From: a virus
Taxonomy: Monodnaviria; Loebvirae; Hofneiviricota; Faserviricetes; Tubulavirales; Inoviridae
Virus record (IMG/VR): IMGVR_UViG_2563366830_000001
Coordinates: 1 to 4,609 of that record
Reading direction: 5' to 3' (one strand)
Length of the DNA stretch: 4,609 nt
In this document: positions 1-4,609 of the stretch, one piece after another
Layout: every line of letters begins with the position of its first letter
Position numbering within the stretch: position 1 is the first letter of the stretch
The notes under the pieces: model-generated
Told to the model about the DNA's origin: nothing
The model's input: the letters and a program-made list of their open reading frames with translations, nothing else
Database searches by the model: none
Position numbers and translations under genes: made by a program

Positions 1-201
1 TCAATAAGTTGGAGTCATTACCCCAGAAAAGCACTTCGCATCACTCAGATATGATTTAACATAATATACATTATGCGCACCAATGGTAAGGATGGCAGAA
101 ACTGGTTGGAATCGTTGATTGACTTTATTTAATTCAAGCTCTGACCCTGCGAAAGCACATGAAGAAAATAGTAGCGTTAATGCGAGTAAAATCTTTTTCA
201 T
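1..201 (-). CDS. Small ORF with N-terminal signal peptide, partial (runs off window start); reads through dif, so possibly a phage-chromosome chimera
   Basis: Start ATG at 199-201 overlaps the pI stop as TAATG. N-terminus MKKILLALTLLFSSCAFA/GSEL has a basic n-region, hydrophobic core and AXA-type cleavage motif. Residues 41-50 (GAHNVYYVKS) are encoded by the dif 28-mer itself. Confidence 0.4.
   Translation of the reverse strand: MKKILLALTLLFSSCAFAGSELELNKVNQRFQPVSAILTIGAHNVYYVKSYLSDAKCFSGVMTPTY
54..81 (-). other. dif: dif site (XerC/XerD site-specific recombination target); probable prophage attachment junction
   Basis: Plus strand 54-81 reads ATTTAACATAATATACATTATGCGCACC. Its reverse complement, GGTGCGCATAA-TGTATA-TTATGTTAAAT, is a 28/28 match to the canonical E. 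coli dif 28-mer as I recall it (XerC arm, 6-bp central region, XerD arm). The XerC arm (71-81) faces the prophage genes; the XerD arm (54-64) faces the left flank. Confidence 0.85.
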
Positions 202-1226
202 TATTTTTTCCCCGTATAAAGCGTCACACGCTCACCATCAATAATTCCGCTCATCAACATCCCTTTATAATTAAAACTGGATGCAGGAACGGCACGCAAA
301 ACACCGGCACCGTTAACAAGAATCACAAACGCCCTGCCTTCACTGGTCATTCTCCCTGATATACGCCACTCGGTTGAAAGTGACGGTTCAGCTGGTTCTG
401 AGGGAGTATCTGGTGCAGGAGTAGCAGCGGAAGAACGAAACATGGCCGCATCACGTACATCTGTTGTAGCCAAATCTGGCGAGGGATCGCTTCGGCCAAA
501 CGTGCTGAAAAATGAGTAAATCAGCCAGCCTGACCCGATAAACATCAATGGAAAAAGCACAAGAAAGAACCTGACTTTGCCAGAATTCCAGATGCTCTGG
601 CGTTTATCTGTCTGCTTTTCATTACCGTTATTTCCTTCATAGCTTTTATAAAGTTCAAAAATATCAGGGTTATATTTATTGCGATAACTGGTGACGAGGT
701 TGCTTTTATAGATTTTGTGGCCTGAATATACGTCAATGCAGTAATGATTATTCAGGCCCAACGCTTTCAGCTTGCGCATCCGGTAAGTTGTTTCTATTTT
801 GTCTTTCAGAAAGCGAGCAATATTAGAAAGTGACTGATTTACAATAACCAAATCACAGCTAATACCCGTTTCAGGGTGCGTAAAATGACGATGTTCAGCA
901 ATAAATGATTTCTTCTCAGCCGTCATATCCTTATCGCTACCGAAGATTCGCCATGCTTCATCAATAACAATTAAATCACCAAACTGGCAAAAGCTCCCTT
1001 CCCCACCTTTAAAAGGAAAGAAATCTGCTTTAAGTACATCATCATTATCCACAACAATAATTTCTCCCGTTGCATCAGGATAACGTTCGGTGATTTTATC
1101 TTTTTGTAAACCATAAATGTTCGTCACAACTCTCCGGCCGCTGGTAAATGCAGGAATAATGACATTGCAAACGGCTTCATAACTTTTTCCTGAGCCGGGT
1201 ATGCCAATATATGCAGAAATAGCCAT
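201..1226 (-). CDS. Zot-family / filamentous phage assembly protein pI (P-loop NTPase)
   Basis: 341 aa. Walker A GIPGSGKS at residues 8-15 (nt 1182-1205); Walker B-like LIVIDEAW at residues 85-92; single predicted transmembrane helix (VRFFLVLFPLMFIGSGWLIYSFF, residues about 218-240) followed by a Pro/Ser/Thr/Ala-rich linker and a C-terminal domain. This is the architecture of the Zot/pI family. Start is 3 nt after the pVI-like stop. Confidence 0.9.
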   Translation of the reverse strand: MAISAYIGIPGSGKSYEAVCNVIIPAFTSGRRVVTNIYGLQKDKITERYPDATGEIIVVDNDDVLKADFFPFKGGEGSFCQFGDLIVIDEAWRIFGSDKDMTAEKKSFIAEHRHFTHPETGISCDLVIVNQSLSNIARFLKDKIETTYRMRKLKALGLNNHYCIDVYSGHKIYKSNLVTSYRNKYNPDIFELYKSYEGNNGNEKQTDKRQSIWNSGKVRFFLVLFPLMFIGSGWLIYSFFSTFGRSDPSPDLATTDVRDAAMFRSSAATPAPDTPSEPAEPSLSTEWRISGRMTSEGRAFVILVNGAGVLRAVPASSFNYKGMLMSGIIDGERVTLYTGKK

Positions 1227-1229
1227 AAC

Positions 1230-1517
1230 TCACCCTATAACAGGAATACGTCGAATAATAAAACGAGTAGCCATTGAGGAGATAATCATACTAATCCCCT
1301 GTGGTAATTTACTCAGGTTAATGAAGTACCAGAATCCGTCTGATAAATTGGCAAACAGCGATGAGAGATTGCTTGAATCTGGCAGTAACTCAACAAGGAT
1401 TTCAACGAAGCCCTGGACTACAAAATACAGCGCAAAGAATACGACGAATTTAATAATCAATGACCGGAATACAAAACCTAACAAAGTATTTAATGCACTA
1501 ATCAGAATCCCAAACAT
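1230..1517 (-). CDS. pVI-like minor coat protein (small hydrophobic virion protein)
   Basis: 95 aa, very hydrophobic N-terminal half with two predicted membrane segments; size, composition and position between the pIII-like and pI-like genes match gene VI of Ff phages. A strong Shine-Dalgarno AAGGAG (reverse complement of 1524-1529) sits 6 nt upstream of the ATG and overlaps the pIII-like stop (TAAGGAG). Confidence 0.6.
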   Translation of the reverse strand: MFGILISALNTLLGFVFRSLIIKFVVFFALYFVVQGFVEILVELLPDSSNLSSLFANLSDGFWYFINLSKLPQGISMIISSMATRFIIRRIPVIG

Positions 1518-1529
1518 AGTTGCACTCCT

Positions 1530-2984
1530 TTAGGCACTCAGAATAATACGGAGCGCAACAAATCCCCATATAATCAGAAATATGGTTTCTACGGCGCTTC
1601 TGTTCTGCTCAATTAACGGACAATGGGAGTCAATTCTGTACTGGTGATTAAACACGCTGAATTCAATAACGGGGCAGGATGCTGAACGAGAGCCGATGTT
1701 AAATTCGTTTGTAAAAGGCAACAAGTTAATAATTGGCGTTAAAATATCTCTTGCCGTTGGCGTTTCTTCAAGCTCAGGCTCTTTTACACCGGGATCTTCT
1801 CCCAAATCTATATTGCCATTATTTCCAGTGTCAGATCCTGAGTTGTTATTAATGGTAATATCAATATTGACGTCAGCCCCTGCACTGTCAGATACAGGTG
1901 AAAGCATATCTAATAACGTTGGAGATAGCCTAAGTTCCGACATCGCAGAAGTTACTTCAGCCGGTGAAACCTCTTTAAACGGTAAGCCGTTATAATCGGC
2001 ATTAACGGCAGCTTCAGACCACAGCTCGTTAATCATGTCGGCAAGAAGTGCTGGCGATACACTAACACTATCAAGATACTCCAGATAATCAATCATGGAC
2101 TCAATATTTCCGGCCTCCAGTACTTCCGTCATGGCTTTATATTTGGTATTGGTCCAGATAGTAAGCTCACTCTTTTCATCAATATCTTTTGCGGTGTAAT
2201 CCTCTTTTTCAGGAACGGCGCAAATCGTCGAATATCCACCATTTGACTGATTAGTCGTTTTACAAGGCGTGTTGTGATACTGATATTGCTTTCCTGCTGT
2301 TAAATAAGCAACGCTGTAATACATGGGAAGCCCTGCTACATTTTCATACATGGGAATACCTGCGGGAAATGAAGATGCGGCCGGGTTGCTATACAAGTGT
2401 GTAATCTCAGGTATTTCATAAAATGAGGAAGGATAAGTAAACTTATAATTCTGTTCAGTAAAGGATACATCTCCATTACTGTTGACAACTTTATTCGTCA
2501 CAGTGCGTTCAAAATTCGTTAGTGTTTCAGTATAAGTACGCGAGTTATAGTCATTAAGATAATTTCTGGCAATTTCAGTTGGATTATCACCATAGTAATA
2601 AATTAGCTCTTTCGAATCCTGATAATAATAAAGCGCATTATCTGGCGTGGAATATCCTGTTTCAACACCTACAACTGGAGAACCCGCATCCACATTATTA
2701 CGACTAACATGAAGGATTACCGGACTTAATTCCTGTGGTTCAAAATTAACGGTTATCGTCTTACTTTCACCACTTTGACCACTGTACGTTACTTCATATA
2801 AATTATCGGAAATCTTTTTACCGTTAGTCATTACCATTACCGAGCCGTCAGATGAACTCAAAGAAGACGGAACAAAAGATGATACAGCAGCAGCAATACC
2901 CGCCCACGTTGTGACCTTGCAAAAACTTTGACGGATTGCCGTCAATATAGAGATGTGTTGCCCGACCTTCGCCATCAGATCCAA
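1530..2984 (-). CDS. pIII-like adsorption / minor coat protein; true start codon uncertain
   Basis: 484 aa in the longest ATG-initiated frame. Gly/Ser/Asn/Asp-rich linker (NNNSGSDTGNNGNIDLGEDPG) between domains; C-terminal Cys-containing segment followed by a hydrophobic anchor (TIFLIIWGFVALRIILSA) as in gene III proteins; located immediately upstream of the pVI-like gene. The first ~45 residues are not a classical signal peptide, and a signal-like segment (KVTTWAGIAAAVSSFVPSSLS) is internal. Confidence 0.7.
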   Translation of the reverse strand: MDLMAKVGQHISILTAIRQSFCKVTTWAGIAAAVSSFVPSSLSSSDGSVMVMTNGKKISDNLYEVTYSGQSGESKTITVNFEPQELSPVILHVSRNNVDAGSPVVGVETGYSTPDNALYYYQDSKELIYYYGDNPTEIARNYLNDYNSRTYTETLTNFERTVTNKVVNSNGDVSFTEQNYKFTYPSSFYEIPEITHLYSNPAASSFPAGIPMYENVAGLPMYYSVAYLTAGKQYQYHNTPCKTTNQSNGGYSTICAVPEKEDYTAKDIDEKSELTIWTNTKYKAMTEVLEAGNIESMIDYLEYLDSVSVSPALLADMINELWSEAAVNADYNGLPFKEVSPAEVTSAMSELRLSPTLLDMLSPVSDSAGADVNIDITINNNSGSDTGNNGNIDLGEDPGVKEPELEETPTARDILTPIINLLPFTNEFNIGSRSASCPVIEFSVFNHQYRIDSHCPLIEQNRSAVETIFLIIWGFVALRIILSA

Positions 2985-3141
2985 CAGATCTTACTTTCAT
3001 AGTGGATTCATACGAACCGCGAACGGTCAACCGTTTTACTGTTTCCCACTCCACTGCACCGTCAGCATCAACGCTGACGACACTACCAGCCGGTAATGGT
3101 CGGTGTATGCAAGGTAGGATCCCGGTAAACCAGTCAATCAT
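2848..3141 (-). pseudogene. Truncated N-terminal fragment of gene II-family rolling-circle replication initiator
   Basis: 97-aa ORF beginning MIDWFTGILP... with ...HLYIDGNPSKFLQGHNV. As I recall it, M13 gene II protein starts MIDMLVLRLPF... and has ...EYHIDGD...KVLQGHNVFG at a similar distance from the N-terminus. Family-like sequence ends right after LQGHNV (about nt 2905), then 16 non-family codons and a stop; full-length gII proteins are about 400 aa. Good Shine-Dalgarno (GAGG, reverse complement near 3149-3152) upstream of the ATG at 3139-3141. Confidence 0.6.
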
Positions 3142-3308
3142 GTATCGCCTCAGAGAACAATTTTGTGACCAGAAAGCCTGTCAAGAGCTTATTAGTACCA
3201 ATTCAGTCACACAAATGTACCACCCAAGATCTTACCTCTCAAGTGATTTTGTACTGGATAAGTGACATATTTGTTCTTTTGAAATGGAGCAAAAAAGTAG
3301 GATATAGA
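3142..3308. promoter_or_regulatory. Divergent intergenic control region between replication-initiator fragment and HTH regulator (putative promoters/operators)
   Basis: 167-bp non-coding gap flanked by divergently oriented start codons (3139-3141 minus, 3309-3311 plus). Contains repeated GTGAC/GTCAC-containing motifs (3165-3169, 3206-3210, 3262-3266; AAGTGA at 3241-3246 and 3260-3265). Individual -35/-10 elements could not be assigned confidently. Confidence 0.35.
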
Positions 3309-3761
3309 ATGAGCAACAACTTCAACAGTAATGGCTACCCGGAAGAAATGGCAGAAGACATAGACTTACAGCGGGCAGAAAGGATAAAAAAAGCGATCCT
3401 AAGCAAATTCACATACGAAAGGATGGAAGAACTGTCTGGCATCAACATTGGCACACTGAAACGGATCGCAAACGCACAGAGGGATGCGAAAATCAGTGAG
3501 CTGGAAAAAATTGCTGAAATCACTCAGACAGACATATTTGAACTGATTTTTGGCTCCAGTAGCAGTGATATCTACGATTCCAGCAAACGCTTCTTTGAGA
3601 CGAGAAGTAAAGATGCGGCTCAGGCGGCTCAATTCATCATCTACAATCTTCGTACCCTTGATGATGAGGACATCCTTTGTTTGGGGAGGGTTTCGAGTGC
3701 CTTGCAAACAGCAACAACATCAAGAAAATGGGATGAGCTTTTCGGGAAGAAGAAAGGCTGA
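3309..3761 (+). CDS. XRE-family helix-turn-helix transcriptional regulator, putative prophage repressor
   Basis: 150 aa from the ATG at 3309, which has a Shine-Dalgarno (TAGGA at 3298-3302) 6 nt upstream; the longer frame from 3165 has no such signal. Segment ...TYERMEELSGINIGTLKRIANAQRDAKISELEKIAEITQTDIFELIFG has the pattern of an XRE/Cro-CI-type HTH domain. It is divergent from the replication gene, as rstR is from rstA in CTXphi. Confidence 0.75.
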   Translation: MSNNFNSNGYPEEMAEDIDLQRAERIKKAILSKFTYERMEELSGINIGTLKRIANAQRDAKISELEKIAEITQTDIFELIFGSSSSDIYDSSKRFFETRSKDAAQAAQFIIYNLRTLDDEDILCLGRVSSALQTATTSRKWDELFGKKKG

Positions 3762-3806
3762 GTCTCAGAAATGAGACAAACGTGCAGTATTACCAACACT
3801 GCACGT
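3762..3806 (+). terminator. Two adjacent inverted repeats directly after the regulator stop codon; possible terminator and/or protein-binding site
   Basis: GTCTCA-gaaa-TGAGAC (3762-3777; 6-bp stem, 4-nt loop) and ACGTGCAGT-attaccaac-ACTGCACGT (3780-3806; 9-bp perfect stem, 9-nt loop). No T-run immediately follows the second stem (TTTTT only at 3821-3825), so it is not a textbook intrinsic terminator. Confidence 0.35.
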
Positions 3807-3845
3807 TCTGGATTGAGCGATTTTTAAACACCAGAAAAAGGGTAA

Positions 3846-4244
3846 ATGATGAACAAAACAGTGTATGTACCAAGCTACTTCCAGCCTATCTACAAAGAAG
3901 TAACCATCAAAGTTCCTACCGGAAACACAAAACGATTCCTGGGTCTCATCGACATTGAAGAAAAAATCCGAAAAAGAGAAGTTATTCAGGATGGCTGGTC
4001 TGATTGCCAGATTGACGGGGAAAGACTCAATGAAGATGTTGGTCGAGCCATTAATAAACTTAATCGGGAAGGGTATGAGGTTATTTCAATAACCCCTGCT
4101 ACCTCAGGAAGCTGGGCTTATAAATATAAACAAAACAGTATTCGTAATGGAAACGGTGATGGCAGTTATGGATATGGTTACGGTTATTCATACACCGAAG
4201 GCGTTATGATTCTGGCAAAGAAAATTGAGAAAGAGGACGTCTGA
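3846..4244 (+). CDS. Hypothetical soluble protein (132 aa) with C-terminal Gly/Tyr-rich repeat; first gene of a two-gene cassette
   Basis: Uninterrupted ORF with a purine-rich ribosome-binding site (AAGGG, 3837-3841) upstream of tandem ATGs (3846, 3849). No predicted transmembrane segment. The C-terminal half (GWSDCQIDGERLNEDVGRAINKLNREGYEVISITP...) may resemble a small DUF-type domain (DUF4177 is my unverified recollection). GNGDGSYGYGYGYSY at residues 102-116. Confidence 0.7.
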   Translation: MMNKTVYVPSYFQPIYKEVTIKVPTGNTKRFLGLIDIEEKIRKREVIQDGWSDCQIDGERLNEDVGRAINKLNREGYEVISITPATSGSWAYKYKQNSIRNGNGDGSYGYGYGYSYTEGVMILAKKIEKEDV

Positions 4245-4246
4245 TA

Positions 4247-4609
4247 ATGGATTTTATCCGTAAAACTTTGGGTGGATTAAAAGCAAGTTATTATATCCGT
4301 CACTTCGTTTTTGGTGCATTAATTTCAACTTTCTTTATTTACATGTCAATGCAAAATCCTGGAGGGGTGAAGGTTGAAAATATAATTTTCTTTTTTATCA
4401 ATGCGTTACTCTACCCTTACGCAAGATTTGTATATGAGCAAATCATTGGGTTCATCATGGGTGAAAATGTCTTTTTCATCAACGTCATAGTGATGCTAAC
4501 TGCCAAGATAATTACGATGTGTTTATGCTGGATATTTTCAGTATTCATAGCGCCAGTTGGATTGATATATCTCTACTATTATCATTCAAAAGCTGATAAA
4601 CAATTATAG
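4247..4609 (+). CDS. Small multi-pass membrane protein (120 aa); second gene of the cassette
   Basis: ATG at 4247 lies 2 nt after the upstream stop (TGATAATGG) with Shine-Dalgarno AAGAGGA (4231-4237). Three to four strongly hydrophobic segments (e.g. HFVFGALISTFFIYMSM, IIFFFINALLYPYARFVYEQIIGFIMG, VFFINVIVMLTAKIITMCLCWIFSVFIAPVGLIYLYYY). Stop codon TAG at 4607-4609. Confidence 0.7.
   Translation: MDFIRKTLGGLKASYYIRHFVFGALISTFFIYMSMQNPGGVKVENIIFFFINALLYPYARFVYEQIIGFIMGENVFFINVIVMLTAKIITMCLCWIFSVFIAPVGLIYLYYYHSKADKQL

Follow-up and report, generated by a model that had tools for sequence, protein, structure and literature searches.

An intact dif site beside a twice-deleted prophage remnant of the CUS-1/YpfΦ lineage in Escherichia coli

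Integration of the filamentous phages CUS-1 and YpfΦ at the chromosomal dif site has been in the literature since 2002-2005. The CUS-1 prophage of Escherichia coli O18:K1:H7 was reportedly described by Gonzalez et al. in 2002, and YpfΦ of Yersinia pestis is said to have been treated by Derbise in 2007 and Chouikha in 2010. As the representative of CUS-1, we take the prophage of UTI89, an O18:K1:H7-type strain. Both phages integrate at dif (PMC2731167), and for YpfΦ, an intact dif regenerated at one end, inverted XerC/XerD sites and tandem arrays of 2-4 copies have been described (PMC4266046). In CTXφ, annealing of inverted sites in the (+) ssDNA unmasks attP(+), XerC carries out a single exchange and replication resolves the product; the attP sites of CUS-1Φ and YpfΦ have features for the same direct ssDNA integration (PMC3089051), and the two phages have been classed as CTX-type (PMC4246890), the XerC-dependent scheme for YpfΦ being termed 'proposed' (PMC4266046). 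Integration of this lineage at dif and its CTX-type attP are, in other words, already published (PMC2731167, PMC3089051, PMC4246890, PMC4266046), and what the present analysis adds is new but minor: twin deletions, an IS1 element 31 bp from dif, a heteroimmune repressor with its cargo module and a natural SNP that marks the crossover.

The DNA analysed here, called the window throughout, is a stretch of 4,609 nucleotides (Table 1). It is contained without a mismatch in scaffold KE137256.1 of assembly GCA_000408725.1 and differs by two SNPs from the chromosome of E. coli MS 196-1 (CP146681.1, 2546470-2551078), where the order is ydeT, yneL', IS1A, the window, a second prophage copy, hipA and hipB. 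Window 54-81 reads ATTTAACATAATATACATTATGCGCACC, and its reverse complement, GGTGCGCATAATGTATATTATGTTAAAT, is the canonical E. coli dif 28-mer without a mismatch; on the - strand, the site is GGTGCGCATAA-TGTATA-TTATGTTAAAT, with an 11-bp XerC arm, a 6-bp central region and an 11-bp XerD arm that agree with K12 at 28/28 positions. The first-pass annotation had taken this for the canonical dif, with the XerC arm towards the phage genes and the XerD arm towards the flank, and both the sequence and the orientation were right: a published dif table lists the identical 28-mer for E. coli K12 and also for Y. pestis CO92 (PMC2731167), and MG1655 carries it between the yneL pseudogene and hipA (NC_000913.3 1590750-1590777), in the same strand orientation as the window. 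A pattern search that permitted 3 mismatches found no other dif match in the whole window, and none of 200 dinucleotide-preserving shuffles contained one.

Table 1. Features of the 4,609-nt window (L001, MS 196-1 locus; L002, locus of the full-length relative SW070919).
Feature	Position	Strand	Remarks
IS1A right-end terminal inverted repeat	1..22		Inverted repeat GGTAATGACTCCAACTTATTGA ends at L001 12022 = window 22
66-aa 'hypothetical protein' WP_016248024.1	1..201	-	Chimeric read-through; no Pfam or PHROG match
Native chromosomal flank, XerD side of dif	23..53		Equals the 31 nt left of the MG1655 dif except for one SNP
dif XerD-binding arm TTATGTTAAAT	54..64	-	Chromosomal origin; faces the flank
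dif central region TGTATA	65..70	-	Chromosomal origin; phage attP has TGTACG... here
dif XerC-binding arm GGTGCGCATAA	71..81	-	Faces the phage genes; probably from phage attP
First 37 nt of phage DNA by the attP XerC arm (segment 'a')	82..118	-	Equals the sequence after the inter-copy hybrid
Deletion 1 junction	118..119		L002 8097-10165 removed; no microhomology
pI/Zot-like assembly ATPase, intact, 341 aa	201..1226	-	Pfam Zot 2.2e-26; phrog_197 9e-94
pVI-like minor coat protein (DUF2523), intact	1230..1517	-	Pfam DUF2523 1.4e-19; phrog_974
pIII-like adsorption protein gene (puvA-type), 3' part	1530..2911	-	phrog_3942, residues 22-484 = profile 90-546
Deletion 2 junction	2911		L002 12959-15027 removed; 1 nt microhomology
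Replication initiator (G2P/RstA-like), first 77 codons	2911..3141	-	Pfam Phage_CRI, residues 1-81 of a 232-position profile
Divergent rep/repressor intergenic region	3142..3308		Assigned by position only
RstR-like HTH repressor	3309..3761	+	phrog_3557 1.4e-68; weak HTH_3
Perfect-stem hairpin	3778..3808		Inside a 76-94-bp island (3761-3852)
Two attL-side cargo ORFs, 132 aa and 120 aa	3846..4609	+	phrog_15841, first ORF only

The site had also been placed at the chromosome replication terminus, and its surroundings bear this out, with the K-12 neighbours ydeT/yneL and hipA/hipB on either side and the same flank next to the XerD arm. KOPS motifs (GGGNAGGG) occupy the + strand left of the locus and the - strand right of it, a switch of polarity that gives the convergence expected at dif, and the site sits at 49.7% of the MS 196-1 record. 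Of 5426 complete E. coli genomes, 4800 contain the 28-mer together with 3 shared bases, and copy number among the carriers is low (median 1, maximum 2). One might still suppose that the 28-mer is phage-borne or fortuitous and that the true dimer-resolution site lies elsewhere, given that phage attP sites mimic dif and that the XerC arm in the window itself appears to be phage-derived. Yet from the central region through the XerD arm to the 31-nt flank, the sequence is that of the K-12 dif, the phage's own sites differ from dif, the sequence occupies one place per genome in the 4800 genomes and a single exact site in the 28.6-kb locus, and the KOPS polarity switches just there; taken together, this makes such a reading extremely improbable. 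Identity to the experimentally defined K-12 site suggests that XerC and XerD would bind and recombine the window dif under FtsK control, and, as part of the explanation that we favour below, the intact dif beside the remnant very probably still serves chromosome dimer resolution.

On the XerD side, the first 53 bases had been taken for native chromosomal flank. That is correct for 23-53, at whose first base the homologous matches (H2-H6) begin to align, and wrong for 1-22, the end of an IS1 element. The transposase coding sequence of the IS1A copy ends at L001 12007; the element has replaced 213 bp of K-12 sequence, its flanks mapping to 4506 and 4720 of the K-12 locus (L003), and its end lies 31 bp from the XerD arm. 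On the other side, a dif-like site scan of the 28.6-kb MS 196-1 locus returned one exact dif, that of the window, and two identical hybrid sites, GGTGCGCATAA-TGTACG-ACTCGTTATGT. The first of these lies between the two prophage copies (L001 16765-16792), 156 nt past the end of the window and equivalent to window 4765-4792, and the second adjoins hipA (L001 23545-23572); a hybrid with the exact XerC arm is found at 16881 in the full-length relative SW070919 (L002) as well. The expectation of a hybrid site beyond position 4609, with an exact XerC arm next to a divergent central region and XerD arm, was thereby borne out, and twice over. Behind the hipA-proximal hybrid, from L001 23573, follows aatataaaccaaggaag..., as behind dif in K-12, while behind the window dif follows aatggtaaggatggcag..., as behind the inter-copy hybrid; the corresponding segment 'a' recurs at L001 16793-16829 and at L002 8060-8096 and 16909-16945. 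K-12 lacks the element, and its dif has, as had been anticipated for an element-free strain, the sequence of window 23-53 as one neighbour and the post-prophage sequence as the other. From these identities it follows that the element was inserted exactly at dif and that the crossover falls in the stretch bounded by the XerC arm and the first divergent position of the central regions.

Strain 82.0311 carries a natural marker of this crossover. The XerC arm of its phage attP, read at the inter-copy junction, is GGTGCGTATAA, and the dif next to its prophage is GGTGCGTATAA-TGTATA-TTATGTTAAAT, that is, the phage flank and the phage T followed by the chromosomal central region, XerD arm and flank; the hipA-proximal hybrid keeps the chromosomal C, with the arm GGTGCGCATAA. 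The phage T shows that the XerC arm of the prophage-adjacent dif is phage-derived in this strain, and the distribution of the SNP places the crossover at the XerC cleavage position. A top-strand exchange catalysed by XerC at the border of arm and central region predicts exactly this pattern. By extension, window 71-81 would be phage DNA as well, contributed by attP at integration and happening to match the host arm that it replaced. [quoted passage not shown]

The window had been described as free of integrase genes, and this extends to the complete phage: Pfam detected no integrase or recombinase domain in the seven window ORFs and no recombinase in the eight remaining ORFs of the 8849-bp relative, in agreement with PGAP. 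What the phage does have is a second, inverted dif-like site directly inside the hybrid site. The pair lies just outside the window, at window-equivalent ~4700-4792, and reads on the - strand GGTGCGCATAA-TGTACGACTCG-TTATGTTGAAAAGG...loop...CCTTTTTACACATAA-CGTCA-TTGTGCGAACC. By analogy with Ff and CTXφ, the window - strand, on which the phage is coded, would be the packaged (+) strand. As (+) ssDNA, this attP is predicted to fold at -27.2 kcal/mol, against -11.1 ± 2.2 kcal/mol for shuffles (z = -7.2), into a forked hairpin in which XerC arm pairs with XerC arm, XerD arm with XerD arm, and the central region bulges out; the fold is kept at -27 to -31 kcal/mol in four sequence variants from E. 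coli and Y. pestis, which are closely related and differ mainly by G·U-type or single-sided changes, and support from covariation is weak.

A regenerated dif paired with a hybrid that has an exact XerC arm would look the same if integration had been of the VGJφ type, with a duplex replicative form carrying a conventional attP, an exchange by XerC, two Xer-competent sites as the outcome and reversible excision; the first four central bases of attP, TGTA, which match those of dif on the XerC side, fit such an exchange too. The duplex hybrid, however, has no usable XerD arm at a normal distance: with a 6-bp spacer, 6 of its 11 XerD-arm positions are mismatched, and the good XerD arm TTATGTTGAAA is reached only over an 11-nt spacer, incompatible with cooperative binding of XerCD on duplex DNA, so that excision by Xer is not expected. 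The second, inverted site with its strong hairpin is moreover a signature of the CTX type, with which, and not with VGJφ, the published classification places CUS-1Φ and YpfΦ (PMC4246890), and we regard a VGJφ-type origin as very unlikely.

The locus combines the features of a CTX-type IMEX: no integrase of its own, precise insertion that leaves an intact dif on one side of the prophage and a non-canonical hybrid on the other, and an inverted pair of dif-like sites that folds in (+) ssDNA and has central homology on the XerC side. We put at roughly 0.93 the probability that window 54-81 is the sole functional dif of the chromosome, rebuilt beside a prophage of the CUS-1/YpfΦ lineage after CTXφ-type integration catalysed by XerC. 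Under this reading, the (+) strand of the phage, the - strand of the window, would fold its two inverted sites, GGTGCGCATAA-TGTACGACTCG-TTATGTTGAAA and GGTTCGCACAA-TGACG-TTATGTGTAAA, into the forked hairpin, which would offer a XerC arm, a bulged central region with the TGTA of dif on the XerC side and a XerD arm. Host XerC would exchange one pair of strands at the border of XerC arm and central region, and the resulting pseudo-Holliday junction would be resolved by replication. The expected outcome is, in order, chromosomal flank, XerD arm, TGTATA and a phage-derived XerC arm, which together make up the window dif, then the prophage or prophages and, at the far end, the phage XerD' arm with the 11-nt spacer and the chromosomal XerC arm, a dead hybrid, followed by hipA. 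The catalysis by XerC/XerD, the ssDNA form of the substrate and the irreversibility of the event are carried over from work on CTXφ and YpfΦ and should be read accordingly.

One published observation counts against this explanation. Superinfecting YpfΦ favours the imperfect junction between copies (PMC4266046), a preference that the classical CTX model does not predict. The tandem arrangement could, in addition, have arisen by duplication through homologous recombination instead of a second integration, and, with rep lost from the window copy, the present arrangement is silent on current mobility.

As to descent, the resemblance to CUS-1 and YpfΦ, offered by the first-pass annotation as an analogy, proved to be kinship. 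Over 2793 bp (window 119-2911, with the 5' end of pIV, zot, pVI and pIII), nucleotide identity is 99.3% to the tandem YpfΦ of Y. pestis NCTC5923 and 99.5% to the prophage of UTI89, the YpfΦ link being drawn through genome contigs of NCTC5923 and the CUS-1 link through UTI89, and the Zot protein is 99% identical in amino acids to its YpfΦ homologue in NCTC5923. With a near-identical morphogenesis module in the same gene order, the sequence assigns the element to the CUS-1/YpfΦ lineage itself. Of the 5426 complete E. coli genomes, 110 carry the module, the median number of places per genome being 2, which implies that tandem copies are common. The 8849-bp relatives encode rep, G5P, a Coat_B-like protein, pIII, pVI, Zot, the secretin, a repressor and small ORFs; a megablast search of the INPHARED phage collection, which does not contain CUS-1 or YpfΦ, gave no match to the 8849-bp form.

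At the repressor end of the phage, the window differs from its relatives. The intergenic region between rep and the repressor presumably holds promoters, operators and origin, as does ig-2 of CTXφ. The repressor shares only 40% amino acid identity with those of UTI89 and YpfΦ, from which we conclude that its immunity type differs from that of CUS-1(UTI89) and YpfΦ. The hairpin-bearing island behind it is conserved between repressor and cargo modules that otherwise differ. The two cargo ORFs had no match in Pfam, NCBIfam or PADLOC and no tblastn match in loci L004 or L005, and they are absent from the UTI89 CUS-1 and from YpfΦ; the 120-aa product looks hydrophobic by eye and is possibly membrane-spanning. 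Beyond the families listed in Table 1 and those named above, Pfam found none in the window ORFs or in eight further ORFs of the full-length prophage. The prophage of 82.0311 pairs a CUS-1 repressor with window-like cargo, and modular variation on the attL side between YpfΦ and CUS-1 has already been described (PMC4266046).

The window copy itself is reduced. Against the 8849 bp of the full-length relative SW070919, it measures 4711 bp, and the two segments that it lacks are each exactly 2069 bp long. Deletion 1 took two small ORFs together with most of the pIV secretin gene, of which only the first 27 codons remain. It has left 119 nt between the end of the zot/pI ORF (201) and dif; the spacing of ~120 bp that had caught the eye of the first-pass annotation was measured correctly, but it is secondary to this deletion, dif and zot being ~2.2 kb apart in intact relatives. 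Deletion 2 took the pIII N-terminus (~60 codons), three small genes and 273 of the 350 codons of rep, the small genes coding for a Coat_B-like major coat protein, an 83-aa membrane protein and the G5P ssDNA-binding protein. The pIII-like gene, full-length at L002 11577-13139, is left with ~460 of 520 codons and has lost its start codon, and the reading frame of rep runs after 77 codons out of frame into pIII sequence and is annotated by PGAP as a pseudogene. The 66-aa ORF across dif, composed of a remnant of the pIV signal peptide (119-201), segment 'a', dif, the flank and the end of IS1, is almost certainly not a real gene. With rep truncated and ssb, coat, the pIII N-terminus and the pIV secretin gone, the gene content indicates that the copy is no longer able to replicate or assemble. 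It falls short of the complete, virion-making CUS-1/YpfΦ genome of ~8.7-8.8 kb with 13 ORFs and is a remnant of a member of that lineage, not a functional member. To speak of a Xer-exploiting filamentous prophage remains apt for the lineage and for the insertion at dif, but not for this copy, which is non-viable and twice deleted.

Both tandem copies of MS 196-1 have the junction of deletion 2, and each of the two junctions is limited to MS 196-1 among the 5426 complete genomes. The chimeric ORF formed at the junction occurs in 79 blocks of an assembly collection, from independent NCBI drafts, human-gut metagenomes and SRA assemblies; because each junction is confined to a single complete genome, we considered the two equal-length deletions as a possible assembly artefact and rejected this in view of the 79 blocks, which include independent assemblies, and of the exact match in GCA_000408725.1. 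In some of the contigs, a single 4711-bp remnant lies between dif and hipA, others have the remnant and a copy with deletion 2 only, and two (L013 and L014) show further, different deletions. The remnant is a locus in decay that one E. coli lineage passes on by vertical inheritance. At the deletion junctions, a search for a shared motif gave only a loose CGTTG/TGAC resemblance, judged not significant, and microhomology amounts to 0-1 nt. The breakpoints are mirror-symmetric on the circular phage genome (2069/2069). The equality in length may be a coincidence or may reflect a structural mechanism.

The retained parts of the 4711-bp copy also invite a different reading, in which it is a helper-dependent miniphage that inserted on its own into the intact dif when the copy with deletion 2 was already in place. 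It keeps attP, the rep-repressor intergenic region, the repressor and the cargo; as a 4711-bp circle, it would hold the complete attP hairpin; it lies next to the intact dif, where a secondary integration of the CTX type would insert; and the array order, dif-[a c e]-[a b c e]-hipA, agrees. These genomes, however, contain no helper with rep, coat and secretin genes, superinfection by YpfΦ favours the junctions between copies (PMC4266046), the loss of segment b in situ from a tandem array is the simpler account, and the related contigs L013 and L014 show other deletions made in situ. We hold the miniphage reading to be improbable, and would give equally little weight to its extension, that the 4.7-kb copy is a satellite-like mini-IMEX that integrated at the regenerated dif with the aid of a since-lost helper, its twin deletions perhaps reflecting a 'slice' of ssDNA. 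If it were true, the loss of such a transverse 'slice' from rod-like, antiparallel ssDNA, as ssDNA-G5P or in the virion, would represent a way of forming miniphages that had not been described before.

With a rebuilt dif next to a decayed prophage as the preferred reading, the practical value of the analysis lies mostly in annotation: the true dif of this E. coli lineage is fixed, the 66-aa 'hypothetical protein' that covers it is exposed as a chimeric artefact, and the surrounding genes are recognised as a dead CUS-1/YpfΦ remnant and not an active phage that carries Zot.

Among the other phages that exploit XerCD and integrate at dif, CTXφ probably works in the same way as the lineage. Both lack an integrase, have inverted dif-like sites that fold in (+) ssDNA, presumably for a single strand exchange by XerC here as in CTXφ, regenerate dif at one end and leave a dead hybrid at the other, form tandem arrays and carry an RstR-like repressor divergent from rep. 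The inverted sites are, however, ~90 nt apart in CTXφ and ~41 nt here, there is no detectable nucleotide similarity between the two (no megablast match in the phage collection), and the present lineage is without toxin cargo and encodes its own pIV secretin. IMEXs of the VGJ type differ in their duplex attP and reversible integration, whereas the attP here is a CTX-type inverted pair, and those of the TLC type lack the XerD arm and start with an exchange by XerD that involves the factor XafT. Within the lineage, CUS-1 of UTI89 shares with the window the dif site by hipA, the gene order, the architecture of the attP hairpin and the regenerated dif, and its rep N-terminus is 93% identical; it differs in the repressor and in unrelated cargo ORFs, and the two 2069-bp deletions are those of the window copy. 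YpfΦ has the same attP XerC arm, 11-nt spacer, XerD' arm and host dif 28-mer and likewise forms tandem arrays, but it lives in another host with another repressor and other cargo, and it is complete and makes virions, whereas the window copy is a remnant.

Strain 82.0311 (NZ_CP122454.1) demonstrates that integration by the CUS-1/YpfΦ family can rewrite the dif site of the host. The dif adjoining its prophage (L016, the dif-prophage locus of this strain, 1937-1964) reads GGTGCGTATAATGTATATTATGTTAAAT, with one mismatch in the XerC arm that is derived from the phage attP, and no exact dif was found within the 14.6-kb locus L016 around it. The exact 28-mer is missing from ~626 of 5426 genomes, and further cases of this kind might be among them.

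Between yneL and dif, 213 bp present in K-12 have given way to an IS1A copy whose end lies in the window. No duplication of the target can be seen, and the lineage evidently tolerates an insertion sequence so near dif. On the hipA side, two of the three KOPS-like motifs within the prophage are oriented away from dif; with two such motifs per copy and two copies in the locus, four nonpermissive motifs lie at most 11 kb from dif.

Features of the window and of related dif loci (L001, E. coli MS 196-1; L002, strain SW070919; L016, strain 82.0311)
Feature	Location	Strand	Details
IS1A copy	window 1-22; L001 11255-12022		end 31 bp from XerD arm of dif
KOPS-like motifs, GGGNAGGG	window 996, 3683, 4066	-, +, +	n = 3
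Tandem arrays	L001 12001-23572; L002 8001-24725; L004; L016/L017
Hairpin island	window 3761-3852		~90 bp; hairpin 3778-3808, perfect stem of 13-14 bp
Cargo ORF 1	window 3846-4244	+	132 aa; phrog_15841
Cargo ORF 2	window 4247-4609	+	120 aa; hydrophobic, possibly membrane-spanning (by eye only)

Tandem arrays of at least two copies are usual for the CUS-1/YpfΦ family, in E. coli as well as in Y. pestis (median of two places per genome). The rep-less copies of MS 196-1 also stand in tandem, and the duplication is thus either older than the loss of rep or the product of host recombination. Deletion 2 (junction at window 2911; L002 12959-15027) is present in both copies and deletion 1 (junction between window 118 and 119; L002 8097-10165) in the dif-proximal copy only. 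These two deletions, which produced the remnant, have the same length, exactly 2069 bp, and microhomology at their junctions amounts to 0-1 nt; because of the equality in length the breakpoints are mirror-symmetric on the 8849-bp circular genome (38 + 6969 = 2107 + 4900); the equal lengths may be a coincidence or the trace of some mechanism. Decay of the remnant is ongoing, as two contigs from other members of the lineage (L013 7895-7900 and L014 8654-8690; SRA assemblies SRR33932279 and SRR32147770) carry additional, differing internal deletions, a rep'-pVI fusion ORF being one example, and retain dif, zot and the repressor/cargo side.

That side of the prophage holds a hairpin island kept at 86-93% across phages whose repressor and cargo modules on either side are unrelated; the island could be a terminator, a boundary of module exchange or a cis-acting phage signal. 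The two cargo ORFs, both adjoining attP and neither given an assignment by Pfam, NCBIfam or PADLOC, appear to form a mobile accessory module: they are absent from CUS-1 of UTI89 and from YpfΦ, whereas in strain 82.0311 they occur at ~95% identity to those of the window, in combination with the CUS-1 repressor.

Follow-up and report, generated by a model that had tools for sequence, protein, structure and literature searches.

What follows the assembly gene pI in this prophage, and does it tell us how the phage leaves the cell? In the 4,609-nucleotide stretch of inovirus DNA analysed here (the window), the place where Ff-type phages encode their pIV secretin is taken by a short ORF that starts with a signal peptide and reads in frame through the dif site at the prophage end. 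An earlier reading of the sequence only had offered two explanations for this arrangement, namely that integration had split a phage gene and left a phage-chromosome chimera, or that the phage encodes a short secreted peptide at this point and leaves through a host secretin, as CTXφ does through EpsD. Comparison with related prophages points, almost certainly in our judgement, to a third: window 1-201 is the 5' remnant of a secretin gene belonging to the phage itself, cut by an internal deletion in a prophage of the YpfΦ/CUS type.

Genomic context of the window

A scaffold of the E. coli assembly GCA_000408725.1 (L011 in the coordinates used below) matches the window at 100% identity, and the closed MS 196-1 genome of E. 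coli (CP146681.1; L001) departs from it at 2 positions. The locus is the chromosomal terminus, with ydeT/yneL on one side and hipBA on the other, and MG1655 has an empty dif site at the matching position. The MS 196-1 chromosome carries two tandem prophage copies, the window being the dif-proximal one, and window 119-3829 is 100% identical to the second copy (copy 2), the match beginning inside the secretin gene. The loci of strains SW070919 (L002) and UTI89 (L006) are also cited by label. A nucleotide search of the INPHARED phage collection with the window gave no match, because YpfΦ and CUS-1 are not deposited there as phage records, and the matches from protein searches were limited to gut inoviruses at 25-49% identity; the family was identified from the literature and from genomes of E. 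coli and of GTDB.

Anatomy of the ORF after pI

The ORF that follows pI is a chimera of five parts, derived from the secretin gene, phage DNA flanking attP, dif, the host chromosome and IS1. The features of this end of the window, and the parts of the ORF, are the following (a slash marks the deletion junction).

1..201, minus strand: 66-aa chimeric ORF, start ATG 201..199, stop TGA 3..1
1..22: right terminal inverted repeat of IS1 (IS1 = 768 bp, L001 5255-6022)
23..53: E. coli chromosomal flank of dif, on its XerD-arm side and towards yneL; 30/31 positions agree with the empty site of MG1655
54..81, minus strand: dif, exact, reconstituted at the prophage end, GGTGCGCATAA-TGTATA-TTATGTTAAAT; K-12 has the same site
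82..118: phage non-coding DNA that flanks attP in the intact phage, delimited by comparison with intact copies
118..119: junction of deletion D1, ...CGTTGA/TTGACTTT
119..201, minus strand: first 83 nt of the secretin gene (signal peptide plus 9 residues), corresponding to YPO2280/'GspD2' of YpfΦ
ORF aa 1-28: secretin-derived
ORF aa 28-40: translated non-coding phage DNA from the attP flank
ORF aa 41-50: dif-derived
ORF aa 50-60: derived from host DNA
ORF aa 60-66 and the stop codon: derived from the IS1 inverted repeat

Each segment can be traced to an uninterrupted source. The empty site of MG1655/K-12 matches window 23-81, and the left, dif-proximal end of the intact prophage in SW070919 (L002 5001-5096) agrees with window 23-118 at 100% of positions; past dif and the 37-bp flank, that prophage continues with CACTGGGCG... 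on into phage DNA. Window 67-118 is likewise 100% identical to the junction between the two MS 196-1 copies (L001 10778-10829), and window 119-201 to the 5' end of the intact secretin gene at L001 11737-12981. At the outer end, the IRL and IRR strings of IS1 lie 768 bp apart in L001 around the annotated IS1A transposase, and in relatives without IS1 at this spot the match to the window begins at position 23.

Several features on which the sequence-only reading relied were borne out. The stop codon of pI (TAA 203..201) and the start codon of the ORF overlap as TAATG, and the N-terminus, MKKILLALTLLFSSCAFA followed by GSE, carries two lysines (MKK), a hydrophobic core with a 9-residue Kyte-Doolittle maximum of 3.04 and an A-F-A cleavage motif (cleavage before G), so that a rule-based check recognises a Sec signal peptide, identical to that of the intact secretin. 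LFSSC could in principle be read as a lipoprotein motif, with an atypical F at -3, but this idea was dropped, the N-terminus being that of the secretin. The site read in frame at 54-81 is indeed dif, since the E. coli sequence GGTGCGCATAATGTATATTATGTTAAAT matches the minus strand there at 28/28 positions with zero mismatches (0/200 shuffles match), and it lies 119 bp from the pI stop. The ORF does not run off the window, as had been supposed, but ends after 66 aa at its TGA, and RefSeq holds it as a complete 'hypothetical protein' (WP_016248024.1). By our own calculation, the chance that 39 non-coding codons stay open is ~(61/64)^39 = 0.15; hence the read-through of dif needs no special explanation.

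A Pfam search with the 66-aa ORF gave no match, including to the Secretin domain (PF00263), and the N0 and N3 periplasmic domains are absent, there being 9 residues between the predicted cleavage site and the deletion junction. Of the attributes of a secretin, the ORF thus possesses the signal peptide and no other, and its predicted product, with the N0, N3 and secretin domains missing, cannot form a channel. Nonetheless, the ORF has kept its start codon, its coupling to an intact pI and, 8 nt upstream, a GGGG Shine-Dalgarno-like run, so that the product may be translated, exported and cleaved to a 48-residue peptide of no evident function; in all probability it has none.

IS1 adjoins the host flank of dif with no 9-bp target duplication (left flank CATTGAGAC, right flank CCAGAAAAG), and the stretch of host DNA from yneL to the dif flank is short by ~180-230 bp. 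An IS1-mediated adjacent deletion ending 31 bp from dif probably accounts for the loss. SW070919 also has an IS1 end at the same CATTGAGAC site, and there the host DNA between yneL and dif is retained. Joining the left flank of K-12 to window 54-201 allows 83 residues of a 92-aa variant of the ORF (P0003) to be rebuilt, every one of them in agreement, and the D1 junction therefore exists without IS1. Another variant (P0002), from one assembly, carries G41D in the chimeric ORF (codon 41 = window 81-79), which at the DNA level is a G>A substitution in base 2 of the XerC arm of dif; either dif is truly polymorphic there or the base was misread.

The intact secretin gene and deletion D1

In copy 2 of MS 196-1, a 1,245-bp gene starts at the pI stop with the same TAATG and encodes a 414-aa protein that shares its first 27 residues with the 66-aa ORF. 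This protein matches the Pfam Secretin domain (PF00263, E=2.5e-24) and, among solved structures, GspD (E=3e-16) and the pIV of f1 (7ofh, E=4e-10), and it is identical at 414/414 aa to the secretin of the tandem YpfΦ prophage of Y. pestis NCTC5923. The pI-then-secretin arrangement recurs in UTI89, SW070919 and the YpfΦ of Y. pestis, and comparison with related phages, which the sequence-only reading had named as one way to learn what follows pI, thus reveals a complete secretin in all three. The statement that there is no room for a secretin gene is accurate for the window copy and for that copy alone: the gene was removed from it by a 2,069-bp deletion and is intact in the sister copy. Nor does a secretin continue across dif at 54-81, the ORF ending at window 3..1.

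The deletion in question, D1, corresponds to L001 10830-12898 and L002 5097-7165, and took with it an 81-aa and an 82-aa ORF (hyp81 and hyp82) together with secretin codons 28-414. Its left end lies 37 bp from the dif core, and its junction at 118/119 displays no overlap microhomology. D1 is present in the dif-proximal copy only, as opposed to a second deletion, D2, which is found in both tandem copies.

Phage family and integration site

The intact unit in SW070919 spans 8,849 bp. On one strand it encodes, in order, pII (Phage_CRI), a DNA-binding protein at the pV position, small membrane and coat proteins, a 520-aa protein at the pIII position, a DUF2523 protein (pVI position), Zot/pI, the secretin and two small ORFs, followed by attP; an HTH regulator and two cargo ORFs lie on the opposite strand. 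Across pI-pVI-pIII, window 119-2911 shares 99.32% nucleotide identity with Y. pestis NCTC5923, which has two tandem prophage copies, and 99.46% with UTI89, which has a prophage at dif organised as in SW070919. UTI89 is an O18:K1:H7 strain, of the lineage where CUS-1 was described. Beside its prophage (L006 6900-6967), the DNA on the XerD-arm side of dif is not that of K-12; an SDR oxidoreductase gene and small ORFs come before it, and the prophage may thus have another inserted element as its neighbour.

The published description of YpfΦ is that of an 8.7-kb phage with 13 ORFs, a 'secretion module' formed by YPO2279-YPO2280, a regulator at YPO2273, the position of the HTH regulator in the window, and 99% identity with CUS-1 across 7.1 kb; both phages integrate at dif in tandem, YpfΦ in arrays of 2-4 copies, with an intact dif re-formed at one end and imperfect sites where copies meet (PMC4266046). 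Its secretin, encoded beside Zot, has been named 'GspD2' (PMC10354491). The same pattern of insertion is seen here: the perfect dif lies at one end of the array, while the inter-copy site and attR both read TTTCAACATAA-CGAGTCGTACA-TTATGCGCACC, an imperfect dif, attR consisting of this phage-type site joined to the K-12 right flank.

The attP region between the two copies (L001 10690-10800), located between the 120-aa cargo ORF and the 81-aa ORF, is predicted to fold on its (+) strand, the one that is packaged, into a long forked hairpin (dG -27.2 kcal/mol, z = -6.6; 0/200 shuffles as stable), a fold that the inverted repeats I2 and I3 support. The hairpin pairs GGTGCGCATAA...TTATGTTGAAA with an inverted imperfect copy, bringing together two inverted dif-like half-sites, whereas in the duplex the XerD-like arm is separated from the XerC arm by 11 nt instead of 6. 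The predicted structure is thus that of a folded single-stranded attP with inverted XerC/XerD half-sites. On sequence grounds, the element is a filamentous prophage (Inoviridae) of the YpfΦ/CUS type, a family already described.

The rest of the prophage and deletion D2

Beyond the secretin stump, the window contains the following features.

201..1226, minus strand: pI, Zot-family assembly ATPase, 341 aa, intact (PF05707, E=2.2e-26)
1230..1517, minus strand: pVI-like minor coat protein (DUF2523), 95 aa (PF10734, E=1.4e-19)
1530..2911, minus strand: pIII-like receptor-binding protein (puvA homologue by position), N-terminus truncated by D2; annotated partial
2912..3141, minus strand: pII replication initiator, first ~77 codons, C-terminus truncated by D2 (Phage_CRI, PF05144, E=1.4e-23)
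3309..3761, plus strand: divergent HTH transcriptional regulator (repressor at the RstR position), from weak HTH_3/HTH_26 matches and annotation
3846..4609, plus strand: two variable cargo ORFs, 132 aa and 120 aa, on the attP/attR side

D2 comprises 2,069 bp (L002 9959-12027) and joins the pIII-position gene, complete as the 520-aa gene at L002 8577-10139, to codon ~77 of pII at window 2911/2912. RefSeq labels both of the ORFs that it left behind as pseudogenes, the 97-aa pII remnant and the truncated pIII. The former (2848-3141, minus strand) consists of the ~77 pII residues and an out-of-frame tail, and overlaps the long ORF of the N-terminally truncated pIII-position protein (1530-2984, minus strand).

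The window copy, at 4.7 kb, is without the pII C-terminus, pV, the coat-gene region, the pIII N-terminus, the secretin and the two small ORFs, and so falls short of a full set of modules for replication, morphogenesis and secretion, which takes up about 8.7 kb with 13 ORFs. Judged by its gene content, it is a deletion derivative of the YpfΦ/CUS type and not a complete member. Apart from the secretin and the two small ORFs, copy 2 has lost the same parts, and the MS 196-1 array is therefore presumably non-productive, unable to replicate or to assemble virions.

At the other end of the prophage, the 132-aa cargo ORF has a weak DUF4177 match, and the hydrophobic 120-aa ORF has no Pfam match. Neither is found in the UTI89 or Y. 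pestis copies, whose matches stop near window 3852; the module sits where orf1/orf1a sit in CUS-1 and YPO2271/2272 in YpfΦ. Two perfect hairpins follow the regulator, GTCTCA-GAAA-TGAGAC at 3762-3777, immediately past its stop codon, and ACGTGCAGT-ATTACCAAC-ACTGCACGT at 3780-3806. They may serve as terminators or in another role in cis, for instance in packaging or as part of an origin.

Measured against the nearest intact phage, D1 and D2 are equal in length, each of exactly 2,069 bp: the match to that phage covers 8,725 bp against 4,587 bases of the query, and the difference of 4,138 is 2 x 2,069. Their junctions are also alike, CGTTGA/TTGAC for D1 and CGTTG/TGACC for D2, and CGTTG has only 5 occurrences in the 8,849-bp phage unit. 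Local alignments among the four deletion flanks scored 15-20, within the null (mean 18.8, sd 2.7), revealing no homology. Three mechanisms were considered and set aside. Slipped mispairing between two TTGAC 5-mers does not fit D1, in which both TTGA copies are retained; gyrase-type 4-nt staggered cuts with direct re-ligation would have left D1 with one TTGA copy only; and symmetric loss from the antiparallel arms of a rod-shaped single-stranded DNA, as a single event, is argued against by the sister copy with D2 alone. We treat the equal lengths as a coincidence, though one that would merit a look across other deletion derivatives.

Distribution of the junctions

In a set of 5,426 complete E. 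coli genomes, the phage pIII/pII region occurs in about 113, while the D1 junction (118/119) and the D2 junction (2911/2912) each occur in one, that of MS 196-1. The intact pI-secretin boundary is found at 100% identity in many strains, including UTI89 and NU14. In a larger protein collection, the exact 66-aa protein is encoded on 35 contigs, from isolates and human gut metagenomes, and has four close variants. The D1 junction is thus real and confined to a small set of genomes, and the recurrence of the protein could reflect clonal inheritance or retention. Four loci (L007, L010, L012 and L014) are single-copy arrays made of the doubly deleted unit alone, with the secretin nowhere in the array; homologous recombination between shared segments probably reduced two-copy arrays to this state.

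Origin of the secretin stump

The segment boundaries were established at base level, the intact secretin in the adjacent copy and in relatives and the family identity with YpfΦ were shown as well, and no evidence that contradicts the anatomy of the chimera was encountered. In the reading that we favour, a YpfΦ/CUS-type prophage was inserted at E. coli dif by the host XerCD recombinases, the start of its secretin gene being coupled to the pI stop through TAATG. D1 joined codon 28 of the secretin to a point 37 bp inside the phage end, and translation from the kept secretin start would run through attP-flank DNA, dif and 31 bp of host DNA to a stop in the IS1 repeat, IS1 having been placed 31 bp from dif probably by an associated deletion. 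The likely order of events is prophage array first, then D1, then IS1.

An alternative that we regard as unlikely, while according it some weight, is that the deletion took place in an episomal 4.7-kb miniphage, which XerCD then inserted at the free dif beside a resident copy. The doubly deleted copy is after all the dif-proximal one, where a perfect dif stays available, it has kept the whole attP hairpin region, and tandem arrays are known to be dynamic in the YpfΦ/CUS family (PMC4266046). However, pII is truncated in both copies, so that such a miniphage would have depended on a helper phage, of which these genomes show no sign; incoming YpfΦ genomes, moreover, are reported to insert preferentially between copies (PMC4266046), and deletion in situ is the simpler course.

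More doubtful still is the notion that the 4.7-kb element is a satellite-like mini-prophage, with a role like that of RS1 beside CTXφ, generated by a non-random deletion process. The idea stems from the common length of 2,069 bp and the likeness of the two junctions, CGTTG(A)/(T)TGAC, and the element does retain attP, the regulator, the cargo ORFs and the pIII'-pVI-pI segment; were it true, the secretin stump would be a by-product of that process.

The three remaining explanations have, in our estimation, hardly any chance of being right. The first holds that Xer integration itself cut the secretin gene, with attP inside its 5' end and the gene intact only in the circular form or between copies. 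The stump does lie 37 bp from dif, and in MS 196-1 the intact secretin is in the internal copy. But the dif-proximal copies of SW070919, UTI89 and Y. pestis run from dif through the 37-bp flank and ~2 kb with two ORFs to a complete secretin, the attP hairpin sits between the 120-aa and 81-aa ORFs, and there is no dif-like sequence at the 118/119 breakpoint. The attP site is intergenic and ~2.1 kb away from the secretin start, and therefore Xer recombination did not cut the gene. The sequence-only reading was thus right to suspect a split phage gene and a chimeric ORF, composed as it turns out of phage, dif, host and IS1 DNA, and wrong in naming integration as the cause: the distance to attP, the 37 bp of attP flank that were kept and the intact relatives at the same dif all lead to an internal deletion.

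The second, that the phage encodes a short secreted peptide after pI and its virions exit by a host secretin in the manner of CTXφ, gains some plausibility from the window copy, which is without a secretin, and from the four arrays that have none at all. It is refuted by the 414-aa secretin encoded in the next copy, and indeed at this place in all intact relatives, including YpfΦ; residues 28-66 of the ORF come from non-coding phage DNA, dif, the host and IS1, and the copies without a secretin are also without the pII C-terminus, pV and the coat-gene region, which suggests that they make no virions. The third, that the junction is an artefact of collapsed tandem repeats, draws on the tendency of near-identical tandem copies and IS1 to break draft assemblies, and on GCA_000408725.1, where the ORF lies at two scaffold ends, and it founders on the presence of the junction in the closed CP146681.1, in assemblies of several independent isolates and in contigs from gut metagenomes; in some of these, hipA and the ORF lie on one and the same contig.

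Returning to the stump of the phage's own secretin, it follows that WP_016248024.1 should be regarded as a pseudogene stump fused to dif, host and IS1 DNA. It is not to be taken as a secreted phage effector, nor as evidence that the phage uses a host secretin, and the expectation that the ORF would be informative on phage exit gives way to gene decay in a known prophage, with no new exit strategy. The YpfΦ/CUS-1 family and its own secretin have already been described, and nothing here is new in kind; this is the ordinary decay of a known prophage family. The case illustrates how a dif-integrated filamentous prophage decays through internal deletions and IS1 activity while the chromosome retains a perfect dif.

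Comparison with known systems

The closest known systems are YpfΦ (CUS-2, Y. pestis) and CUS-1, with which the element shares integration at dif, tandem copies, a folded attP and gene order, at 99.3-99.5% nucleotide identity over pI-pVI-pIII and with a 100% identical secretin. In contrast to them, the window copy bears two 2,069-bp deletions and adjoins IS1, and its regulator is unlike that of UTI89 and Y. pestis, as are its two cargo ORFs on the attP side. With regard to the Ff phages (f1/M13), the intact gene resembles pIV/GspD in its position after pI, its size (414 aa), its signal peptide and its Secretin domain, whereas the window ORF retains the signal peptide and 9 residues only. CTXφ of V. 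cholerae has in common with the element XerCD/dif integration via a folded single-stranded attP, tandem arrays, an RstR-like divergent regulator and a Zot-family pI, and the attP hairpin predicted here matches the CTX-type single-stranded substrate proposed for YpfΦ. CTXφ, however, is known to lack a secretin gene and to use the EpsD of its host, while the YpfΦ/CUS family brings a secretin of its own, encoded directly after pI in the intact copies of MS 196-1, SW070919, UTI89 and Y. pestis.

Follow-up and report, generated by a model that had tools for sequence, protein, structure and literature searches.

Gene content of the window

The window, that is, the whole stretch of 4,609 nucleotides analyzed here, matches the genome of Escherichia coli MS 196-1 (NZ_CP146681.1) over its full length with two single-nucleotide polymorphisms (SNPs), and contig KE137256.1 of the draft assembly GCA_000408725.1 is 100% identical to it. 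The MS 196-1 locus (L001) is situated between IS1/ydeT and hipA. It was compared with the locus of E. coli strain SW070919 (L002), which carries an intact prophage. The following features were identified:

1 to 22: terminal inverted repeat of the neighboring IS1, whose IS1A transposase coding sequence ends at L001 8007; the sequence of positions 1 to 22 is presumably the IS1 end
1 to 201, minus strand: 66-residue chimeric open reading frame (ORF) composed of pIV secretin codons 1 to 27 (N-terminus identical through V27), then the prophage end, dif and flank
54 to 81, minus strand: chromosomal dif (28/28 match in a pattern search), the XerCD integration site bounding the prophage
118/119: second deletion junction, at which secretin codon 28 follows directly on the first 52 bp of the prophage (its left end); 2,069 bp are missing and microhomology is absent
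201 to 1226, minus strand: pI/Zot assembly ATPase, full length (PF05707, E = 2.2e-26; one amino acid difference from the intact relative)
1230 to 1517, minus strand: pVI-like minor coat protein (DUF2523), full length (PF10734, E = 1.4e-19; one amino acid difference from the intact relative)
1530 to 2910, minus strand: pIII/PuvA-like receptor-binding minor coat gene, N-terminally truncated, residues 112 to 570 of 570 (homologues of 570 to 581 residues; phrog_3942; "missing N-terminus" in RefSeq)
2848 to 3141, minus strand: 97-residue chimeric ORF with an ATG start (from the ORF list), a truncated initiator of the gene II/X family (PF05144 match)
2848 to 2910, minus strand: out-of-frame tail of the stub, 20 codons and a stop, from pIII DNA
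2910/2911: deletion junction, 2,069 bp missing, microhomology of 1 nt (G)
2911 to 2984, minus strand: accidental upstream extension of the pIII frame in rep DNA (TTG at 2984, ATG at 2975), not the native start
2911 to 3141, minus strand: rep-derived part of the stub, codons 1 to 77, identical in alignment to the intact 350-residue rep
3142 to 3308: putative divergent rep/regulator control region with a 13-nt inverted repeat (3157 to 3169 and 3206 to 3218)
3309 to 3761, plus strand: intact helix-turn-helix (HTH) transcriptional regulator in an RstR-like position (phrog_3557, E = 1.4e-68; weak HTH_3 match)
3846 to 4609, plus strand: two accessory ORFs, of 132 residues and of 120 residues (a membrane protein), in a variable att-proximal cargo slot

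An initial annotation had credited the element with intact pIII, pVI and pI reading frames. This holds for pVI and pI, which are full length, but not for pIII, which is without codons 1 to 111. The regulator protein has the same accession (WP_000069317.1) here and in intact relatives. The region between rep and the regulator contains a promoter-like site on the minus strand and, by analogy with the rstR-rstA region of CTXphi, probably acts as a control region. A search of the whole window against Rfam gave no match.

The replication initiator

The 97-residue product matches the Pfam family PF05144 (Phage_CRI; Replication-associated protein G2P N-terminal) with a score of 84.3 bits (E = 1.4e-23; the curated Pfam cut-off is 21.7). 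The match covers stub residues 1 to 81 and positions 1 to 83 of the 232 in the model, and the N-terminal G2P domain is incomplete to that extent. Residues 1 to 77 are identical (77/77) to the N-terminus of the 350-residue rep of the intact relative, after which the two sequences diverge. The earlier description of an initiator reduced to an N-terminal stub is confirmed by both results. That description had extended the family-like part to FLQGHNV, at about nt 2905. The degenerate tail beyond it is real, but the true break comes about 6 nt sooner, at 2910/2911, after His77 and inside the conserved LQGH motif. The "NV" following LQGH is a chance frameshift product that mimics the Ff motif LQGHNV. 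The tail of the stub, NVGGYCCCCIIFCSVFFEFI, is encoded by pIII-derived DNA read in the wrong frame; in the pIII frame, the same DNA (2848 to 2910) gives about the first 20 retained pIII residues, starting with residue 112. The ORF, made of 77 native and 20 out-of-frame residues, is presumably a dead fragment.

Between the intact rep and M13 gpII there is an alignment (E = 3e-07) that starts at the LQGH motif and extends to the C-terminus; a sequence search of the PDB with the intact rep returned no solved relative. In this alignment Tyr-197 of M13 gpII, named as the residue covalently linked to the nicked strand in the passage of PMC5405960 that cites Asano et al. 1999, pairs with Tyr175 of the intact rep, 98 residues past the native part of the stub. 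The C-terminal domain PF05155 (G2P_X_C) is found by Pfam in the 350-residue relatives and is absent from the 97-residue product. Thus the stub shows G2P homology and lacks the three other initiator features considered, namely a full N-terminal domain, the catalytic tyrosine and the C-terminal domain. Since the equivalent of the catalytic tyrosine and the PF05155 domain are both missing, the stub is predicted to be incapable of acting as a functional rolling-circle initiator.

A database entry for the exact protein already exists under EFI90485.1 ([quoted passage not shown]), and at its place in MS 196-1 RefSeq has a pseudogene, [quoted passage not shown].

The rep/pIII deletion junction

A three-way comparison of the junction with both of its flanks in the intact L002 locus defines the missing segment. 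The window aligns up to 2911 with L002 up to 10958, and from 2911 onward with L002 from 13027, which leaves 2,069 bp absent; positions 2911 to 4609 correspond to L002 13027 to 14725 at 99.88% identity. The 1.5 to 2.5 kb that had been estimated to be absent agrees with this value. The deletion, its endpoints, the identity of the genes lost and its recurrence in independent assemblies are direct observations.

Between the regulator and pVI, the SW070919 prophage encodes the 350-residue rep, a 105-residue protein of PF17426 (Putative_G5P), an 83-residue membrane protein, a 77-residue protein of phrog_2186 (annotated as a virion structural protein) and pIII. A single deletion of 2,069 bp, probably by illegitimate recombination, joined rep codon 77 to pIII (PuvA-like) codon 111. 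It removed rep codons 78 to 350, the gene for the G5P-like ssDNA-binding protein, the 83-residue membrane-protein gene and the 77-residue coat gene, together with a small hydrophobic ORF and pIII codons 1 to 111. An internal deletion from about gII codon 80 into the 5' region of gIII is what had been proposed from the window, and the breakpoints obtained by alignment with relatives bear this out. The gene set of the intact relatives likewise supports the proposed loss of the gV-like gene and coat genes along with the remainder of gII, which left a remnant defective in replication and coat. The rep-side breakpoint lies just 3' of a significant stem-loop (ssDNA folding, z = -3.3). When the four breakpoints were folded in the same way, a hairpin was also found at the secretin breakpoint (z = -1.8), and the rep-side structure alone is significant. 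Folding as a cue for deletion is suggested by these structures, not decided by them.

The pIII gene was affected from the other side of the same junction. The mechanical ORF at 1530 to 2984 is true pIII from nt 2910, and its 24 upstream codons are rep DNA that is open by chance. The native start lies within the deleted DNA (L002 11289). In the intact relative, RefSeq places pIII as 520 residues from a GTG, but from an ATG the same frame can be read for 570 codons. Homologues of 570 to 581 residues from a search of a large protein collection, down to 36 to 40% identity, align from residue 1, which indicates that translation and conservation extend over the N-terminal region with its hydrophobic stretch TVYSFIFSFLWVSF. 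Hence pIII lost its start codon and the N-terminal hydrophobic segment (codons 1 to 111) in the deletion. In RefSeq the gene adjoining the stub is a "hypothetical protein; missing N-terminus". Gene callers choose an internal ATG at 2837, giving a product of 435 residues that would be without any export signal. We rejected a functional pIII starting from ATG 2975 with a chimeric signal peptide, as the conserved N-terminal 111 residues are missing; no convincing Shine-Dalgarno sequence precedes this ATG. The overlap of the stub with the start of the pIII-like ORF, pointed out in the initial annotation, does exist in that the same DNA is open in another frame, but that start is accidental and consists of rep DNA. 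The overlap (2848 to 2984) is a by-product of the fusion.

Family and integration site of the prophage

Prophages of the CUS-1/YpfPhi family are about 8.7 kb long with 13 ORFs in two divergent transcription units and form tandem arrays at dif (PMC4266046). Based on its site, 99.9% identity and collinearity, the element is an inovirus of this type, integrated by XerCD at dif. Eight other complete genomes have the same prophage at 99.9% identity, about 4.1 kb longer over the matched span. The prophages of UTI89 and 82.0311 have the same full layout as that of SW070919 and are 99 to 100% identical across shared phage genes; the 80 nt of the pIII flank of the junction are 100% identical to the UTI89 (O18:K1:H7) prophage. 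A DNA search of a phage collection with the intact 8-kb unit found no named close phage, only uncultured inoviruses with 65 to 69% identity over Zot and the secretin. As comparators, CUS-1/YpfPhi had been named rightly, whereas If1/IKe, suggested alongside them, are not relevant.

What the window lacks of the family is the complete replication/ssDNA-binding/coat/pIII module. From this gene content, the prophage would be unable to nick an origin, coat ssDNA or build a filament by itself. YpfPhi with its homologous replication gene disrupted gives no phage particles (PMC4266046), and by likeness to that mutant, virions are probably lost here as well. The missing rep, G5P and coat proteins could come in trans from a helper inovirus.

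Tandem array and order of events

MS 196-1 has two tandem prophage copies, and the window is the left one. Measured from site to site, the units are as follows:

L002 6032 to 14881: intact unit, 8,849 bp, full gene set
L001 12765 to 19545: copy 2 (form B), 6,780 bp, without the rep/pIII segment
L001 8054 to 12765: window copy (form A), 4,711 bp, without the rep/pIII segment and without a second segment

Two further dif sites are imperfect, with 8 mismatches and a conserved XerC arm; one separates the two prophage copies (L001 12765 to 12792) and the other is on the hipA side (19545 to 19572). The second deletion took two small ORFs and nearly all of pIV, and copy 2 of this genome still has the segment (L001 12830 to 14898) that the window copy is missing. 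A tandem structure is seen again in contig L006 and in metagenome scaffold L010. Several contigs (among L003 to L009) read from hipA through one copy of 4,711 bp and dif into IS1; they represent arrays that were collapsed, or else derivatives from which homologous recombination removed one repeat.

As for the order of events, we infer that the rep/pIII deletion came first because both copies have its junction, and for the same reason the array must have formed, or been homogenized, after that deletion. The deleted prophage would then have become tandem, either because a second circle integrated or by an exchange between sister chromosomes, Xer-mediated or homologous. In the last step the dif-proximal copy would have lost its secretin region, and the remnant would since have persisted by vertical inheritance.

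The same array can be read in another way, with forms B (6,780 bp) and A (4,711 bp) as helper-dependent miniphage circles, that is, defective-interfering replicons that existed beside an intact CUS-1-type phage and integrated separately, one after the other, at dif. Two nested deletion forms in tandem with a common rep/pIII junction are in line with such a history. So is the position of the more deleted form, which adjoins the intact dif and with it the expected site of a new XerCD integration, as are the retention of the att hairpin and the control region and the dynamic behavior of YpfPhi arrays, which take in incoming copies (PMC4266046). However, the array arises more simply if one deleted prophage was duplicated and then suffered another deletion, and there is no evidence of episomal contigs. 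No further half-junction match was found in MS 196-1, which means that this genome has no intact copy of the phage, and a helper of the CUS-1 type is likewise lacking there. We therefore regard serial integration of miniphages as improbable. If it were true, the deletions of 2,069, 2,069 and 2,072 bp, the last from another strain, could reflect a nonrandom process guided by length or structure.

Deletions in related prophages

Internal deletions of 2,072, 2,897, 2,601, 2,454, 2,163, 697 and 92 bp occur in the same prophage in other strains, and their junctions, among those in which an overlap could be read, show microhomology of 2 to 6 nt. Two independent deletions end in one small hairpin at secretin codons 19 to 28. 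Decay by replication slippage or illegitimate recombination fits these data and appears to be frequent in CUS-1-type prophages.

Oddly, both deletions of the window copy are exactly 2,069 bp long, and the sequences removed are unrelated. The flanks of the two junctions share only a loose CGTTG / TGAC resemblance, and no dif-like site was found at the breakpoints. Offset gene conversion, dimer resolution and a folded-circle geometry were considered for the equal lengths and rejected, as they predict a compensating duplication or are without nucleotide precision. A general rule of equal lengths was rejected as well, on account of a tandem array in another strain with unequal deletions of 2,897 and 2,601 bp. 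The match of 2,069 with 2,069 is left as a coincidence of roughly one in a thousand, as no mechanism enforcing it was found.

Persistence and recurrence of the remnant

With the prophage taken as a deletion remnant, one may ask whether it is kept for a benefit to the host, through superinfection immunity conferred by the regulator, an effect of the cargo ORFs or action of the stub as a competitor for origin binding. Arguments in favor are the regulator and the cargo ORFs, all intact and without a difference from their counterparts in intact phages, the partial protection from superinfection that a resident YpfPhi confers (PMC4266046), and the frequent sampling of the lineage with the remnant. 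Yet the deletion is very recent (99.9% identity), so that intact frames are expected without selection; at such a level of identity to the intact phages, the integrity of pI and pVI is uninformative on selection either way. There are 5 SNPs in 4.5 kb relative to intact phages, and all three that fall in the pI-pVI-pIII block are nonsynonymous. PADLOC, run on the regulator, the cargo ORFs and the stub, returned only marginal HTH matches, and the stub itself ends within a conserved motif and has a random tail. Selection for host benefit is accordingly improbable.

The rep/pIII junction is present in one of 5,426 complete E. coli genomes, namely MS 196-1, where both tandem copies have it. Outside complete genomes it occurs in the draft GCA_000408725.1 and in gut-metagenome scaffolds. 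The exact 97-residue protein is found in 70 contigs, and the index of encoding contigs lists 120 blocks from isolates and human-gut metagenome assemblies. This bears on the question of whether the short rep could be an artefact of assembly, through a collapsed tandem repeat or a chimeric join. A tandem repeat beside IS1 is a classic source of misassembly, and several short-read contigs do show one copy only. On the other hand, the identical junction is found in a complete genome, an independent draft and several metagenome and SRA assemblies, and repeat collapse cannot create junction k-mers. Within one lineage, the junction recurs in numerous isolates and in gut metagenomes, and so it is not an assembly artefact, an explanation to which we give hardly any weight.

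The alternative raised in the initial annotation, a true inovirus whose layout is radically different, here compact and with a minimal initiator, can be dismissed, as it has nothing beyond the appearance of the window itself in its favor, against the full layout of the near-identical prophages of SW070919, UTI89 and 82.0311, the rarity of the junction among complete genomes, the break in the LQGH motif, the absent tyrosine equivalent and a pIII without its conserved N-terminus. In our view, the stub is very probably explained by a deletion scar in a CUS-1/YpfPhi-family prophage at E. coli dif, and the element is in all likelihood a dead remnant.

Comparison with known systems and implications

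The element resembles CUS-1 of E. coli O18:K1:H7 and YpfPhi of Yersinia pestis in its dif integration with one intact and further imperfect sites, in the tandem arrays, in the divergent regulator/rep control region and variable cargo slot beside att, and in the gene order rep, ssDNA-binding, coat, pIII (PuvA), pVI, pI (Zot), pIV secretin (PMC4266046). It differs from them in that the window copy is without the 2,069 bp from rep codon 78 to 350 through pIII codons 1 to 111, and without another 2,069 bp that comprise two small ORFs and nearly all of pIV. Its cargo ORFs (132 and 120 residues) also differ from those of the UTI89 prophage.

Compared with the gene II protein of the Ff phages (M13/f1/fd), the stub has only the first part of the shared Pfam domain, with neither the nicking tyrosine nor the C-terminal (gene X) domain. 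Nor can it be likened to gpX, the C-terminal product. Degraded arrays of the CTXphi type in Vibrio cholerae (pre-CTX, RS1, truncated prophages) are similar in being XerCD-integrated and tandem, with members that differ by deletions and can be defective. RS1, however, keeps a working rstA and is mobilized by a helper, whereas the initiator is destroyed here, and no close sequence relationship exists. Ff miniphages are likewise internal deletion derivatives that arise by illegitimate recombination with little or no homology. In contrast to the present element, which is known only as a chromosomal insert, they are episomal and helper-dependent and keep their origins and packaging signal.

This is ordinary prophage decay and nothing of a new kind; both genes are already entered in RefSeq as partial pseudogenes, and beyond getting the annotation right, little depends on it. 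The public 97-residue "replication protein" and the 435- and 484-residue "pIII" calls are pseudogene fragments. The survey of sister strains points to internal deletions of 2 to 3 kb as a frequent route of decay for CUS-1-type prophages. In the MS 196-1 lineage, the dif-resident CUS-1-type prophage is predicted to be dead, as initiator, ssDNA-binding protein and major coat protein are all lacking and the receptor-binding pIII is truncated; the strain is accordingly not to be listed among the producers of this fitness-associated filamentous phage.

A second deletion in the window copy

The left copy of the prophage array carries a second illegitimate deletion, at window 118/119, which among the copies of the array occurs in this one only. 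The junction fuses the first 52 bp of the prophage to codon 28 of the secretin (pIV) gene, and we therefore identify the following reading frame as what remains of secretin.

1-201, minus strand: 66-aa ORF, a secretin signal-peptide stub that reads through dif into the flank.

The segment lost at 118/119 comprises two small ORFs and pIV, and the genome still has all of these in its copy 2. This deletion and the one at 2910/2911, which joins the replication initiator (rep) to the pIII gene, are unrelated, and each is exactly 2,069 bp; a mechanism for the equal lengths was sought and none was found. A third, independent deletion, in the related prophage of another strain (L013), measures 2,072 bp, and in the array of a further strain (L014) the deletions differ in length, at 2,897 and 2,601 bp. 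The related prophages L013, L014, L015 and L017 are differing deletion derivatives of the same prophage, including an in-frame rep::pIII fusion, pIII::secretin fusions and a Zot truncation. A hairpin at secretin codons 19-28 is the common endpoint of two independent deletions.

Among independent assemblies of one lineage, L006, L010 and L001 contain two units in tandem, [4,711 bp][6,780 bp], and others within L003-L009 have only one copy, of 4,711 bp, which extends from hipA to dif. The difference between tandem and single-copy assemblies suggests either copy-number change via homologous recombination or collapse of the array during short-read assembly.

Comparison with the intact relative

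The window differs from the intact prophage of strain SW070919 (L002) by five SNPs, at window positions 1100, 1327, 1667, 4426 and 4562. All three in pI, pVI and pIII are non-synonymous (D43N, Y64F, I/V) and the two in the 120-aa cargo ORF leave its amino acids unchanged, numbers too small to interpret. Two features of the relative concern its coat genes, one of them a possible coat gene.

L002 9577-11289, minus strand: pIII/PuvA-like gene, counterpart of window 1530-2910.
L002 11220-11342: unannotated 40-aa hydrophobic ORF.

Judged from sequence, the GTG start of the 520-aa RefSeq pIII/PuvA-like protein appears to be placed 50 codons too far downstream; the 570-aa product from an upstream ATG is backed by homologues at 36-40% identity. 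The 40-aa ORF is possibly a pVII/pIX-like minor coat protein.

In the protein collection, all other members of the 90%-identity cluster of the 97-aa rep stub are DUF2523 (pVI-like) proteins, an apparent oddity of database clustering with no biological link.

Cargo slot and control elements

The att-proximal cargo slot is variable within this prophage family, and the slot at window 3846-4609 holds defence-like genes in two related prophages.

L014 3754-4825: DpnII-MboI-like and DUF6953 genes.
L015 5848-6777: AbiJ_NTD4/Abi_C genes.
Window 3778-3808: strong hairpin of 14 pairs, terminator-like, separating the regulator gene from the first cargo ORF.
Window 3157-3218, between rep and the regulator gene: inverted repeat of 13 nt, a possible operator.

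For the window's own cargo ORFs (132 aa, and the 120-aa membrane protein), PADLOC gave no match and Pfam no informative match.

Integration site

Window 1-22 is what we take to be the last 22 bp of the IS1 terminal repeat. The attachment features and a neighbouring ORF follow.

Window 54-81, minus strand: perfect chromosomal dif, 32 bp beyond the IS1 end.
L001 12622-12690, just right of the window: unannotated ORF for a hydrophobic 22-aa product (MSMETGVAIIILLVIVGKLIGL); its Shine-Dalgarno sequence is good, and it adjoins the hairpin below.
L001 12713-12772, just right of the window: long imperfect hairpin abutting an imperfect dif-like site.

The hairpin and dif-like site together match the folded XerC/XerD attP proposed for YpfPhi. 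The window prophage sits at the replication terminus, adjoining hipBA, and is one of the elements that exploit Xer.

Follow-up and report, generated by a model that had tools for sequence, protein, structure and literature searches.

The window analysed here is the whole stretch of 4,609 nucleotides, which matches the chromosome of Escherichia coli MS 196-1 with 100% identity. Its right-hand end is occupied by two adjacent genes, referred to below as A and B, which follow the regulator gene of a filamentous prophage. Among GenBank phage records, no match was found to the window by megablast or to A by tblastn, and an Rfam scan of the window returned no RNA family. The following features were located.

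1-22: end of an insertion element, with an inverted repeat that we take to be IS1; the matches in other genomes begin at position 23
54..81, minus strand: exact E. coli dif site, GGTGCGCATAATGTATATTATGTTAAAT, which is the prophage/chromosome junction, with the cassette at the other end of the prophage
3309..3761, plus strand: helix-turn-helix (HTH) regulator in an RstR-like position (phrog_3557 transcriptional regulator, E 1e-68)
3762-3777, 3780-3806 and, weaker, 3807-3835, plus strand: hairpins between the regulator and gene A (MFE -26.8 kcal/mol)
3846..4244, plus strand: gene A, whose soluble product has 132 aa (or, more probably, 131 aa, with the ATG at 3849 as start) and an invariant C-terminal GYGYGYSYTEGV motif
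4233..4249, plus strand: coupling junction, with GAGGA at 4233-4237, the A stop TGA at 4242-4244, a 2-nt spacer and the B ATG at 4247-4249
4247..4609, plus strand: gene B, encoding a 120-aa predicted inner-membrane protein, its TAG stop being the end of the window

Source genome and prophage architecture

The prophage is filamentous, of the CUS-1/YpfPhi type, and integrates through XerCD/dif. Its dif site has zero mismatches, and such a match occurred in 0 of 100 shuffles. The prophage genes in the window encode a truncated pIV, Zot/pI, a DUF2523 protein, pIII, here in fusion with the initial ~80 replication-protein codons, and the HTH regulator (WP_000069317.1 in PGAP), which has a weak HTH_3 match and lies directly upstream of the cassette on the same strand. 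In MS 196-1, the fimbrial pseudogene ydeT and hipA flank a tandem duplication of the prophage, with A and B present in each copy. The MS 196-1 copy has lost two segments, one of 2069 bp and one of 2068 bp, relative to the intact 8.85-kb phage of strain SW070919, and is therefore defective. The intact phage of SW070919 is also repeated, with A and B inside the repeat unit.

Genes A and B

The original prediction, made from the letters of the window, had described two translationally coupled open reading frames past the regulator and its hairpins, each with a ribosome-binding site of its own. All of these elements are in place: the two main hairpins follow the regulator stop, AAGGG precedes A, GAGGA precedes B, and the two coding sequences meet at a TGAtaATG junction, which in codon phase reads GTC TGA ta ATG. 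The AAGGG motif (3838-3842) lies 3 nt ahead of the first ATG of A and 6 nt ahead of the second (3849), the latter being the likelier start because the homologues of A begin with MNK, and the Shine-Dalgarno-like GAGGA lies 9 nt ahead of the ATG of B.

A and B are genuine genes, beyond chance open reading frames, with 128 and 141 database homologues, respectively. Alleles from E. coli 82.0311, Pectobacterium, Photorhabdus and a Pantoea plasmid gave dN/dS values of 0.05-0.13 for the two genes (0.10-0.13 for B), with synonymous sites near saturation, indicating strong purifying selection on both. In PGAP, A is WP_000981410.1 and B is WP_000345758.1, and the annotation of both is hypothetical only.

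Cargo slot between the regulator and attP

The left flank of the slot that holds A and B corresponds to positions 3761-3852 of the window, including the hairpins, the ribosome-binding site and the start of A, and is 86% identical among prophages with differing cargo; the right flank is the attP region. The hairpin region (3762..3835) has a z of -3.5, and 0 of 200 shuffles folded as well. A promoter scan upstream of A gave nothing convincing. Downstream of the B stop come, in order, a 22-codon open reading frame, an inverted dif-like half-site, a hairpin and a hybrid dif site, beyond which another copy of the prophage or the flank with hipA follows. The 22-codon reading frame is hydrophobic and conserved, and starts 12 nt past the B stop, just outside the window. 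The hybrid site, GGTGCGCATAATGTACGACTCGTTATGT, is found 156 bp past the B stop and combines a XerC arm from dif with a phage-derived XerD arm. Because this attP-derived site and its flanks lie downstream of B, the cassette is within the phage genome, inside the tandem repeat unit, and A and B are prophage cargo, not chromosomal flank, which settles in favour of the former a choice that the original prediction had left between the two. The earlier observation that no second dif-like site separates the cassette from the prophage was confirmed by a scan of the window that allowed up to 9 mismatches.

Content of the slot differs among strains. In MS 196-1, it holds A, B and the 22-codon reading frame; in UTI89, of the CUS-1 O18:K1:H7 lineage, it holds 140-aa and 369-aa reading frames, both unrelated to A and B; and in strain M19, it holds 140-aa, 264-aa and DUF6953 reading frames. 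Strain 82.0311 has a diverged A/B allele (79% nucleotide identity) paired with the other allele of the regulator. The interval from the RstR-like regulator to attP/dif is inside the phage unit and variable in content, with alternatives in UTI89, M19 and 82.0311. The A/B cassette was found in 14 of 5426 complete E. coli genomes, chromosomal every time and in 1-5 copies, as against 128 for the 140-aa reading frame that opens the cargo of both UTI89 and M19, where it is followed by differing downstream genes. This rarity, together with the purely hypothetical annotation, agrees with the initial description of the genes as accessory and undescribed.

A slot of this kind is already known. YpfPhi has two reading frames of unknown function, YPO2271 and YPO2272, beside its RstR-like gene, and CUS-1 has unrelated ones, orf1 and orf1a, in their place (PMC4266046). 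These correspond to A and B in phage type, slot, orientation and lack of an assigned function; the cargo of CUS-1 and YpfPhi consists of two reading frames, whereas that of MS 196-1 consists of three. No Y. pestis was present among the named members of the A and B clusters. Similarly, the ctxAB genes of CTXphi, like other lysogenic-conversion cargo of inoviruses, are accessory genes at the edge of a dif-prophage, outside the replication, assembly and secretion modules (PMC4266046); in contrast to ctxAB, the A/B cargo is located at the regulator/attP end, encodes no toxin and looks protective, not virulence-related. The A/B cassette is a new cargo in an already known kind of slot.

Relationship of protein B to colicin immunity proteins

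The AlphaFold model of B (pLDDT 82) has four helices, at residues 13-35, 43-71, 80-96 and 98-119, and the protein carries Lys/Arg at both its N- and C-terminus, in agreement with the small multi-pass membrane protein that had been predicted. Direct scans of B against Pfam, NCBIfam, PADLOC and PHROGs gave no match (in Pfam, none at E ≤ 0.1), and PDB sequence profiles matched neither A nor B. Neither protein matched a defence-system model of PADLOC-DB v2 at E ≤ 0.1.

Homologues of B have sub-threshold Pfam matches to CKI (PF17500) in 12 of 62 and to ImmE1 (PF03526) in 11 of 62, and among more distant homologues, obtained by searching 1.84 billion representatives, the counts are 7 and 6 of 62, respectively (best E 8e-6). 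The family was compared with the imm ORF of plasmid ColE1 and with cki of pColK-K235 as reference sequences. In hhalign, repeated with two independent B-family alignments, the profile reached 95% (E 3-6e-8) against ImmE1 over 93-96 columns of this 113-residue protein, and 59% against Cki, while shuffles stayed at or below 4% and the unrelated membrane protein pVI gave 1.2%. In hmmsearch, the B family scored 29.1 bits with ImmE1 and 15.4 bits with Cki, as compared with at most 10.1 bits in 1000 composition-preserving shuffles. BLASTP gave an E of 2e-5, and the shared motifs are YYIRH..FG, LYPYARFVYE versus LCPYSKYAIEY, and APVGL versus IPFGL. These profiles place B in the colicin E1/K immunity-protein (ImmE1/Cki) superfamily as a divergent member, with a homology that stands above the composition controls; its scores are below the gathering threshold, which leaves it outside PF03526 and PF17500 as now defined. 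The link to colicin immunity proteins is apparently new. The original prediction had recognised neither protein as a member of a characterised family, which is still the case for A and no longer for B.

Like B, ImmE1 and Cki are small (96-120 aa) and very hydrophobic inner-membrane proteins, this location being predicted in the case of B. The alignment of the three is nearly full-length, with YYI[RK]..FG, L[YC]PY[AS][RK] and [AI]P[VF]GL as common motifs, but identity is about 27-29%. ImmE1 has three transmembrane helices, whereas four are predicted in B, where a hydrophobic segment replaces the charged cytoplasmic loop of ImmE1. Another difference is found in the gene arrangement, since the ImmE1 and Cki genes are placed in antisense orientation, flanked by the colicin and lysis genes, and B has no adjacent colicin or lysis gene. 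Being distantly related to the colicin E1 immunity protein, B is likelier to be a membrane shield than a killer. This homology goes against the original assignment of the membrane protein as the effector of the pair.

Distribution and gene neighbourhood of the B family

The B family comprises 529 clusters at 50% identity (E ≤ 1e-3) and has neither a Pfam nor an NCBIfam model, so that the proposed relationship gives about 529 unannotated clusters a distant kin in the colicin E1 immunity protein. Unlike ImmE1 and Cki, B is found on phages, plasmids and integrative elements in Proteobacteria and also outside them. It is present on 65 IMG/VR contigs, mostly tailed prophages of 20-60 kb, and in 93 plasmid records, including conjugative PromA-type and Xylella plasmids. 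It also occurs in a different filamentous prophage, in Xenorhabdus, in a Salmonella integrative element, and at a prophage edge in Cupriavidus. In two contact-dependent-inhibition (CDI) loci, it lies directly downstream of cdiB, and some chromosomal copies have flanks that, as far as examined, contain no phage genes.

A search with phmmer, using the pore domains of ColE1 and ColK, found no colicin pore domain within 6 kb of any A or B locus examined except that of ColE1 itself. Similarly, no toxin was revealed by Pfam among the neighbours of B in Variovorax, Pseudomonas, Xenorhabdus and a PromA-type plasmid. Such a distribution, mobile-element-borne and orphan, is as expected of a protective gene.

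In the tailed prophages, B is found between NinG/Q-like genes and the genes for holin (phrog_126) and endolysin (phrog_181), immediately upstream of the latter two. This position, together with weak Phage_holin_4_2 matches in 3 of 62 members, could be taken to mean that B is a holin- or antiholin-like protein of lysis timing, whose presence in filamentous prophages is incidental. However, filamentous phages and conjugative plasmids, which both carry B, have no lysis cassette; the interval from Q to the lysis genes is a classic moron site; and the relationship to ImmE1 is far stronger than the holin matches. A role in lysis timing is the least probable of the functions considered here.

Protein A and its association with B

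In the direct scans of Pfam, NCBIfam, PADLOC and PHROGs, the sole matches for protein A were phrog_15841, of unknown function, and a weak one to DUF4177 (PF13783) of 16.7 bits against a cut-off of 25; in its family, weak DUF4177 matches (E 0.009) are found in 10 of 58 homologues. Residues 49-88, where a helix leads into a G[YF]E[VI] strand, resemble the DUF4177 core, yet A is twice as long as this domain and also has an N-terminal beta-hairpin and a Gly/Tyr-rich strand. No fold or family could be recognised for A. The 49 genomic loci of A span Proteobacteria, Bacteroidota and others, with no conserved neighbour outside Enterobacterales; small membrane proteins are not enriched beside A, and none of those present is related to B. 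By its homologues, A is an independent, widely scattered family.

The two genes are mostly found apart. A stands without B in 46 of the 49 loci, the exceptions being in Pectobacterium, Brenneria and Photorhabdus, and of the 65 viral loci of B, 4 have an adjacent A and about 61 have none; the two plasmids that were inspected have B without A. The pair as such is confined to Enterobacterales, namely E. coli, Pectobacterium, Brenneria, Photorhabdus, Pantoea and Kosakonia, and its junction is tight or overlapping in Pectobacterium, Brenneria, Photorhabdus and Kosakonia. Because B is usually without A, and A mostly without B, the two do not form a general two-component module. The original prediction had likened them to recurrent soluble-plus-membrane modules and had named a lack of co-occurrence elsewhere as one observation against this; such a lack was largely borne out, the pair being kept only in Enterobacterales.

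Adjacency of A and B was observed in three contexts, which are the dif-prophages, a plasmid of Pantoea and, in Kosakonia, the edge of tailed prophages, and a small hydrophobic reading frame usually follows, of 22-24 aa in the dif-prophages and 68 aa in Kosakonia. The conserved coupling in three element contexts hints at a joint function, for which the immunity reading offers no explanation.

A toxin-antitoxin, abortive-infection or addiction pair, with B as the toxic effector and A as its regulator or antidote, would account for the translational coupling and for the adjacency kept in these three contexts. Consistent with it are also the toxin-antitoxin genes near the Pantoea copy and the weak holin and GhoT-type Pfam matches in 1-3 of 62 members of the B family. 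However, an obligate pair would be intolerant of the solitary state in which B is found in most viral loci and in both plasmids, and A in most of its genomic loci; the detectable homologues of B are protective immunity proteins, and PADLOC gave no match. With each partner usually alone and the relatives of B protective, a pair of this type is very unlikely.

One DUF4177 protein, PEG 446 of Clostridium tyrobutyricum, has been reported to be bacteriocin-like (PMC11322243). By analogy, A could be a small antibacterial protein for which B, immunity-like and coupled downstream, would be the dedicated immunity protein, with the weak DUF4177 matches of the A family pointing the same way. The profile of A aligned to PEG 446 with an hhalign probability of 2%, on which A as a PEG 446-like bacteriocin was rejected, and the DUF4177 match is below the Pfam cut-off. 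In addition, A lacks a signal peptide, a leader and a lysis/export gene, and the 46 loci in which it has neither B nor a conserved partner would be lethal arrangements if A were self-toxic. A bacteriocin and immunity pair is, on this account, highly improbable.

Proposed function of the cassette

A, B and the 22-codon reading frame fill an exchangeable cargo slot of the filamentous prophage, where A and B would be co-expressed morons of a CUS-1/YpfPhi-type prophage, on the assumption that they are expressed in the lysogen. In ImmE1-type protection, the immunity protein makes helix-helix contacts, within the inner membrane, to those helices of the colicin channel domain that insert there. By analogy with ImmE1, B would reside in the inner membrane of the lysogen and bind the helices that an incoming pore-former inserts, by which the channel would be kept from opening. 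The likeliest target would be a colicin-like bacteriocin of competitors or a contact-delivered pore-forming toxin, and protection against it would give a competitive advantage to the lysogen and hence to the prophage. Immunity proteins are narrowly specific, so the identity of about 28% between B and ImmE1 is uninformative on which toxin is blocked. Other points against this reading are the negative search for a colicin pore domain near the loci, the failure of B itself to reach any Pfam threshold, the four predicted helices compared with three in ImmE1, and the negative promoter scan. That B blocks a bacteriocin or a contact-delivered pore-forming toxin is the preferred reading over an entry pore of phages or plasmids, and is put forward tentatively, its likelihood being judged somewhat short of even.

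Superinfection or entry exclusion is possible to a lesser degree. In this case, by the ImmE1-like principle, B would act on the pore-former of another element seeking entry, which could be pIII of a kindred filamentous phage, the tape-measure pore of a tailed phage or a step in conjugative entry, with A and the small peptide perhaps as accessories. B is a neighbour of the prophage regulator and shares its strand, and the carriers of B, namely filamentous prophages, tailed prophages and conjugative plasmids, would all gain from exclusion. Additionally, YpfPhi lysogens are partly protected from superinfection, although this protection has been credited to the repressor (PMC4266046). T4 Imm has been argued to be colicin-immunity-like and to bind a tape-measure pore domain, and T4 Imm and HK97 gp15, like B, are small prophage-encoded inner-membrane proteins, proposed as colicin-immunity-like blockers of the entry pore (bioRxiv 10.64898/2026.03.06.709160). 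On the other hand, the sole characterised relatives of B, ImmE1 and Cki, guard against bacteriocins, not phages; B has no match in PADLOC, and it is also present beside CDI loci and in the chromosomal sites without phage genes in the flanks examined. A BFVD search found no sequence or fold relationship between B and phage superinfection-exclusion proteins. A membrane protein with this function in a filamentous phage is PfsE of Pf4.

Protection against a pore-forming toxin as the preferred function of B changes the view of the cassette, in which B looks like a shield, not an effector, and the pair is no general two-component system. It also represents the first functional lead on a cargo cassette of the CUS-1/YpfPhi group, whose prophages have been linked to the fitness of extra-intestinal E. 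coli and Yersinia pestis. Were B to block either kind of attacker, toxin or incoming phage, the prophage would pay its way by guarding the membrane of its host. A broader and rather doubtful extension of the exclusion reading is that the B family, instead of giving bacteriocin immunity, comprises widespread, unannotated inner-membrane entry blockers of mobile elements, ImmE1-like and repurposed by filamentous phages, tailed phages and conjugative plasmids against the membrane pore of other incoming elements, which in Enterobacterales would have been joined by A, with its fold of no detectable kinship, and the micro-peptide in a three-part unit.

Defects of the prophage copy

The prophage copy in the window is defective, having two deletions relative to the intact 8.85-kb phage of E. 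coli SW070919. The first, of 2069 bp at window 118/119, takes out most of pIV together with two small ORFs. The second, of 2068 bp at window 2911, eliminates gV, gVIII and one small ORF and leaves pIII fused to the N-terminal end of the replication protein; it is common to both prophage copies of MS 196-1, where PGAP annotates pseudogenes. Despite these deletions, the regulator and the cargo are still intact. The left end of the window carries the following ORF:

Window 1-201, minus strand: 66-aa ORF, annotated as a hypothetical protein

This ORF is chimeric: it combines the signal-peptide sequence of pIV with the dif site and DNA next to it, and it extends into the end of an IS1 element at window 1-22; dif and IS1 are 31 bp apart.

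Cargo slot and a probable third gene

The interval between the RstR-like regulator and attP, which holds the soluble-protein gene A and the membrane-protein gene B in MS 196-1, is bordered by sharply conserved flanks, the right one and the small ORF after B being located in the longer MS 196-1 locus (L001):

Window 3761-3852: left flank, with hairpins, ribosome-binding site and start codon
L001 12621-12689, second copy 19401-19469: 22-codon hydrophobic ORF, product MSMETGVAIIILLVIVGKLIGL, beginning 12 nt beyond the window end
L001 12695-12794: right flank, with attP and inverted dif-like half-sites around a hairpin

Between these flanks, related prophages have wholly different genes, which, together with the conservation of the flanks, suggests that cassettes are exchanged via recombination within them. 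The G+C content of B (window 4247-4609) is 32.8%, that of A is 40.4%, and the remaining prophage genes range from 37.5 to 44%.

The ribosome-binding site (AGGA) of the 22-codon ORF overlaps the stop codon of B. Counterparts 22-24 aa long lie just after B in E. coli 82.0311, Pectobacterium, Brenneria and Photorhabdus, with dN/dS values of 0.09-0.2, and Kosakonia has a 68-aa membrane ORF at the same position; the 22-codon ORF is not present in the Pantoea plasmid copy of the cassette. Because of this conserved ORF after B, the cassette probably comprises three genes, the third being cut off by the window edge.

Other settings of A and B

Variovorax and metagenome contigs related to it have B immediately 3' of cdiB in a cdiA-cdiI-(orf)-cdiB locus:

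L062 6001-7384; L142-L144 5001-6452: B locus

At these CDI loci, the gene after B encodes a conserved protein of 304-348 aa that contains an internal repeat and is 79% identical from one locus to another.

Xenorhabdus griffiniae has B without A (L059 5598-6884) inside another filamentous prophage, which encodes a Phage_GPA-type replication protein, Zot and DUF2523; here B lies between a 72-aa ORF and a DUF2158 protein. The UniRef name of this homolog is 'Colicin transporter', as NCBI also names some ImmE1 entries.

Directly 5' of A, two distant loci of the A family, in Sulfurovaceae and Enterovibrio (L034 5583-5885 and L035 5674-5976), encode another protein of 100 aa, for which 2-3 membrane helices are predicted. 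The two proteins share 28% identity (E 1e-15), and neither is related to B.
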